From an uncultured archaeon (GTDB lineage Archaea; Asgardarchaeota; Thorarchaeia; Thorarchaeales; Thorarchaeaceae): 64,000 nucleotides of DNA. Shown here piece after piece: positions 1 through 64,000 of the stretch; position 1 is the stretch's first letter; every line of letters begins with the position of its first letter. The stretch is taken from contig CAZPWM010000002.1 in NCBI GenBank assembly GCA_964590575.1, positions 9,714-73,713 of the forward strand, read 5' to 3'. The notes beneath the pieces are model-generated. The model was not told the origin of the DNA and ran no database searches. It was given only the letters and a program-made list of their open reading frames with translations. Both the position numbers and the translations under genes were made by a program.

Positions 1-735
1 CACTTTGGAACGGTTCTGCTAATAATTGAGAGAAACTGAGTTCCTCATGTCTGGTGTGCATTGGCGGTTCAGGTGTGGTGTTTGTATAATAGATAGCTAT
101 CATTCCAAAAAGAAATGCGATAAAGAAGAGAACTGAGTATGCAGATAATTGAGCAAAAGTATTGCCTGGGTCTGTGATTGCCAACCAATTACTGATGAAG
201 AAACCTCCTGAAAGAGAAGCGACAATAGCTACCAGACCCATTAGTGCCATCCTTGTTGAAAAGAACTGACCAAGACGATCTGGAGGAATCACATCCCGCA
301 TCCAAGAGTTCCAGCTCGGTGAACCAATAGCAGTAAACACACTTTGGATAAACATTGCTCCAATTAGAAGCAATAGACCAATCTGGCCAACTGCTATGAA
401 TGGGATTAAAGCCATGAGGAGGATTCCTAATCGATTTCCCAACTGCGTGAATGAGTTTAATCTACGCCTGTTTCTGTACTTCTCAATAAGGATTATTGAT
501 GGTATCTGTAAAAGCTGAGTGATTGCTGGAATTGCTGCTAGGATTCCAATAACTGTGTTCGGGGCTTGAAGGAGAAGAGCAAAACCAACAAGGAAGACAC
601 TCTCTGTAAAGGTAGTCTTGACTTGAACGGTGACCCCTTGTTTCACCATCTTGCCAAGAGCCTTCTCTGTTTCCTCGGATGACAATGAAGGCTTTACTTC
701 TTGAGTCAATTTATTGAATTTCTCCAATTTCACCT
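1..735 (-). CDS. MFS-type transporter, N-terminal part (gene continues past window start)
   Basis: Manual minus-strand translation from GTG/ATG near 735-650 gives multi-TM protein (..LIGAMFIQSVFTAIGSPSWNSWMRDVIPPDRLGQFFSTRMALMGL..) typical of MFS; no stop before position 1. Confidence 0.55.
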
Positions 736-1079
736 GTGAGTTTCGGAATCAGTCTAAATCTCTAATGAAGATATGCGTTCAAATCAATGAATCAATTGCA
801 ATAATGTGTGAACGTGCGCAGTAACAGAACTGTTTAACCTGAACGAGAAGTATGAAAAACGAAGCTGAAGGGAAAAACTGCTAATGTAACTGGAGTTGGT
901 GTGGGTATTGACAAAGGAGTAGTAATCCTATGTGCTGATATCTCTGACACCGATTTCAGAATTGCCAGTACAAACCATGGCAATATAGTTCATTGAATTT
1001 TCGGATACATCTCTTGACTATTCTTCTACGAAACCGCGCAACCGGAATCCTTTTTGAATCTTAATTTGATATATTTCAT

Positions 1080-1499
1080 ATGCCTCGGCGTAAGCGACAT
1101 CGGTTTGTTCACAGAGAACCAACAGTGTCAGTCTACAAACCTGCTGGTATACCAGCCAAGGATCTTGAAGAAATCCTTATTGCAATTGATGAGTTTGAAG
1201 CAATCCGTCTTGCTGATTATGAAGGATTGAATCAGAGAGAAGCATGCACTACTATGAAAATAAGTCAACCAACATTCAACAGAATTCTTGCTTCAGCCCG
1301 ACATAAGATTGCACAAGGGATAGTAGAGGGGCAGGTGTTGCGTATTGAAGGTGGTCGCTATGTGCTGGGCGATGGTTCTGGTGGACTACAGTGCATTGAT
1401 TGTAACTATCGACTAGACATGGAAAAGGACAAACGCAACGTATGTCCAAAATGTGGATCGTCGAAACTTCGATGGCAGAGATGGGATTCCCCACAGTAA
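1080..1499 (+). CDS. DUF134/UPF0251 family putative DNA-binding protein with C-terminal zinc ribbon
   Basis: N-terminal motif VYKPAGIP..LEEI.I..DEFEAIRLADYEGL.QREA...M.ISQPTF.RIL..AR.KIA characteristic of DUF134; C-terminal CIDC..CPKC zinc ribbon. Confidence 0.75.
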   Translation: MPRRKRHRFVHREPTVSVYKPAGIPAKDLEEILIAIDEFEAIRLADYEGLNQREACTTMKISQPTFNRILASARHKIAQGIVEGQVLRIEGGRYVLGDGSGGLQCIDCNYRLDMEKDKRNVCPKCGSSKLRWQRWDSPQ

Positions 1500-1505
1500 T
1501 CAGTA

Positions 1506-2378
1506 CTATTGACTCGATTTCACAATACTCTCAACCCTTTTCCACATCTTTTCCAGCATTTTTACTAATTCATGTTCAGGTGAAAACTCTGGAAGTGTCG
1601 TTCCTGCAACCATAGACTTTGTCATTATTGGGTCGAATGGTAATTTTCCAAGAATCTCTGCATCATTTTCTCTACAGAATTTTTCTATAGCCTTTGTATT
1701 TTCCAGGTTCAAATCAAACTTGTTGATTATCACGGTAGCTTTAACGCGGAACTTTCCAAGCAGTTCTAGGACTCGTCGCATGTCGTGAATACCAGACATT
1801 GTGGGCTCTGTGACGATAATGCCTAGTTTTATTCCGGTCACAGTGGCAATTACAGGACAGCCAATACCTGGAGATCCATCAATGAGAACAGTGGATATTC
1901 CATTATCTGTAGCGATTTTTGTGCCTAATCTTCGAACTTCAGTAACTAGTCTTCCAGAATTTCCTTCGCCTGGTAGGAGTTTTGCATGAGCCATTCGACC
2001 GATTCTAGTGTCCGAATCATAGAGATTACCAGATTGACGTTCTACCATCTGGATGGCATCCTCAGGACAAACATACTCACATACACCACAACCCTCACAC
2101 GAGATAGGATCTACTCTTGAATCAGTAATCGCACTGAATCTGCATGCTTCTTCACAAATTCCACATTCTGTACATAGGTCCTCATCAATCACTGCAACTT
2201 TTGATGCCACAAATTCAGTTGCTGTCTTTATTGAAGGACTCAGGAGGATATGGAGATCCGGGGCATCAACATCACAATCAGCCATGACTACATCCTCAGC
2301 AATCACACCTAAGGCTGCACATACAGTTGTTTTTCCAGTACCGCCCTTACCACTGATTACTGCTATCTCATTCACCAT
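1506..2378 (-). CDS. MinD/Mrp-superfamily P-loop ATPase with inserted 2x[4Fe-4S] ferredoxin domain (COG1149-like)
   Basis: Walker A GKGGTGKTT at N-terminus; two CxxCxxCxxxCP ferredoxin motifs (CTECGICEEAC, CEGCGVCEYVCP). Confidence 0.85.
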   Translation of the reverse strand: MVNEIAVISGKGGTGKTTVCAALGVIAEDVVMADCDVDAPDLHILLSPSIKTATEFVASKVAVIDEDLCTECGICEEACRFSAITDSRVDPISCEGCGVCEYVCPEDAIQMVERQSGNLYDSDTRIGRMAHAKLLPGEGNSGRLVTEVRRLGTKIATDNGISTVLIDGSPGIGCPVIATVTGIKLGIIVTEPTMSGIHDMRRVLELLGKFRVKATVIINKFDLNLENTKAIEKFCRENDAEILGKLPFDPIMTKSMVAGTTLPEFSPEHELVKMLEKMWKRVESIVKSSQ

Positions 2379-3210
2379 TTTGTATCAACTCCACAATATG
2401 ATTAAACAAGTCCTTGAATTGTTGACGCCATTCAGGCATCTCTTCCACAAATGGAATCCCACGAGAATAGAGCTCAGCAATTTGTCTATTGAATGGGATC
2501 TCTAATAGTAGAGGAACATCGTTCTTTTTGCAGAATTCAGTAACTCCCTCATCACCGATACCAGCCCTATTGATTACCACACCAAATGGTATTTTCAGTT
2601 CGCGAACTACATCAATTGCCATGGACAAATCATGAAGGCCAAAGGGTGTTGGTTCAGTAACCAAAACTAGGTAGTCGCTCTCCCTCATTGTTTCAATAAC
2701 AGGACAAGCTGTTCCAGGAGGGGCATCAAGGATGTTGATTGCATCAGCCTTGACCTGCTCTTTTACAGCCTTTATTAGAGTAGTCGCAATTGGTTCCCCG
2801 ATAGAAAGTTCTCCATAGACCAAATGAGTTTGCCCTATAGATGATTGGTGTATTTTTCCAATTGACCTCTCTACCTCAGTGATTGCATCATCTGGACAAA
2901 CCAATTTGCATCCGCCACAGGAATGACACATTTCTTCGTAGATCATTGTCTTTGTCTTACCCACAAAGATTGCATTGAACTGACAAAATTCTGCACACTT
3001 GCCGCAAAGAGTACACTTGTCTTGATTGACCAACGGGGTTGGAACGGTCACTGAGGATGTCTGTAGTTTAGTGGGGTGAAGAAGAGTGTGTACATTTGGT
3101 TCTTCAACATCACAATCTAGCAGATTCGTAGCCCCAATTGATAGAGCCATATTCACAGCAACTGTAGTCTTGCCAGTACCACCTTTTCCAGATGCAACTG
3201 TAATAATCAA
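2368..3210 (-). CDS. MinD/Mrp-superfamily P-loop ATPase with inserted 2x[4Fe-4S] ferredoxin domain (paralog)
   Basis: GKGGTGKTT Walker A; CTLCGKCAEFC and CHSCGGCKLVCP motifs; overlaps downstream paralog by 11 nt. Confidence 0.85.
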   Translation of the reverse strand: MIITVASGKGGTGKTTVAVNMALSIGATNLLDCDVEEPNVHTLLHPTKLQTSSVTVPTPLVNQDKCTLCGKCAEFCQFNAIFVGKTKTMIYEEMCHSCGGCKLVCPDDAITEVERSIGKIHQSSIGQTHLVYGELSIGEPIATTLIKAVKEQVKADAINILDAPPGTACPVIETMRESDYLVLVTEPTPFGLHDLSMAIDVVRELKIPFGVVINRAGIGDEGVTEFCKKNDVPLLLEIPFNRQIAELYSRGIPFVEEMPEWRQQFKDLFNHIVELIQNGE

Positions 3211-3241
3211 TAAATCACACCCATAATATATTTACCCACAT

Positions 3242-3610
3242 TCATTTGTGGTGGGCGTCAGCACAGCCTTCAGTTAATTCCTCTAACGCGTTTTGACGAT
3301 AGGCTTGAATAATCTCCTGTATGGATTTACTGTTTGCTCTAAGAACTGCAATATTCAGGGCTTGAAAACTCATGATTCCACGAGGTCCCATTCCCTGGAC
3401 AATTACAGCACGGGGTTGATACTTCTGGACGTTGATGTGCGCATGACCTCGGCCGCCCGAATGCTCACCTGTATTCGGGTGCACTTTCATCTCAATTGCA
3501 GTTCCATTGTCATCTAGATCAATCACTGCAAAGTAAGGAGCTCTTCCGAAATGTTCAGCGGCTTCAGTACCTTCCCTATCCTCGGTTGGAATAAGTATTC
3601 TAGTCGTCAC
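3242..3610 (-). CDS. NifX/NifB-like dinitrogenase FeMo-cofactor-binding domain protein
   Basis: HFGRAPYFAVIDLDD...GGRGHA...AVIVQGMGPRG pattern typical of Nitro_FeMo-Co domain; 4-nt overlap with next gene. Confidence 0.8.
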   Translation of the reverse strand: MTTRILIPTEDREGTEAAEHFGRAPYFAVIDLDDNGTAIEMKVHPNTGEHSGGRGHAHINVQKYQPRAVIVQGMGPRGIMSFQALNIAVLRANSKSIQEIIQAYRQNALEELTEGCADAHHK

Positions 3611-4092
3611 CAGTTTTGGCCCCCTCTACGACGGCCTCGTCCGCCACCGCCTCCCCGACCCATACCACGGCCCATTCCCATGCCACCGCCATAACCCATT
3701 CCAAGACCACGACCAGGACCACCTTGACCCTTTCCAACGTTAGCAGGACCAGGAGTAGCTAGCTCCTGGAATCCGTCCTTGCTATAGGTTTCTATTGCTG
3801 ACTTGACTGTACCTGAAACGCCAGCAAGTATTCTAATCCCTGCATCCTGAAGTGCAGGAAACGCATTAGGGCCTACACTACCGGTGAGGACTGCTTCAAC
3901 ATTCTTGGAAGCCACAGTCTGAGCTGCCCTGATTCCTGCACCACCAGAGGCCATTGCAGCCTCATTTGACACAGCCTCAAAGTCATATGTTTCAGGGTCT
4001 ACAATTATGAAGTACGCACACCTACCAAATCGAGGGTCAACCATTGAATCCAATGTTGGCCCTGATGAAGTAACACAGATTCTTGTCATCAT
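3607..4092 (-). CDS. NifX/NifB-like FeMo-cofactor-binding domain protein with Gly/Met/Arg-rich C-terminal tail
   Basis: RFGRCAYFIIVDPET...AVLTGSVGPNAF..LQDAGIRIL domain followed by GKGQGGPGRGLGMGYGGGMGMGRGMGRGGGGGRGRRRGG low-complexity tail. Confidence 0.8.
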   Translation of the reverse strand: MMTRICVTSSGPTLDSMVDPRFGRCAYFIIVDPETYDFEAVSNEAAMASGGAGIRAAQTVASKNVEAVLTGSVGPNAFPALQDAGIRILAGVSGTVKSAIETYSKDGFQELATPGPANVGKGQGGPGRGLGMGYGGGMGMGRGMGRGGGGGRGRRRGGQNW

Positions 4093-4200
4093 TCACACCT
4101 TTTTTAAATGAATCCTGATTCACTATAATATTGAATCTTGATTCATATAAAGTCATCGATATATCATCAACTTAATGAGGACTAAACTAGAGGTTTCTTT

Positions 4201-4362
4201 ATGACAAAGAGAGTGAATAGCCTGTTTCTGTGCGAAGAATGTGATCTATTGTATCACGAGGAAGAACTCGCACAGAAATGTGAAGATTGGTGTAGGGCGA
4301 AGAAGTCTTGCAATCTTGAGATCACGAAACATGCAGTGAACAAGTCCAAACTATCTCTCTAA
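4201..4362 (+). CDS. small Cys-rich protein (53 aa), possible zinc ribbon
   Basis: ATG-initiated ORF not in track (<60 aa): MTKRVNSLFLCEECDLLYHEEELAQKCEDWCRAKKSC..; CxxC...CxxxC spacing; sits in otherwise empty 300-nt gap. Confidence 0.3.
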   Translation: MTKRVNSLFLCEECDLLYHEEELAQKCEDWCRAKKSCNLEITKHAVNKSKLSL

Positions 4363-4396
4363 CTTCCGAGTCTTACGAATCACTATCGTGAAATAG

Positions 4397-6412
4397 GTGA
4401 TTTCACATCTTGGACGGGTTATAGTTTCAGGTTCTAAGCTGATAGGAGCGTGTCCTTTGAAAGAAACCTTTGAGTTTGGTGGCGAGATTATCTGGCAGCC
4501 ATCTTTAGAACAAATACAACAGGCTAACCTTACAAGATTCATGAAACTTTATGGGATAGAAACCTTTGATGAGCTCATGAAACGTTCAACAGAAGATGTA
4601 GCGTGGTTTACAGATGCTCTTCTAAAATATCTTAACATTGAATTTTATGAACCATATGAAAAAGTTGTGGACCTCTCCAAAGGAATTGCATGGCCACACT
4701 GGTGTGTTAACGGGAAGATGAACATTGTTCACAATTGTTTGGACAAATACATGAACACACCTACTGAGAACCAATCAGCATTGATCTGGGAGGGAGAGGA
4801 TGGTACGACTCGCACAATGACATATAGTGAATTATACCGAGAGGCAAACAAGACTGCAAACGCGCTTCGTTCAATTGGTTTGGGAGTTGGAGACCCTATC
4901 GGAATCTACATGCCTATGGTTCCTGAAACTGTGGTCGCACTGTTAGCTATAGCCAAAATTGGTGGTATAATCCTTCCATTATTCTCAGGATTTGGAGTGA
5001 GTGCAATCGTTGACCGTTTGGGGGATGCTGATGCTAAGGCAATATTCACAGTTGATGGGTCTGCCCGCAGAGGTAAGATTATTCCAATGAAACCAATTGC
5101 AGATGAGGTTGCCACTAGTATTCCATCACTGAAACATATGATTGTCTTGAATTTAACAGGAACATCAATTGAAATGAAACCCGGCCGGGACCATTGGTGG
5201 GACGAACTCATCTCTGGTCAATCAGAATCTGCAGAAACGGAGATCACCGATGCTGAATCACCAATGATGATAATCTATACATCTGGCACCACTGGACTTG
5301 CTAAGGGCGCTGTTCACACTCACTGTGGATTTCCTATCAAGGCAGCTCAGGACATGTCATTTGGTACTGACTTACATCCTGGTGAAATAATATGGTGGAA
5401 TTCTGACCTAGGCTGGATGATGGGCCCGTGGTTAATATTTGGAGCATTGATTCTAGGAGGTACTTTCTTTATTTTAGATGGCGCCCCTGATTATCCTGGA
5501 CCCGGCCGTCTATGGGAGATAGTTGAGAAACACAAGGTGTCGATATTGGGTGTATCACCTACTCTAATTCGACTCCTGATGACCCATGGCGAAGGCCCGG
5601 TCAAACCACATGATTTGTCTTCACTCCGTTACTTTGCTTCAACGGGTGAGCCATGGAATCCTGATCCTTGGATGTGGCTTTTTGAAAAAGTTGGGAAGAA
5701 AAGGGTCCCAATCATTAACTATTCAGGTGGGACAGAAATCTCAGGAGGCATTGTCATGGGCAATCCTCTATTACCCCTCAAGGCTTGTGCATTCTCTGGT
5801 CCATGTCCAGGAATCGATGCTGATGTGTTCGATGAGGATGGCAAACCTATTCGAAATAAGGTAGGAGAACTGGTCATCAAATCTCCGTGGATAGGGATGA
5901 CACGGGGATTTTGGAAAAACTCCGAACGATATGAAAATACATACTGGTCTCGTTGGAAGAATACGTGGGTCCACGGTGACTTTGCAGCGATTGACTCGGA
6001 TGGACTCTGGTATATACTCGGTCGCTCTGATGACATCATTAAGGTCGCAGGCAAGCGATTCGGACCTGCGGAAGCAGAATCAGTCCTAGTCAGCCATCCT
6101 GCAGTTGCTGAAGCTGCAACAATAGGTGTTCCGCACAAGATAAAGCTCAATGAACTAGTTGTTTTCTGTGTACTTGTCCCAGGGGTTGAACCATCAGAGC
6201 TATTGAGAGAAGAACTGAAACAGTCAGTAGCCACGGCAATGGGAAAACCACTAACACCTAGAGCAGTCCTGTTCGTTTCTGACTTGCCTAAAACTAGGAA
6301 TGCAAAGGTGATGCGTAGAATGATTCGTGCAGCTTACTTAGGAGAAGACCCGGGGGATACTTCCTCATTGGTCAACCCTGAGGCAGTAGATGAGATAAAA
6401 AATGCAAAATAG
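4397..6412 (+). CDS. AMP-forming acyl-CoA synthetase (acetyl-CoA / acetoacetyl-CoA synthetase family)
   Basis: 671 aa; AMP-binding motif IYTSGTTGLAKGAVHTH; GRSDDIIKVAGKRFGPAEAE; C-terminal PKTRNAKVMRR lysine motif region. Confidence 0.85.
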   Translation: MISHLGRVIVSGSKLIGACPLKETFEFGGEIIWQPSLEQIQQANLTRFMKLYGIETFDELMKRSTEDVAWFTDALLKYLNIEFYEPYEKVVDLSKGIAWPHWCVNGKMNIVHNCLDKYMNTPTENQSALIWEGEDGTTRTMTYSELYREANKTANALRSIGLGVGDPIGIYMPMVPETVVALLAIAKIGGIILPLFSGFGVSAIVDRLGDADAKAIFTVDGSARRGKIIPMKPIADEVATSIPSLKHMIVLNLTGTSIEMKPGRDHWWDELISGQSESAETEITDAESPMMIIYTSGTTGLAKGAVHTHCGFPIKAAQDMSFGTDLHPGEIIWWNSDLGWMMGPWLIFGALILGGTFFILDGAPDYPGPGRLWEIVEKHKVSILGVSPTLIRLLMTHGEGPVKPHDLSSLRYFASTGEPWNPDPWMWLFEKVGKKRVPIINYSGGTEISGGIVMGNPLLPLKACAFSGPCPGIDADVFDEDGKPIRNKVGELVIKSPWIGMTRGFWKNSERYENTYWSRWKNTWVHGDFAAIDSDGLWYILGRSDDIIKVAGKRFGPAEAESVLVSHPAVAEAATIGVPHKIKLNELVVFCVLVPGVEPSELLREELKQSVATAMGKPLTPRAVLFVSDLPKTRNAKVMRRMIRAAYLGEDPGDTSSLVNPEAVDEIKNAK

Positions 6413-6610
6413 AGCTTATGATAAAAAGAAAGAAGAAGACCGGGGAGTCCCGAAAGACTTCTCCCGATCTTTTGATATTATTTCTTCTTTTTCTTAGCTG
6501 GTGCTTCAGTCTTTGTTTTCTTTGCTGGTTTCTTCTTTGCCATAGCAATCATATCCTGTTTGGGGTCGGATTGAACGAATTGCTATCAAGAAAGATTAAA
6601 CGACTTGGAC

Positions 6611-6691
6611 TCACCAATCGTCACTATCGTCGTCGTCTTCCCAGTCATCGTCGCCATCTTCAGCCCATACATCGTCATCATCGAAGTGCAT
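6611..6691 (-). CDS. micro-ORF, 26-aa Asp/Trp-rich acidic peptide (MHFDDDDVWAEDGDDDWEDDDDSDDW)
   Basis: Manual translation of minus strand; ATG start, TGA stop; paralog at 11728..11805 with conserved N- and C-termini and partly synonymous nucleotide differences. Confidence 0.35.
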   Translation of the reverse strand: MHFDDDDVWAEDGDDDWEDDDDSDDW

Positions 6692-6957
6692 TGATGCCAC
6701 CTCACGCTCGTGTCACACGAATCAAGTGTAAAAGATGTCTAATATTTTTTATAACACTCATATTACTTTAAATACTCTAAAAGGGCCTATTAATCCTTTA
6801 AAAAATAAATATGATTATATCAAAAGAAAATACATTGATATGGGTATTTAAATACGCTAGACAAAGATATTAACGAATATGATAGTCGCGTAGATGTGTC
6901 ACCTATGACATTGGAATTAATTCTGCCGCTGTATAAAGGACAATTGTGTAGCTCACG

Positions 6958-7797
6958 ATGACCGAAGCAAGTATAGATGAAATCGCTCTGGCAAAACCCA
7001 AACTCAAGAGTGATTCCAGACTAGTCATTTTACTCGGGTTACCTGAGGGTATCAAGGATACCTCTAAGAAACTAATGTCTCTCGCTGGTGTTGAGAAGGT
7101 TCGAAGAGGTCTGTTTATCGTTCAAGGATATTCAGAGAGTCATGAAGCGATTCTTCAATCCCAATCGTTTGTTTCATTCATCAAGACTCGCGAGATACCC
7201 AAAACTCGGAAAAGACTTGAGGATGAATATTCGGATCGAGTATTTTCAGTAGTTTCATTCTCCTATAGCAACCCAACGGCACAACAAAAGAAGCGTGTTG
7301 AACGACTTATCAAGAAAACAACAGGCATCAGATTAAGACCTGGATTGATTCTCTTTCCACTTCTCAGGGCTAAGGAACAAAGAAGAGTTCTGGGATCAGA
7401 AGATGAACGAATATTGATTGATTCAAATGATTTCAGCAGACTGATTCGTGAGAATGGAGGCATTGCTTTACGCTGGACACGTCTTAGGATTATTAACTTG
7501 GATGGCGCCAATCATCTCAAACATGCATTTGAGCAGACACTTTCTAGAGACCTGACTCCGTTAGAGGAAAAGATACGTGTCCTTCGTGAGATGAGTAGAG
7601 ACGTTGCTATTCCACTTATGAATGTGAAGAAGAACTATACAGTATTATCACATAGTTTTAGAGAATTGAAAACCAAATGGATGACAGCCAGACAACTATG
7701 GTTCTATGATGCAGAAAAAGATCTCAAGCGGACCTATAATATGCTGATTAATACCAGACGTGCAATTGTTTCTGAAGAGATTCGAAGGGGACAATGA
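6958..7797 (+). CDS. hypothetical protein (279 aa, basic, internal duplicated segment)
   Basis: Long ORF with AT-rich promoter-like upstream region; no family recognised. Confidence 0.5.
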   Translation: MTEASIDEIALAKPKLKSDSRLVILLGLPEGIKDTSKKLMSLAGVEKVRRGLFIVQGYSESHEAILQSQSFVSFIKTREIPKTRKRLEDEYSDRVFSVVSFSYSNPTAQQKKRVERLIKKTTGIRLRPGLILFPLLRAKEQRRVLGSEDERILIDSNDFSRLIRENGGIALRWTRLRIINLDGANHLKHAFEQTLSRDLTPLEEKIRVLREMSRDVAIPLMNVKKNYTVLSHSFRELKTKWMTARQLWFYDAEKDLKRTYNMLINTRRAIVSEEIRRGQ

Positions 7798-7819
7798 ACT
7801 CCTTATTTCTGATATTCAC

Positions 7820-9829
7820 CTATGAATCACAGTTATAGCATCCTGTATACAGGACCTGAACTCCGCCTAGACACCCATCCCTGAACACAGTCGTTCCCTT
7901 GAGTTGAAGCTTATCGGCCAACAAGAATATTTGTTCAACATCCTCAGTTGTGGCACTATTAGGTAGATTTGTGGTCTTACTGACTGCATTGTCAGTATGT
8001 TTCTGAAAGGCGGCCTGCATCCTAAGATGCCACTCGGGATCTATCTCTTGTGCTGCTTTGAATACCTGTTTGACATCATCGGGTACTCCATCTATATGTT
8101 GCACTGAACCTGTTCTTGCTACTTCATGCTCAATATTATCATTCCAGAATCCTCTCTCCACGGCTACCTTCTCAAAAAGCGGACTAACCTCACTAAGATG
8201 GATTCCTTCGGCAAGCATCCTGCTATGGGCTATTGCAAAAAGTGGTTCGATACCACTGCTGGTCTGCGCGATTAGACTGATGCTGCCCGTTGGTGCAATA
8301 GTGATTAGAGACGCATTTCGTTTCCATTTGTTTCGTTTCTTCAACAAAGCAAAATTCTCAAAATTCCCTCTGATTTTTGCTAGGTCAGCTGATGCACGTT
8401 CAGCTTTCCGTCGAATGAATGCAATAACCTCTTCAGCCTTTTCCAGTCCCTTGACAGAGTCATAGGCGATTCCTAGTTCTATTAGGAACTCCGCAAAACC
8501 CATGATACCGAGTCCAATCTTCCTATTAGCCTTGGTTCCGTATTCAATCTCCTTGACCGGATACACATTGAGGTCTATGATATTATCTAGAAAACGAACT
8601 GCGAGTCTGACAACCTCTTCGAGCCTAGGCCAATTGATATCACCATCGAGAACCATTTTTGAGAGGTTGATGCTTCCCAATACGCATGATTCATAGGGCA
8701 ACAAGGGCATTTCGCCACACGGGTTAGTTGATTCTATAAGATCTCCATTCAGCGGATGTTCCTCATTCATTCGGTCAATGAATACAAGACCTGGATCTCC
8801 AGTACTCCATGCGTTGTGCACGATTGCATCAAAAACTGCTCTTGCACTTATATTTTGAATCAACTCATTGGTGTGAGGTGCTATCAAACCAATTTCCTTC
8901 TCCTGGTACAAAGCCTCAAGAAACGGCTTTGTAATGGCGACTGAGATGTTGAAGTTCCTGAAAGACGCTTTGTCAGATTTGCACGAAATGAACTCCATAA
9001 TGTCTGGATGATCGCAACGAAGGATGGCCATACTCGCCCCACGCCTCCTGCCTCCTTGTTTAATAATTTCTGTGGCAGTATCATACACCTTCATGAATGA
9101 AATTGGGCCGCTAGCCACTCCTCCAGTAGTCCCAACTGTGGATCCCGCAGGTCTCAATCTAGAAAAAGAGAATCCTGTACCTCCACCTGATTTCTGAACA
9201 ATCGCCATGTGATGGAGTGATGTGAATATTGAATTCATATTATCCTCAATCGGAAGTACAAAGCATGCGCTACACTGGCCAATCTCAGTTCCTGCATTGA
9301 AGAGGGTTGGACTGTTGGGTAGAAACTCGAGGTTTGCCATCATGTAATAGAAGAGGTCATCATATTCTTTCACATCCGCACTCTTGTCATACTTCTTCTC
9401 AATGCTGGCTACTGCTCCAGACACTCTACGAAATAGTTGTGATGGAGTTTCAGTTGGATTACCCTCCTCATCCTTCAGAAGGTATCTTGATAGCACAGTT
9501 GCTGCGTTTGGACCAAACTTGAGATCATCTACAACCCCCATCATCTGGAGAATTCTACGAGCCTCATGGTGTTTCTCACGATGCTTCATATAGCGTCGAG
9601 CAATATCTGTGAAACCACGTAGCATTAGCGTGTCTTCAACAATGTCCTGAATCTCCTCGATGTGGATGACGTTTCGTTCTTGTTCACGAATTATTTGAAC
9701 AACTTCTTTTGTCAGTCCTCGGACAGGACCTGTATCTGCACTGATTGATTCGAATGCTTTCGTGATAGCAGCCTCTATCTTGGAATCATCAAAATCCACT
9801 ACTCTCTTATCTCGCTTCTCAACTTTCAA
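7820..9829 (-). CDS. nrdJ: adenosylcobalamin-dependent ribonucleoside-diphosphate reductase (class II RNR) with N-terminal ATP-cone
   Basis: ATP-cone (VEKRDKRVVDFDDSKI), class II active-site region NPCGEMPLLPYESCVLGSINLSKMV, C-terminal Cys tail CYNC. Confidence 0.9.
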   Translation of the reverse strand: MKVEKRDKRVVDFDDSKIEAAITKAFESISADTGPVRGLTKEVVQIIREQERNVIHIEEIQDIVEDTLMLRGFTDIARRYMKHREKHHEARRILQMMGVVDDLKFGPNAATVLSRYLLKDEEGNPTETPSQLFRRVSGAVASIEKKYDKSADVKEYDDLFYYMMANLEFLPNSPTLFNAGTEIGQCSACFVLPIEDNMNSIFTSLHHMAIVQKSGGGTGFSFSRLRPAGSTVGTTGGVASGPISFMKVYDTATEIIKQGGRRRGASMAILRCDHPDIMEFISCKSDKASFRNFNISVAITKPFLEALYQEKEIGLIAPHTNELIQNISARAVFDAIVHNAWSTGDPGLVFIDRMNEEHPLNGDLIESTNPCGEMPLLPYESCVLGSINLSKMVLDGDINWPRLEEVVRLAVRFLDNIIDLNVYPVKEIEYGTKANRKIGLGIMGFAEFLIELGIAYDSVKGLEKAEEVIAFIRRKAERASADLAKIRGNFENFALLKKRNKWKRNASLITIAPTGSISLIAQTSSGIEPLFAIAHSRMLAEGIHLSEVSPLFEKVAVERGFWNDNIEHEVARTGSVQHIDGVPDDVKQVFKAAQEIDPEWHLRMQAAFQKHTDNAVSKTTNLPNSATTEDVEQIFLLADKLQLKGTTVFRDGCLGGVQVLYTGCYNCDS

Positions 9830-9902
9830 CGTAGTTTCTCCTCACTGGCGGACTCTCTCACAAGTTGAAATGACTAATAGGCTATAAGCACCCCTTCTAT
9901 AT

Positions 9903-10322
9903 TTGACTTTACCAATGAGATTATGGAGTATTCATCCGAAGTATCTTGACACAAAGGGCTTAGTAGCCCTATGGAGAGAGTCCCTGCTTGCCCAGAAGGT
10001 GCTTCAAGGTAAAACTAAGGGATATAGATACCATCCTCAATTGGATCGGTTCAAGAAGACAGAGAATCCGATTGCATCAATTGGAATGTACTTGTATCAC
10101 GTTTATCTAGAGAGTAAGGAGAGGAATTACCATTTCCAGTTCTCAAAGATTGATACCATCGAGGATGTTCCTAGAATTAAAATATCGAATAATCTATTAA
10201 AATCTGAATTCCAACATCTTCTAAGAAAATTGGAATTGCGAAACATAGAGAGATACAAACGGTATCTCGTGATTGACAAAATAATTCCTCATCCATCTTT
10301 TGAAGTATCCTCTAGTAAGTAG
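9903..10322 (+). CDS. putative pyrimidine-dimer DNA glycosylase-like protein
   Basis: N-terminal RLWSIHPKYLDTKGLVALWRE.LLAQKVL.GKTKGY..HPQL resembles prokaryotic Pyr_excise-family proteins as I recall them; not verifiable here. Confidence 0.45.
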   Translation: MTLPMRLWSIHPKYLDTKGLVALWRESLLAQKVLQGKTKGYRYHPQLDRFKKTENPIASIGMYLYHVYLESKERNYHFQFSKIDTIEDVPRIKISNNLLKSEFQHLLRKLELRNIERYKRYLVIDKIIPHPSFEVSSSK

Positions 10323-10361
10323 TTGTTGTGCTACTGATTCTTTCTGTATCTACTCATTTTA

Positions 10362-11159
10362 TTACCCTGTACATGTTGCTTGAACAAAATAAACTGGATC
10401 TGCTTTTGAATACTCAAATCCCATGTTCTCGTATAGTTTCTGGGCTGGAGTGTTTTCCGCAAAATAATGTAGAATTACTTGTTCCGAATTCTCAAGAACT
10501 TCTTCCACAACTGCTTTCAAGCATGCTGCAGCGTACCCCTTTCTTCTATGCTTTGGATGTGTAGCGATATTTCCTATCTCTGTACCGTAAGGAGTGACAT
10601 AATGCACTCCCGCGACAGCCATTATTGATTGGTCATCCTCTATAATTCCATAGAATGGTCCAAGGTTCATAGCATTAGGGGTCCATGCTGGCGTACCACT
10701 TAGTCGGTATAGCTCTTTGAGCTGTTCAACATCCTTCATAGAAAGCCTGACCGGCTTTGTCTTGCAATCACATTGAAGTTGCGTTGTTCTGTCAGCAATC
10801 ATCTGTCTTTCTTCAATTGGTTTCAGAATTACACAAGCTTCGCCAAATTGATCAAGTTGTTCTTTCGTACAGATTGCTATGAACTCTTTTCCAACCAACC
10901 TTTCTGAATAATCTTCCATTATTTGTCGTAGTGACTCCACATTCCTGCACCAAAATGCTGTTGCCAAGAAATCCAAATCACTGTAGAGTGAAAACATAGC
11001 ATCAATTCTGCCATTTTCCACTAATACCCGAACATCGCACCAATCTTTCAGTTGTGTACAATCAGCAATCAACACGATATTGGATAGTGAATCCTCTGAT
11101 AGAATACTGAGCACATCATCAATTAGGTCATCTGAGAGTGTTTGGATTTGTGCGACCAT
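10362..11159 (-). CDS. GNAT family N-acetyltransferase
   Basis: C-terminal acetyl-CoA binding region HPKHRRKGYAAACLKAVVEEV...YENMGFE. Confidence 0.7.
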   Translation of the reverse strand: MVAQIQTLSDDLIDDVLSILSEDSLSNIVLIADCTQLKDWCDVRVLVENGRIDAMFSLYSDLDFLATAFWCRNVESLRQIMEDYSERLVGKEFIAICTKEQLDQFGEACVILKPIEERQMIADRTTQLQCDCKTKPVRLSMKDVEQLKELYRLSGTPAWTPNAMNLGPFYGIIEDDQSIMAVAGVHYVTPYGTEIGNIATHPKHRRKGYAAACLKAVVEEVLENSEQVILHYFAENTPAQKLYENMGFEYSKADPVYFVQATCTG

Positions 11160-11224
11160 AAGTCAATTTAGAACCCTTCTCCTTTTATCAATGGCTATCC
11201 AAATAAGAACTACAGGTGTGAATC

Positions 11225-11707
11225 ATGTGTCTAGAGATTAACCCAATTGGTGTGATTAGAACACCATTCAAATCTAGTGATAAAATTCCAATCCAATCAA
11301 GCAAGTCTGACACAATTGCTGAAGTTGAAGTGTTCCCAGAATTCTCTGAGGGACTTGATTCATTGGATGGATTCTCGCACGTCATCTTATTGTACTGGTT
11401 TCATAAAGTCCGACCTCACAAATTGAAAATCATACCATATCTGGAAACAAAGGAAAGAGGTCTTTTCTCCACGCGCGCACCATCGCGTCCTAATCCTATA
11501 GGACTCTCTATTGGCAAGATAATCCAAATCAAAGAGAATATTGTGATATTTAAGGGGGCCGACATGCTGAATGACACTCCACTCATCGATATCAAACCCT
11601 TTGTTCCTGAGTTTGACAATCGATTAGATGCTACTTCCGGGTGGCTTACTGACTCGTTCTGTTCTGAAAAGCACGATTATCTCGGTGATGATAGATTTCT
11701 AGATTGA
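11225..11707 (+). CDS. trmO: TsaA/YaeB-like SAM-dependent tRNA methyltransferase (TrmO family)
   Basis: PIGVIRTPF...FSHV.LLYWFH......L...P......GLF.TR.P.RPNPIGLS..KI pattern of UPF0066/TrmO. Confidence 0.8.
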   Translation: MCLEINPIGVIRTPFKSSDKIPIQSSKSDTIAEVEVFPEFSEGLDSLDGFSHVILLYWFHKVRPHKLKIIPYLETKERGLFSTRAPSRPNPIGLSIGKIIQIKENIVIFKGADMLNDTPLIDIKPFVPEFDNRLDATSGWLTDSFCSEKHDYLGDDRFLD

Positions 11708-11727
11708 GAATCCACAAAAGTTGAATA

Positions 11728-11805
11728 TTACCAATCGTCATCATCATTCCACTCATCGTCATCCCAATCTTCTTCTTCCCATAGATCATCATCATCGAAG
11801 TGCAT
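11728..11805 (-). CDS. micro-ORF, 25-aa Asp/Trp-rich acidic peptide (MHFDDDDLWEEEDWDDDEWNDDDDW), paralog of 6611..6691
   Basis: Manual translation; ATG start, TAA stop; same MHFDDDD[VL]W...DDW architecture. Confidence 0.35.
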   Translation of the reverse strand: MHFDDDDLWEEEDWDDDEWNDDDDW

Positions 11806-11870
11806 TCTTTCACCACAGCAATGTGCCATCAACTAGAATAATGCACAATGGAACTTTAATGGATCTCTGA

Positions 11871-12683
11871 TTAAAACACATCCAAATCATGCCCCGACAC
11901 GACTTCTCCATTATATTGTTCTGACACTTCTGATATCAGGTCCTCTTCTGTTTGCCCCCATAGAAGTTGGTGATACATCACTAGCAATCCCGGCTTAACC
12001 AGATTGGCTATCTCGGCTAATTCATGTGATGATGTATGAACTGTTGAATGGTACTTCTGCCAACCTTCTGGCCGACTCTCTAGTCCAACCGCAGAATACA
12101 CCTCATGAATCAGAACGTCACAGCCCTTCGCAATATCAACAAGATTCTGAGTAGGACTTGTATCTCCTGAAATTACAACTGTTCTATCGGGAGCTTCAAA
12201 CTTGTATCCATATGATTCCAATGAACCATGATCGACTTGGAATGCCTCAATCTCAATGAAATCGTCCTGGTAGATATGCCCCTCGGATATCTCATGTGTA
12301 TTCACAATATATGAAAATCTCTCAGCGGGTTCTAAGCCAAGAACACGTTCATTGATATCCACCTCATAAGCAGCCATGATGTGTCTAGTCATGTCAGTGA
12401 GACCCTTTGGCCCATACACTTCCAAAGGCTCAGTCCTTCCAGCAACCCCTGGAGTGAAGATGAGGTCTGGGTATCCGATAGTATGGTCTGAGTGTAGATG
12501 TGTTAGAAATGCTCTGGTGAGCTTAGTCACTTGGATGCCTGCTTTTGCTGCTCTTCTTACCACACCAGTTCCGAAATCTATGATGTACACAGACTCGTCA
12601 ACTGTTATTGCCACCGAGGGTCCGGACTTGTCTACCTCTGGATTTGGAGTTCCAGTCCCCAAGAGAATGACTTTACTCACCAA
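11871..12683 (-). CDS. MBL-fold metallo-hydrolase (RNase Z / beta-lactamase superfamily)
   Basis: HLHSDH motif (THLHSDHTIGYPD), additional His/Asp metal ligands spaced as in MBL fold. Confidence 0.75.
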   Translation of the reverse strand: MVSKVILLGTGTPNPEVDKSGPSVAITVDESVYIIDFGTGVVRRAAKAGIQVTKLTRAFLTHLHSDHTIGYPDLIFTPGVAGRTEPLEVYGPKGLTDMTRHIMAAYEVDINERVLGLEPAERFSYIVNTHEISEGHIYQDDFIEIEAFQVDHGSLESYGYKFEAPDRTVVISGDTSPTQNLVDIAKGCDVLIHEVYSAVGLESRPEGWQKYHSTVHTSSHELAEIANLVKPGLLVMYHQLLWGQTEEDLISEVSEQYNGEVVSGHDLDVF

Positions 12684-12717
12684 TTACACAACCTCCTAGT
12701 ACAGGGCTGCAGTTGGA

Positions 12718-13158
12718 TTATTGTTCCTCGTGTTTTACTAAGTTATCCAAAACTCGCTGAAGATACGTTTCAAACTGGTCCATCTCTTCAGGTTGAAAGC
12801 CTCTGTAGAAGATATTGGTCATCTTCTTTGAAACCTCAATGTATACGTTCAGCATTTGTCTAGTCTTCTCAGTCAACTCAATCAGAACCTTACGACGGTC
12901 CTCCTCTGATTGTACACGTCTAACAAGTCTGGCACTCTCAAGACTGTCTAACAGCTCACTCAGCGTTGATTTTCGAAGAAGTGTCTTCTTGATTAGTTTG
13001 TTTATTGGCACTCCATCCTCTTGCCAAAGTGCAAACAGGATTCTCCCCTGTCCTGGACCGATGTCGAGACCGCGCTCCTTCAATAGTTCTGAGAAGACTC
13101 TCCTTCCAAGATGATGAATCTGCGTTACTAGAAAACCGCCTGATCTCTGAGACATCAT
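12718..13158 (-). CDS. MarR family transcriptional regulator
   Basis: Winged HTH region GRILFALWQEDGVPINKLIKKTLLRKSTLSELLDSLESARLVRR..EDRR; 4-nt overlap with upstream gene (operon). Confidence 0.8.
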   Translation of the reverse strand: MMSQRSGGFLVTQIHHLGRRVFSELLKERGLDIGPGQGRILFALWQEDGVPINKLIKKTLLRKSTLSELLDSLESARLVRRVQSEEDRRKVLIELTEKTRQMLNVYIEVSKKMTNIFYRGFQPEEMDQFETYLQRVLDNLVKHEEQ

Positions 13159-13643
13159 TGTACATCACCTAGTTCTAGTTTGAATGTACTACTACCAGTC
13201 CAGCCCCTAGCTACCTTTGGTATGATTTTCAATACGGTATGGTCAGGGTCATCGTACCCCTTGGGGTAGTATCTTTCCCACCCCTCATGCCACATTTTCT
13301 TCTTCAGGTCCGAATCTTCAACAACCTCAATCTCTCCTCCAAACATAACCCCTTGCCAGTCATCAGGATTACAGTAGTAGACCGAGGTTTTGGGTCTTAA
13401 TCTAATATCCTCGATTTTTGTAGAGCTTGTATTGGTCGTAAAAATAATCAAGAAATCGTCCTTGTGCTCATCGAAAATCGATGTCAGTTTTGGGAATCGT
13501 TCCTTGTTTCGAAGATTGAACATCGCCCGGGTCTGAGGATATCCTTTCTCATCAACCGTTGTTAGATATGCTGGCCAGCCTGTATCCAACAGGTTCAGAC
13601 ACATCTCTCTGATATCTTTCTCATCCAACGGAAACAGCCTCAA
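13155..13643 (-). CDS. pyridoxamine 5'-phosphate oxidase-like FMN-binding split-barrel family protein
   Basis: Size and pattern (..GYPQTRAM.F......F.......K..........ED.RL) consistent with PNPOx-like/general stress protein 26 family; TTG start in track, alternative internal ATG possible. Confidence 0.6.
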   Translation of the reverse strand: MRLFPLDEKDIREMCLNLLDTGWPAYLTTVDEKGYPQTRAMFNLRNKERFPKLTSIFDEHKDDFLIIFTTNTSSTKIEDIRLRPKTSVYYCNPDDWQGVMFGGEIEVVEDSDLKKKMWHEGWERYYPKGYDDPDHTVLKIIPKVARGWTGSSTFKLELGDVQ

Positions 13644-13680
13644 CTAGTTCGGAACCTAATCAACTAGTTCGGAACCTAAC
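13641..13680. repeat. tandem direct repeat, 2 x 20 bp (caactagttcggaacctaa[t/c]), each unit containing 8-bp palindrome aactagtt
   Basis: Seen directly at 13641-13660 and 13661-13680, at the 5' end/promoter of the PNPOx-MarR operon. Confidence 0.9.
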
Positions 13681-13769
13681 TAATATAGCTTTTGGTCAAT
13701 GAAATCTGCCGCCTTATATACAATACAAGAGCGATATTTTACCATCATCTTATATACTAACTAAGAAAG

Positions 13770-14084
13770 GTGCGTTTTATGACCGAATTTAGATATGAAG
13801 AAACAAAACAATTAGCAAAGCAAGTTCTTACTGAACTGGACCTTCCGGAGCAGACCTACACAAGATGTCTGGCTATCTTGGATGATCGCAGAACAAAGGA
13901 TATCCTAACGGAGCAAAATGCAGACGGAATCATCGCTGGAGCAATCTATATTGCTGGTATTCTGACCGACTATCGACTCACCCAACAATCATTGGCTGAT
14001 GTGATGGACATCTCCAAAGCTACTATCGGCAAGTACTATGCAATGCTTGTTAAAGTGTTAGAAATCAAGAAGAAAAAGAACTAG
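13770..14084 (+). CDS. stand-alone TFIIB/TFB-type cyclin-fold domain protein (104 aa)
   Basis: ADGIIAGAIYIAGILTDYRLTQQSLADVMDISKATIGKYY..L matches TFIIB cyclin repeat signature (..AAAIYIA....G...TQ.EIA.V..VS..TI...YK.L); no zinc ribbon/B-reader. Confidence 0.5.
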   Translation: MRFMTEFRYEETKQLAKQVLTELDLPEQTYTRCLAILDDRRTKDILTEQNADGIIAGAIYIAGILTDYRLTQQSLADVMDISKATIGKYYAMLVKVLEIKKKKN

Positions 14085-14270
14085 GTGTCCTTCTCTTCGT
14101 TTCTCTGGTAAAAGTTGTCTAGTATACGGACGTCTTCGAATTCGTTGCTCATGTCTATCTAGGCCTCGTCCAAGTAGATTGTAGTATGAAAGTGGCCCCG
14201 AGATCATTTCGAACTACTATTCATATATAATTAATCTCTAATATAATGATAATTTATTGAATTTAAGATT

Positions 14271-14310
14271 ACAAAAAGAGGGGTGAGGAAGCAGACTAGT
14301 CTGCTTCCTC
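14271..14310 (-). terminator. hairpin (12-bp perfect stem gaggaagcagac/gtctgcttcctc) followed by T5 on minus strand
   Basis: Seen directly 14285-14310; minus-strand T-run from plus acaaaaagag; 14 nt downstream of stop of 14324..15271. Confidence 0.45.
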
Positions 14311-14323
14311 TGATGGTGTACTA

Positions 14324-15271
14324 CTAACGTTTCCTGAGCAGTACAACTGCCAGGATTACTATGACTGCGGCTCCAGCCACTATTCCAAGAGTCATCGGAT
14401 CAAGCACAAGACCTGATTCGGAGGGAAGAATACCAAGAATTGGGTCATACTCAAGAGTTTCATTACCGAAGTTCTCGAAGGAGAGAAAGATAGCATTACC
14501 TGAATAGTCTCCTGAGGGTTCACCATAGCTGGCTTTCACCTGCAGACTGTTGTTTGCTGCAAGAGCTGTTTCATTATACTCAAAGTACCCGTTCTCAAAC
14601 TGGAACTTTGTACCATCTCGCTGGAATCCGGATGGGTCCGTATCACCTTGATTCTGTCCATGGGCACTCTCAGTCACTGTGAACATGAGAACAAGGAGAG
14701 AATCCTCGTAGGTCCAGCTCCAACCTTCAACAATAAGATCGAACTTGAACTCACCCGGTCTTTCAAGATACATGTGCACATTGACACTCACATTCACATC
14801 GAAGGCTGGTAGACTGGGTAGGTTACCATAGTCCATCCCTGTGCCTTCTGGACGGGGATCAAAGGTTGCTTCTGTGGTGAAGTTGAAATGCACTTCGGTA
14901 GTGTTTCCATCATCTTCCACAGTTTCAAAACCACTGAAGTCCCACCCTGCTGTAGGAAGTGCGAATGGAGCACCAATCATTGTGTCAACGCCATTGTCGT
15001 AGACATCATTTGCGTTGGTGTCATTAGCCTCAAACATTCTGGCAAACATGACATGATAGTCTATAGTTGGAGTGTTAGGGTCCCACCAGTGAAAGTGTGG
15101 GGCTTGATCGTTTCCTGTGACCTTGATAGCAATATCATCTGTTTCTAGTGATACGATACCAGCGGAGTGTTGGTATAGAATTCCTGTGCCCTGCGCGGCA
15201 GCAAGCGGCACTCCCATCCCAATTATCATGAGAGCAAAGAGTGCAATTGATGTTTTTTTGTATGTGTTCAT
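14324..15271 (-). CDS. secreted/cell-surface protein with N-terminal signal peptide and C-terminal TM anchor
   Basis: N-term MNTYKKTSIALFALMIIGMGVPLAAAQG; C-term hydrophobic LGIVAGAAVIVILAVVLL + RKR; several N-x-T/S sequons. Confidence 0.5.
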   Translation of the reverse strand: MNTYKKTSIALFALMIIGMGVPLAAAQGTGILYQHSAGIVSLETDDIAIKVTGNDQAPHFHWWDPNTPTIDYHVMFARMFEANDTNANDVYDNGVDTMIGAPFALPTAGWDFSGFETVEDDGNTTEVHFNFTTEATFDPRPEGTGMDYGNLPSLPAFDVNVSVNVHMYLERPGEFKFDLIVEGWSWTYEDSLLVLMFTVTESAHGQNQGDTDPSGFQRDGTKFQFENGYFEYNETALAANNSLQVKASYGEPSGDYSGNAIFLSFENFGNETLEYDPILGILPSESGLVLDPMTLGIVAGAAVIVILAVVLLRKR

Positions 15272-15414
15272 TAAATCACCAAGATAATCCGTGAATTATT
15301 ACTATTAAAGGAGTGTTGAACAGCAAGGGTTCGACCTCATACGTAAAAGGCCTATAAATCCATAATATCACGTTTAAAGGTTTATGAACACTTAAAATCC
15401 TTTGATGGACTCAA

Positions 15415-17418
15415 TCACTTACCAAGTAACCCTCGCGCCTTTTCGAGGACATTCTCCACAGTGAATCCATAGGCTTTGAAGACTGCCTCCGAGGGTGCAG
15501 ATTTCCCGAATTTGTCTACTGCAATGATGTCGCCTATATCACCCACCCATTTCTTCCAACCCTGAGAAACTCCTGCCTCCACAACAAGACGAGTTTTAAC
15601 ATTGGGGAGAAGCACAGAATCACGATACTCTTGGCTCTGACTCTCAAACAATTCCCAGCTTGGGAATGAAACAAGCCGTACACTAATTCCTTCTGCATGC
15701 AATTTCTCTCCAGCTTCCACAATCAATGAAACCTCAGAACCAGTAGCCATCAGAATAATCTCTGGCTTCTCTCCGAGATCCGCAAGCACGTATGCACCTT
15801 TCCGTAGACCAGATGCAGGAGTAAATTTACTCCGGTCCAAGATAGGAATATTTTGTCTTGTGAGTGCCATGAGAGTTGGACCATGAATTCGTTCTATAGC
15901 AATCTTCCATGCTTCGACCACCTCATTTGCATCTCCTGGTCTTATCACAACAAGTTCTGGAATAGCTCTCAATGATGCTATCTGTTCTACTGGTTGATGA
16001 GTAGGGCCATCTTCTCCAACACCGATGCTATCGTGTGTAAAGACCCAGATGCTTCTATATTTAGAAAGTGCTGACAAACGGATTGCAGGACGCATATAAT
16101 CCGAGAATATGAGAAATGTCCCGCAGAATGGAATCAATCCCCCATGAGCTGCCATTCCATTCACGGTCGCACTCATTGCATGCTCGCGCACACCATAGTG
16201 AATATTTCGTCCAGTAGGTGAATCCGCTTGGAATGAGGGGCTATCATTAATCCATGTTTTGTTTGATGGAGTCAGATCGGCAGAACCGCCAATCATCTCT
16301 GGCAATTTGAGGGCGAGAGCGTTGATGACTTTTCCAGAAGCACCTCGTGTTGCGAGAGGGCCTTCCTTTGCACTAAAACTTGGTAATTCACTGTCCCATC
16401 CCTCCGCGAGTTCACCTTTCATTCTTCGTTCTAGTTCAGCTGCTAGTTCGGGATACGACTTCTTGTATGCATCAAATTGCTTGTTCCACTCATTCTCTTT
16501 TTCAGCTCCGCCTTTCCCTATCTTGTGATAATAATCTAGAACATCATCAGGGACATAGAACATTGGTTCTTGAGGCCAACCAAGTTTCTTCTTGGCACCT
16601 GCTAGTTCTTCTTCACCTGCAGGTTCACCATGTGCTTTTGCAGTGTCCTGTTTGTTGGGCATACCGTACCCAATATGTGTCCTACAGAGAATCAGCGATG
16701 GTCGAGGATCCTTCTTAGCGTTCTCGATGGCTTTGTCTACCGCATCTACATCATTCCCATCATTGATATGTTGAATGTGCCATCCAAACGCTTCGAAACG
16801 TGCTCCTCTATCTTCAGAGAATGTCAGATTCGTACTTCCATCAATTGAGATGAGATTGTCATCATATAGGAGTATTAACTTACCAAGACGAAGGTGTCCA
16901 GCAAGAGAAGCCGCCTCAGAAGAGAGCCCCTCCATCAGATCTCCATCTGTAACAATGGCATAGATATAGTGGTCCACTATCTTGTGGTCTGGTCTGTTGA
17001 AAATAGCTGCTAAATGAGCCTCTGCTATCGCCATACCTACTGAGTTTGCAAGACCTTGCCCAAGTGGTCCTGTGGTGACTTCAACTCCGGGAGTGCAGAA
17101 GTTCTCAGGATGACCTGGAGTCTTGCTGCCTAATTGCCTGAACTCCATAATATCTTCCTTACTGATTTTGTAACCAGTCAGATACAATAAGGAATAGAGC
17201 AGCATTGATCCATGACCACCAGAGAGGATGAAACGATCTCGGTCCCACCAGTCTGGATTCTTTGGGTTAAAGCGAAGATGTCGAGTCCATAGGGTATATG
17301 CCAGTGCAGCTGCGCCCATTGGCATTCCTGGATGCCCTGAATTTGCACGTTGAACAGCATCTGCAGACAAGAAACGAATAGTATTGATTGAACGATTTTC
17401 AAGAGTTGCATCAGGCAT
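15415..17418 (-). CDS. tkt: transketolase (full-length, fused N- and C-terminal halves)
   Basis: 667 aa; TPP-binding N-terminus ([23 protein letters not shown]), GDG..MEG motif ([13 protein letters not shown]), C-terminal transketolase domains. Confidence 0.9.
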
Positions 17419-17509
17419 CAGGTCTGTCTCCTTGTACGATTCTGGATATAATTAGGCGACTTAACGTTTCGACTTCTTATTGATTGTTGTGCTTCACTCG
17501 TAGATTAAC

Positions 17510-18079
17510 TCAAGGTTTACCAACTTCAGTTCCAGGAGGATACTCTTTGAGAAACTCTTCTTTGAGTATGTCCATCATAATAAAGTCTTGAAACGCACCT
17601 TTTACGAAAGCCGCCTGACGATGAACTCCTACATTCTTGAAACCCGCCTTCTCATAGGCCCGTTGTCCACGCTCATTGATATCTAGTGTAATGAGAAAGA
17701 CACTATTGAGCCCTAGAATATGGAACGCAATCCAGAGCATCACACGAGTTGAGTCTGTACCATAACCTTTCCCAAGATTCTCTGGATTGTGAATCGCAAT
17801 TCCCAACTCAGCTCGTTTGTGTTGCTTGGAGATATTGAAGAGACTCACTGTTCCAAGAAACTCACCAGTTTTCTTTTCCTCAATAGCCAGTGTCATTCCA
17901 CCATCTCGCCAAGGATCCATCGTAGTAGCGCGCTCCAACCACTGGCGTTCTGCTTGTTTGGACATAGGTATCTGGTGGTTCAAATACTGTCGCAACTCGA
18001 GGTTGTTCCAGTGTTTCAAAATGTCTTCAAGATCATCCATCTCAAGTGCCCTTAGACGGACCTTCTCACCATAATACAT
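17510..18079 (-). CDS. GNAT N-acetyltransferase (RimJ/RimL-like)
   Basis: EIGI.IHNPENLGKGYGTDS.RVML..AF..LGLN.V...TLD.NERGQRAYEKAGFK pattern. Confidence 0.75.
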   Translation of the reverse strand: MYYGEKVRLRALEMDDLEDILKHWNNLELRQYLNHQIPMSKQAERQWLERATTMDPWRDGGMTLAIEEKKTGEFLGTVSLFNISKQHKRAELGIAIHNPENLGKGYGTDSTRVMLWIAFHILGLNSVFLITLDINERGQRAYEKAGFKNVGVHRQAAFVKGAFQDFIMMDILKEEFLKEYPPGTEVGKP

Positions 18080-18169
18080 GGTCTTTACCTAGAAGAGGTT
18101 GAAAATAAAGATGTCCCATAAACAGCACTGTTCGATACACTCTTTACACATCAAACCAAAAGATGAAAA

Positions 18170-18787
18170 ATGGAGGTCCAATTCGTGAGTCCTCGGAAAG
18201 AATTTTTTCATGAGCCACTTGTCAGGGTTGATTTTCTGAAGGCACGTTTTCCCAAGACCTGTCCAGTCTGTGGAGCTCCTGCAACTAAAGTTGTCCGTAT
18301 GAAAATCGTCAAGGATGGGAAACAAGATCTACGACGCTCATGGGGGTATACTTACGGTCCTTACGTACGACATAGATATGACCAACAACTTTCTGAGATT
18401 AAAGTACTCCCAATTCAAGTTTGCGAGGACCATGCCAATCCAGATGATGGTACTGATAGATACCAATCTCTGTGCCTGATTTTAGATGGACTTCTCATGG
18501 CTTTTGTAGTCTTTAGTCTACTAATTATCGGTGATAGACTCGCAAGAGCTCGTCCAATCTCTTTCTGGCCTTTTTTCTTCATAGGTTTCTTCGGTTTCGC
18601 TTTGCTACTATCGAAAGTCGCATTTAGCCCAAATGTACTGGAAAAGGCAGTGCGTATAATCGGATTTGATCCCGGAATGCAGAATGTATTGCTTGCTTTC
18701 AAACGGTCAGATTATCGGGACCAATTCTTGAATGAAAACCAGATGACTGCAGAATTAGTCACTTGGATTCTACGAACAGATAATTAG
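18170..18787 (+). CDS. membrane protein with N-terminal CxxC zinc-ribbon-like segment
   Basis: CPVCGAPATK..., later hydrophobic helices (LILDGLLMAFVVFSLLIIG, FWPFFFIGFFGFALLL). Confidence 0.5.
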   Translation: MEVQFVSPRKEFFHEPLVRVDFLKARFPKTCPVCGAPATKVVRMKIVKDGKQDLRRSWGYTYGPYVRHRYDQQLSEIKVLPIQVCEDHANPDDGTDRYQSLCLILDGLLMAFVVFSLLIIGDRLARARPISFWPFFFIGFFGFALLLSKVAFSPNVLEKAVRIIGFDPGMQNVLLAFKRSDYRDQFLNENQMTAELVTWILRTDN

Positions 18788-18926
18788 GAGAAATTGCAGC
18801 AGAGGAAAAATCAGCATGAAGTGCTTACTTTACTTCCATCATAAGCACTTCATCGAGTGTGTGGTAACGTCGTTTTGAATTGTCGTTGAGTGAACTGAAC
18901 AATTCAATCTAATTCGTCAATGAACT

Positions 18927-19307
18927 TTAGAGCTTTAGTTCAGCTTCACTCTTCCAGAGACCGTGAATATTACAATAGGATGTTGCCATCAAGGTACCTG
19001 GTTTACCGGTCTTGAAGACAAAATTGGCAACAGGTTCGCTATAGATTCCATTAGTATCAGGACCTTTTGCACTTTCTCCGTGGTGATCAAAAGTTGCGTA
19101 TCCGATCTCGCAAGGAAAGTTCTCTCCCTCTGGCCAGAAGAAAAGATCCAACCATTTTATGTGGTGATTTGTTGTGTTAGGATGTGCAATCTCCTTGCCA
19201 ACAGAAACCATGACAGTGACTTTTCCATCTTCGACCTTCTTAATCTCAATCACAGGAACGTGTTTCTCGCTTTTCCAATCAGCAGTCTGTATCCATTTCT
19301 TTGACAT
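18927..19307 (-). CDS. sor: superoxide reductase (neelaredoxin/desulfoferrodoxin Fe-centre II type)
   Basis: EKHVPVIE, HPNTTNHHIKWLDLF, CNIHGLW ligand motifs typical of 1Fe-SOR. Confidence 0.85.
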   Translation of the reverse strand: MSKKWIQTADWKSEKHVPVIEIKKVEDGKVTVMVSVGKEIAHPNTTNHHIKWLDLFFWPEGENFPCEIGYATFDHHGESAKGPDTNGIYSEPVANFVFKTGKPGTLMATSYCNIHGLWKSEAELKL

Positions 19308-19504
19308 TGTTCCCTACCTCAATACTGATAGTGCAACAGCTGATTATTCAGACTGCGCACACTAGTTCTTATGTTTAGTCTGTTAAAAAAGTGTGGTTAA
19401 GACCGTTAACGGCTCACCACTAGTGTTACTCCACTCATAAGCTCAAGGTTATATACGTCCTCTTTTATCGGACAGGTGTTGGTACCGTGGAAGGTGTCTA
19501 AAAG

Positions 19505-20047
19505 ATGGAGATGGAGTATTTTCACCCATCAGGTAAGAATTCTGCAATCAATATAGCTCTGCTTGCCATAATGACTGCACTTGTAACAATTATGACTCTT
19601 GTTATCCAGATTCCATATCCCGGAACAAGTGGTTACTTCAACTTTGGAGATACCATGGTGATGCTAGCTGGTCTTCTCCTCGGACCCGTTGGTGGTTTCT
19701 TTGCTGGTGGAATTGGGTCCGCGCTTGCCGATATGATTAGTGGCTACACGTTCTATGCACCAATCACCCTCATTGTCAAGGGTTTCGAAGGTATGGCTAT
19801 TGGCGTTTTTAGCTTTAAAGTTAAGAAACAAGTCTGGCTTAGTAAATGGGACATTGTTGGTGTTCTAGTTGCAGCATTTATCATGTTGACCGGATACTTT
19901 GTTGCACAGGTCATTCTTTTTGGGGTAGCAGTCGCTATTGGAGAGCTTGTAACTGTAAACCTAGCTCAGGTTGCTATCGGTGGTGCAGTAGCTCTCTTGA
20001 TTGGTCCACCCATCAGATCCTACCTCCGTACTGTGAACCCTCAATAA
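19505..20047 (+). CDS. ECF-transporter substrate-specific (S) component-like membrane protein
   Basis: ~180 aa, 5-6 TM helices, Gly-rich helix (GLLLGPVGGFFAGGIGSALADMISG) typical of ECF S components; no adjacent A/T components. Confidence 0.6.
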   Translation: MEMEYFHPSGKNSAINIALLAIMTALVTIMTLVIQIPYPGTSGYFNFGDTMVMLAGLLLGPVGGFFAGGIGSALADMISGYTFYAPITLIVKGFEGMAIGVFSFKVKKQVWLSKWDIVGVLVAAFIMLTGYFVAQVILFGVAVAIGELVTVNLAQVAIGGAVALLIGPPIRSYLRTVNPQ

Positions 20048-20179
20048 CTCGCGCTTCTAGAGGAATATGTCAATAAGCCTATAGAAGTGTAGAGGAATTT
20101 TAATGTCGGAATCGTTTTTTAGGATGTAAAATCCTCCGAACCTGTGGTCGTTTAGGCCATATTTAATTGCTTAAATAAA

Positions 20180-21475
20180 TTGGATGCTCCTGATATGACT
20201 GACCGGCAAAAGTTGAAAATCGATAGTAATCGTTTGAAAGAAATCAACGAGTTTCTTCTTCGTGATGATAATCCACTTGTCAACGATCTTCTCAAGGTGA
20301 TTGAGAAATACGGTGGCGTGGATGAGATAAATAGGACTGCTGAGGAAGCAAGAAAACTTGAGAATCTTCTTTCTCAACTTGAAGCAAAAGACTCCGCTTA
20401 TTTGAAGGACCTCACTTGGCTTCAGGAACAACGTGACGATGATGCATTCATTTCGATACCTGATTATCGACGGAAAATTCTTGGAGACAAGGCTGACAGC
20501 ACAAAGTTCGATGACAGTTTTGCAGTCACTCTTGAGATAAGTGCATGTCAATACTTCCCTTGGCTCATTGATGAGGCAAAGCAGTCACTCGAGAAAGATG
20601 AACTCATGCCTGGTCGTTTCATTCGTGTTAGAAACATGGCCGAGCAGACCGCAGATGACCAAGTCATTGCGTTTGCTGCTGGAATGCAGATAGTCGGTGC
20701 ATCCTATGTCGAAACACTAGATACGAAGGGAACTTATCCCGGTACAGATGGTGCTCCTGTCAATGTACATCTAGGTGGTCCAGATACGATTACTGGATAT
20801 TTTGGTGGTGTTGGGATGCCAAACAAGTTTCCACTGAAATGGGCTGATGAGTATCTCAACTACTACACAACATATGGTGTAAAACAGGTCCTAAACGTCA
20901 ACCCTGGTACTGTGCTGTTAGGTTACATGATGCACAAGCTTGGGATTGACATGGAGTTCAAGATATCTGTCTACATGGGGAATGATAATCCCTATGCTTG
21001 TTTCTGGACATTGTTGACTGCAAAACTATTCAGTCGAGATGATGGTACTAGTCCTTTGATTGGTTTCAATCTTTCAAATAGTGTAGACAATAAGACAATC
21101 GAAATGGCTGCATATGTTCGGGAAGACTTTGGTTTTGAAGATGTGGTTAGAATCGAGCACCACATCACTGAAACCTACAAATCCATCGTTCGACAACCCT
21201 ACGATAGACTTCCTGAGCTACTTGAGCTTGCTGACCATGTGAAGAACATAAGCGCTAAGCATGAAGGTGCAGTCCCTGAGATTGACGCTAAACGAGAATA
21301 TCCTAGCGACATCCTCGATTACTTCAGACCAAAAGCTGACATCATTGAACAAGGTCACATGTCATTTAATCTACGGAATTATCTAGACAAACATCATTCA
21401 CTGAATCGAACTGCAGAGGAACTGACCAAACGTGGTCTGACATTCATTGCTGCACAGAAATTACACAAGACGTAG
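20180..21475 (+). CDS. hypothetical protein (431 aa, N-terminal coiled-coil)
   Basis: Long ORF, no recognised family. Confidence 0.5.
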   Translation: MDAPDMTDRQKLKIDSNRLKEINEFLLRDDNPLVNDLLKVIEKYGGVDEINRTAEEARKLENLLSQLEAKDSAYLKDLTWLQEQRDDDAFISIPDYRRKILGDKADSTKFDDSFAVTLEISACQYFPWLIDEAKQSLEKDELMPGRFIRVRNMAEQTADDQVIAFAAGMQIVGASYVETLDTKGTYPGTDGAPVNVHLGGPDTITGYFGGVGMPNKFPLKWADEYLNYYTTYGVKQVLNVNPGTVLLGYMMHKLGIDMEFKISVYMGNDNPYACFWTLLTAKLFSRDDGTSPLIGFNLSNSVDNKTIEMAAYVREDFGFEDVVRIEHHITETYKSIVRQPYDRLPELLELADHVKNISAKHEGAVPEIDAKREYPSDILDYFRPKADIIEQGHMSFNLRNYLDKHHSLNRTAEELTKRGLTFIAAQKLHKT

Positions 21476-21525
21476 GACTACTCGTGAAATGAGAATATAC
21501 GGTGGGAGGGCCTTAGAAGGCCCTC

Positions 21526-21993
21526 TCACATGTCTGGTTGGAATATATCATCATACATATTCTGCAGTTTAGTCTTGTGAGCTTCTTCTTCTTTTGCTAG
21601 AGTTTCAAAAACAGATCTGTGTGATGAATTACCTGTTAGCTCAGAGAGCGCCTTATAGAAACTATTAGCAGCGGCCTCTTTCTTTATTGCCACAATCACT
21701 ACATCTTGTGGTGCTGATGATGGTAGAAGTGGTATATCGACGAGATATTTATCCAAATCTAATTTTTCCACCTCTTCAACAGAGCTGCAAGTGAAAGTAT
21801 CACAAACCCCTTCCTTGAGTGCTTCTTCCAATTTCTGCTTATGGATTACTTCTTGACTTGCAAGATCCTTGAGCAATTTGGCAGATGCTTTCAACTCTGA
21901 ATCTTCAGCGGCTTTCATGTAGAAATCGTGAGCTTCCTCCTCCCTTTTGATAGCAAGGGAGACTAATTTTTCAAAAGTCTGTTGAACCGACAA
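21526..21993 (-). CDS. ferritin-like/rubrerythrin-family diiron protein
   Basis: Two E-E-x-A-H helices (EEEAHDFY ; EEEAHKTKL) as in rubrerythrin-like ferritin fold. Confidence 0.6.
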   Translation of the reverse strand: MSVQQTFEKLVSLAIKREEEAHDFYMKAAEDSELKASAKLLKDLASQEVIHKQKLEEALKEGVCDTFTCSSVEEVEKLDLDKYLVDIPLLPSSAPQDVVIVAIKKEAAANSFYKALSELTGNSSHRSVFETLAKEEEAHKTKLQNMYDDIFQPDM

Positions 21994-22111
21994 TGATGTT
22001 CCCCAGATTTGGCATTAAGAAAGCCCGTATTAAGCTTGATGTTAGGATAAGATACAACAAAGCAATGCTTTTGAAGTGGTTCAGTTTCGGCCGATGCTGG
22101 AGTAACAAACC

Positions 22112-22558
22112 TTGGAACAGAACAATGGACGTTCATTCAACTGTGCAGAAAGTGTAATTATGAGAGTGAATCGTGAATCATCCTTGCCAGGATTCAATGA
22201 CTCTTGTATGCGTGTTGCATCAGTCTTGGGGGGCGGTTTTGCTGGGTGTGGTGAAGTCTGTGGAGCTGCTAGTGGTGCAGTCCTCGCTCTTGCCCTTCTA
22301 ACTGGGACTACCGGTGATGAACCAGTAATGGACTTCAAAGAAAGACGGAGTTTTGCACGTACCGTGATAAGTGACTTCATGAACAACTTCACCGATAACT
22401 GGGGATCAGTTGAGTGCAAATTCCTACGCGCAATGGATTCAGGTGGGGTTCCACCAAAAGGTAAACTCCGTAGTGGACCTGCTAAGAAACTCTGCGACGA
22501 GTATGTGGATTGGAGCACTGAGAAGGTGTTGAGTATCAGAGAGAATCTCAATATGTAA
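22112..22558 (+). CDS. C_GCAxxG_C_C family putative redox-active protein
   Basis: FNCAESV...GGGF.GCGEVCGAASGAVLAL matches C-GCAxxG-C-C signature. Confidence 0.75.
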   Translation: MEQNNGRSFNCAESVIMRVNRESSLPGFNDSCMRVASVLGGGFAGCGEVCGAASGAVLALALLTGTTGDEPVMDFKERRSFARTVISDFMNNFTDNWGSVECKFLRAMDSGGVPPKGKLRSGPAKKLCDEYVDWSTEKVLSIRENLNM

Positions 22559-22562
22559 CTGA

Positions 22563-23858
22563 TTACTTCTTCTGAAACACTATCTCTTTCATTCCAGATG
22601 GTAGATACTTGTGCAATGCCTTGGGAATTTCCACACTTCCATCTTCTTTCTGATAATTCTCAATGATTGCCACCATTGTCCGCGGATTTGCCATCATTGT
22701 GCTGTTCAAAGTGTGAAGGAATGCCTTCTCAGTACCTCCCTTCTTCAGACGGTATTTGATGTTGAGCCTGGTTGCTTGATAGGACGTGCAGTTACTGCAT
22801 GAACCGCCCTCTCTATACTTTTGTTGTCCTGGAAACCAGAACTCGAGGTCCAGCTTCTTTGCAGCTACTATCCCAATATCTCCTGTACAAACATTCACCA
22901 CACGGTATGGCAATTTTAATGCTTGAATAAAGGTTTCTTCATTCTTGATTAGTTCTTCATGGATATTCCATGATTCTTCAGGCAGACTGAACACAAACTG
23001 TTCAACTTTATTGAATTGATGCACTCTGAATATCCCCTTTGTGTCCTTACCATGAGAACCTGCCTCCTTTCTGAAACAAGTACTCACCCCGGCAAGTTTG
23101 AGAGGAAGATCCGTTGGTTCAAATATCTCCCCCATATACATTCCTGCCATTGGATGCTCTGAGGTTGCAATCAAGTAAAGGTCCTCTCCTTCAATCTTAT
23201 ACATGACATTTTCAAAATCTGCAAGATCTGTTACACCCTCGTAGGGCTCCCGTCGCATCATGAATGGTGGATAGATTGGAGTGTATCCTTGCTTCAAGAG
23301 CATCTCTAGTGCCATCTGTTGCATAGCAATATCAAGCAAGACTAGTTCGTTTTTCAAATAGTAAAACCTTGAACCTGAAAGTCTTGCAGCTCTTGGGATG
23401 TCCCCTATATCTAATAATTCAAGCAAGTCTACATGGCTCCGACACTCAAAGTCGAACTCAGGTCTACCACCCCATTCTTTCACAACTTCATTATCTTCCT
23501 CATCTACACCATATGGAACACTTTCATGGAGGATATTTGGGATGCTCATTTGGATACCCCTGAGCTCTTGTTCAATCTCATCTGTTTCAGACTCTATTGT
23601 CTTGATCTTCTCATTTACCGCGTTTACCTTCTTGACAATCTTGGAATCATCCTTTCCCGATTTCTTCAGCTCACCAATCTCTCTTGAGAGTCTGTTGCGT
23701 TGAGTCCTGAGGACCTGAATTTCCTTCTTCAACGCTTTTACCTTCTCATCGAGCTTGAGAAGATACTCAAACTGTTTCAATTTTTCATCATCCTGTCGCC
23801 GTTTCAGGTTATCACGGATTAGGTCGATGTTTTCACGAATGAATCGGATGTCTAACAT
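22563..23858 (-). CDS. serS: seryl-tRNA synthetase
   Basis: 431 aa; N-terminal coiled-coil tRNA-binding arm, class II aaRS motifs (FRKEAGSHGKDTKGIFRVHQF.KVEQF ; GGSCSNCTSYQARR). Confidence 0.9.
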   Translation of the reverse strand: MLDIRFIRENIDLIRDNLKRRQDDEKLKQFEYLLKLDEKVKALKKEIQVLRTQRNRLSREIGELKKSGKDDSKIVKKVNAVNEKIKTIESETDEIEQELRGIQMSIPNILHESVPYGVDEEDNEVVKEWGGRPEFDFECRSHVDLLELLDIGDIPRAARLSGSRFYYLKNELVLLDIAMQQMALEMLLKQGYTPIYPPFMMRREPYEGVTDLADFENVMYKIEGEDLYLIATSEHPMAGMYMGEIFEPTDLPLKLAGVSTCFRKEAGSHGKDTKGIFRVHQFNKVEQFVFSLPEESWNIHEELIKNEETFIQALKLPYRVVNVCTGDIGIVAAKKLDLEFWFPGQQKYREGGSCSNCTSYQATRLNIKYRLKKGGTEKAFLHTLNSTMMANPRTMVAIIENYQKEDGSVEIPKALHKYLPSGMKEIVFQKK

Positions 23859-23941
23859 AGAACGATTTCACCTGTCAAGGTTATGTATTCTTGAGTGATT
23901 TCAGAAGCCAGATAAGTCGTTTCCTAGTCAGCCATTGGAAA

Positions 23942-24589
23942 TCATTTCTCATCTAACTCAGCAGAAGGACACAGATCATTGAGTGAACAATCGATGCAAT
24001 TTGGCTTCCGCGACTTGCACGTTCTCCTTCCATGAGCTCCAATCAGTTTAGCGTAATCGCTCCACAGCTTTTTTGGAAGCAATTCCATCAAGTCTCTCTC
24101 GATTTTTTGCGCATTCTTATCATGTTTACTTAAACCAAGGCGAACAGTCACACGCATAACATGCGTGTCTACTACAACTCCCACACTGAGCCCAAACACA
24201 ACTGAAAGGACTACATTTGCTGTTTTCCTACTTACGCCTGGGAATGAGGTAAGTTCCTCCATAGTTTTAGGAACCTTATTGGCAAACCTCTCGATTAGCT
24301 GGCGAGATGTTTCAGTGATGTATCCTGCTTTTTTGTTAAAAGCACCAAGTGGTCTTATGATCTGACCTATTTCATCAAGGTTTGCCTTTGCCATCTTCTC
24401 AGGAGTGGGATATTCTTTGAATAGTATTGGAGATATCTTATTCACGCCCGCATCTGTAGCGCGTGCTGAGAGAATTGTTACTATCAACATCTCAAATGGA
24501 TTCTGATAGTTCAGATACGTCTTAGGAGCATCAGGGTAGGTTTTATCCAGCATTTTGACTATCTCTACTGCTTTGCTACTCATGCTCAT
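23942..24589 (-). CDS. nth: endonuclease III (HhH-GPD DNA glycosylase with 4Fe-4S cluster)
   Basis: HhH-GPD region LPGVSRKTANVVL, catalytic D, C-terminal CxxxxxxCxxCxxxxxC (CKSRKPNCIDCSLNDLC). Confidence 0.85.
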   Translation of the reverse strand: MSMSSKAVEIVKMLDKTYPDAPKTYLNYQNPFEMLIVTILSARATDAGVNKISPILFKEYPTPEKMAKANLDEIGQIIRPLGAFNKKAGYITETSRQLIERFANKVPKTMEELTSFPGVSRKTANVVLSVVFGLSVGVVVDTHVMRVTVRLGLSKHDKNAQKIERDLMELLPKKLWSDYAKLIGAHGRRTCKSRKPNCIDCSLNDLCPSAELDEK

Positions 24590-26198
24590 CTATCTCACCA
24601 TCATTGACAATCTTGGTTTCTTTTTCAGTTTTCACAAGTCCCTTGGTTGCAATCCATCCGAGTATTATGAGATTAAGACAGAAGATGATAATGAAGAGAT
24701 AGGCCTGAGGGAAATAATGGAAGATGACTCCTCCAAAATATGGGCCTATTGATGCAAATAGATAAACAATGAACCAAAACACACTGAGGATCTTCGATGT
24801 ATCTCGTCTCGGGAGATTCTTTTGGATAATTGTCAGCAACAACAAATTCCACACAGCATCATTAACGGACTTCATTACTATGGCCAGAAAGGGGGTCGAA
24901 AACACAGCTCCGAGTCCAGCGAATAATGACTCGGCTTGATTAATTACTGATTGTGGAGCCCAATAGGGAAATATTGGAGCTATATAAAGAAGAAGAGCAC
25001 AAATTGGCATTATGCTATAAACAATCAGTGAAGTTTTCCTCTCACCACGTCTATCAGACAACCGTCCGGTTCCCAATAGCAAAGGTACTGATACTAGAAT
25101 AGTGACGAGACTCATCAGAATTATTCCTGGAATTTCGATATGTACTTCTTCGTAGATATAGATGTAAGCACCGAATTTGAACAGTGAATCGCTTAAGGAG
25201 TCGAAAATAGCAATAGTAATCATCCCAGGAACTGCTTTGAGGAGCAAACCTGCAGCTCTTTTGTTATCTTGGATGAAGAATCTTACGAGCGAAACACCTT
25301 CTCGTTTCACTTCTGGAGCTTTCCCCTCAAGGAAAACAGCTCTCACTATGGAAGCACCAACGAGAAATAGACCGCCAGTTAGGAACATCAATCGAAGGCT
25401 CGGTCCAAATTCCATCATTGGAGTCAGGACGATAAAAACACCGAGAGTTATTATTCCGAAAACTCTTCCAGCACTGAAGAATGAAATCCCCAGTCCACTG
25501 TGCTCTTTGGGGATGTTGTCCATTATGTACGCGGTTGAGCCACCTTTGAAAACATCCATTGTCGAGAAGAATATGAGCGCAATAATAATCCATGAGAACT
25601 CTACGAAGATACCCATTATTAGATTGTATACTGCCATCATGAACATGGCTACAACTGAGAGATGCTTCCTGTTGGACACATCTCCAACATACCCCCCAAT
25701 CAGACGTGACGTTGCAGATATTGCACTCATGATGGATAATACAGTGCCAATTAACACATATTCCCAGTCCAACTTAAGTAGATAGAGATTGAAGAATAAT
25801 CCTAAGTAGCTAAAAGCAGTGAATATCCATGAAGTTACAAGGTATATAGAATAATTACGCCATGAAAAAACTGTTCGAAGAGAATCTAGGAGACTTGGGT
25901 CTTCCTTTTTTGTTTCATGGAGTCTTCCTTCAATTTCCTTGAGTCTCTCTCTGATTTTATGGAGTTTTTCCTTCTCCTCTTTTATTTCATCGAGTCTTTT
26001 TCTGTCTTCTCTCTCAGATTTCATCAAGGCTTCCTGAGCAAGAAGATCCCATTCCATCTTAGAGGGGTCATCATCCAAGTTGTTTTTGCTCCTTTCGTTA
26101 GAATGATGGATGAGTTTCACTACTCTCTTGTCTCCAAACTGGTTGAAATGTGTACTGCCGTTCCAACTGGGACCCATCCGAACTAACTTCGGATTCAA
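24576..26198 (-). CDS. MFS transporter with ~100-aa N-terminal charged coiled-coil extension
   Basis: 12 predicted TM segments after K/E-rich N-terminus; overlaps nth by 14 nt. Confidence 0.7.
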   Translation of the reverse strand: MNPKLVRMGPSWNGSTHFNQFGDKRVVKLIHHSNERSKNNLDDDPSKMEWDLLAQEALMKSEREDRKRLDEIKEEKEKLHKIRERLKEIEGRLHETKKEDPSLLDSLRTVFSWRNYSIYLVTSWIFTAFSYLGLFFNLYLLKLDWEYVLIGTVLSIMSAISATSRLIGGYVGDVSNRKHLSVVAMFMMAVYNLIMGIFVEFSWIIIALIFFSTMDVFKGGSTAYIMDNIPKEHSGLGISFFSAGRVFGIITLGVFIVLTPMMEFGPSLRLMFLTGGLFLVGASIVRAVFLEGKAPEVKREGVSLVRFFIQDNKRAAGLLLKAVPGMITIAIFDSLSDSLFKFGAYIYIYEEVHIEIPGIILMSLVTILVSVPLLLGTGRLSDRRGERKTSLIVYSIMPICALLLYIAPIFPYWAPQSVINQAESLFAGLGAVFSTPFLAIVMKSVNDAVWNLLLLTIIQKNLPRRDTSKILSVFWFIVYLFASIGPYFGGVIFHYFPQAYLFIIIFCLNLIILGWIATKGLVKTEKETKIVNDGEIDEHE

Positions 26199-26343
26199 TA
26201 TGAACGGCGTGAGAATAAGTAGGTGTACTGAATGAAGCTATATAGATGCCTCACTTTTCATACATACTGTACTAACTGTACTTCTCCGGGGTGACCGAAG
26301 TGACCCCGGTTATACGCCGGGTCCATTGCATTCACCGTGGCTA

Positions 26344-26613
26344 CTATTCGAACACTAGCACCTTGATGTCACCATCCGCTGTCGGGATGGCCATGATTTT
26401 CTGTGTGCCGATGTCCGCTGTAACCACAAGACTCTCTGGTGGTGCATTTGCACTGATCAGATTCCTTACTGCAAGCTCGAGGTTGATAGCAATGAGTCTA
26501 ACAGTTTCTGAATCAGTGAATGAGTCCACCTCACGTCCATTCTCGGGCGTGGTGATGTCTCCGAATACTGGTTCGATTCTTTGTGTTCGTATCATTTTCT
26601 TTTTTTCCTCCAT
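26344..26613 (-). CDS. small protein, possibly Roadblock/LC7-like
   Basis: 89 aa; C-terminal half (ESLVVTADIGTQKIMAIPTADGDIKVLVFE) resembles Roadblock fold pattern; weak. Confidence 0.3.
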   Translation of the reverse strand: MEEKKKMIRTQRIEPVFGDITTPENGREVDSFTDSETVRLIAINLELAVRNLISANAPPESLVVTADIGTQKIMAIPTADGDIKVLVFE

Positions 26614-27430
26614 AACGGGTTAACCGTATGTTTTTCGTTTTTTACCAAGGCTCATAACATGGGGCGTCTGGTTTTCCATCCATCATTTTTTGTTTTCTCT
26701 CCTCGTATACTTCATTGTTCTCCAATCTCTCGTAAGGTCGGTTTTGGACTCTCTCCCGGATCCAAGGGAGTGGGTCCGGAATCCAATTCTCCTTCGTTGT
26801 AGATTCTCTCTTTGAACTCTCACACTGCAGAGAATGACAAGAATCCATACCAACCGTGCCAGCAACGATTCATTCCAACTGATGTACTGCCTGTGTTCAC
26901 CTATTTCCTAGTCGTCGTACATGACGATGACTAGAAGGGACTAGGATCTTCACATGGCGGCTGCACAACAGTAGAAATGCCGCGCACAACTCCGATTGAT
27001 AACAACTCCAATGCTGCACGATTCTTAGTCATGCTCTCGTAAAGAGTTCTCATCCGGTCAGTGCTTATCGTTTTCACCTCCGTCGCTGGTTGTTGATATG
27101 GCGGATTCACTTGATTTTCTATGGTCAATGCGGTCTATGTTTCTCTTGTTCATAGCTTACGCCTACCTTAGACTAACTTGGAAGCTAGATACAACTGACA
27201 TAGTCAGAATTACCTATCTTCTGAGCTCAGTCTGCAGTGTGAATCCAAGTAAGATACTAGGAAACGAGTATAATAAGGGAGTGTCGCACAAAGAACCACT
27301 TCTAGTAAGCCTCTTAGCGCTTTTTCAGGCCTGTTTTACAAAATTCATTGAAAATTATGTCAAACTCAACTTATTGTTTCAACAAATACGACTGACATCA
27401 CATTCATAACTAAACAATTGGCCATAATAC

Positions 27431-28540
27431 GTGGGTATTTTCTTGACAATATCGCGGTCTCTTAGTCGTAGCGAGTTACATCTACTCAATAGACTTGCTC
27501 TCGATCCGTCGATGAAACGGGCTAATCTTGCACGTGAACTTGGCGTGACGAGATCGGCAATAAGCCAACTATGGACTAAACTTGAAAAAGAATACGAATT
27601 AGTCGTTCGCAGCAACATTGATTATGGACAGCTTGGTTTGCGTCTTTTGTTTGGCTGGGCAAAAGCCTCTGAAACCTCAGATGTTTTAATGAAATTCTCT
27701 CAATGGTTGAAATCAAATTCCCTTGTTACGAGACTTACCAATTCTGTGATGTCGTCAACCTTGGGTGAGATAATATATTTCGAAGTAATATCTCCACTTG
27801 GTGAAAGGCACTCGTGGTTTCAAAAACAGATTGATCGATTTAGGAAGCGGCCATATAGCTTGAATATCGAGCTAGGTGAAGCATCAAACATTTCGTACAA
27901 CATGAACCTTGCTCTCTTCAATGGAACCACTTGGTCATTCAGCAACGATTTTCGGCTTCTTGCATCTATTGATGCCGCGAAGGGGTATGTTGATGTGCTA
28001 CCATCTGTTGGTAATGTCGAACAAACCGAAGGTGCGACTATCTCACTCGAAGATTTGGTTATTGCATCTGCAGTCGAGTCTAACTATCATGTGACTGCGG
28101 CTGAGCTTGCGAATAAATTTACAGATCTGCAAATGAAACCTAGTGCAGGAAGAACACTCCGACGCAAGATTGCCAATATGAGGATGAAAGTATCTATTCC
28201 TTATGCAGACCTTCAGAATATCGGACTCTCTCAAAAGCTCATTGTCTGTATTAAAACAGAATCCGAGGAGTCGTCTTTCTCGCGGGTTCTTCATGCACAA
28301 GCCAGTACATTCCCTAAAGCGAGGGTTATTTCGAGTCAATCAATGACCGTGCTCGATTTAGAGGCGCCAAAAGCAGTGGATTGGCTGACCGTGTCACAAA
28401 TACTCACCAATCTCGCAGGTAACACTTCAGAGATATGTACATTTATAGCAGACCGTAATGAGATTAGTAAACGACTTGAGAGTGTGGTTTCAGCAATTGC
28501 ATCACGTATGCCCTCTGGAGATCATCAAGTTCGGCGTTGA
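27431..28540 (+). CDS. Lrp/AsnC-type HTH protein with two tandem HTH+ligand-domain modules (regulator or AhbA/B-like)
   Basis: Two AsnC-type HTH signatures (LLNRLALDPSMKRANLARELGVTRSAISQLWTKLE ; LVIASAVESNYHVTAAELANKFTDL...GRTLRRKIANM). Confidence 0.45.
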   Translation: MGIFLTISRSLSRSELHLLNRLALDPSMKRANLARELGVTRSAISQLWTKLEKEYELVVRSNIDYGQLGLRLLFGWAKASETSDVLMKFSQWLKSNSLVTRLTNSVMSSTLGEIIYFEVISPLGERHSWFQKQIDRFRKRPYSLNIELGEASNISYNMNLALFNGTTWSFSNDFRLLASIDAAKGYVDVLPSVGNVEQTEGATISLEDLVIASAVESNYHVTAAELANKFTDLQMKPSAGRTLRRKIANMRMKVSIPYADLQNIGLSQKLIVCIKTESEESSFSRVLHAQASTFPKARVISSQSMTVLDLEAPKAVDWLTVSQILTNLAGNTSEICTFIADRNEISKRLESVVSAIASRMPSGDHQVRR

Positions 28541-30009
28541 AAAAATTGGATAATGCTCGTACACCATCTGGAAAATCCTTTCAAGATATCCCATCACGTA
28601 AGAGCATTTCAATTGATATTGAAACTCCATACGACGACCTTTTCCCAAGCGTCAACGATTCATCAGTGCAATTCTATCTTGATGCGATGCGTATCTATCT
28701 AGGAATTTGTGCTGGCACTGTTTCAATAGATAGCGCATTGAAAGCAGTTGAACGGTTGAAAGGAAATCCAGAGTATGTCGCTTATCCTACTAATCCTACG
28801 CTGGTCCCAATTAATAATATGTTCAAGAATAAAGTCTTAGAGAATCTAAAGACATTGAGCAAGTTTAATTTGCTTACAAGAGACTCCGTTAGATCCGCTT
28901 ATACGTTTGCGTTTCTAACTGAAGAAGTTCCAATTACAAAGACTGACTATGACGTACTCAGTCTCCTGACAATTGACCCAACAATCACTCTTGTTAGGGC
29001 TGCTGAAGTATTAAAAATGGCTCCTCGAACGGTTGCCAGATCATTGGATCGTATTCGTGAACGTCATTATGTGAGATTTAGTGCACTACTTGATTACTCA
29101 GCATTCAACATCCAATCTATAATGCTCTTCTTCACACTTCAGGACAATGTCGATTGGACTGAAGTAGAAAGAGGGTTATCGGAGTATCCATTTACAAAAA
29201 GTCTCCTTAAGACCACAATGACCGATCTTGGCTATGTCACATTCATGATACCGAACCATGAGAAAAATCTCCCAGCATTCCATGATTCGCTTAGATCAGT
29301 TTCTAGAACCTACTTCGACTACGCAAGCCTTCATCATCAGACCGGATCTGGCGCAAAATCAAATCTAGCACTTTTCAAAGATGGTCGTTGGGCTCTTGCG
29401 CGAGCTGTAGATTCTCCCTTTGAAGATGCAAAGCTAGACGTGGCTGGTTTGCCTCTTTTACTGCTGTGTAAAGGTGTAAAGAACGATTTTGGTCAGACCG
29501 ATTTAGCTGTGGGTTCACAACTTCAATTAGATGTCCGTGCCCCACCAAGTAAAATCAGTAAGAGTTTGGCTACCCATGGGTGGGAGATTGATCCCCGGCG
29601 TATATCTCAGGTCATCCAAAAACTTCATAGCAGGGCATTAATCCATCCCTATGTAACAGTGCAAGGTCTTGGACTATCATCGAATTTTTGTTTTGAAATA
29701 GTCTGTAACGAATCTTGGAGAGACCGTATTCTCTCCACAATCGTCACATTTCCTTGGACTATGTATTATCTCTCAGCCAGAGGAATTATAGTTTGGACAA
29801 GCGTGCCAGCTTATCATCAGGTAGAATACTATCAGGTATTTCGAGCTCTTCAACAAATGAGTGGCGTTGAAATCGTTCAACCCATCATGACAATTAGTCA
29901 GAGCGGGTCAAGATCAACCATTGACCTCACTCGAAACTGGGAGTATGAAAATGGAGTCTGGTCTGTTACACCGGAAGAAGTTGACCTTCGTCAATACCTT
30001 CTCTCCTAA
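28537..30009 (+). CDS. Lrp/AsnC-type HTH domain protein (490 aa), translationally coupled to upstream paralog
   Basis: TTG start overlapping upstream stop; internal AsnC-type HTH (DYDVLSLLTIDPTITLVRAAEVLKMAPRTVARSLDRIRE). Confidence 0.4.
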   Translation: MKKLDNARTPSGKSFQDIPSRKSISIDIETPYDDLFPSVNDSSVQFYLDAMRIYLGICAGTVSIDSALKAVERLKGNPEYVAYPTNPTLVPINNMFKNKVLENLKTLSKFNLLTRDSVRSAYTFAFLTEEVPITKTDYDVLSLLTIDPTITLVRAAEVLKMAPRTVARSLDRIRERHYVRFSALLDYSAFNIQSIMLFFTLQDNVDWTEVERGLSEYPFTKSLLKTTMTDLGYVTFMIPNHEKNLPAFHDSLRSVSRTYFDYASLHHQTGSGAKSNLALFKDGRWALARAVDSPFEDAKLDVAGLPLLLLCKGVKNDFGQTDLAVGSQLQLDVRAPPSKISKSLATHGWEIDPRRISQVIQKLHSRALIHPYVTVQGLGLSSNFCFEIVCNESWRDRILSTIVTFPWTMYYLSARGIIVWTSVPAYHQVEYYQVFRALQQMSGVEIVQPIMTISQSGSRSTIDLTRNWEYENGVWSVTPEEVDLRQYLLS

Positions 30010-30926
30010 TCTGCGTAATAGATTGATTTTGCATTCACTAGAATTTCCACACCATGCTGTCTAATTCCCTGAGGCGGACCAAAAACAATTGATGTAAAAC
30101 CCATCTTCTCTAAAGCTTTCATATAAACATGGAGTTGTTCACTAGTCCCGCAAAATGCAAATCTTTGCAAGAACTCGCTTCCCAACGAATTTACAACATC
30201 CATTCTCATTTGCCCATGTTCCTTCATCAAGCCTCTAGCCGTCTGTAGACGATTCTGGAATCCAAAGGAATTACTGACTACACGACTTAGACCAATAGCG
30301 ACCATTGCAGCTGAGTATGAAATTGATTCATTTGATAAGAAATCTTGACAATCTCCAACATATGTAGGTGGAAAAAGGCCAAGTTGAAAACCTGCAGGAA
30401 TTTCGTTCTTGATCTGGTTCAGAGCCCATTCTATCATCTCAAGATCTGAGTAGTTGAGTAGGACACCATCTGCCTTTAGTGCTGCCTTGATCATCACTGG
30501 TCCTTGAGCTCCAAGGAATACAGAACAACTATGTCCTGCTTCTGATATCCGCTGCTTTATCTCCATAAGTGCACTTGTAGTCTTTTCGACCATGATTTTA
30601 GATGAGTATGATATACCCACTCTAGCTAGAGCAAGTTTGTCCCCAGGACCTAATAAGAGGTCAAATCTTTCTCCATAGCTATCAGCCAGAGTCGACATGA
30701 ACTGCACAATCTGTGTTGAGGAGTATAGAAGCGGACTCACAAGACCTACTCCAATTCTGCATGATTTGGTTCTCTCAGCAATCGCTGCTGCTACAGTTGG
30801 AGCGTATCTTAGGGCTGGAAAATCTGTAATCCATACTTGGTCGATTCCACCTCGGTCAGCATGCTCTGCCTTTTGCAAGGTTTCAGTAATTGTTTCTCTG
30901 ACATTGAGAGCAACTCCCCATCTCAT
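30006..30926 (-). CDS. LLM-class (luciferase-like) flavin/F420-dependent oxidoreductase
   Basis: TIM-barrel LLM pattern (RIGVGLVSP.....Q...TL....G.RFDLLLGPGD); paralog of adjacent Mer-like gene; 4-nt overlap. Confidence 0.65.
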   Translation of the reverse strand: MRWGVALNVRETITETLQKAEHADRGGIDQVWITDFPALRYAPTVAAAIAERTKSCRIGVGLVSPLLYSSTQIVQFMSTLADSYGERFDLLLGPGDKLALARVGISYSSKIMVEKTTSALMEIKQRISEAGHSCSVFLGAQGPVMIKAALKADGVLLNYSDLEMIEWALNQIKNEIPAGFQLGLFPPTYVGDCQDFLSNESISYSAAMVAIGLSRVVSNSFGFQNRLQTARGLMKEHGQMRMDVVNSLGSEFLQRFAFCGTSEQLHVYMKALEKMGFTSIVFGPPQGIRQHGVEILVNAKSIYYAD

Positions 30927-32005
30927 CGCCCACCCCTCCTAGAGTCAACCTCTGCAAATATATCGATTAGAGCCTCCCTCCAATCTCCTGAGAAAGGTGG
31001 ACCAAGTACAATTTCGGTAGCACCAATTCCAGCTATATCCTCAAATCGATTAACCATATGCTCCTTTGTACCACTTATCGAAAAGACATCCAACAGCTCG
31101 TCATCAACGAATTTTCCTCCTTCTTTAGGACTAGACGCCGCAACAGTTTCGCGAATTTTATTCACTTTGTTTCTGTCTACCGTAAGCATATCCAGCACTG
31201 CATCTGGTGTATCTGCAATCACCAATGCAACAACTCTCCGAGCAACCTTTTCCTGGATGCCCTTGAAGGTCGGAATTGTCGGGACCCAAACCACTTTCTC
31301 AATATCATCCTTATTTCTTCCGGCTTGGTTAGCAGCAGCATCAACCATCTTGATTGCATTTCTTAGATAGTCAAAAGGTCCGGACAAAATCACTCCATCA
31401 GCTATCGTACCTACAAGTTTCAACATCTGAGGCCCTCTGACCCCTAAAAAGACTGGAATATTGACTGGACTTGATTGACCCAAACCAAAGCCACGCAAAG
31501 AGAATAGTTCACTACTGGAATCTACTGTCTCTCCTGCCCATAACCGTCTGAGAATCTTCACTGATTCCCTAAGTTCTGATACAGGTTTTTTGATGTGGAT
31601 TCCATGCTTCTCGAGGTCTTGGATGCCTCCAATTCCAAAACCAAATGCGAACCGTCCAGCACCAATCTCATCCAGAGTGACACCTACACGAGCAAGAGTT
31701 GAAATATTGTGAACAGTTACAGGTATAATACCAGTTCCAACTCGTGTTTTCTTTGACTGGAGCAGGGTCGCTGCTGTGAGCACAAAGGTTTCTTGTCCAA
31801 GTGCGATATCTTCACCAATCCAGACACTCTTTGCACCAAGCGAGTCTGAGTTCTGTGCAATCCAATCCGTTGCATTTACACCCATGTGCGTGGTGATACC
31901 AATACTGACTTCGTACGAGCCACTCATATCAATCAAATCATTCCATTCAAATATAACCCCTCTCAAATATCCAGCTTTTGTAAGGGGATATGTATTTCTG
32001 GGCAC
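30923..32005 (-). CDS. LLM-class F420-dependent oxidoreductase, 5,10-methylene-H4MPT reductase (Mer)-like
   Basis: SVWIGEDIALGQETFVLTAATLLQSKKTRVGTGIIPV...RFAFGFGIGG typical of Mer/F420-dependent LLM family. Confidence 0.7.
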   Translation of the reverse strand: MPRNTYPLTKAGYLRGVIFEWNDLIDMSGSYEVSIGITTHMGVNATDWIAQNSDSLGAKSVWIGEDIALGQETFVLTAATLLQSKKTRVGTGIIPVTVHNISTLARVGVTLDEIGAGRFAFGFGIGGIQDLEKHGIHIKKPVSELRESVKILRRLWAGETVDSSSELFSLRGFGLGQSSPVNIPVFLGVRGPQMLKLVGTIADGVILSGPFDYLRNAIKMVDAAANQAGRNKDDIEKVVWVPTIPTFKGIQEKVARRVVALVIADTPDAVLDMLTVDRNKVNKIRETVAASSPKEGGKFVDDELLDVFSISGTKEHMVNRFEDIAGIGATEIVLGPPFSGDWREALIDIFAEVDSRRGGR

Positions 32006-32019
32006 GTTCCTAAGTCAAA

Positions 32020-32580
32020 ATGATTACATTGGCACGAATAGTCTGGGGGATCACTGGTTCTGGTGACCTAATACATGAGATACTCACAACAATGAAAAAG
32101 TTAGAGGATAATACAGACATTCGCCTTACCGTTATCGTTTCCAGAGCAGGTGAGCAGATGCTTAGACTTTACGGTCTTTGGGATGAACTGAATGGATCAT
32201 TCTCAAAGGTCCTGAAAGAAACCAATGCAAATGTTCCGTTCATTGCCGGGCCTCTTCAGATAGGCAAGTATGATGCTTTCGTCGTAGCTCCCTTGACAGC
32301 AAATTCAACCGCTAAAATTGCACATGGTATAGCTGATACATTAATCACAAATGCCATCGCTCAGACTCTGAAGGGAAGTACACCAGTAATATTGTACCCT
32401 GTAGACCAAGTTGATGAAGAAGTACAAACAGTAGGTCCCAAAGGCGAGAAGTTCTCAATCAAACCTCGTGGGATTGATTTAGACAATGTGAGGCGACTTC
32501 GAGAGATGGAACGAGTCATCGTTGTAGATTCGCCTCTTGTGATTCCTAATCTTATTGCAGACCTCCTCAAGAAAGTGTGA
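32020..32580 (+). CDS. flavoprotein (archaeoflavoprotein AfpA / dihydromethanopterin-reductase-like)
   Basis: ~186 aa; WGITGSGD flavin-binding N-terminal motif of Flavoprotein (PF02441-like) family. Confidence 0.65.
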   Translation: MITLARIVWGITGSGDLIHEILTTMKKLEDNTDIRLTVIVSRAGEQMLRLYGLWDELNGSFSKVLKETNANVPFIAGPLQIGKYDAFVVAPLTANSTAKIAHGIADTLITNAIAQTLKGSTPVILYPVDQVDEEVQTVGPKGEKFSIKPRGIDLDNVRRLREMERVIVVDSPLVIPNLIADLLKKV

Positions 32581-32589
32581 GGAATCTAA

Positions 32590-33249
32590 ATGGGTGGTAA
32601 TGCTCGTAGAGAAGCTCTTGTAAGAAAGAGAGTGATTAATTGGTATGACAAACATGGTCGTGATTATCCGTGGAGGAACACGACTGATCCTTTTCTCATT
32701 TTGATTGCAGAGATACTACTACGTCGAACAACAGCTTCTGCAGTATCACGAGTCTTCCCTGACTTCATACAAAGATTTGGCACACCTATGTGTATAACAC
32801 AGGCGCAAGAATCTACTATTACACAAGCTTTGTCTTCTTTGGGTTTACAATTACTCAGAGCAAAGCAACTCAAGGAAACCGCTTCTATTATAGTAGAAGA
32901 ACACGACGGGGAAGTTCCTCGATCTAATGAGAGGCTTCAATCTCTCCCCGGCGTTGGTGTCTATATTGCTTCTGCTGTGAGAAATTTTGCTTATGGTGAA
33001 TCTGTTCCACTAATCGATGGGAATGTAGTTCATTTTATCTCACGAGTTTTTGGAATCCAATTTACTGGACCCAGTGATGCAAAAGCAGAGGAATTCGTAG
33101 CCCAGTTTGGAGGCGTACATGAAGCCAAACTGTATTGGGGGATTATTGACCTCGTCGCCACTGTCTGCCTAAGGCGGAATCCAAGGTGTGGAGTTTGTAC
33201 TCTATCTAATGTTTGTAATTACAGAAAGGTCAGTCTAGATCTGGGATAG
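32590..33249 (+). CDS. HhH-GPD base-excision DNA glycosylase, MutY/EndoIII-like with 4Fe-4S cluster loop
   Basis: WYDKHGRDYPWR N-terminus (MutY-like), HhH (LQSLPGVGVYIASAV), catalytic D (IDGNV), C-terminal CxxxxxxCxxCxxxxxC (CLRRNPRCGVCTLSNVC). Confidence 0.7.
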   Translation: MGGNARREALVRKRVINWYDKHGRDYPWRNTTDPFLILIAEILLRRTTASAVSRVFPDFIQRFGTPMCITQAQESTITQALSSLGLQLLRAKQLKETASIIVEEHDGEVPRSNERLQSLPGVGVYIASAVRNFAYGESVPLIDGNVVHFISRVFGIQFTGPSDAKAEEFVAQFGGVHEAKLYWGIIDLVATVCLRRNPRCGVCTLSNVCNYRKVSLDLG

Positions 33250-33601
33250 GTATATCGATTGCTATCTTCTCGCCACATGGACAAGTTGCATTTATTGGGT
33301 ATGTACTAGGTGTGTCAATACTGACTGAAGCTCCCTGTACTGCCGCTTTATCTATTAACGCTTGCATATTGTGGACCATATATCTGGCAAACCCCACTAC
33401 GAGGTCTGGAATACACATATCATTAATCCAATACACGTAGCGGGAACAACTAGGACAATGACTAACGAGAATGTGTGTCCCATCACCACACTTCGTACAA
33501 GTGAGGTCAGTATGGTGATATTCAGGGGCATTTGGCATGGGGAGATCTAGTTGATTTTCTTCACCACAGCGGTAGCAAAAATAGCTGAATTCTTTATTCA
33601 T
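33230..33601 (-). CDS. Cys-rich zinc-ribbon protein (hypothetical)
   Basis: CYRCG...CTKCG...CPSCS...CPCG motifs. Confidence 0.45.
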   Translation of the reverse strand: MNKEFSYFCYRCGEENQLDLPMPNAPEYHHTDLTCTKCGDGTHILVSHCPSCSRYVYWINDMCIPDLVVGFARYMVHNMQALIDKAAVQGASVSIDTPSTYPINATCPCGEKIAIDIPIPDLD

Positions 33602-33930
33602 TGATTGTTAGCCTCTCTTATTGGGTTCCTAGGAGTCTGTTATTGGGAAGAAATAAATCAACGCTATTAGAAAATTGTCCTGTGGTTCTAATAAGGCATT
33701 ATTCACACAATACTGAGGAAGTGAATATGATGTTAATGCAACAACAGAACACGAAATTGATGTCCTTGTTACTCGTGTTCCTCACCGAGAATTACACAGC
33801 TGAACTACGACGCTGTAACGTCTGCGACACAACTACGCCACGATTCGAAAGAAGTTTTCTAATTAGCGGAGAGTGGGTATGTGTTGATTGTATTCTCTCA
33901 CGAATAAATGGCATTCCGCGCCCCTGTTAG
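33601..33930 (+). CDS. hypothetical small protein with C-terminal CxxC..CxxC
   Basis: ORF in track; true start uncertain (internal MMLMQQQ). Confidence 0.3.
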   Translation: MIVSLSYWVPRSLLLGRNKSTLLENCPVVLIRHYSHNTEEVNMMLMQQQNTKLMSLLLVFLTENYTAELRRCNVCDTTTPRFERSFLISGEWVCVDCILSRINGIPRPC

Positions 33931-33963
33931 CATCTGCTAAACCGAACAGTGTAAAAGTAAGTA

Positions 33964-34761
33964 GTGGACCCTGAATCTAGTCAGGTGAATCCATTGAAGA
34001 CACGAATTCAACCTCATCTTAGAGTTGGAGAAGGCGATGTAGAGAAACATGTCATTATTACGGGCAATCCCGATCGTGTACCTGTGATTGCCTCCAGGAT
34101 GAAAGATTCAGAGGAAGTATCACGCTATCGTGGACTTGTCACTTATCGTGCTTATACACCAAAAGGTACGCCAGTAACTATCTCTGGTACTGGTATGGGT
34201 GCTGCATCAACTCATATTTGCATTGAAGAGTTGGCGAAACTTGACTGCGAAGTTATCATTCGTCTTGGTAGCTGTGGTGGCATTGATCCCTCTGTTAAGA
34301 CCGGTGATGTTGTGGTACCTACTGCTGCTGTACGCGATGAGCGTGCAAGCCTCAATTATGCACCAATAGAGTATCCCGCCGTAGCTTCTCCTGAGTGGTA
34401 TCTTGCGCTCTATGAGAGCATTTCACAACTGCTACCCCCGGATCGTGTGCATTCAGGTATCAATTGGACCTCTGATATTTATTATGTGAATCCAGCACTC
34501 AATCAACTTGATCTGTGGACCCGAGCTAAAGTGAAGTGCGTCGAGATGGAGGCGTCGCTTCTTTTCACATTTGCCCAGACTCGCGGGTTGAAAGCAGCTG
34601 CAATTCTCTCATGCGATGGCAATCTTCATGGAGCACAGAAAACCGAACAAGCTCATGAAGGAGAGGAAACAGGGGAACAAAACCCATTGTTGGTGGAGGC
34701 TATAGCAAAGTCACTTGATGCCCTAGTTATGGCAATCGATAAGATGGAAGAATCAAAGTAG
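33964..34761 (+). CDS. nucleoside phosphorylase, PNP/UDP family 1 (DeoD/UDP-like)
   Basis: GNPDRVPVIA, TGMGAASTHICIEEL, RLGSCGG, VEMEASLLF motifs. Confidence 0.75.
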   Translation: MDPESSQVNPLKTRIQPHLRVGEGDVEKHVIITGNPDRVPVIASRMKDSEEVSRYRGLVTYRAYTPKGTPVTISGTGMGAASTHICIEELAKLDCEVIIRLGSCGGIDPSVKTGDVVVPTAAVRDERASLNYAPIEYPAVASPEWYLALYESISQLLPPDRVHSGINWTSDIYYVNPALNQLDLWTRAKVKCVEMEASLLFTFAQTRGLKAAAILSCDGNLHGAQKTEQAHEGEETGEQNPLLVEAIAKSLDALVMAIDKMEESK

Positions 34762-34790
34762 TCTCTTCTGAACAACTGGGCAGGTTTTTA

Positions 34791-35924
34791 GTGGAGTGCT
34801 GCACTGGAAGAAGTATCATGCAGGAATCAGGGGTTCGCAGCGGCGTAATCTGTGATTCAGGTCAACAAATCACGTTGCGCTACTTTGACAAGGTGAGCAA
34901 CCCTAAATCGATTCATGGAATCTATCCTTATCGTGGAAAGATGTCAGCATTAGATGCAGCACATGTCATCTCACAATTATCCACATCTGCCGTTCTCTTA
35001 GACCCATTCTGTGGGACAGGTACGATAGTCTATGAAGCACAAGCTCATGGCATGAGATCAATCGGTATCGATAACAATCCACTAGCTTGTGTAATTGCAC
35101 GGGGAAAGACTGAACCCGTTGAACCGGAGTCCGTCATCAGAAATCTATCATCTGCGATTTCAGAAGCACAATCTCAAGAAGATGCTCCAAAAATGCCTGC
35201 AACTCCTGCGAAGTATTTTCATCCTGAAACAGCAAATCAAATCATGAGAATCATACAAGTTTCAACTACATTCTCTTCTTATCTTCTCTCAGCGCTTTAT
35301 GGGTCGATTTGTGTGGCAGCTCGAGCCTGTAACGGTTGGTTGTGGACATCTACGTCAACAGGCCGTATCAATGACCCGCTGCGTAGGATTGACTTCTACT
35401 CGACATTTCAGCGAAAAACAAAGAAGCATATAGAATTCGTTGGCAAGGGTCACCCTGCATCGATTCTTACTCATGACACACGTCAGATTCATGAGATTAT
35501 TGACGAAGAATCAGTAGATGTTGTGTACACAAGTCCTCCCTACTTTGACGCATTGGACTACACTAATTATTACTCCAAGATTGTCCTTGAGATACTTGGT
35601 ATGGATAGAGCCTCTGTCCGTAAAGGTCTCATTCAGCGATACTCAACCTATAGAGAAGATATGAAAAAAGCATTAGAGGCGATTAGTAGAGTAGTCCATG
35701 ATGAATCAATCATAATCTTTGTAGTTGGGGACCGTAAGGTTCGTGGAAAATTGATTCGGGGGTGTGATTTCTTCACTGAAATTGCTCCTTGGGACCATTC
35801 ATACATTGTTGAGCGAGAGTATACAAGCACAGCAAGTGGTCTCTGGGATAAAATCAACAGAACTCAGAGAAAAGAGCAGATGATTGTCTGGGATCTTGGT
35901 AATGGAGGTAAGAAGCCAGAATGA
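34791..35924 (+). CDS. DNA methyltransferase (N4-C/N6-A, SPPY-type)
   Basis: SAM motif I LDPFCGTGT, catalytic VYTSPPY; 4-nt overlap with next methyltransferase. Confidence 0.6.
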   Translation: MECCTGRSIMQESGVRSGVICDSGQQITLRYFDKVSNPKSIHGIYPYRGKMSALDAAHVISQLSTSAVLLDPFCGTGTIVYEAQAHGMRSIGIDNNPLACVIARGKTEPVEPESVIRNLSSAISEAQSQEDAPKMPATPAKYFHPETANQIMRIIQVSTTFSSYLLSALYGSICVAARACNGWLWTSTSTGRINDPLRRIDFYSTFQRKTKKHIEFVGKGHPASILTHDTRQIHEIIDEESVDVVYTSPPYFDALDYTNYYSKIVLEILGMDRASVRKGLIQRYSTYREDMKKALEAISRVVHDESIIIFVVGDRKVRGKLIRGCDFFTEIAPWDHSYIVEREYTSTASGLWDKINRTQRKEQMIVWDLGNGGKKPE

Positions 35925-36751
35925 CTCATCACTTGGTTGTGATTGGTGATAGTACATGCATGGATGAGGTACAGGACGCGTCTGTCCACCTTGTCGTCAC
36001 TTCCCCGCCCTATTGGAACCTGAAGAACTACGGTGAGGATAGAGGGATTGGACAGACTGCCACAACCTATGAGGACTATTTCAAGTCCATCTGCGATGTC
36101 TTTCGCGAGTGCGTTAAGAAGCTTGTTCCAGATGGTAAGCTCATCATCAATATCATGCCCATTCTTCTAACCGGAAAGAACACTAAATTTCATCGTAGGG
36201 TTACAAAAACAGTCTTGCCAGATCTTGAGGAATATATGACCTCGCTTGGCAATATGTACTTCCAATCATTGTATATCTGGGATAAACGAAAGGCAGTCAG
36301 ATTCAGTTCTTGGGGCTCTTATCCATATCCACCAAATCTTCTCTCAACCTATCCCTATGAATGGATTATCGTCTTCTCAAAGAGTGGAAGGAGGCCTCCG
36401 ATTGACAAAGAAATCAAAGAAGCATCGTCTATAACGCACAACGAATTTACAGACTGGGTTCAGAACTCAATTTGGGATTTCCAGACAGCTTCAGCTAAAC
36501 AAGAAAATCATCCTGCACCATTTCCTGAGGAACTTCCCCGAAGATGCATACGTTTGTATTCCTTTGTTGGTGACACTGTGCTGGACCCATTTGCTGGTAG
36601 TGGCACAACACTCAAAGTCGCTCGAGAGCTAGGAAGAAATTCTATTGGATATGAAATCAATCCTGATTACGAGATTTTGATTCGTGAAAAGATTGGGTCT
36701 ACAGCACAGGATACTGAGGACAGCTTCGAGTTCATATCGAATAAAGGCTAA
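35921..36751 (+). CDS. site-specific DNA methyltransferase (N4/N6, beta-class; DNA_methylase N-4/N-6 domain)
   Basis: N-terminal catalytic VVTSPPY, C-terminal SAM motif LDPFAGSGTT. Confidence 0.8.
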   Translation: MTHHLVVIGDSTCMDEVQDASVHLVVTSPPYWNLKNYGEDRGIGQTATTYEDYFKSICDVFRECVKKLVPDGKLIINIMPILLTGKNTKFHRRVTKTVLPDLEEYMTSLGNMYFQSLYIWDKRKAVRFSSWGSYPYPPNLLSTYPYEWIIVFSKSGRRPPIDKEIKEASSITHNEFTDWVQNSIWDFQTASAKQENHPAPFPEELPRRCIRLYSFVGDTVLDPFAGSGTTLKVARELGRNSIGYEINPDYEILIREKIGSTAQDTEDSFEFISNKG

Positions 36752-36846
36752 ACCTAAATAGTTCACAAGTCAATGGGAGATTATCGAGCAGAAGAATTGG
36801 TATTCTGCATACAAACGCAATTTTCTAAGGGAGGTCCACAGAAGTT

Positions 36847-38067
36847 TTGACATATGATGTCATTGTAGTTGGAGCTGGTCCTGCAGGTTCAACTGCAGCA
36901 TATGATTGTGCCAAGCAAGGCCTCAAGACATTGTTACTGGAAAAGTACAAACTTCCACGTGAGAAACCATGTGGTGGAGCAGTAATGTATCGGGCCCTCC
37001 GGATAATTGGCGAAAAAATACCTCGAGAACTGGTTGAGCAACGGATTTACGGTCTCAGATTTCTTCTACCGGATGGCAGAGGAACTGAATTTATTTCAGA
37101 CAAGTTGATTGGAATCACCGTTTTTCGAGACCGCTTTGATGAGTTTCTTGCACGGCGTGCAAGTAATGTAGGGGCTGAGCTCATTGATGGTGCTCCAGCT
37201 GTAGATGCATCTGTATCATCACAAGCAGCTAACGTTCGTCTTGCTGACGGAAGAGAGTTCAGTGCAAAATATCTCATTGGAGCTGATGGAGTGAACTCTG
37301 TTGTGAGTCGAAAACTTGGACTCCGTCCTAAGAGGAAGGACTTGACTAAGGTAGGTCTCGGAATGGAGGCTGATTTCCACGTTGGTGAGGCTGGAGTTTT
37401 AGAGGCAACTGGTGGAAATCCGTCAATCCTAGAAATGTGCCCAGTTGAGGGTCGAGTTAGTTATGGTTGGGTCTTCCCAAAAAGGGAACACCTTGCTATT
37501 GGGATTGCAGGAGCCGGTGTTCATATGCGTGCTCTGAGGACTCAATTTGACTCATTTTACAAACATGCGGAGAAACGGTTAGGTATTAGTCTCAACTTGG
37601 AGAAGAGAAGAACATTCTTTCTTGGTGGAGATGGGCTCGGCAGTAAGAACGTAACTCGACGTGCAATCTTAATAGGCGATGCAGCAGGTTTTGTCGATCC
37701 CCTGATGGGCGAAGGGATTGCCTATGCAATGCAATCCGGCGTTTTTGCAGCTTCAGTCATCTGCAATGCGTATGATGAAGACCGCTATGATGAAGATACA
37801 CTCTCTAAATATCAGGATCTCTGCCACGGGGCGTTTTCAGCTAATTTTGGTTTAGCAACTCAAATTGGAATTAGAGGACCTATGTTAGCAGAGATTATAC
37901 TCCCTAAAGCGAATGGACACAAGCTAGCTTCGAACGTAATGACAATGGTGGCTCGTGGTGAGATTGGCTATGCCGACATACCCTATGTTGTACTCAAGAA
38001 ACTCCCAAGAGAACTACCCGCTATAATCAAACAAGTAGTGCTTTCTCATCTTACCACACTAAACTGA
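36847..38067 (+). CDS. geranylgeranyl reductase family FAD-dependent oxidoreductase
   Basis: YDVIVVGAGPAGSTAA dinucleotide-binding motif, ~400 aa, GGR-like organisation; TTG start. Confidence 0.8.
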   Translation: MTYDVIVVGAGPAGSTAAYDCAKQGLKTLLLEKYKLPREKPCGGAVMYRALRIIGEKIPRELVEQRIYGLRFLLPDGRGTEFISDKLIGITVFRDRFDEFLARRASNVGAELIDGAPAVDASVSSQAANVRLADGREFSAKYLIGADGVNSVVSRKLGLRPKRKDLTKVGLGMEADFHVGEAGVLEATGGNPSILEMCPVEGRVSYGWVFPKREHLAIGIAGAGVHMRALRTQFDSFYKHAEKRLGISLNLEKRRTFFLGGDGLGSKNVTRRAILIGDAAGFVDPLMGEGIAYAMQSGVFAASVICNAYDEDRYDEDTLSKYQDLCHGAFSANFGLATQIGIRGPMLAEIILPKANGHKLASNVMTMVARGEIGYADIPYVVLKKLPRELPAIIKQVVLSHLTTLN

Positions 38068-38105
38068 AAACCTTCATAGGCACGAAGTCATCGGTTAATT
38101 CACTA

Positions 38106-39095
38106 ATGAAAATCCCGTGGACTGGACTGATTGTAGTCTTGCTTATCACTTTGGCAACAAGTCCAATCAGAATGCAGCAGACATCTCATGTTCCTATTTT
38201 CAGTGGAGCCAATGCGTATGAGTATCTTGTAGATCAATGTGATTTCGGCCCTCGTCCACCAGGTACCGAGAATCTCAGTCTCTGCAGAACAATGATTGCG
38301 GAAACATTCGAATCTTTCGGATGGAATGTCACATTTCAAAATTTCACCTACAAAGAAGTTGAGTGTGCAAATGTCATAGCTAGTTGTAACTCGCAGAATA
38401 ATTCACCAATCATTCTTGGAGCTCACTACGACACGCGCCCACCAGGAACATCCGACCCCGGATCGGGCCTAGGAGCTAATGATGGTGCAAGTGGAGTTGC
38501 AGTTCTGTTGGAACTAGCTAACATCCTTCCGGCGGAAATCCGTTCCAATATAGAAATAGTCCTTTTCGATGCCGAAGACTCAGGGGGGATCACAGGCTGG
38601 GATTGGATTCAAGGATCGACATACTACGTTTCTCATCTCAGTACAGAACGCAGAGATTCAATACACGCTATGATATTACTGGATATGGTCGGTGATATTA
38701 ATCTCGAGTTACCTCGCGAACGAAGTTCAACAACCTCACTTCAGAACTCTATCTGGAATATTGCTAAAGATCTAGGTTGCAATGACACATTCATTGATTC
38801 CTACCGTGGTCCAATTATTGATGATCACAAACCCTTTCTAGACGCTGGTATCCCTGCAGTCGATTTGATTCAAGTGCCGTTTCCATCATATTGGCACACG
38901 CTGGAGGACACGCCAGACAAGTGCAGTGCTCAAAGTCTTGAGATAGTCGGTAAAGTCATAGAGGTTTTCGTCGTAGAGGAATCTGATAGAACCACAAATT
39001 TTCCACTTGATTCATCCCCAATCATTTTCATTGTAGCTATTGTGGTTGTGGCTCTTGTAATCCCAGTACTCATTGCCCAACAAAAAAGAAAGTAG
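38106..39095 (+). CDS. M28-family peptidase / glutaminyl-cyclase-like protein, membrane anchored
   Basis: Signal/TM N-terminus, ILGAHYDTRP, DGASGVAVLLELA, LFDAEDSG, ILLDMVGD metal-site motifs; C-terminal TM + QQKRK. Confidence 0.65.
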   Translation: MKIPWTGLIVVLLITLATSPIRMQQTSHVPIFSGANAYEYLVDQCDFGPRPPGTENLSLCRTMIAETFESFGWNVTFQNFTYKEVECANVIASCNSQNNSPIILGAHYDTRPPGTSDPGSGLGANDGASGVAVLLELANILPAEIRSNIEIVLFDAEDSGGITGWDWIQGSTYYVSHLSTERRDSIHAMILLDMVGDINLELPRERSSTTSLQNSIWNIAKDLGCNDTFIDSYRGPIIDDHKPFLDAGIPAVDLIQVPFPSYWHTLEDTPDKCSAQSLEIVGKVIEVFVVEESDRTTNFPLDSSPIIFIVAIVVVALVIPVLIAQQKRK

Positions 39096-39162
39096 AATGT
39101 TACACACTTTTAAACCGAAATTCCTCGACGATTGATTGGTACTTATCCTGTGGTGAAGCAGT

Positions 39163-40059
39163 TTGGAGAAAATAGACCTGTACAAACCAACTGATAGTTT
39201 TCCCTCTCCACTGACAAGTATCGCAATTACTCCAAAAGGCCATCTGTTAGCATGTGGGACAATGGATTCCCAGATTCTATTGATTGATTCCAAGTCTGGA
39301 AAAACAAAACGTGGGATTCTGGGTCATAATGGTGCAGTGTCCGATGTGTCCTTCGTTGGAACTGCGAACTCAATCCTCTCATGTAGTTGGGATAAGACAA
39401 CCCGATTATGGAATCGGAAGAACATTGACGAGTCACTTGTTCTCGAAGCCCCTTCAGAGGTGAAGGCTCTTACCATCTCACTAATGCATGGAAAGGGTGC
39501 TTCTGGTTCCCGCGATGGTATGGTGAAGATATTCTCATTGCGCCATCTCAAAACAATACGAAACCTTCAAGCTCATCGTTCAGATATCTCAGGTATTGCA
39601 TTTATTGATGAAGAAAAAAAGATTGTAACTGCATCATATGATGGAACTTGCAGACTGTGGGATCTCTCGTCGTATGATGCGGAAAAGACCTTGGTCAAGC
39701 AGAAACAACGTATCCGGTCAATGGTTACATCACCAGATGGATTAATGGTTTTCTTAGGTTCTCAGAACGGCACAATATCTCAAGTTAGTATCGATGATAC
39801 CAAGAAGAAATCAGAAATTACAGGACACACCGACCTTGTTAGTGCATTATCTATGGATCCCACAGGACAATACCTTGCATCTGCGAGTTGGGACCGTACA
39901 ATTAGAATCTGGTCCTTAAAGGACAGAATACAAGTGGCCAAGGGCCAACTTATGTCAGGAATATCATCGACTACCTGGTCCCCAGACGGGACTATTGTTT
40001 ATACTGCTGATCTCTCGGGATCAATAGTGTCATGGATGCCTTCACTGCGAACTAGTTGA
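39163..40059 (+). CDS. WD40-repeat beta-propeller protein
   Basis: Repeated WD-like blades (SCSWDKTTRLWN, ASYDGTCRLWD, SASWDRTIRIWS, GHN/GHT starts). Confidence 0.8.
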   Translation: MEKIDLYKPTDSFPSPLTSIAITPKGHLLACGTMDSQILLIDSKSGKTKRGILGHNGAVSDVSFVGTANSILSCSWDKTTRLWNRKNIDESLVLEAPSEVKALTISLMHGKGASGSRDGMVKIFSLRHLKTIRNLQAHRSDISGIAFIDEEKKIVTASYDGTCRLWDLSSYDAEKTLVKQKQRIRSMVTSPDGLMVFLGSQNGTISQVSIDDTKKKSEITGHTDLVSALSMDPTGQYLASASWDRTIRIWSLKDRIQVAKGQLMSGISSTTWSPDGTIVYTADLSGSIVSWMPSLRTS

Positions 40060-40630
40060 GCATTGACTCTTGTTTTAAGGCTCGAATGTCAATATCTGCA
40101 AACCCCTCTTTGTTCCAAGTTATTCTGATACGACCATATTTCTTGTTGATTTCTCCTTCTTTTGAACCTCTAAGAATCTCTACTAATTTTTCGGAAAGTC
40201 GATTTCTGCTACGTTTGTCAAATGGAATTGGAAGCAAGCTATTATCAGCGAGAGTGAGTGTGACCGTTTTTTCATCCAGCCTTGCAATGGGTTGTGAAAG
40301 AATGAGTCGACCCGGTTTGAAAAATGGCGTCTTATCCCTCATACTCCGAATGGTTTCTGCTAACTGACGGTGTTTGGTAATCTCTACACTCGCAGTCTTC
40401 ACCACATCTTCTAGATATTTACGTCTCTTGTCATACTTGGCCACAAAGTCTTCTTGAAGAACCTCCATTGTTTTTGTTCGGGATGAGAGACGTTGTTTGA
40501 GTATCTGTTTTATTGTCCAATTGGTTGCTGCTCCATATCTCTGAAGCTCTTCTTCAAGAATATCCTGCTTCTCTCTCGTCAGAGTGACGCTTAGTAATTT
40601 CAATATTTCAATATCCTTCATGGACAACAC
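40052..40630 (-). CDS. hypothetical protein (192 aa)
   Basis: ORF only. Confidence 0.45.
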   Translation of the reverse strand: MLSMKDIEILKLLSVTLTREKQDILEEELQRYGAATNWTIKQILKQRLSSRTKTMEVLQEDFVAKYDKRRKYLEDVVKTASVEITKHRQLAETIRSMRDKTPFFKPGRLILSQPIARLDEKTVTLTLADNSLLPIPFDKRSRNRLSEKLVEILRGSKEGEINKKYGRIRITWNKEGFADIDIRALKQESMLN

Positions 40631-40785
40631 AGTCTTTGGAAAACCTAAACAGGTCTAATCAATTTTATCTCTTGACGCGATTCGCTTCTCCCGTTCCTCT
40701 GGCAAGAAAAAGATGGCACAGATAGTTTTCTTGCTGTTACTATTCGCGCTCAGATTAAGTAGCAACAGGTTGCAATCATTTGAGT

Positions 40786-41835
40786 CTAGAGGCGTTGTAA
40801 AATGTACTGAGCTTCTCCAATAATCCTCAGTATCTCCTTTGGGAGAATGTCGTAAGCACCATATTCTACCAATATCTCTTCATAGAATCCAGGTTCGATT
40901 TCACTGATTTGATCCATGAAGACTCCATCTACCATGCTGGAGAATTCCTTGAGGATGATGAGAGTTCTACCCAGGGAGCAGGCAGCCTGTCGCATTTCAA
41001 AGACAGCCATTTCATAGTCACCATTATAGGTCAATCCTCGAGCCCCATTATACTCTCTCTGGGCACTCGCCAAGAAACCAGTAGCAAGTATGGCCTGCTC
41101 ATCGACTATTGCACTACTTATTCGTGACTCGGCTATGTCTAGCCATTGCTGCAAATCTTTGAGCGCTGTCAATAGTTTTGGCTCATCCATTCCCTTGAGC
41201 TTGAATGCCCTTAACAATATAGAATAGGTCATAGGGTCAAGCATTCTTAGCTCGGTCAAGACCTCCGCTGGTTTGAGTATCAAGAAGGTGTTGTTCAGCA
41301 TTAGGACGACACGTCCAAGATTGAACAGGCCTTGACGCAGCTCAAAGATTGCACTCGGTCCCTCATCCTCTTCAGCGAGTTTTTTAGCTCTGGTTAAGTA
41401 CTCCAATGTTGAACTCTTGACCTGTGAGATGGACTCTTCAGACCATACATAGTCCTTGGTCTTCTTCTGCCATTCACCCGCCTTTCCATCGGTGTCATGC
41501 ATTACAAGTGAATTTCTTAAACGATTGATGACTTCGGATATCTTGGTAACATCGCTCGTGACCCTATCAAATACATTCTCAACCTCTTTAACGGTCATAA
41601 AAACCATGTCCACAAGCACCTCTTTATGCGAGGACATCAATCTCACTGGAGCCTCATCTGCATCCCAAACGATGCATATGTCCAAGTCCGAGTTTGCTGT
41701 GGCAGTTCCCCTTACATACGATCCATACACGAAAATACCTTTGACATTCTTATGTCTCTTCCATTCATTCACAGTGTCTTTCAGTGCTTCTGTAAAACGT
41801 TTACGAACGTCAGCCATCTTCTCCTTCGACTCCAA
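40786..41835 (-). CDS. nucleotidyltransferase-domain protein (Pol-beta superfamily) with long C-terminal helical domain
   Basis: GIFVYGSYVRGTATANSDLDICIVWD = GS...x(n)DLD NTase signature. Confidence 0.65.
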   Translation of the reverse strand: MESKEKMADVRKRFTEALKDTVNEWKRHKNVKGIFVYGSYVRGTATANSDLDICIVWDADEAPVRLMSSHKEVLVDMVFMTVKEVENVFDRVTSDVTKISEVINRLRNSLVMHDTDGKAGEWQKKTKDYVWSEESISQVKSSTLEYLTRAKKLAEEDEGPSAIFELRQGLFNLGRVVLMLNNTFLILKPAEVLTELRMLDPMTYSILLRAFKLKGMDEPKLLTALKDLQQWLDIAESRISSAIVDEQAILATGFLASAQREYNGARGLTYNGDYEMAVFEMRQAACSLGRTLIILKEFSSMVDGVFMDQISEIEPGFYEEILVEYGAYDILPKEILRIIGEAQYILQRL

Positions 41836-41943
41836 TGTTCACTAACAATGTGCTACCAGTGTTTCTCAAAGGGCCTCATGTCAATAAAGCTATCTGATAC
41901 GGGTCCCGACACTAATTAATAGTCGATTTACGAATGCTTTGTT

Positions 41944-42651
41944 ATGTCCCGAATAGATGGCAGAGCCAATGATGCGATAAGAGCTGTAGAATTCACACGT
42001 AATTTTCTCAAACATCCCGAAGGTTCTGTTCTAGTTGCAACTGGAGAAACCAAAGTTATCTGCACTGCAACCGTAGAGGAAGGAGTTCCTGGTTGGCTGA
42101 ATGGCAAGGGACAGGGGTGGGTAACAGCTGAGTATGGCATGCTGCCTCGGTCTACAGACGACCGAATGAACAGGTACAAAGTCAGTGGAAGAACTCAAGA
42201 AATTCAACGACTAATTGGACGGTCCCTCAGGGCAGCTGTAGATATGACCAAAATTGGAGAAAACACGGTTCGGATTGACTGCGATGTCATTCAGGCTGAT
42301 GGTGGAACACGTACCGCATCCATAACAGGTGCCTATGTTGCTCTATGTGATGCAATCCAATACATGATTGAAATGGACATGATCTCCGAGAGTCCAATCA
42401 TTGGTAACGTGGCTGCTGTAAGTGTTGGAATAATCACTGGTGAAACATTACTTGATCTCTGCTATTTTGAGGACTCTCAAGCAGATGTTGACATGAATAT
42501 TGTCATGCGTGGGACTGATTTTGTTGAGGTTCAAGGAACTGCAGAAGGAGCAACCTTTGGTCGTGAGGCAATGAATGAGATGGTGGATTATGCAATAAAA
42601 GGCATCTCAGAACTTATTGAGTTTCAAAATAAGACGTTGTTAGTGAAATAG
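41944..42651 (+). CDS. rph: ribonuclease PH, bacterial type
   Basis: Near-verbatim Rph motifs: [74 protein letters not shown]. Confidence 0.85.
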
Positions 42652-43144
42652 AGCTCAATAATACGGCCTCTGGCAAAAGCTTTATACGTGAATTCTGAGA
42701 ATTTAATATGCTCTCGTCGAAGAGAGGGTCTTATGCGACGTAAACGTCGTGAGGCTTTTCTGGTGGCCCCGGTGACGGAAACTACCCTCGACGGATAGCA
42801 AGCTTTAAATCGCCAGCAAATTAGGCTGGCGGAGCGCTCACTGAAATAGTGATGTGCTAGCGTTTGGTCCGGAGTTCAGAGTTTTCGAACAATGAACAAA
42901 GGTTCATCGGGACCAGGTCATGAGTGAGGTACCATTCCCGATGGAGGACCGTCAACGTGTACGGCTCTGTGAAATGTGTCATGGAGAGTCAGACGCGTGG
43001 ACTGCAGAGGATGGAGGTACACTGATTCAAAATGAATTGTAGGGTAAAAAAATTAAGTTACTACAATAACTCCTTGGCATGATTAGAGATAATCATGTTC
43101 ACATTGAGTGGACAACAGGTAATACTGTGTCAATACATAAGTAG

Positions 43145-46228
<3,084 letters not shown>

Positions 46229-46458
46229 AAGTGTACTTCGCACAGTACCTAGGGTTGTCAAGAAGAGTTCATTGTAGTAGCGAAGTAGTATCTCCATCCT
46301 CTAGTCTTACCTATCATTTTAATCCATTCCACAATTTCAAACCCAGTGGAAGTTTTACTTGGCTTTTAGGCATAGGTTCTACGAAAGGGGTGGCCTTGTG
46401 GGGTCAGAAAAAGGAAACAATAAGTAAATATGAATCTAAGTAAAGTGGTGTATCCATT

Positions 46459-47160
46459 ATGAGAGGGGAATCACATCTGACAGCTTCATTCATGATTAGC
46501 CTGCCTACTCTCATGGTTCTGTATAATATGGCACCAGATACAATGATTGACGTGATGGGTTATGTCCTTGGAGGGGTATTACTGGGTTGCTTACTACCTG
46601 ATGTAGATGCTTCGGATGCCAAGGTGATGCATGGATATTGGAGGCCAATCGGTCTTTTTGGAAAATACCTATTCTATAAACCAATGACATGGATTTTGAG
46701 AACTCGCTCTGACGCATATCGAGAGCAACACCGCGGATATTTACACTCATTTATTGGTTGTTTTCTCGCAACGATTTTCTTTGCAATCCCGATAGCTATC
46801 ATATTTCTACATTCAACATATGTACTGCTTCTTCCCTTAGAAACGACTATTTGGGTTTGGTTTGCATGGATTGGATTACCCTTTGGTTTTCTAATGCATT
46901 TGGTTGAAGACAGCTTCACAAAATCAGGAGTACGATGGATTTTTCCTGGCGGTAAAACCTATTCAAGTCAGACAACCACTGGAAAAAAGAGTGAGTATAA
47001 TCTTCTATCAGCATTCGTCGTCACATATGGCATTCTCACAGTTATTGTATACATGGCGCCTCCCTCGTTTATTGTTCTATTTGGGGCTATTCTTGGATCC
47101 CTGGTTTTGTTGGGTGCGCTTTATGCGGCTAATCCGATAATTAGTAGACTTTCAAAGTAG
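46459..47160 (+). CDS. membrane-bound metal-dependent hydrolase-like protein (DUF457/YdjM-like)
   Basis: Multi-TM, conserved His/Asp positions (HLTAS, LPDVD, HRGYLHS, HLVEDS). Confidence 0.5.
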   Translation: MRGESHLTASFMISLPTLMVLYNMAPDTMIDVMGYVLGGVLLGCLLPDVDASDAKVMHGYWRPIGLFGKYLFYKPMTWILRTRSDAYREQHRGYLHSFIGCFLATIFFAIPIAIIFLHSTYVLLLPLETTIWVWFAWIGLPFGFLMHLVEDSFTKSGVRWIFPGGKTYSSQTTTGKKSEYNLLSAFVVTYGILTVIVYMAPPSFIVLFGAILGSLVLLGALYAANPIISRLSK

Positions 47161-47174
47161 ACTGGTGCCAAGTA

Positions 47175-47470
47175 AAAATGACCGGAAATAGAACTGTAGA
47201 AAGTGCTACTTTTCCGGGTCAGTAAGGGTTGTGGGAACAGATTAGTACTGTCAGTGTTCCAATGTCGCAAAATCATCTGGAAAGACCGGTTGGAAATGGG
47301 TGCGGTGCGAGAGCAACTTGCCCTGTTGGAGAGAGCCTGATTCGTATTTGAATGGTCGGAAGTGCAGTCACCTCACTTGCATCCTCTTTGTCACAGTCCA
47401 CCTCACGGATCGAACCCACTGGCAGGTCATGCTCCTGCAACTTTTCTCTCCACAAGCCTTGAGTATAGTA
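47175..47470. ncRNA. candidate structured ncRNA in GC-rich non-coding patch (RNase P RNA-like / SRP RNA-like motifs)
   Basis: ~50% GC island in AT-rich intergenic; ggaaagaccgg (cf. RNase P CR-I GGAAAGUCCGG), ggtgcggtgcgagagc (cf. GGUGCGGUAAGAGC), ggtcggaagtgcag (cf. SRP helix 8 GGUCCGGAAGGAAGCAG); strand/identity unresolved. Confidence 0.3.
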
Positions 47471-47506
47471 TAAAAGAGCTTGCTGGAAAGATGATATCGG
47501 AGGGAA

Positions 47507-48481
47507 GTGACGTTCAAACCAGACAAACTCAGTAAGGATGCTATATCCGCAGTGAAGCAGATAATAGGTTATAGAAGCACTCCGATGGAAGACAGACCAC
47601 AAGTAGAAGATATGTTTCAGACATCATTTGGAAAAACACTTGGTAGCCAAGTTGGTGAAATTCTAGATTTTGCAAAGAGAGGACAAATTCTCCTAATAAT
47701 ACTTCCACTCACTAAAATCATGGAGAAATTACAGAGATTCATTCAAGATGGAAGTTATCTTAGGGCTGAGGAAAGCTCTCTATCACCCAAAGATATTGAT
47801 AAGATGAAGGCCTTTGAGGTTGTCATGCAGGATGTCGATGTTGAGGACACTGTAGAAACTGTGGAAGATGTGATAGACCAGGACGATGAGCTCTGGTACC
47901 TGTCATTGATAACATTTACAGTGTATGCGTATGTGGATGTTTACTCGAAGAGTCTAATCAAAAGTTTGACATCAAATCCATTACTGATGGAGAAATTAGA
48001 AACATATCTTGAAAGAGAAGCGCTTCAAAATAAAGACGATATAGAGAGAAAATATGTCACATCAGTTACAGATCTCTCGCAGTACGGAGTTAGTCGGAGG
48101 CTTTGGACCATAGAAAGAGGTCTGTCAATAGACCAGATTTTATCTAAGATCACAAATCCAGATGTTCTTAGCATAATTAGAAGCAGCTTTATCAAAATCA
48201 TAAAAACAAGACATAAAATTGCACATAGAAATCCAAAGTTGAAAAGAGATGACTACACATATGAGATGTTTGAGGGTGTTTCAAACACTGTCGAAGAATT
48301 GGATTTCACTTTTAATGAAATAGAAGAAACATTCGGATTTCTGAAGCCAATATTTGGCACAATCAAAAATCTGGGAAAGCAGACAATGGATAGAATTAAG
48401 AGAACTATGAATATTGCCTACATGACAATGCTGTATCCAGCATTAATTGATGTAGTAGTTCACGATTTGATGGAAGATTAG
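47507..48481 (+). CDS. hypothetical acidic protein with C-terminal Rx4H (HEPN-like) motif
   Basis: 324 aa; KTRHKIAHRNP near C-terminus; otherwise unrecognised. Confidence 0.45.
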   Translation: MTFKPDKLSKDAISAVKQIIGYRSTPMEDRPQVEDMFQTSFGKTLGSQVGEILDFAKRGQILLIILPLTKIMEKLQRFIQDGSYLRAEESSLSPKDIDKMKAFEVVMQDVDVEDTVETVEDVIDQDDELWYLSLITFTVYAYVDVYSKSLIKSLTSNPLLMEKLETYLEREALQNKDDIERKYVTSVTDLSQYGVSRRLWTIERGLSIDQILSKITNPDVLSIIRSSFIKIIKTRHKIAHRNPKLKRDDYTYEMFEGVSNTVEELDFTFNEIEETFGFLKPIFGTIKNLGKQTMDRIKRTMNIAYMTMLYPALIDVVVHDLMED

Positions 48482-48770
48482 TAATAGTGATAATGATAAG
48501 TCATTTCTAATTATGAGTAAGAATCTCTCAAAAAGGATGGTAATCGTTTCTTAGTGCACAGGGAGTGATGACTTCATAACATCGTAGGTACCCAGACTAG
48601 AAATGTGAGGTTACCATTGATCTTGAAATCGAAAACAAGACAGGACATACACTCGCACCTAATAATATGGCAATTAGCACAATGGATGGATGGTTTAAGG
48701 GCATCCACCCACAAGTATCAGGACTACCCCAATGAAGCACCGCACCGGATACAGACACTTCGGGTGAAGT

Positions 48771-48804
48771 GAAAAAAGAGGGGGCGGCAAATTAGCACCG
48801 CCCC
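48771..48804 (-). terminator. intrinsic-type terminator: GC stem ggggcgg/ccgcccc + T6 on minus strand
   Basis: Seen directly: plus gaaaaaagagGGGGCGGcaaattagcaCCGCCCC; on minus strand hairpin followed by CTCTTTTTT; ~275 nt downstream of tnpB stop. Confidence 0.5.
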
Positions 48805-48809
48805 ATTGA

Positions 48810-49080
48810 ACTGAGAATTAGTGATTACTTCTTTGATCCACCTCGATCGGCTGCACTCTGTGCACGTCTAGCAAAACCTTGATTTCGACCAGACTTGGCT
48901 GAATGACTCTGGATTCTGGATGCTGAACTCTTGGACATTCCTTTTTTTCCCAATGATTCACCTCCGTATTCATCATGAGGAATACTTGGCAGAATCAGAA
49001 TATCAGACTTTGATGATGTGCATTGCATACGAATATTGTGCAAATCAGATTCACAGTACCTAGAGTTAAAACCTGTATCT
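48810..49080 (-). ncRNA. predicted TnpB omega-RNA (right-end element RNA) region
   Basis: Position immediately 3' of tnpB, GC-rich, bounded by terminator; established architecture of IS200/IS605 TnpB guide RNAs; exact ends unknown. Confidence 0.4.
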
Positions 49081-50816
49081 TACAATTGTGAGTGAACTGC
49101 AAGAGACTCCTGTGTTCCACCTTTCTCACGACTACTGTCACCAGCTTCTGAATGTCTGGGGTCTTTCAGAGTGTCGCAAGCTTTGCCCCTCTTCACTGGA
49201 ACATCGTTCCTCTGATGGGACCTGGCTTCTGTCCGCTGCATTGATTCACACTCACCAGTTGGTGCGATTGCAGTCGGTGTTTCCACAGCATTTGCCATGG
49301 CAAGGTCTTTGCCCCTCACAAACTCCACAAGTGAAGTCTGGTCATAGGAGCCAGCCACGGACTCCCCTTTCGAGTCTGGTGTCCCCTGGGGGAGTGCGGA
49401 CTTCCCTACAGAAGAAGACTTCTTCCTCCGGGCTTTCAGTATGGCCCTATCCTTAGAGGTGAGCCACATCCCTAGTCCGTTCTCATCTCTCAGTGAGGGG
49501 ATGAGCATGATGAGGCGCTTCCCAATGTTGAGAGCGCCATTCAGGTCGGCGTTCAGCTTTAGTCCACAAGTGGTACAGATGAAGAGATTCTGCTTCGGTC
49601 TCGCTCCCTTATGTCCGCATTTGTGACACATGATGGAGGTCCATTGCTCTGGAACTGCTTTGAACCTCTTGGGATCGAAACCAATTGATGCGAGCTTGTG
49701 CTCCAGCATCCCACTGATTCTTGCAAAGGCCCATCGGTGAATCTTTCCCCTGTACTCTCTTCCCCTGCTGTTCCCCTTGCGGGCTATGTTCCTGATTCCC
49801 TTCAGCCGACCGATTGAGACATAGAGGTCATTTTGGTTTGTCATCTCTCTGATGTGGTCAGAGATGTCCCTAATCAGTTTCTTGTCATACTCTATACTGA
49901 TTCGTTCTCTCTTTCCACTCAGACTCCTGAGCTGTGCAGTCACTCGATCAGTGTTCTGACCTTTGGAAACAAGGAGCTCTTTCTCTTTCTGGAGTGAAGC
50001 AACCCTCTCATCCAAAGACCTTATGCGTCGGAGCTTGTCCTCTTGTTTCCAATATCTGACGTGCTTGTATCCCTTCTTGGTTAGAAGGACTGAACACGCA
50101 GCCTTGTTTATTCCAAGGTCGATGGAGAGAACAGCAAGGGGCTTTCTAGCGGTATCAATCCTGTCAACAGCAAGAGTGACGGTGAAGATAGCCCACCACT
50201 TGCGACGAGAATCCTTGAAGATTCGAACTGTCTTCACATCTCCCTCCTTCATCCTGTTTAGATGAAATGATGAGATGGAGAGGGGAATCATGAGTCTATC
50301 ATGCTGATAACGCCCCTCATTCACAGAGTCCAGCGAGTCCCGTAGTTTCAACCAGTGTCTAATCTCCAGCTCTGGTGAGTATACAAGCTCAAAACGTTGG
50401 ATGAATGCAAAGCGTGGGATCTTTCGAGTAGAATATCCTATTCTCCTAAGGGGTTTGGAACCACCTTTTTCAAGATAGCTCTGCCACATGGCAACTGCAG
50501 TACCCCTACACTCCTGAAACTCGTTCACTGAAATGTTTGGAAATCGAACCTTGAAGTCATGGGGTACCGAACTTCGGTTGGCTTTGCCTCGGGATGCTGT
50601 CAGGGTGAGTTCATCTAGTTTATTTGCGTCAAGTTTACTTCGTCTACGACCTATCAGCAACTCGTCTTCGTGACATTCAATCACTCCAAGATACGCCCTG
50701 ATGACTCTTGTGTCTCTTCCAGTAATTCGGTTGAGCCGAGTCTTCTGCTTGTCAGTCATAGAGTCCCAACGTATTGGGACCTTCACACTGATTATTGTAC
50801 CCTTGGAGCGACCCAT
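49080..50816 (-). CDS. tnpB: TnpB/OrfB-family RNA-guided endonuclease-like transposase-associated protein (IS200/IS605, IS1341-like), with ~130-aa low-complexity C-terminal extension
   Basis: RuvC-I LSIDLGINKAA, RuvC-II E, zinc finger CHKCGH...CTTCG, RuvC-III NADLNGALNIGKR; no tnpA nearby. Confidence 0.85.
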   Translation of the reverse strand: MGRSKGTIISVKVPIRWDSMTDKQKTRLNRITGRDTRVIRAYLGVIECHEDELLIGRRRSKLDANKLDELTLTASRGKANRSSVPHDFKVRFPNISVNEFQECRGTAVAMWQSYLEKGGSKPLRRIGYSTRKIPRFAFIQRFELVYSPELEIRHWLKLRDSLDSVNEGRYQHDRLMIPLSISSFHLNRMKEGDVKTVRIFKDSRRKWWAIFTVTLAVDRIDTARKPLAVLSIDLGINKAACSVLLTKKGYKHVRYWKQEDKLRRIRSLDERVASLQKEKELLVSKGQNTDRVTAQLRSLSGKRERISIEYDKKLIRDISDHIREMTNQNDLYVSIGRLKGIRNIARKGNSRGREYRGKIHRWAFARISGMLEHKLASIGFDPKRFKAVPEQWTSIMCHKCGHKGARPKQNLFICTTCGLKLNADLNGALNIGKRLIMLIPSLRDENGLGMWLTSKDRAILKARRKKSSSVGKSALPQGTPDSKGESVAGSYDQTSLVEFVRGKDLAMANAVETPTAIAPTGECESMQRTEARSHQRNDVPVKRGKACDTLKDPRHSEAGDSSREKGGTQESLAVHSQL

Positions 50817-51065
50817 TCATTTCACCTGAGGATTTAAACTTCTGACCTGTCTCTTTCGAGTTCACTCCCTTTCTCGTCAAGATGAAAGGTTTTGAACTCC
50901 TACTATTTTCTGTTACATAAGGGGATTTAAACTTATTAAGCCGTTTATGAAATAAGGCATTATGAGGCACTATTATTTAAAATAAGACATTATCAATCCT
51001 TATTTGACTCACCAATAAGAACGGATATCTTATAAATTAAAATATAAGGAAGATACTGATTTGAT

Positions 51066-54000
51066 ATGGGTCGCAAGCCTAGGGAGATACATCCGAATGC
51101 AATACTGACTGTCTCGATCTATACAGGACTTGCTGCATTGGTCAGGCTTGCGAGAAAGCGAGTTGACAAGAAGACACGGAAATACCTTGAGAGCATTCTA
51201 ACACATTGGAGCAAAGCTCGAGAAGAACACAAGAAGAATCGAGAGAGTGTTGGAAGACAACGACTTGACTTCTCCTCAATCAAGAACGCAGAGTCCAACA
51301 TGCGAAAATTCTTCCTCAAGATTCTCTGGCACAGTACGCGACGTTATGGGAACAAGGAATTCAAGCGGGTATACAGCTGGGAAGAGGGAACTGTTGGACC
51401 ACTTAATGCATTACTCAACTACCTTGGAGCCCGACTGAGAGACCTAGCAATGACCAGATATCCATTTCCAGAACCCGAGAAATTCCAGATCAGGGTATAT
51501 CCAGATGAGACAAGATTGACGGTTCAAAAGAAACACGTGTCTAATTATGCACAGGATAATGCTGAAGACACATACTGGAAGGCAGGATACAAGGGAAACA
51601 GGAAACATCCCACAGTGTTGTTGACACACCCCTCACTACCAGGATTGGACTTTGTTGATATGATACGTGCCCATGGTGTTGAGCTTGTCCGTCAGTGTTT
51701 CATCCACAATGTTCCACGGTCTGAAGCTCACAGGTACATCAGATTGTTGCTCCATAGACTCACTCCGTTCTTGGACCATGTCTATACTCAAGGAAAGTGT
51801 GGTAGAAACTACTTCGAGCCAGATGCCGACAAGGAGCTCAGAAGACTGGTTCTGGAGATCCGTAGTCGATACAGTGGGCGTGTGGGGAAGAAACAGTCCA
51901 TATCCAGAGGTCTGGACCTGGACATCCCGGAACCCGATGTGGACATCTTGTGGAAGAAAGTGAGTGAGCTGGTTGAAAACACTCAGGACAAGAAGACAAG
52001 AAAGAGATACGGAAAGATTCTGGATAATATTGACCAAGGACTAATTGTAGACAGGGACATCCAGAAGCTCTATGACCAGGTCTTTGCCCTTGGACAGAAG
52101 GAGGGAAATGACTGGCACAGAGTCCTCCTGTCGGACCTTCACCACCCCGTGTCGTTGAGGTCTGTGATCTTTGCTGGGGACAGGATGCTTGACAAGCCCA
52201 CATCGGTCCTGATTGTAGCCGAACTCCCAGTGAAAGGACTCGAAGGGATTGGACGCATAGATTTGACCGTGTTCATCAGGCTAAACATCAAGGGGCGCGT
52301 GTTCTGGAGTCCTGTGATGGTCATTGAGGTCAAGTCAAAGACCTCTTTCGACTTCAATCTCTATGCTGTGAAGACTGGTAAGAAGAAAGAGTGGCCCCCA
52401 GTACTATACGTATGGAAGAGAATTCTGACACAGGAGGAATGGGACAGGACCATAGAGTCAGACCCTGATGACCGGGTCTTAAAGCAACTCGAGGCCTACG
52501 AAAAGGCATTGTTGGAGGAGAGCAGGACTCTGATTCCCAATGGTGTCGAACTCCCAAAGAGGCTCCTGAAGGGAGTTATTGTGCTTGACACAGATCAGGA
52601 CTACTCGGAGGTATTCAATGCTTTCCACACTCTTCTCGATGAACTGACCACTGAGATTCTCAAAGGCGGACTTGATGTGAGAGCAACTCAGACACTGTCT
52701 CTCAAGTCAGATGATGTTGGTGTTACCATTCCACGAGTTGCACTGATGCTTCTAGAGAGCGAGAACATAGACACATTCCTCAGGGAGCAGTCAGCTACTT
52801 TGTCACTCTCTGTTGAGAATCCCTTCAAGGAGAGAGTGTCTGATGACCGTCTGCTGACACACTATGTTTCAATTTCTTCTTCAACATCTTTCGGGAACGC
52901 AGCAGCATGGGTTTCTAGAAACTGGCACCTTTTGAACCACATCGAGGAGGTCGCTGAAGGATTGAGTGAGGACCTACAAGTCTACTGGCTCGATCTCTTG
53001 GGTGACTATCCATCCAAACAACTCATCAAGAGAAGGTTTGGTCTTGACACTCTATTGAAGCACAAGCAGATTGCCAAGAAGAGGCATGAAGCACTGACCT
53101 CTCTCCTTGAGAGTATCACCTTTGTCAACCTGAGAAACAATGTTGAGTCTATTATCTCTGGGGAATCTGCCGAACTCCAAGAGATCAAGATGAAAGGCCC
53201 TCATGACATGGAGAGAATCATCATTGTTGATGGATGGGTTCAAATCAGAGAGATGGTTTCTCCAGGTGAAGCGGACATTCTGAGAAACTTTGAAAACCAC
53301 CTCTTAGATGTTCTACCCACCCAGAATGTGAATGTGATTTGGATTGACAGTGGAGTCACCCACACAAAGATGAACAAGCACTATCAGAGGGCCTGTATAA
53401 GACCTCTACGTCACGACTCCCCTCGCCGGTTTCACATAGACGAAATTATCTACAATGTACCAACTGCACCACGGTTGTTTGGTTGGAGGGTTCCAAGAAA
53501 TGAGGACACGAGGTTCATCATCCAAGACACTCCAACCTCCGCAGATCCCTGGATACGACCCATAAGAGTGCCGCAACTGAGGGGATGGGCCCGAAAGTAT
53601 CGAGGAGTCACAAAAAGGGATGGATTCGTCGACCCAGCAGATGTCTATGGGATTGACTTCGAGGGAGTACCTATGTATGGTCGTTCTGTGACACTCAATG
53701 AGGTCCACTCATCGATTGCACCCCTGACATCTGAAACTGTAAAACATCTGCAAGGAATTGGAAAGACCCTCATCCCAAGTCTATCAAGGCGAGAGGAATC
53801 AGCTCCAGACAGACAGTCAACAGAGAAACAATGGAGGGGGGTTCCGTTGCCCGTCACCAGAAAGGACTCTCCTTCACTCACCGACAGAATGACTTTCACA
53901 CCTGGGAGACCTCCTCCACAGCATCACAAGAATAGGGGATTGTATGTTGATTTCTTGAAAATCAAGAGGGGCTGGTACTATGACAGAATCCCCATTGATA

Positions 54001-56705
54001 TCAATGACGAGGAGTATGAGGTGGGAGTTTCCCGAAGACCACCAATATATCGAAGGACTGGACTGGATGAGGTGGATTCACAAAAAGTCCGCAGGAGAGA
54101 GGTCAAACGAGTCATGAGCGCAGCGAGATTCCTGAGAAGACAGCTTGACAAAGACAAGAATAGTCGCCTTCACTCATGCTGCGGCGACATTATCAGAGTG
54201 TGCGCAGATGTGCTCTCAGACACCCATGATGAAGAGGCCTTGTTGGTCGTTCTATCGGAGGTTAGAGGCATCATTCTCCGTGATTCTTGGAGGGCCCAAC
54301 TATGGGACCTTGTTGAGAGTTCAAGAGAAACAGTTGGTGACGTCCTGACGACTGACAACAGGACTGTACTGACAATGGCTAGAGAATTCTGTCCTGACAT
54401 TCTCTCCCTCTATGGGAACAATCTGTTCCTTGCCCTTCTCACAGTTATCAAGACACACTCCCTGAAACCTTCGGAGGACGTTATCATAGCCCTCTGGGAG
54501 TCGATGGCTGAATGGCGGTTGTACCAGATGGGATTCCGTCAGAAGGACCATGCAGAGGAGACTGCAAGTTCACAGTATGACTTCCAGTTCATCTACTCGA
54601 AGCTGGTGCTCCGAGTAGAACATCTGACTGATGTTACCACCCCACCTCTTCAAGCACCAGTCGAGGATGTGGCCTACGGCCAGCTTGTTTGGACTGAGAG
54701 AGAAGGTGCTCAGGATGTATGGGTTGTGTTACCAGACGTAAAAACGCCACTCCTTGGCCTTGAGTGCGGAGTCAGGGGTAGTGGAATGAAGCCTGGGTGG
54801 CATCAATGCGTGACAGATCCATCTACCCTGAAGACCTCAGTCAAGACTCTATCTGAAACTACGCTGAGGAGTCAGATTGCCCGGACCGTTATTGGGAAGA
54901 CTCACATTCTATGGTTCATGGATGAGGTCGAAGGGGAGTATCAGTGGACTACACCAACAGTCTTTGAATTTGCCATCAGTAAAGAGGATGGCCGATTGCT
55001 TCGATGGTTCAGGCTCTCTCCTGTTCTTGAGAGTATCTTCTTGGAACTGGAGAAGAACAGACCCAGACAGATTCCAAGGGCTGGAACTGATGTGGACTCT
55101 CTGCTTTTTGGAGCCTTCAAAGGTTCACAGGACATTGAAGAAGTGAAAGTCCAAGTGAGTGTGGACATTGAAAACGAACTGTACTTGGTAGAGTTCAGTT
55201 CCGGTCATGTTTTCAGAGTGAGGAACACGCATGAACTAATCGGTCTGCTCAAACATCCTTACCTGAAGGGAGCACCTCTCAGGACAGATGATGATAGACT
55301 GTTGTTCTGGGACCATAAGAAGGACATCGAGTATGCATATGTTGTTGACAGGCGAGGGAAGAAAGGTCATGTCATAGACCTTTCATTTCTCAGACCTCTG
55401 GTTCATCGTGCGAACCTATTTTCTCTTGGTGACTTATTTCCCAAGACCTGTGCAGATCTCCTCAACACGAGTGATGGAGGAACCATCACTCTGGTTGCGA
55501 AGGTGGATAATAATCGTCGGAATAGGGGTGATTTCAACTTCATCAAGGTCAGACTGATAGGACTACCAAAGAGGTCGCGGTTGAAGACTCTTGAGGATGA
55601 GTGGATGAACCCATATGATTTAGAACTGATTCTTGGGTGTGAAGGATTGGTTGACTCCACTATTGGAAACAACTTCTCCCTTGAAACAGATGTGAGTGAG
55701 CTGAGGGGTGTTCGTCTGCCTTCGGGACTGGATGAGGACTCACAACTAGTCAAATCCCTCGTTATTGAAGACGATGGAGAGGAAGAACAGAAACCGTTAC
55801 TTCCGGAAGGTGAGTGGACCCTGTCCAGTAAGTTCAAGGGGGGAACTATCCAATGGAGTCTAGACTCACCACTCGCAAATCAGTTGTGGATGGGCAAGAC
55901 CTTTAGTACAAGGCTGGACGGGACTCTGAGTATAGAGGAAATGGTGAAGGAGTTTATCGGGGAGCTGAAGATAGTAGGTGCATCAAAAGATAATATCCAC
56001 AACTTTGATGAAGAGCTCGATGACATAAGAGAAGGACTCAGAGGATGTGGTTGGGGGAACGAGCGTCCAGAGTGTAGGGCTGAAGCTGTGCAAACTGGCG
56101 GAGGGGTCAGAATATCTCTAAGAACCTGTGGAGAGAATGAGGTCATAGTCTATGAAGATGTCATCAATCCAGGTGAAGATGATGCTGCGGACTTGGTAAT
56201 CGATGCTCTTGATGATTATGAATGGTCTAAATACACTACTGTGAACAAAGAGGAGTTCAGGAGGATGTTGAGAGGAATCTTGGACGACGAAGAGCTGGAA
56301 CCAGATGTTGTTGATGTTGAAGAGGCAGAACTGCTGATGATTGTTGAAGAATGTAGAGTCGAGGGTAACCTTAGGTGGATGTGTAGTCAGACAAACACAC
56401 TGGTAGATTATTACTTACGACAAGAGCGGCTTGATGTTGCTCTAGAGAAGATAGATGAGAATCTCTCAAATCTCGAGACCTTGGACTTGGATGATGAAGA
56501 TGGACGTTGGTACTTGTTCATAGCCAGAGTCTTAAGAGCTGAGATACTCCTTGCAACAAATAATCCCAAAGAGTCAAGGAAAGAAATAGACAAAGCCTTT
56601 GAGATCATTCCTGATGATGTTGAGTTGTGGATGTTAGGAGTTGGGACAAGAAGAGAGTACTATGAGCGAGGTATGAAACTTAGAACTGATGTAATTGATT
56701 GTTAG
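51066..56705 (+). CDS. giant protein (1879 aa) of unknown function with RecB-like PD-(D/E)xK nuclease motif
   Basis: Uninterrupted 5.6-kb ORF; aa ~385-490: AELPVKGLEGIGRIDLTVF ...VMVIEVKSK ... QLEAY (D / ExK / QxxxY); no Walker A/B; TATA-like ttataaa ~30 nt upstream of ATG. Confidence 0.6.
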   Translation: MGRKPREIHPNAILTVSIYTGLAALVRLARKRVDKKTRKYLESILTHWSKAREEHKKNRESVGRQRLDFSSIKNAESNMRKFFLKILWHSTRRYGNKEFKRVYSWEEGTVGPLNALLNYLGARLRDLAMTRYPFPEPEKFQIRVYPDETRLTVQKKHVSNYAQDNAEDTYWKAGYKGNRKHPTVLLTHPSLPGLDFVDMIRAHGVELVRQCFIHNVPRSEAHRYIRLLLHRLTPFLDHVYTQGKCGRNYFEPDADKELRRLVLEIRSRYSGRVGKKQSISRGLDLDIPEPDVDILWKKVSELVENTQDKKTRKRYGKILDNIDQGLIVDRDIQKLYDQVFALGQKEGNDWHRVLLSDLHHPVSLRSVIFAGDRMLDKPTSVLIVAELPVKGLEGIGRIDLTVFIRLNIKGRVFWSPVMVIEVKSKTSFDFNLYAVKTGKKKEWPPVLYVWKRILTQEEWDRTIESDPDDRVLKQLEAYEKALLEESRTLIPNGVELPKRLLKGVIVLDTDQDYSEVFNAFHTLLDELTTEILKGGLDVRATQTLSLKSDDVGVTIPRVALMLLESENIDTFLREQSATLSLSVENPFKERVSDDRLLTHYVSISSSTSFGNAAAWVSRNWHLLNHIEEVAEGLSEDLQVYWLDLLGDYPSKQLIKRRFGLDTLLKHKQIAKKRHEALTSLLESITFVNLRNNVESIISGESAELQEIKMKGPHDMERIIIVDGWVQIREMVSPGEADILRNFENHLLDVLPTQNVNVIWIDSGVTHTKMNKHYQRACIRPLRHDSPRRFHIDEIIYNVPTAPRLFGWRVPRNEDTRFIIQDTPTSADPWIRPIRVPQLRGWARKYRGVTKRDGFVDPADVYGIDFEGVPMYGRSVTLNEVHSSIAPLTSETVKHLQGIGKTLIPSLSRREESAPDRQSTEKQWRGVPLPVTRKDSPSLTDRMTFTPGRPPPQHHKNRGLYVDFLKIKRGWYYDRIPIDINDEEYEVGVSRRPPIYRRTGLDEVDSQKVRRREVKRVMSAARFLRRQLDKDKNSRLHSCCGDIIRVCADVLSDTHDEEALLVVLSEVRGIILRDSWRAQLWDLVESSRETVGDVLTTDNRTVLTMAREFCPDILSLYGNNLFLALLTVIKTHSLKPSEDVIIALWESMAEWRLYQMGFRQKDHAEETASSQYDFQFIYSKLVLRVEHLTDVTTPPLQAPVEDVAYGQLVWTEREGAQDVWVVLPDVKTPLLGLECGVRGSGMKPGWHQCVTDPSTLKTSVKTLSETTLRSQIARTVIGKTHILWFMDEVEGEYQWTTPTVFEFAISKEDGRLLRWFRLSPVLESIFLELEKNRPRQIPRAGTDVDSLLFGAFKGSQDIEEVKVQVSVDIENELYLVEFSSGHVFRVRNTHELIGLLKHPYLKGAPLRTDDDRLLFWDHKKDIEYAYVVDRRGKKGHVIDLSFLRPLVHRANLFSLGDLFPKTCADLLNTSDGGTITLVAKVDNNRRNRGDFNFIKVRLIGLPKRSRLKTLEDEWMNPYDLELILGCEGLVDSTIGNNFSLETDVSELRGVRLPSGLDEDSQLVKSLVIEDDGEEEQKPLLPEGEWTLSSKFKGGTIQWSLDSPLANQLWMGKTFSTRLDGTLSIEEMVKEFIGELKIVGASKDNIHNFDEELDDIREGLRGCGWGNERPECRAEAVQTGGGVRISLRTCGENEVIVYEDVINPGEDDAADLVIDALDDYEWSKYTTVNKEEFRRMLRGILDDEELEPDVVDVEEAELLMIVEECRVEGNLRWMCSQTNTLVDYYLRQERLDVALEKIDENLSNLETLDLDDEDGRWYLFIARVLRAEILLATNNPKESRKEIDKAFEIIPDDVELWMLGVGTRREYYERGMKLRTDVIDC

Positions 56706-56879
56706 ACAACCTAGAGTTGTTCAAGGAATGTGTGTTGTAGTAATGAATAGTATCTCCATCTTCTGATGTCTTTATTTTTCTCCTTGCATTTTATGAAACA
56801 GCAACCTCCATCCTTTGTTGTCGTTTTTTTTCTTTTTCACAAACGTTGATTAGATAAACCAAAACTGAGAATCATTACG

Positions 56880-57722
56880 ATGATTCAGAGAGTTCTATTG
56901 TTCAGAAACCTACTAGATAACATACCTAAGAACATTGGACTATACTCAGTGGGCGTCATGCTTCTTTTTCTGTTTCGTGTCACATTTGACCCATTGCAAT
57001 TGCTGTTGGGACTGCTTGCCTTCATGGTTTCTTATTCATCGATTTATGTGCTTAACGATCTATATGATATTGAAGACGACAAGAAAGATGAAAAGAAAGT
57101 TCTGAGAAAACCCTTAGCTCAGGGCGTCGTGAATAGAAGCGAAGCTGTGAAGATTTTCCTTTCATTTTTGATTCTGGGTCTTCTACTCTCTATTTTTCTC
57201 AATATGTTATTCTTCTGTGTAGTTAGCTCATTAGTCTTCATCAACATGATTTACTCTATTCCATTAACAACAAACACGAACCAGAGCATAGAAGAGGTGA
57301 GTCCAAGAAGATTGAAACACACTATGTTTGGACCATTTCTAGTTTTCCTCATGCAATTTCTGAAGATTTTCCTTCCTTGGACATTTAACACAGAGGTGAT
57401 GCAATTTCCAGTTCTTTTTGCTATCGGATTTTCTCTCGTCTATGTTATACTTTTCAAAGGTTACAAAGAATATCGCACTATTGGAGAATCTGTCAAGCAG
57501 ACACCGTTTTCCTTTTGCTTCGCGATTGTTGTTTTCTTATTGTCAATGAGCATATATCCCGAACCTTTAGTTCAAGCATCAATAGTACTCTACATAATTG
57601 CAGGAATCATGTTCTTCTGGAATTCACACATTACTGATAGAAGGATCTTACTATTGAGCCCAATCTATATCCTTCTAGGAATTCTGATCTTGTTCTATTT
57701 AATGACAAATGTACTGACCTGA
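56880..57722 (+). CDS. UbiA-family aromatic prenyltransferase
   Basis: Multi-TM; NDxxDxxxD motif (VLNDLYDIEDD). Confidence 0.75.
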   Translation: MIQRVLLFRNLLDNIPKNIGLYSVGVMLLFLFRVTFDPLQLLLGLLAFMVSYSSIYVLNDLYDIEDDKKDEKKVLRKPLAQGVVNRSEAVKIFLSFLILGLLLSIFLNMLFFCVVSSLVFINMIYSIPLTTNTNQSIEEVSPRRLKHTMFGPFLVFLMQFLKIFLPWTFNTEVMQFPVLFAIGFSLVYVILFKGYKEYRTIGESVKQTPFSFCFAIVVFLLSMSIYPEPLVQASIVLYIIAGIMFFWNSHITDRRILLLSPIYILLGILILFYLMTNVLT

Positions 57723-57811
57723 CAACAAAGTTATGCTTGATGAGTAGCACGTGACCTCCATCACTTGTTGTCGAATATTTCTAACAACCTACTTCTGACA
57801 TTGAATAGAAT

Positions 57812-59185
57812 CTACACACGTCTTGCAGCTTCATAAACAGGTAACAAACGAGCTCTCCAAGCTGCAAGCTGCTTCGGTGATTTCGGATAATCAGCGTAAA
57901 TCTCCCTCATGTTAGCCATCAATTTAGAAACCGCAGACACCCTCTTTAGAAATGATACATTCCCGAGTCCAGAGATTAGTCGTTTAAACTTCTCGCTACT
58001 ACTTGTCTTCATTTCACCAGTTACGCTTACACTGAGGAGGTCTGAACCTTTGATGATTCCCTTTCTGAATGCAAAATTGATTTCATCATTTGTGACATTG
58101 AGGAGATATTCCTTGAAGATATCGAGTGCTGCTTGTTTCACACCATAGCTTCCCATGTATCTCTCATTATAAGACCAAAGAGATTCGATAGATGTATCAT
58201 TCACATTAAGTGCTTCAGAGGCTGTTATTCCAGCAAGAGCGCCTCCCAGCATGGAAGGACCTATTCCTCCTCCATGGACCGGATTGACCTGACATGCCGC
58301 ATCACCCGCAAGCATGAAGTTATCATCAACCAACGAATCTATTGGTCTCCTCATTGGCGCTATCCCTCCACTGCTATCAATGTCAATATTCTTCTTTTTC
58401 ATGAAGTCCCAATTGGTCCGGACAAAGTTATCGAATATCTCATGTGGTCCTCCATGTCCTGAGAGAGTTAGTAAACCAACTCCTACGTTCACCTTATGGC
58501 TGCCCCGAGGAAAGACCCATGTGTATCCTCCGGGTGTTTGGGTCTGGTTCCAGTAGATCTCAAGAATATTGGGGGTTTCAAATGTGTGTTCAGGTGTTTC
58601 AAGGATAGATCGCCATGCAACCATCATATCCTGTTTATCGATATTTCTTTCAATCAGCGAATTCTCAGGCAACTGCCTTCTGAGCATCCCCGCTGCACCC
58701 GTGGCATCTACAATGATTCTAGCAGTAAGACTCTTGTCTTTATTTTCGTCATCGAGTTTTACCCTCACACCAGATACTTTTCCTTCATCAAAGAGAAGGT
58801 GCTTTACTCTGGTAGATGGCAGGACTTCTACTCCCTCCTTTTCTGCCAGAGATAACAACCACTGACCAAGCTTTAGCCTGTTGAATGAAAACCCCTCAAT
58901 AGTCGGACCATCCAGTCGTAACCTATTCTCTCTATTAGGTGCAATCAAGTCTATGCCATTAAGGGTGTGCTCCACTATGCTATCAGGTATTGATGGAAAT
59001 CCAATTAGCTCTTTGAGTTTCCTTGGATGATGAGCGGCAAGTGCATCACCACAAGTCTTGTCACCGATTTTCTCCTTGTTCTTTCTGTCAATCAATAAGA
59101 TTGTATATCCTCTCCTTGCAATAGCCAATGCGGTTACCGCACCTGCAGTGCCAGCTCCTGACACGATAACATCGTAGTCTTTCAT
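57812..59185 (-). CDS. geranylgeranyl reductase family FAD-dependent oxidoreductase (457 aa)
   Basis: YDVIVSGAGTAGAVTA dinucleotide motif, GDAA motif (LAGDAACQVNP), GGR-like. Confidence 0.8.
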   Translation of the reverse strand: MKDYDVIVSGAGTAGAVTALAIARRGYTILLIDRKNKEKIGDKTCGDALAAHHPRKLKELIGFPSIPDSIVEHTLNGIDLIAPNRENRLRLDGPTIEGFSFNRLKLGQWLLSLAEKEGVEVLPSTRVKHLLFDEGKVSGVRVKLDDENKDKSLTARIIVDATGAAGMLRRQLPENSLIERNIDKQDMMVAWRSILETPEHTFETPNILEIYWNQTQTPGGYTWVFPRGSHKVNVGVGLLTLSGHGGPHEIFDNFVRTNWDFMKKKNIDIDSSGGIAPMRRPIDSLVDDNFMLAGDAACQVNPVHGGGIGPSMLGGALAGITASEALNVNDTSIESLWSYNERYMGSYGVKQAALDIFKEYLLNVTNDEINFAFRKGIIKGSDLLSVSVTGEMKTSSSEKFKRLISGLGNVSFLKRVSAVSKLMANMREIYADYPKSPKQLAAWRARLLPVYEAARRV

Positions 59186-59312
59186 CTCCCAAATTCACCT
59201 AACTTGTCCAAATTTCAATATGCGATGGAATCTAAGATTCTTGTGAATAGCTTTGTCCAACTTAAGCGCTCATTTTCGTGCATTATTGCTCTTTAGAATT
59301 CAAGACATCCCT

Positions 59313-60080
59313 ATGGAGAATGTTATCAAGCGGTTCAATATCGCAGTGCGAAGTTATCTATTCAAGATTGAAGGATTTGGTTCAATGAGTAAAGGAGTCC
59401 TCAAAGTCTTCTCAGAGGTTGCTCGCCAGTATGAATTGGTGAACCACATCCTGACATTTGGTCTTGATATTCCTTGGAGAGAGAGGGCCGCCCAAGTAGC
59501 TGCGTCAGGTGGAGGGGCTCTCTGGTTAGAGGTCTGCAGTGGGACCGGAGAAATGGCTGTTAATCTCAAGAAGATCGCAGATCCTACCACTAAGATTGTT
59601 GTATCCGATTTCTCCATGCCCATGGTTTCAAAGGCTAGTGAAAAAGAAGAACTTGGCACAGCTTCGATTTCACTTGCTGACTCACTACATCTTCCCTTCA
59701 TTGAAAATACGTTCGATCTTGTGATAATTTCTTTTGCAACTCGTAACATCACACCTACCCGTGCAAAATTGACAATGTTTCTCCGAGAATTTTATCGTGT
59801 ATTGAAACCTGGTGGTCGCTTCATCAACCTCGAAACCAGCCAACCTTCTTCAACGCCAATCAGAATCGCTTTTCGCCTATACACAAGACAAGTCATTAAA
59901 TTGGTCGGAAGGATAATCTCAGGCTCAAAGACAGGATACGCATACTTGGCACATACTGTCCCCAGATTCTTTAATGCAGAAGAACTTTCAGACATTCTTT
60001 ATGAGTCTGGGTTTTCAAACGTAAAATACATTAAATTGACATTTGGTGCTGTGGCAATCCACCGTGCTCTGAAAAAATAG
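59313..60080 (+). CDS. class I SAM-dependent methyltransferase, UbiE/MenG (COQ5) family
   Basis: VF..VA..Y...N..L..G.D..WR N-terminus, SAM motif LEVCSGTGEMA, family-typical C-terminus; start placed at ATG 59313 (MENVIKRF). Confidence 0.75.
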   Translation: MENVIKRFNIAVRSYLFKIEGFGSMSKGVLKVFSEVARQYELVNHILTFGLDIPWRERAAQVAASGGGALWLEVCSGTGEMAVNLKKIADPTTKIVVSDFSMPMVSKASEKEELGTASISLADSLHLPFIENTFDLVIISFATRNITPTRAKLTMFLREFYRVLKPGGRFINLETSQPSSTPIRIAFRLYTRQVIKLVGRIISGSKTGYAYLAHTVPRFFNAEELSDILYESGFSNVKYIKLTFGAVAIHRALKK

Positions 60081-60164
60081 AGTTCACATTAAACCAGAAA
60101 CCTTTTCAAAAAGGCGAATGTTTTTACTAGATTATTTGAAGAGCCCTTCTAGGTCTAAAAGACC

Positions 60165-60362
60165 ATGCTTCAATTAGCATCTATCGGAATCATGTTGATG
60201 GCTCTCAGCATTATTCCCCTTCTTTTCCTTCTGTACACAATAACGCACCTAGGAAAACTGGGAATTGAAATTAAACATCCTAGAGTGATAGTCGAACTAA
60301 TGTTATTTATTGGACTCTTATTGGTGGGGCTAATTTTCTGGTTTGGCCAACCTATAATCTGA
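60165..60362 (+). CDS. small 2-TM membrane protein (65 aa)
   Basis: Two hydrophobic helices; ORF only. Confidence 0.4.
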   Translation: MLQLASIGIMLMALSIIPLLFLLYTITHLGKLGIEIKHPRVIVELMLFIGLLLVGLIFWFGQPII

Positions 60363-61605
60363 TTACCTTCTCCTCTTTTCTGCTTCTCTCAGCGGCAAAG
60401 GTCATCAGATGTGTTTCTAGAGTTTCCTCAGGTCCTGAAAGAATCAGACTTGGGTCATTATGCGCAACTGCAGACACGAAGGTATCTATGAGAGTATAAT
60501 CACCACCACCGTGATCTGCGAGGGAATCAGGAATACGCGGGGCATCTATGGTAGTATCAAAAATTTCTGTTTTGCCGCTTAGAAACTGGTGGATCTGGAT
60601 TTTCTCGCTGTTTGCGTATATCTCACCACGACTGCCGAAGATTCGAGTTTCCCTTTGCCTGGCTTTAGTGAACCCAGTCATCGTGAATGAGGCTGTTTCT
60701 CCTCCCTCGAACTCCATATTGACTACTTGATGATCCACGACATCATTGTCGCATTCGTACACACACCGACCGTATGGTCCTGTTCTAAGCTCATGAATTA
60801 TTCCTCCCTTTGTCATCTCCGAAGTGATTGTACTCAGAGGCCATTCGGTCCTTCCCTGTTCAAAGAGTTTCAAATAGAATCTCTTTGCAGAATACGGACA
60901 TTCCGGTTCATAATCACATTCCAAACAATTACTTCCTGCAGTTTCAGGTTTGTTTTCACTACGAAAATGTGTCAGAGACCCGAATGAAGACACAGTCGTG
61001 CATTTCTTTCCCATGATGTATCTAATCCAGTCGAGGTCGTGACAGGATTTTGTAAGTAACATAAAGGATGATTCTTTCTCATTTCTCCAGTTTCCTCTCA
61101 CAAAGGAGTGTGCCTGATGCCAATATCCAACTGGTTCCAGATGTTGAAGACTTATGACATCTCCAATAATACCCGAATCAAGAATCGCTTTGAGTTTCTG
61201 AGTGTACCTGGTGTATCTGAGAACATGACCAACAGCGAAGACTATGTTTCGTGAAAGAACGGTTTTTGCGATCTCTCTGCAGCTCTTTTCATCGGGTGCC
61301 ATAGGTTTCTCTAACAGAATGTGGTAGTCTTTCTTGGCAAATGCAATTGCAGGGTCTCGATGCATATGATCTTGAGTTGTGATTATGACTGCATCTGCGA
61401 ACTTCTTTTTCTTTGCCATGTCTTTCCAATCAGTGAAAACATTCTCTTCGGGTATATTATAGTCCTTTACCATTTTCTCTCGATAGAAATCACGTGGTTC
61501 TGCAACACCAACGATTTGTGCTCTTTTCGGGTGTTCTTTAGCATAGGAGGCATATACGAAACCTCGATCTCCAGCTCCTGCAATTATCAACTCGACTGGT
61601 TTCAT
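60352..61605 (-). CDS. Gfo/Idh/MocA family NAD(P)-dependent oxidoreductase
   Basis: N-terminal Rossmann (ELIIAGAGDRG), EKPMA motif (LLEKPMAP). Confidence 0.8.
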   Translation of the reverse strand: MKPVELIIAGAGDRGFVYASYAKEHPKRAQIVGVAEPRDFYREKMVKDYNIPEENVFTDWKDMAKKKKFADAVIITTQDHMHRDPAIAFAKKDYHILLEKPMAPDEKSCREIAKTVLSRNIVFAVGHVLRYTRYTQKLKAILDSGIIGDVISLQHLEPVGYWHQAHSFVRGNWRNEKESSFMLLTKSCHDLDWIRYIMGKKCTTVSSFGSLTHFRSENKPETAGSNCLECDYEPECPYSAKRFYLKLFEQGRTEWPLSTITSEMTKGGIIHELRTGPYGRCVYECDNDVVDHQVVNMEFEGGETASFTMTGFTKARQRETRIFGSRGEIYANSEKIQIHQFLSGKTEIFDTTIDAPRIPDSLADHGGGDYTLIDTFVSAVAHNDPSLILSGPEETLETHLMTFAAERSRKEEKVIRL

Positions 61606-61747
61606 AGTATTTTCCTACCCAGTGGACATTCTATGGACTGAATGCATGGTCCATTTCAATGTATACCTTAGTCCAATCCGATACAACTCTTATTCCTTCC
61701 CCAAACTATAAAACAGGATAATTAACTATAGTTTATAGTGATACATC

Positions 61748-62041
61748 ATGACTATTGTGATGCTATACCATACCAAGGTCAAACAGAATTCTGTTGAGAA
61801 GATGGATGAACTCAGAGAGGGTTTCCGCAGGCTGTATGAAGAACATAGTATTGATGTGATTGGTCGATGGAAAAGCGTTGAGATGCCTCACGAGAGCTAT
61901 TACATGGTCAAGTATGAGAGTGAAGATGACTATCAGCACAAGACAAGAACGCTCCATGATGATGAACAATACTTGCGTCTAACATCTCAGCTTAATGAGA
62001 TTCGAACAGATTTCAAATCCATAAGACTAGTTCCGCAGTAG
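61748..62041 (+). CDS. NIPSNAP-like dimeric alpha/beta-barrel family protein
   Basis: ~97 aa; pattern IDVIGRW..E.....YYMV.YES..D......L..D..Y......L......S.RLVP. Confidence 0.5.
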   Translation: MTIVMLYHTKVKQNSVEKMDELREGFRRLYEEHSIDVIGRWKSVEMPHESYYMVKYESEDDYQHKTRTLHDDEQYLRLTSQLNEIRTDFKSIRLVPQ

Positions 62042-62086
62042 CGGAAAGCGTAGAGTTCTTAATCACTCGTTGATTCACTTTGCCAT

Positions 62087-62677
62087 GTGGAAGAATTGGG
62101 AGATTTCAAGAAAGAGCAAGAATTGAGCCACACCAATACAACCCACTCCAGCAAAGCATCAAGCATTGCAATCTTGATGACACTTGTGGTGTTCCTCGCA
62201 CCAATTGCTACGGCTGGGTATATTGCATATGGATCCTCTTTCTATCTCACTATCACTGCATTACTTTGGTCAGTATACATAACTAATACAGGAATCAGTT
62301 TCCAATTTCCATTTCTATTTGTATACAATCTACTGACTATGTTTCCAATCTTGTTGTTTCGAATTGCCTTGGTATATCAAATAACCAGATACTATCAGGG
62401 AAAGACAACAAGAGGACGAACAGCTGTAGTTGCGTTCCTTAGTGAATCTCCTCTCTTAGTGTTTTATTTCTTATTTCTAATCACCGCAATGATGTATGGT
62501 GGAGTGGGACTTAATTTCCCCTTGCCTATACTAATGATTCTAGGTCTTCTATTATTATGGAAGTTTCCTGTTCATGAGGCTACCGTTCCTTGGGAGGAGG
62601 AGGATGAACCTACCTACTGGTGGGAGAATGTTTCAGAAGATGAACCTGAACCTGCAGCAGATAATCAACCTTGGTAG
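62087..62677 (+). CDS. membrane protein with acidic Trp-rich C-terminal tail
   Basis: Multiple TM helices; C-terminus PWEEEDEPTYWWENVSEDEPEPAADNQPW. Confidence 0.5.
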   Translation: MEELGDFKKEQELSHTNTTHSSKASSIAILMTLVVFLAPIATAGYIAYGSSFYLTITALLWSVYITNTGISFQFPFLFVYNLLTMFPILLFRIALVYQITRYYQGKTTRGRTAVVAFLSESPLLVFYFLFLITAMMYGGVGLNFPLPILMILGLLLLWKFPVHEATVPWEEEDEPTYWWENVSEDEPEPAADNQPW

Positions 62678-62723
62678 TCTTTACATGCACAAGTTAAGTT
62701 AGACCTAAATGAGGATTTCAATA

Positions 62724-63557
62724 ATGTGTGATCTACTTGGTCTATCATTCAGCACTCCCGTAGCTGCGAAGATATCGCTTGATGTGTTTCAAAAACGCGG
62801 TCAGATGAATCCGGATGGATGGGGCGTAGCGTTCTACAATGATGATCGAATTCAGGTCATTAAAGAGGCAGAACCTGCTATTGACAACAGACTCTTTGAT
62901 TTTATTGAAAAGTATCCACGATCACGGACAATCATTACGCATGTGAGACGGTCTACACGTGGAGGCCGCAGTTATCTCAATACCCACCCATTCTATCGAT
63001 ATCTCAAATCCGAGTCATGCAAACGTGAGTATGCTTTTGCTCATAATGGGACATTGCTTCATCATGAACAACTCAAGCTCAAGCAATTTCATCCTATTGG
63101 AGAAACTGATTCAGAATACGCCTTTTGTTTTCTTCTTGATGCTTTATCAACCCGGCAAATTGATGAGTGGAAGATTGATGATTTTCAATTCATCGAAGAA
63201 TTACTTCGAAGCATTAATGATGGCAAGAACACTCTAAATTGCATATTTTCAGATGGTGAGCACTTATTCTGTTATTCAGATGAGAATGACCACAACAATG
63301 GACTCCGCTATGTCAAACAAACACATCCCTATGGAATGGTTGAGCTAGTAAGCTCAGATGAAAAATTAGGACATATCAATATCCATACTGACTCTAAAAA
63401 ACCATCTCAAACTGGATATATCATTTCCACGAGGATTTTGACGAATGAGAGGTGGACTGAGTTCGGTGGAGGAGAGCTAATTGTGTTCAGACATGGCAAA
63501 ATCATATATCCAAATGAGCGAGTCCGAGCAATATCTTATCAAGATGATAAACGTTGA
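62724..63557 (+). CDS. class II (Ntn-type) glutamine amidotransferase domain protein
   Basis: Start set at second ATG so that protein begins M-C-DLLGLSF (N-terminal nucleophile Cys); ..DGWGVAFY..., RRSTRGG..NTHPF motifs. Confidence 0.7.
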   Translation: MCDLLGLSFSTPVAAKISLDVFQKRGQMNPDGWGVAFYNDDRIQVIKEAEPAIDNRLFDFIEKYPRSRTIITHVRRSTRGGRSYLNTHPFYRYLKSESCKREYAFAHNGTLLHHEQLKLKQFHPIGETDSEYAFCFLLDALSTRQIDEWKIDDFQFIEELLRSINDGKNTLNCIFSDGEHLFCYSDENDHNNGLRYVKQTHPYGMVELVSSDEKLGHINIHTDSKKPSQTGYIISTRILTNERWTEFGGGELIVFRHGKIIYPNERVRAISYQDDKR

Positions 63558-63976
63558 AGAGTTGCTTCATTTGCCTCCGCAAGTAACTCAAACAAATAAG
63601 CAACTTCGCTCAAGAAGTCTATCTTGACCGCTGCTTGATTGTAAAACTCATTAAGATTCTTCTCAATTATCACTGCTACCCTTTTTACAGTGTTATCATC
63701 ACTGCCTTCGGAACTTGTTGTTTCTGGTTTGTATGTTTCAGAATTAAGGCCAATAATAGGTTCAAGAATCATCTCAGTCACGTTTTCTCTGCGAATACGT
63801 TCTAACGTTTTGATGCGTTTCTGTCCTCTACTAAACAACTCGCCAAACAAGCCTGAGAGATTTTGGTCTCTAGCGTTCTGACTTGCAGATTCGTAGAAAC
63901 TTAATACTTCATTCTCAATTTCGAGTGCAAACTTCATTATCGCGCCGAAGGTTCCAAGTTCCATCTTGTCGTTCAC
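63539..63976 (-). CDS. hypothetical protein (145 aa)
   Basis: ORF only. Confidence 0.4.
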   Translation of the reverse strand: MNDKMELGTFGAIMKFALEIENEVLSFYESASQNARDQNLSGLFGELFSRGQKRIKTLERIRRENVTEMILEPIIGLNSETYKPETTSSEGSDDNTVKRVAVIIEKNLNEFYNQAAVKIDFLSEVAYLFELLAEANEATLQRLSS

Positions 63977-64000
63977 ACCTCAATCAGAACCATCGAGTGA

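Follow-up and report, generated by a model that had tools for sequence, protein, structure and literature searches.

In E. coli SSB (...DDDIPF) and T7 gp2.5, the acidic C-terminal tail has Phe as its last residue and competes with ssDNA, and tails of this type, that of T7 gp4 included, unite ssDNA competition at a basic cleft with the recruitment of partners. DNA mimics (Ocr, ArdA, CarS, DMP19) are strongly negative proteins that inhibit or redirect DNA-binding proteins by imitating nucleic acid; those known are folded, measure from 50 to >100 aa and carry their charges on a rigid scaffold, and CarS acts as an anti-repressor. Prothymosin-alpha and histone H1 form a polyelectrolyte pair, and in matrixins an HFDDDExW segment supplies structural Zn/Ca ligands. 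To our knowledge, almost no small proteins have been characterized in Asgard archaea. The small disordered protein DSS1, acidic and Trp-containing, has many partners and shuts off BRCA2 HD-OB1 DNA binding (PMC11329725, PMC6218214). An HFDDDE motif is present in MMP-9 (PMC3980597), and acidic runs at the N-terminus cause translation to abort in bacteria and eukaryotes (PMC9718836, PMC12673854).

Of the 20-60-aa ORFs in the window, that is, the whole 64,000-nt stretch of DNA that was analysed, just two consisted of 50% Asp/Glu or more, and we refer to them as type A (copy 1) and type B (copy 2):

6611..6691, (-) strand: type A acidic/Trp micro-ORF, 26 aa plus stop, ATG...TGA, MHFDDDDVWAEDGDDDWEDDDDSDDW, net charge -16
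11728..11805, (-) strand: type B acidic/Trp micro-ORF, 25 aa plus stop, MHFDDDDLWEEEDWDDDEWNDDDDW, net charge -17

Both micro-ORFs had been described in a sequence-only reading of this DNA, with which our coordinates and translations agreed exactly, and the features that it had listed as common to the two copies (MHFDDDD start, periodic Trp, DDW-stop end) were all correct. Its "two-member family" held inside this window but not overall, with approximately 45 distinct family peptides recovered, every one of them from Thorarchaeota-group MAGs or metagenome contigs.

Homologues beyond the window, on which the sequence-only reading had let its case depend, were found in many Thorarchaeota-group contigs. 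They comprised type A orthologues (L004, L022/L089, L067, L073, L078, L088/L101, L090, L128 and L129), more distant type A forms (L125, L127 and L130) and type B orthologues (L039, L049, L054/L080, L065, L073, L116, L117-L121 and L124), with type-B-like proteins also among P0002-P0034. The suspicion that these peptides belong to no annotated family was borne out, neither of them having a match in Pfam, NCBIfam, PADLOC or the PDB sequence profile, and no larger protein carrying the acidic/Trp motif was found in 5.8 billion sequences, the queries including a concatenation of the type A and type B peptides. A pattern scan of genomes and metagenomes returned mostly matches internal to larger proteins (matrixin-type metalloproteases, one phage protein), and the sole matches on viral contigs, which might have pointed to a viral or mobile origin, came from an unrelated phage protein (MHFEDDDNWEQ...). 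As judged from the sequences recovered, the micro-genes are restricted to Thorarchaeota-group Asgard archaea.

In both types, synonymous sites were close to saturation and replacement sites had barely changed (type A orthologues: pS 0.66, pN 0.09 (0.091), pN/pS 0.14; type B orthologues: pS 0.92, pN 0.035, pN/pS 0.04), with 4/5/17 variable codon columns at positions 1/2/3 in type A and 2/0/16 in type B. Since nearly all substitutions were synonymous, it is the peptide itself that is under selection and not a DNA repeat, as had been argued from the two copies alone, and the region is coding; the competing outcome, that it belongs to a UTR of the flanking genes, was not what we found. Start codons (ATG, TTG, GTG) and stop codons varied between loci, and the peptide was kept. 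On this comparative evidence, the micro-ORFs are genuine coding genes under strong purifying selection, and the family consists of two paralogues, types A and B, whose independent expression as micro-genes we infer.

The family peptides are 23-33 aa long, carry a net charge of -16 to -21 (-16 to -19 in type A), consist of ~70% Asp/Glu from codon 4 and have 3-6 Trp/Phe/Tyr residues at a spacing of 4-8 residues. The C-terminal residue was aromatic in 13/13 type-A-like and 29/31 type-B-like peptides, and was Trp or Phe in 42 of the 44. The type B core, LWEEEDWDDDEW (LW-EEED-W-DDDE-W), was nearly invariant, with EEED in 27/31 sequences and either DDDE (22/31) or EDDE (6/31) in its second acidic block. 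This exact Glu/Asp order was kept while GAT/GAC and GAA/GAG sites were saturated, which would imply some stereospecific partner for type B.

The type A micro-ORF lies in the following surroundings:

6744..6754, (-) strand: TTATAAAAAAT, candidate TATA-like box; TTTAAAG, at approximately -81, is a second candidate
6718..6734, (-) strand: CTTTTACACTTGATTCG, a leader element that is conserved with the consensus TTTTACTCTTGATT and precedes the type A ATG by ~45 nt
6698..6703, (-) strand: Shine-Dalgarno (SD) sequence GAGGTG, separated from the type A ATG by 6 nt, coordinates checked
6544..6610, (-) strand: 67-nt spacer from the acidic ORF to the lysine-rich ORF, its 3' end GGATATGATTGCT being an SD-like site for the second ORF
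6478..6543, (-) strand: poly-lysine micro-ORF, 21 aa, MAKKKPAKKTKTEAPAKKKKK, net charge +10, co-oriented with and downstream of type A
6424..6470, (-) strand: terminator-like element, a GC hairpin of -19 kcal/mol with a T-rich run behind it, which ends the two-ORF unit (acidic plus basic)
6958..7797, (+) strand: U279, 279-aa orphan protein, net charge +19, pI 10.2, divergent to type A

Copy 1 is therefore not free-standing, as had been proposed, because the poly-lysine micro-ORF and the terminator lie downstream of it; it was rightly described as convergent with a plus-strand gene, that of an acyl-CoA synthetase, but the poly-lysine ORF and the hairpin/T-run terminator intervene. A GAGGTG(A)-type ribosome-binding site was present for each of the two copies and recurred in every type A locus between -10 and -13. 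The leader element, which was kept in 10/10 aligned type A loci including the lineages with 30-44% U279 identity, may be the start of the type A 5' UTR. Promoter signals, proposed earlier as a check on both copies, came out as a TATA-like box at a fixed distance for copy 2 and as candidates for copy 1 that were conserved only partly among type A loci, so that the type A promoter assignment is tentative. In a six-locus alignment of type A analysed with RNAalifold, the terminator (columns 299-337) was the sole helix with compensatory changes; no covariation support was obtained for structure in the 67-nt spacer (covariation term +0.67) and no attenuator-like conserved RNA structure was found in these six loci. 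Rfam gave nothing relevant between 6300 and 12000.

The poly-lysine ORF was found only beside type A. It was kept in L073, L078, L088/L101, L089, L128 and L129, and in L090 its start is visible with the remainder beyond the sequence end; MAKKKP and a C-terminal KKKKK were conserved (pN/pS 0.27), and the peptides carried a net charge of +10 to +12. The 5' half of this ORF is deleted in L004, and the ORF is absent from the type A loci of L125 and L127. Since it has been lost in at least three lineages that retained the acidic ORF, the poly-lysine peptide cannot be an obligate partner of the acidic peptide.

Type A was paired divergently with U279 in every one of the 13 distinct loci whose synteny was checked, even where U279 identity fell to 30%, with U279-acidic micro-ORF pairs in the window and in L067, L073, L078, L088/L101, L089, L090, L128, L129, L125/L126, L127 and L130. 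The intergenic region common to the two genes contained deeply conserved motifs (CGTTAATATCTTTGTCTA, GGTGACACATCT), including a GGTGACA(C)ATCT repeat. U279 belongs to no Pfam or NCBIfam family, and its homologues were named Thorarchaeota, Sifarchaeia or Promethearchaeota only, apart from one Lokiarchaeota-labelled MAG, a taxonomic range as narrow as that of the peptides and identical to it. These homologues have a net charge of +19 to +33, a pI of 10.2-11.1 and many invariant Lys/Arg residues (K111, K112, R116, R125, R127 and R172 among them), and U279 alone was strongly basic among the immediate neighbours, a Pyr_excise glycosylase ~3 kb away also being basic (pI 9.9). An AF2 model of U279 (pLDDT 84.7) consisted of two ferredoxin-like domains and a three-helix bundle, with a beta-alpha-beta-beta-alpha-beta N-terminal domain and no recognizable winged-helix DNA-binding domain; its best fold match in the PDB was PaaX 8a39, a weak one (E=2.9e-3, TM 0.25), and Cas2 matches were weaker. 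U279, whose fold is Cas2/PaaX-like, probably binds nucleic acid or has a regulatory function, and as the conserved neighbour of type A it is a candidate for either the partner or the regulator of the peptide.

The type B micro-ORF has a different neighbourhood:

11871..13643, (-) strand: PNPOx-MarR-MBL gene cluster, directly upstream of type B (Pfam and NCBIfam)
13155-13643, (-) strand: PNPOx-like gene (Pfam/NCBIfam)
12718-13158, (-) strand: MarR gene (Pfam/NCBIfam)
11871-12683, (-) strand: MBL-fold/RNase-Z-like gene (Pfam/NCBIfam)
11854..11860, (-) strand: ATTAAAG, a TATA-like box that precedes the type B start by 49-55 nt, just past the MBL stop codon
11810..11816, (-) strand: GTGGTGA, an SD-like site ahead of the type B ATG

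Other type B loci had GAGGTG at -11/-12, several of them then using a TTG or GTG start, and in 8/10 type B loci ATTAAAG or ATAAAAG began 51-55 nt before the start codon, a geometry that would fit an archaeal promoter with a ~25-nt leader. Copy 2, like copy 1, had been called free-standing and convergent; a convergent TrmO gene does lie 20 nt away, but the first description needs correcting, the same-strand MBL-fold gene being only 65 nt upstream. The PNPOx-MarR-MBL order before type B was kept in L039, L049, L054, L117 and L118, and the downstream gene differed, with convergent TrmO in the window and L124 and DinB in L117; L125 retained PNPOx and MarR and was missing both the MBL gene and the type B ORF. 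The MBL protein is acidic (net charge -23), and in this window's lineage type B adjoins neither U279 nor any basic protein.

The reading that we favour, while granting it somewhat less than an even chance, is that of a trans-acting polyanionic peptide with aromatic anchors, which would mimic nucleic acid and dock on basic partners, U279 first among them. Each micro-gene would encode an intrinsically disordered polyanionic peptide, acting in trans as an unattached acidic-aromatic tail or nucleic-acid mimic in which Asp/Glu would imitate the phosphate backbone and Trp would provide a hydrophobic or base-like anchor. Docked on the basic surfaces of its partners, it would compete with nucleic acid or another ligand; the type A peptide would most likely have U279 as its partner, and the co-encoded poly-lysine peptide would be a second, dispensable counter-ion partner. 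The context (a basic partner protein, a poly-lysine partner and no consistent gene downstream of type B) favours such a mimic and disfavours a leader peptide. Counting against U279 as partner, the divergent adjacency fits U279 as a mere transcriptional regulator equally well. Moreover, an acidic run from codon 4 is a cause of intrinsic ribosome destabilization in bacteria and eukaryotes (PMC9718836, PMC12673854), and efficient synthesis of the peptide is thus not guaranteed.

Consistently with this proposal, the peptides resemble the SSB and T7 gp2.5 tails in closing an Asp/Glu run on a C-terminal aromatic residue; the SSB-type tail is, however, a covalent part of an OB-fold protein, whereas the peptides are separate gene products with their own SD, start and stop, are longer and have several internal Trp anchors. 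With the DNA mimics they share a high negative charge density (-16 to -21 over 23-33 residues), and CarS as an anti-repressor might parallel a possible peptide-U279 pair, but the peptides are too short to fold alone, unlike these mimics, and no homology to known DNA mimics was found in Pfam, PDB sequences or PADLOC. The type A unit could likewise be compared with prothymosin-alpha/histone H1 as a disordered polyanion paired with a Lys-rich polycation, with the difference that both predicted partners are micro-peptides of one two-ORF unit and that the polycation is dispensable in some lineages. DSS1/Sem1 (PF05160) is, like the peptides, small, disordered and very acidic with conserved Trp anchors, and its docking on basic/hydrophobic surfaces of partners is the mode that the peptides might share.

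Several alternatives were weighed against this mimic. A non-functional origin, whether as an ORF arisen by chance, as a DNA repeat rich in GAT/GAC or as antisense to a plus-strand 117-aa ORF (6418-6771) that overlaps type A on the opposite strand, might be suggested by the low complexity of the sequence, which most gene callers ignore, and by one NCBI MAG that annotates an antisense 74-aa "gene" at the type A position. The codon-position pattern and pN/pS suit the minus-strand frame only, no comparable acidic ORF arose when the window was simulated 200 times with a first-order Markov model, and SD, start and stop were found at the same places in dozens of contigs; the comparative data have already refuted this reading, and the 117-aa ORF, low-complexity, unconserved and absent in L073, was rejected as a gene. 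A greater, although still minor, share of probability goes to U279 as the transcription factor of the divergent micro-gene, with peptides that hit unrelated targets or act as bulk polyanions (a Ca2+/Mg2+/metal or polyamine buffer). Regulator-target divergent pairs are common, the repressor PaaX is the best, if weak, fold match of U279 (E=2.9e-3), and the joint intergenic region has deeply conserved motifs with a repeated GGTGACA(C)ATCT; yet U279 has no recognizable winged-helix DNA-binding domain, and its 3' end directly adjoins a second micro-ORF of the acidic/aromatic kind in L127 and L130 (30% U279 identity), so that acidic micro-ORFs there flank U279 on both sides, which a single bidirectional promoter cannot explain. 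Divalent cations are bound by poly-Asp/Glu, but a bulk ion buffer has no need for a fixed Glu/Asp order, Trp positions or a C-terminal aromatic residue. As regards metal binding, the N-terminal HFDDD(D/E)xW resembles the HFDDDExW of matrixin catalytic domains, segments which made up the majority of chance matches in our pattern scan; the matrixin HFDxDExW segment, however, sits in a zincin catalytic domain with HExxHxxGxxH and its matches continue into ...HEAGHALGLGHS, whereas the micro-ORFs end after 23-33 residues, and in many type B members the His is exchanged for Tyr, Arg, Phe, Gln or Asn.

Less probable again, in our judgement, is a cis-acting leader or sensor ORF, in which the acidic run would stall or destabilize ribosomes on a Mg2+, polyamine or translation-factor cue and so control a neighbouring gene, namely the Lys-rich ORF in type A and, in type B, the mRNA stability of the MBL cluster. 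The micro-ORFs share with acidic leader peptides such as mgtL a short ORF with an N-terminal acidic run, and ~70% Asp/Glu from codon 4 is the strongest described class of intrinsic-ribosome-destabilizing sequence (PMC9718836, PMC12673854); a second ORF follows type A on the same predicted transcript after a conserved spacer, and this Lys-rich ORF is also of a hard-to-translate sequence type. Against these points, destabilization depends on charge and not on order, yet the Glu/Asp order, Trp positions and C-terminal Trp of the micro-ORFs are conserved far beyond charge; no consistent, regulated gene follows type B, type A survives the loss of its downstream ORF in L004, L125 and L127, the only possible "effector" is a 21-aa peptide, and the RNAalifold search of the six type A loci speaks against an attenuator. 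We regard as very unlikely a RiPP-like precursor modified by the adjacent MBL-fold and flavin-dependent PNPOx-like enzymes. Trp is a frequent modification site in RiPPs, and the PNPOx-like, MarR and MBL cluster always precedes type B, but no PNPOx/MBL-type enzymes lie near type A, a TATA-like box and an SD of its own precede type B, PNPOx and MarR persist in L125 with neither the MBL gene nor type B, and the peptides have no leader/core organization and no Cys, Ser or Thr. The neighbours in the window are acyl-CoA synthetase, U279, RNR, PNPOx-like, MarR, MBL and TrmO genes, with no dedicated RiPP-modifying enzyme among them and no radical-SAM, YcaO, lanthipeptide-type or peptidase/exporter gene by Pfam and NCBIfam on the window genes. 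Still further down the scale, we give next to no credence to the peptides as homologues or forerunners of eukaryotic DSS1/Sem1, the WASP-family acidic "A" region or the W-acidic kinesin-light-chain motif. The Asgard origin of the peptides would suit such descent, and the type B profile aligned to a DSS1 segment, HVWEDNWDDDNVEDD; DSS1/Sem1 homology looked promising against whole-protein shuffles, which scored as high in only 10/2000 cases for human DSS1 (sequence verified against PDB chains) and 4/2000 for yeast Sem1, but it was rejected when shuffles of the acidic segment alone scored at least as high as the real order in 614/3000 and 312/3000. Since the real order did no better than these, the similarity, also to the ordered DSS1 motif ([VI]WE.NWDD...DDF), is compositional. 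In addition, six peptides had no Pfam DSS1_SEM1 match at E<=10, the family profile found nothing in PDB sequences (141 DSS1 entries included), and Trp spacing differs (W-x3-W in DSS1, W-x4-W in the peptides). The peptides, at 23-33 aa versus 70-89 aa for DSS1/Sem1, are one third of its length and without its C-terminal helix, and, unlike it, they are archaeal, form two paralogues and have a poly-lysine partner gene. We know of no archaeal counterparts of the DSS1 partners (lid PCI subunits, BRCA2).

An extension of the nucleic-acid mimic reading, which we hold to be distinctly improbable, would combine the mimic micropeptide, the U279 protein that it switches and a titrating poly-lysine micropeptide into a Thorarchaeota-specific three-part polyelectrolyte module. 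If true, this would mean that no smaller genetically encoded nucleic-acid mimic is known and that DSS1 has an independently arisen functional analogue in Asgard archaea, and translation of the acidic run could make peptide output read out Mg2+/polyamine or translation status. The acidic peptide, the poly-lysine peptide and the basic orphan protein form a conserved trio with which a hypothesis on a lineage-specific function in Asgard archaea can be tested, and since acidic runs abort translation elsewhere, the micro-genes constitute a natural test of how archaeal ribosomes handle them. An intact peptide of ~70% Asp/Glu over such deep divergence was unexpected. The micro-genes rank among the most constrained sequences of the locus; with their 23-33 codons, they are overlooked by gene callers, and at least one MAG has a wrong antisense call at this place.

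Translation confirmed both minus-strand micro-ORFs reported by the sequence-only reading, MHFDDDDVWAEDGDDDWEDDDDSDDW at 6611-6691 (type A) and MHFDDDDLWEEEDWDDDEWNDDDDW at 11728-11805 (type B), and no further ORFs of the acidic/Trp kind were found within the 64-kb window; none occurred in 200 simulated windows with matched dinucleotide statistics. Upstream signals were recovered at both copies, as an archaeal Shine-Dalgarno (SD) match before each ORF (GAGGTG, 6 nt upstream of type A; GTGGTGA for type B) and, in eight of ten type B loci, a TATA-like box (ATTAAAG or ATAAAAG) 51-55 nt ahead of the start codon, which suggests that type B has its own promoter. The argument that selection acts on the peptide, rather than on a DNA repeat, was borne out by low pN relative to pS in seven type A orthologues (pS 0.66, pN 0.091) and six type B orthologues (pS 0.92, pN 0.035), with variable codon columns lying mainly at position 3 (positions 1/2/3: 4/5/17 for type A, 2/0/16 for type B). 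The peptide is kept despite differing start codons and differing stop codons (TGA, TAA, TAG), and the type B core LW-EEED-W-DDDE-W hardly varies among 31 sequences, so that Glu/Asp order is constrained beyond charge alone. An RNA-level explanation found no Rfam or RNAalifold support except at the type A terminator, whose hairpin was the sole helix with compensatory changes in the type A loci. These are thus constrained micro-genes with conserved expression architecture and neighbours, and very probably real, translated, conserved micro-protein genes.

The family was traced with a degenerate DNA pattern for MHFDDDD, using one genome per species (185,579 species). Only five of the 58 matches were micro-ORFs of the acidic/Trp type, all in Asgard MAGs (four labelled Thorarchaeota, one Promethearchaeota), while the remaining 53 were internal to longer frames or were short ORFs without this composition. 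A looser pattern added 11 loci on metagenome contigs, one of which (L073) has the two copies 4.6 kb from each other, in the gene order of the window; the other matches to this pattern came from matrixin-type metalloproteases and a phage protein. The HFDDD(D/E)xW N-terminus of the peptides coincides with a conserved GD(A/M)HFDDDExW segment of matrixin metalloproteases (L066, L071, L081 and others), an overlap that results from the search pattern, yet offers a lead for metal binding. Protein databases contain versions (P0001-P0034) accidentally extended upstream by gene callers, and these revealed many more variants, several with a TTG or GTG start immediately after GAGGTGGA.

Further homologues, which the sequence-only reading had called for, therefore exist in Asgard MAGs and metagenome contigs, and its view of an unannotated family stands, relatives being detectable only within a single Asgard clade. 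The named sources (Thorarchaeota, Sifarchaeia, 'Promethearchaeota' and one Lokiarchaeota-labelled MAG, which has local synteny in common with a Baja Thorarchaeota genome) all fall within the Asgard kingdom Promethearchaeati, and the family was on none of the viral contigs searched. Database records matching the window were metagenome-derived only; its MBL and MarR proteins, encoded upstream of type B, are 64-88% identical to those of labelled MAGs. Since the genome-wide scans demanded an MHF(D/E)4xW start and more divergent members came via synteny only, the family is probably spread more widely than these results show.

Type A belongs to a compact unit flanked by a convergent acyl-CoA synthetase gene on one side and, on the other, by the divergent gene for U279, a basic orphan protein of 279 aa.

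Type A unit and acidic/aromatic micro-ORFs at U279 loci
Unit order: leader, SD, acidic ORF, spacer of ~67 nt, poly-lysine (Lys) micro-ORF, terminator
Leader: conserved TTTTACTCTTGATT, ~45 nt upstream
6478-6543 (-): Lys micro-ORF, product MAKKKPAKK...KKKKK, 21-23 aa, net charge +10 to +12, pN/pS 0.27
Terminator: GC hairpin of -19 kcal/mol plus T-run
6958-7797 (+): U279
U279 with divergent acidic micro-ORF: seven Thorarchaeota contigs
U279 with divergent acidic micro-ORF: one Sifarchaeia MAG
U279 with divergent acidic micro-ORF: two lineages at 43-44% U279 identity, MFFDDEDTWDDDDDLDDDDWDDDDFDDDNDF and (V/M)HFDDEDIYADEEDLEDDEWEDDDEDW
U279 with divergent acidic micro-ORF: two genomes at 30% U279 identity, MKPYRDEDDWEEDDEEDWEDDDWEDDDDDDW and MKPYRDEDWEEDDDDWEDDDDEDWEDDEDDDW
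L127 2341-2430 (-) and L130 1749-1850 (-): acidic/aromatic micro-ORF of a third kind, a possible type B orthologue, with products (M)SSEEEFDDYDDWPEEFWDDDVEDDYDDW and MPVYEEIPDDDDESDEDWPEEFWDDDIEEDYDDW, overlapping the U279 3' end convergently in the two most distant genomes

At every readable U279 locus a divergent acidic/aromatic micro-ORF lay upstream, preceded by the same leader and SD. Because chance would very seldom produce such ORFs, this association is the strongest functional clue available, and we favour, with moderate confidence, a functional link between peptide and U279. Named U279 homologues, from the same lineages as the peptides, are all 'hypothetical protein', and U279 matched no Pfam or NCBIfam family. 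U279 and its homologues are strongly basic (net +19 to +33, pI 10.2-11.1, many invariant Lys/Arg). AlphaFold2 predicted two ferredoxin-like beta-alpha-beta-beta-alpha-beta domains and a three-helix bundle (pLDDT 84.7, pTM 0.79); the best PDB fold match was the repressor PaaX (E=2.9e-3, probability 0.93, TM only 0.25), with weaker matches of the second domain to Cas2.

Non-coding motifs between the acidic ORF and U279 (6692-6957) are deeply conserved: CGTTAATATCTTTGTCTA, which lies ~190 nt upstream of the acidic-ORF start and is probably the promoter of U279 on the opposite strand; TTTGATA(A/T) at about -135; and (A/T)GGTGACAC(ATCT) near the U279 start, which repeats the sequence around the acidic-ORF SD, GAGGTGACATCT. 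A 117-aa plus-strand ORF (6418-6771), antisense to both type A and Lys micro-ORFs, was a non-conserved low-complexity artefact. At the matching place in NCBI MAG GCA_048885145.1 (L128 440-664 (+)), a 74-aa 'gene' is called on the wrong strand, hiding the real micro-genes.

In the single-stranded DNA-binding proteins SSB and T7 gp2.5, an acidic tail docks on basic surfaces, where it competes with nucleic acid. The peptide, which we infer to be disordered and polyanionic, with aromatic residues as anchors and another at the C-terminus, has this design in common with them and with DSS1, which likewise docks on basic surfaces in competition with nucleic acid (PMC11329725, PMC6218214). From this likeness we propose that the peptide would act in trans by docking on basic partner proteins, with U279 as prime candidate, the co-encoded poly-lysine peptide as an optional counter-ion and a separate, stereospecific partner for type B. 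Every functional statement here draws on sequence, synteny and analogy, and a nucleic-acid-mimic mechanism is put forward tentatively, at rather less than an even chance. Small acidic, aromatic-anchored disordered proteins or mimics are a known kind of molecule; new here are their size, their encoding as free-standing genes, the presence of two paralogues and the association with both a poly-lysine micro-gene and a basic orphan protein. Human DSS1 (sequence verified) scored against the type B profile above whole-protein shuffles but not above shuffles confined to its acidic segment, so the likeness is compositional and homology was rejected.

Alternatively, U279 may merely regulate the micro-gene, with the peptide a cation buffer, a reading opposed by the conserved residue order and by L127 and L130, where a second acidic/aromatic micro-ORF (...DEDWPEEFWDDDIEEDYDDW) overlaps the U279 3' end convergently, so that such ORFs flank U279 on both sides. 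A cis-acting acidic leader is attractive in that acidic stretches at the N-terminus destabilise ribosomes (PMC9718836, PMC12673854). It fits poorly, since type B has no consistent downstream gene (a PNPOx-like, MarR and MBL-fold cluster always precedes it, while the next gene varies) and type A outlives loss of the Lys ORF, which persists in L129 at 44% U279 identity, lacks its 5' half in L004 and is missing altogether from the L125 and L127 loci. A RiPP precursor is unsupported, as modifying enzymes are absent near type A and the peptides are without a leader/core layout.

In L125, where U279 identity is 43%, the MarR and PNPOx genes of the type B cluster (2591-3532 (-)) directly adjoin U279, with neither MBL gene nor type B ORF between; the two neighbourhoods, separated by 5 kb in the window, may derive from a single locus. 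Within the Pyr_excise gene, a weak C/D-box snoRNA-like match to Rfam snoR66 (10075-10166 (-); 23 bits, gathering score 43, E=0.25) is probably chance. The class II ribonucleotide reductase is uninterrupted in the window (7820-9829 (-)), and its L088 and L078 counterparts carry a ~1 kb insertion at residue 371 (two tblastn segments), probably an intein. A 1879-aa ORF (51066-56705 (+)) had no Pfam match at E<=1e-5. A 578-aa ORF (49080-50816 (-)) contains a Cas12f1-like/TnpB TNB domain (PF07282, E=1.4e-13), indicating a putative transposon-associated nuclease.

Follow-up and report, generated by a model that had tools for sequence, protein, structure and literature searches.

A putative transposon of Thorarchaeota that pairs a giant Cas1-like multidomain protein with TnpB

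We have analysed a 64,000-nucleotide stretch of an uncultured Thorarchaeota genome (the window) and consider it reasonably likely that positions 49068-56708 are one copy of a putative transposon specific to the Thorarchaeota (Asgard archaea), consisting of two divergent genes, the larger of which would encode the integrase or transposase. The element is of a kind already known, matching the Asgard aCas1-TnpB putative transposons described computationally in the main text of PMC10691335.

The giant gene and its relatives

The unit and its flanking repeats have the following features, in window coordinates:

49058..49067, no strand: left copy of the 10-bp direct repeat ACCTAGAGTT, beginning directly after the last conserved base of the scaffold
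49068..49302, minus strand: ωRNA-like structured scaffold overlapping the tnpB 3′ end, with a terminal stem and, at 49089-49096, the loop motif TTCACTCA; its 5′ limit is approximate
49080..50816, minus strand: tnpB-like gene, short form, 578 aa, with an intact CxxC...CxxC zinc finger and a rearranged RuvC site
50826..50945, no strand: conserved intergenic block with a TATA-like box, TGACCTGTCTC, GAGTTCACTC, a covarying hairpin, TTTTGAACTC and a second TATA-like box
51066..56705, plus strand: giant gene, encoding an Asgard Cas1-like multidomain protein ('aCas1') of 1879 aa
56709..56718, no strand: right copy of ACCTAGAGTT, an identical 10-mer 4 nt past the stop codon of the giant gene

The giant gene is an uninterrupted ATG open reading frame of 5.6 kb, as an earlier note on this DNA had reported; the 'orphan' status given to it there does not survive comparison, with 172 homologues recovered by a word-indexed search and 165 representatives at 50% clustering by an exhaustive one, so that the family has at least 165-172 members. 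These relatives come almost entirely from metagenome-assembled genomes (MAGs) of Thorarchaeota; Ca. Thorarchaeota or Promethearchaeota MAGs account for 78 of 80 genome loci and for the named homologues. A single MAG can contain as many as 10 copies, diverged from one another and mostly deeply so, at 25-50% amino acid identity. Sequence searches of Pfam, NCBIfam, PADLOC and PDB with the giant protein returned nothing beyond a weak TPR match, and TPR alone was matched by Pfam in its five most distant relatives.

Domain organization of the giant protein

Structural modelling and alignment suggest five regions in the protein:

51243..51920, plus strand: Cas1-like domain, about aa 60-285, with candidate catalytic residues E98, H188, D195 and D198 (plus R201) and a Cas1-like 'LNALLNY' helix
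52188..52601, plus strand: PD-(D/E)xK (RecB-like) nuclease domain, about aa 375-512, with E386, D399, E421-x-K423 and Q474xxxY478
52833..53615, plus strand: RecA-like domain, about aa 590-850, with 'SPTSSGNxAAW' at the degenerate P-loop position and conserved Walker-B-like aspartates D643 and D722
54078..56300, plus strand: helical and beta-rich domains, about aa 1005-1745, modelled with confidence and less conserved than the N-terminal half
56313..56702, plus strand: C-terminal TPR-like helical repeat, about aa 1750-1879, variable or missing in paralogues of ~1700 aa

The model of aa 60-285 appears Cas1-like in fold, as judged by one structure-comparison method together with motifs aligned by hand; E98, H188, D195 and D198 are invariant among the homologues, and in the hand alignment they correspond to E141, H208, D218 and D221 of E. 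coli Cas1. Sequence-profile searches gave no Cas1 match for the giant protein (Pfam PF01867 or PDB Cas1), a profile of aa 1-300 had no relevant match in PDB or Pfam, and a Foldseek search of the model against PDB recovered the RecA-like domain alone, with Cas1 absent from the top 50. Comparison of the family N-terminus by hhalign gave no signal against E. coli Cas1, nor against a profile of 120 I-E Cas1 proteins, which is narrow (all of its sequences are at least 77% identical) and is thus a weak test of Cas1 kinship. We note that this integrase-like fold with its conserved E-H-D(xx)D set, the most informative domain of the protein, was overlooked in the earlier note, as were the protein family and the mobile-element logic.

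The RecB-like signature proposed previously is well supported. Its ordered E, D, ExK and QxxxY motifs sit on a restriction-endonuclease-like core. In an alignment of 120 homologues (33-71% identity), conservation reaches 97% or more at every one of E386, D399, E421, K423, Q474 and Y478; in alignments of 48-88 sequences these positions are either invariant or conserved to 90% or more. No conserved cysteine is present in aa 375-512 in the alignments, and the domain thus lacks the four-cysteine Fe-S cluster of Cas4. The earlier note saw no P-loop in the protein, and the sequence indeed has no Walker A motif. The absence of an ATPase-type domain is nevertheless not borne out, because about aa 590-850 are modelled as a RecA-like fold, albeit one without a canonical P-loop.

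Among the possibilities raised earlier is a stand-alone giant PD-(D/E)xK nuclease that travels as cargo and acts as a novel effector of defence or addiction. While the conserved nuclease motif and foreign composition could be read in this way, we regard the idea as highly improbable: PADLOC gave no matches, the viral contigs scanned contain no relatives, there is neither a toxin-antitoxin partner nor a defence-island context in the inspected neighbourhoods, the Cas1-like N-terminus and not the nuclease is the best-conserved part of the protein, and the giant gene forms the unit's constant core and is not cargo.

The TnpB gene and its putative guide RNA

The tnpB gene lies 249 bp upstream of the giant gene in divergent orientation, in agreement with the distance of ~250 bp noted before. 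Its product matches Pfam Cas12f1-like_TNB at 51 bits (cut-off 26) and scores 94 bits against NCBIfam guided_TnpB, for which the cut-off is 100; its last ~40 aa at the C-terminus arise by read-through into the ωRNA DNA. The RuvC site consists of D233, a glycine (G336) replacing the canonical glutamate, an alternative glutamate (E390, in 'PExWTS') and D424. The TnpBs at the various loci form two groups, 34 short forms with the Glu to Gly change plus the alternative Glu, and 18 long canonical forms that retain the usual Glu; the D / G plus alternative E / D pattern and the zinc finger are retained in 33-34 of the 34 short forms. A Glu to Gly change with a compensating Glu is described for the RIIr-5 clade, which is predicted to be active (PMC10691335, section 8), and the window TnpB, with its RIIr-5-like rearranged site, is probably an active nuclease. 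A role as a nuclease-dead repressor of the divergent gene, of the TldR type, was considered and ruled out because the catalytic residues are retained and there is no C-terminal truncation. No open reading frame for a TnpA (Y1 HUH) transposase was found in the module or in the inspected neighbourhoods.

The scaffold at the tnpB 3′ end has a nucleotide conservation of 0.6-0.87, which falls sharply beyond ~49068. RNAalifold predicts 40 scaffold pairs from 24 loci, 18 of them with compensatory changes, and the terminal 9-bp stem is 78.8% paired, compared with 36-57% in slid controls and with 500 shuffles, none of which reached 78.8%; folding of the window scaffold as a single sequence gives a z-score of only -1.7. 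At the tnpB 3′ end the window carries GTTCACTCA (49089-49097, minus strand), and the TTCACTCA core, with one substitution allowed, was recovered from 32 of the 33 short-form loci. The scaffold ends at the exact point where homology between copies stops; beyond it the sequence is hypervariable, and even the closest copies (L027 and L046) are unrelated. The variable stretch directly upstream of GTTCACTCA falls within a covarying hairpin, and our analysis places the putative guide after the scaffold end rather than in that stretch. The left ACCTAGAGTT copy occupies the position where such a guide would begin. When a second match to the guide region was sought within each locus, as a possible promoter target, tRNA-derived repeats alone were found.

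The intergenic block is very strongly conserved. Its second TATA-like box is identical to the first and lies 92-96 nt further on, TGACCTGTCTC is the reverse complement of the last bases of the scaffold, and in L047 the block is present as a tandem triplicate. It travels with the tnpB cassette, as the high identity between the window and L046 covers 49065-50954 only.

Linkage, copy number and cassette exchange

A tnpB gene lies divergently upstream of the giant gene in 55 of the 60 loci with enough upstream sequence, usually at 170-260 bp, and the arrangement recurs beside unrelated housekeeping genes. The earlier proposal of a divergent TnpB neighbour therefore extends to the family, and it bears directly on whether the window simply holds a tnpB-only IS element beside an unrelated large gene. 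Such a chance juxtaposition would be in keeping with a tnpB that is bracketed by its own repeats and a cassette that is exchangeable, but the same side, orientation and spacing are kept among giants as little as 24-27% identical; this explanation is effectively refuted by the conserved linkage.

The tnpB cassette nonetheless seems, from sequence comparison, to have been exchanged independently of the giant gene, and given this exchange and the bracketing repeats the two genes may not form one simple transposon. A further reading is a two-layer arrangement, in which an exchangeable tnpB-ωRNA cassette with its own repeats would dock at a conserved site of ~100 nt upstream of Cas1-like giant genes, and in which the guide would help to choose or regulate Cas1-mediated integration; we hold this to be unlikely.

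Homology to the closest copy, L027, is collinear and restricted to window positions 49031-56699. Copies within the same MAG are 75-93% identical in nucleotide sequence, with homology limited to the module and unrelated flanks; no copies of more than 95% identity, such as a recent transposition would be expected to leave, were found.

Element ends, composition and insertion sites

The ACCTAGAGTT pair looks like a target-site duplication. We estimate the chance of such a 10-mer pair at both boundaries as ~3e-4, and by itself the repeat is weak evidence. Both ends carry direct repeats in four loci, those of the window (10 bp), L023 (17 nt from the 3′ end of a tRNA-Gly), L019 and L064 (22 + 13 nt), and in all four the left copy begins 20-24 nt from the TTCACTCA motif; L023, with its tRNA-associated repeat, also has the remnant of a second element end. 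L027 has only a chance-level 10-mer, and flanking repeats are absent in 22 of 27 short-form loci. The element ends share only a weak similarity of ~11 nt (TGTATCTTACAAT / ATTGTTAGACA), and terminal inverted repeats are not clear.

The element is richer in GC than its surroundings, in line with the earlier spot counts for the giant gene: 0.472, compared with 0.426 for the rest of the window (7.6-kb windows have a standard deviation of 0.009 and a maximum of 0.440), with a GC3 of 0.50-0.52 compared with 0.40-0.41 in neighbouring genes. The block is foreign in composition and, with the homology of its copies limited to the module, probably mobile.

The location of the block next to an rRNA gene had been taken as a sign of an integration hotspot. 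An archaeal LSU rRNA gene is present at 43147..46226, but 2.8 kb and two unrelated ORFs separate it from the block; the flanks of four inspected neighbourhoods are unrelated housekeeping genes, and nine other loci scanned with Rfam have tRNAs and no rRNA. A conserved rRNA integration site is rejected on these grounds; where an insertion target is visible, it is a tRNA gene.

These data also bear on whether the module moves at all. It could be a domesticated, immobile two-gene system, an old paralogous family of the Thorarchaeota in which the RNA-guided TnpB and the Cas1-like/nuclease giant together serve the cell, for instance in DNA repair, in rearranging the genome or in array-less defence, and whose 'ends' are simply gene boundaries. 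The deep divergence of most paralogues within a genome, the lack of flanking repeats at most loci, the placement of copies amid housekeeping genes, the absence of relatives from viral contigs, the strong conservation of the intergenic regulatory block and the restriction of the family to one lineage all speak for this. However, the sequence following the scaffold is hypervariable even in close copies, which suits a guide set by the flank and not a fixed cellular target; duplicates limited to the module lie in unrelated flanks; there are tRNA-associated direct repeats, including that of L023 with its remnant end; and the GC3 is foreign relative to the surrounding genes. We consider domestication the less likely account, albeit one to be taken seriously, and favor a mobile element.

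Comparison with known systems

The Cas1 homologues that underlie the Asgard aCas1-TnpB loci were reportedly treated by Makarova et al. in 2020 (CRISPR J). The loci themselves, as presented in the main text of Altae-Tran et al. (2023, PMC10691335), comprise aCas1-associated TnpBs in two Asgard groups (Cas1H-Asgard-1 and -2) with a conserved GTTCACTCA motif and, sometimes, flanking repeats, and Cas1 is considered the likely transposase. The window element agrees with that description in its Asgard host and a TnpB adjoining a very diverged Cas1 homologue, in the presence of two TnpB groups (here the short rearranged and long canonical forms, the window having a short one), in GTTCACTCA at the tnpB 3′ end with repeats flanking some loci, and in the proposed transposon role with Cas1 as transposase, and we found no contradictory feature in that text. 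From these four shared features we infer that the window giant belongs to the published 'aCas1' family, and the earlier view that no known architecture could be named gives way to this one. The ~1,900-aa architecture with PD-(D/E)xK, RecA-like and TPR parts and the swapping of tnpB cassettes are not mentioned in the main text of PMC10691335. The assignment of the variable stretch before GTTCACTCA to a hairpin, with the guide beyond the scaffold, is a point on which our analysis differs.

Other systems share parts of this organization. Casposons are self-synthesising elements driven by a Cas1 casposase, with a family-B DNA polymerase, terminal inverted repeats and a target-site duplication; the window element has two genes only and no Pfam PolB match, its putative integrase is one part of a multidomain protein of 1,879 aa, accompanied by TnpB and an ωRNA, and its ends have the weak ~11-nt similarity and candidate 10-bp duplication. 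The TnpB/ωRNA (OMEGA) systems of IS200/IS605 elements likewise have a zinc-finger TnpB of the same fold and an ωRNA that overlaps the 3′ end of tnpB, its scaffold stopping at the edge of the element and its guide coming from the flank; the window element, however, has a Cas1-like giant as partner in place of TnpA (Y1) or a serine recombinase, and its TnpB has the RuvC-II Glu replaced by Gly with an alternative Glu. Unlike the CRISPR adaptation module Cas1-Cas2(-Cas4) it has no Pfam Cas1 match, no cas2-like ORF in the module and no repeat array in 48-58 kb, and in the giant protein the nuclease lacks the Cas4 cysteine cluster and the domain order is reversed.

A model for the element

In the mechanism that we propose, the giant protein would act as the integrase or transposase, with its Cas1-like domain (E98/H188/D195/D198) joining the element ends to a staggered target and giving rise to a short duplication. 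Cleavage or trimming of DNA ends, as by Cas4 or TnsA, would fall to the fused PD-(D/E)xK nuclease, and the RecA-like and TPR parts may serve in assembly or partner binding. TnpB, with its rearranged RuvC site, would bind the ωRNA, whose scaffold stops at the element terminus, and the guide is therefore predicted to be read from flanking DNA; an element-free site would then be cut by TnpB and repaired from the element-bearing copy. Such a part for TnpB in retention or homing has reportedly been shown for IS200/IS605 elements by Meers et al. in 2023. What the analysis demonstrates are the folds, the conserved residues, the synteny, the covariation of the RNA, the sharp limits of the module, its multiple copies and, in some loci, direct repeats; from these we infer all of the enzymatic activities, the guide and TAM, and the division of labour.

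The RNA could instead direct insertion rather than retention, with TnpB-ωRNA steering the Cas1-like integrase to its site as Cas12k does in Tn7-like CAST systems. The strict pairing of an RNA-guided protein with an integrase, the potential of the TPR and RecA-like parts to mediate contact, and the recurrent insertions beside tRNA genes are compatible with this, yet the guide position is outside the element, in the flank or duplication, and the guide would therefore be set by insertion rather than choose the insertion site; moreover the TnpB nuclease site is plausibly active, unlike that of Cas12k, and no array or second guide was found. We regard RNA-guided integration as very unlikely, and retain the model in which TnpB acts after insertion.

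The 'orphan nuclease' is thus a recognisable member of a described mobile-element family rather than a new discovery, with an activity that is predicted only. Both presumed ancestors of type V CRISPR, the integrase Cas1 and the nuclease TnpB with a guide RNA, are united in this element, and its host belongs to the archaea that are closest to eukaryotes. Should the giant protein prove active in integration, it would represent a new transposase architecture, combining Cas1, PD-(D/E)xK and RecA-like parts, and could be a compact source of programmable tools. Were the two-layer arrangement true, the element would be a Cas1-based machine for RNA-guided DNA insertion, and a living analogue of the first meeting of a Cas1 integrase and the ancestor of Cas12.

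Physical organization of the element

The element (49068-56708) consists of the giant gene and a divergent tnpB gene, and its features and surroundings in the window are as follows.

43147-46226, archaeal LSU rRNA gene
46459-47160 and 47507-48481, two ORFs between the rRNA gene and the element
49058-49067, left copy of a direct repeat (ACCTAGAGTT), directly after the scaffold end
49080-50816, reverse strand, tnpB-like ORF of 578 aa, divergent from the giant gene and 249 bp upstream of it
50826-50945, conserved intergenic block
51066-56705, forward strand, giant gene (ATG start, 1879 aa), the longest ORF of the region
56709-56718, right copy of ACCTAGAGTT, 4 nt past the giant stop codon
56880-61605, downstream housekeeping genes: UbiA prenyltransferase, geranylgeranyl reductase-like flavoprotein, UbiE/COQ5 methyltransferase and GFO/IDH/MocA oxidoreductase

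The physical description in the earlier note (a long ORF, a divergent TnpB gene, an rRNA gene and elevated GC content) is correct, and the foreign origin that it proposed holds: the GC content of the element is 0.472 as compared with 0.426 in its surroundings (standard deviation 0.009 and maximum 0.440 in 7.6-kb windows), and GC3 is 0.50-0.52 in the element and 0.40-0.41 in the four genes downstream, whose value of about 0.40 marks the host background. The LSU rRNA gene is complete, while SSU rRNA, 5S rRNA and tRNA genes are all absent across the 64-kb window, which points to unlinked rRNA genes in this genome. Of the two intervening ORFs, the first has a YdjM-like membrane protein as its product (59 bits in Pfam); the product of the second is 324 aa long and matches HEPN RiboL-PSP below threshold (22 bits against a cut-off of 28). 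Neither ORF is found with the element elsewhere. A GC-rich hairpin (GGGGCGGTGCTAATTTGCCGCCCC) followed by a T-run lies on the tnpB strand at 48780-48804, about 265 nt past the ωRNA end, and could be a terminator of read-through transcripts from the element.

The giant protein and its family

The giant had been regarded as an orphan, which it is not. A word-indexed search finds 172 homologues (33-71% identity; 1,200-1,900 aa), those bearing a name being from Candidatus Thorarchaeota, and exhaustive phmmer searching of 1.84 billion cluster representatives with residues 1-900 returns 165 relatives, all of which share its architecture or are fragments thereof; the family is therefore small and confined to one lineage. 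With one genome scanned for each GTDB species, 90 stretches matched and 80 loci were retained (L numbers below denote such loci in other assemblies); 78 are in Thorarchaeota/Promethearchaeota MAGs, with up to 10 copies per MAG. The remaining two are L029 (CAYOSZ010000100.1), whose 7.8-kb contig was assigned to 'Ignavibacteria', and L084 (JAOUKW010000231.1), on a contig assigned to 'Heimdallarchaeota'; these labels are probably binning errors, or else reflect rare spread beyond Thorarchaeota.

Alignment of 120 homologues shows that the most conserved stretch is aa 80-265, with the motifs G95-N-x-E98-x-K-R-V-Y-x-W, G111-x-L-N114-x-L-L-N118 and H188-P-x-L-P-x-x-D195-F-x-D198-M-I-R201; other conserved blocks lie at 586-650, 743-838 and 1080-1183, and the sequence beyond aa 1550 is variable, or absent from paralogues of about 1,700 aa. 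Two AlphaFold2 models, each from 88-sequence alignments, cover aa 1-900 (pLDDT 83.4, pTM 0.83) and aa 960-1879 (pLDDT 86.7, pTM 0.40), the low pTM of the latter reflecting several domains placed independently.

At the level of predicted fold, the N-terminal domain is well supported as Cas1. Sequence searches with Pfam and PDB profiles did not recover Cas1, and hhalign gave no Cas1 signal against either E. coli Cas1 or a narrow I-E profile. Alignment by hand with E. coli Cas1, taken from the K-12 genome, matches invariant motifs of the giant to positions 141, 208, 218, 221 and 224, pairing LRGIE141GSRVRATY with YGNKE98FKRVYSW, and FVH208TGKPLSFVYD218IAD221IIK224 with LTH188PSLPGLD195FVD198MIR201. 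E141, H208 and D221 are active-site residues of Cas1, and their counterparts in the giant may be catalytic.

The RecB-like PD-(D/E)xK motif reported earlier stands up well, with E386, D399, E421, K423, Q474 and Y478 each at least 97% conserved in the 120 homologues. In the AlphaFold2 model, E386, D399 and E421-x-K423 fall on three consecutive strands (381-389, 396-408 and 411-425) and Q474xxxY478 on the long helix that follows, an arrangement that fits a PD-(D/E)xK core. A Cas4-type Fe-S nuclease is ruled out, since the homologue alignments contain no conserved cysteines in this region. In the RecA-like domain, SPTSSGNxAAW occupies the P-loop position and Walker-B-like aspartates (D643 and D722) are retained; ATPase activity is doubtful.

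The TnpB partner and its predicted ωRNA

The 578-aa ORF scores 51 bits against Pfam Cas12f1-like_TNB (cut-off 26.3) and 94 bits against NCBIfam guided_TnpB (cut-off 100), matches many Cas12f models and can be aligned to solved TnpB/Cas12f chains. The proposed link to TnpB is borne out: all four homologue neighbourhoods inspected (39-65% identity) have a divergent gene for a 555-713-aa TnpB 180-260 bp upstream, their remaining neighbours being unrelated housekeeping genes, and searching with an HMM trained on these TnpBs recovers that arrangement at 55 of the 60 loci with at least 1.8 kb of sequence upstream of the giant. The gap is 1.1-1.4 kb, not about 250 bp, in L046, L036, L038 and L050, and that of L046 (5277-5987) contains an additional ORF (236 aa) with no assigned function.

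TnpB occurs in two forms. The long form (about 685-730 aa, n=18) retains the canonical FEDL/FENL, whereas the short form (about 540-590 aa, n=34) has RuvC-I D233, RuvC-III D424 and an intact CxxC...CxxC, with the canonical RuvC-II Glu replaced by Gly (IGRL) and an alternative Glu conserved in PExWTS (E390). Section 8 of Altae-Tran et al. (PMC10691335) describes a Glu-to-Gly change offset by another Glu in the largest rearranged TnpB clade, which is predicted there to be active, and a nuclease-dead, TldR-like repressor is therefore unlikely.

The final ~235 nt on the tnpB strand have nucleotide conservation of 0.6-0.87 per 20-nt block, which then collapses: after ...ACAGGT(C/T)(A/T) the sequences are unrelated even among the closest copies (the window, L027 and L046). 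A conserved scaffold followed by unrelated flank is the behaviour expected of an ωRNA with a flank-derived guide. RNAalifold predicts 40 pairs from 24 loci, 18 with compensatory changes. The scaffold ends 3' in a compound hairpin whose outer stem (GTTTCTTAC/GTAAGAAAC) surrounds the loop TTCACTCA and an inner stem that varies; pairing in the outer stem is 78.8%, as compared with 36-57% in slid controls, and none of 500 shuffles attains this value. The single-sequence fold is unexceptional (z = -1.7), so the evidence for the ωRNA rests on covariation. In the window lineage the tnpB frame continues through the scaffold DNA, giving 578 aa rather than ~558. Long-form modules (L044, L062, L069, L076, L014, L032, L055) stop abruptly at a conserved terminus of their own (...TGTCCAACTTACAATGAACG), just ~30 nt beyond the tnpB stop codon, so that any ωRNA there would lie almost wholly within coding sequence.

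The intergenic block is conserved far above what promoters need. It includes the reverse complement of the scaffold's final 11 nt, an inverted TTCACTC copy that closes a covarying hairpin, and a pair of identical TATA-like boxes at a spacing of 92-96 nt. In L047 (~5540-5983) this ~100-nt block (TATA-like box, CAACCTGTTCG, hairpin, TTTTGAACTC) occurs three times in tandem between tnpB and the giant gene, which suggests that it functions as a unit in its own right, perhaps as a gene for a small RNA.

The window and L046 TnpBs are 80% identical and their giants 31%, with high identity only over 49065-50954 (tnpB plus the intergenic block), and the short and long forms are intermixed on a neighbour-joining tree of giants (without bootstrap); modules thus appear to have exchanged their tnpB-ωRNA cassettes. 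The cassette may be a nested IS, a regulatory unit or a second RNA gene.

Boundaries and mobility

The closest copy, L027, has a giant 70% and a TnpB 83% identical to those of the window; the two loci are homologous and collinear over window positions 49031-56699, with no homology outside. Copies within one MAG (L044/L062, L069/L076, L019/L033, L014/L026) share 75-93% nucleotide identity limited to the module, on separate long contigs. The repeat geometry of the window recurs elsewhere with longer repeats, the left copy beginning 20-24 nt from TTCACTCA: 17 nt from the 3' end of tRNA-Gly in L023, 13 + 11 nt in L019, and 22 + 13 nt in L064, where the repeat takes in the 5' part of a tRNA with its promoter; in L027 the repeat is a 10-mer. 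As evidence to the contrary, flanking repeats are absent in 22 of 27 loci, and 10-mers arise in 18% of mismatched control pairs (1.5 kb searched). Six or more of the short-form loci have a tRNA gene or fragment next to the ωRNA end. Past the giant stop codon of L023 (8345-8440), 35 nt of the tRNA-Gly 3' half are repeated ahead of a decayed ωRNA end (ctagactgttatattgttagttaacc), as if a second element had once inserted in tandem at this tRNA. Also counting against mobility, no copies more than 95% identical were seen, and IMG/VR contains no relative. We conclude that the module is the unit of duplication inserted at differing sites; its present-day activity is unproven.

Relationship to aCas1-TnpB loci

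In their main text, Altae-Tran et al. (2023, PMC10691335) describe two Asgard-linked TnpB groups associated with 'Asgard Cas1s (aCas1s)'. They consider aCas1 the probable transposase of a distinct transposon family because its loci are often repeat-flanked, and note that tnpB is followed by a hypervariable region and by the conserved motif GTTCACTCA. The window element agrees with that account in host, Cas1-like partner, the two TnpB groups and the exact GTTCACTCA motif, and is therefore placed in the aCas1-TnpB family; the giant probably belongs to the same family as the published aCas1 sequences. The earlier interpretation, right as to nuclease motif, TnpB link and foreign origin, missed the defining Cas1-like domain and this existing description. 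Three points appear to go beyond the published main text: the fusion of PD-(D/E)xK, RecA-like and TPR domains, the assignment of the short variable segment 5' of GTTCACTCA to a covarying stem arm and not to a guide, and the location of the likely guide. The element is of a known kind, so far described only computationally, and is not a new discovery; its putative mechanism is of real interest as regards the origin of CRISPR.
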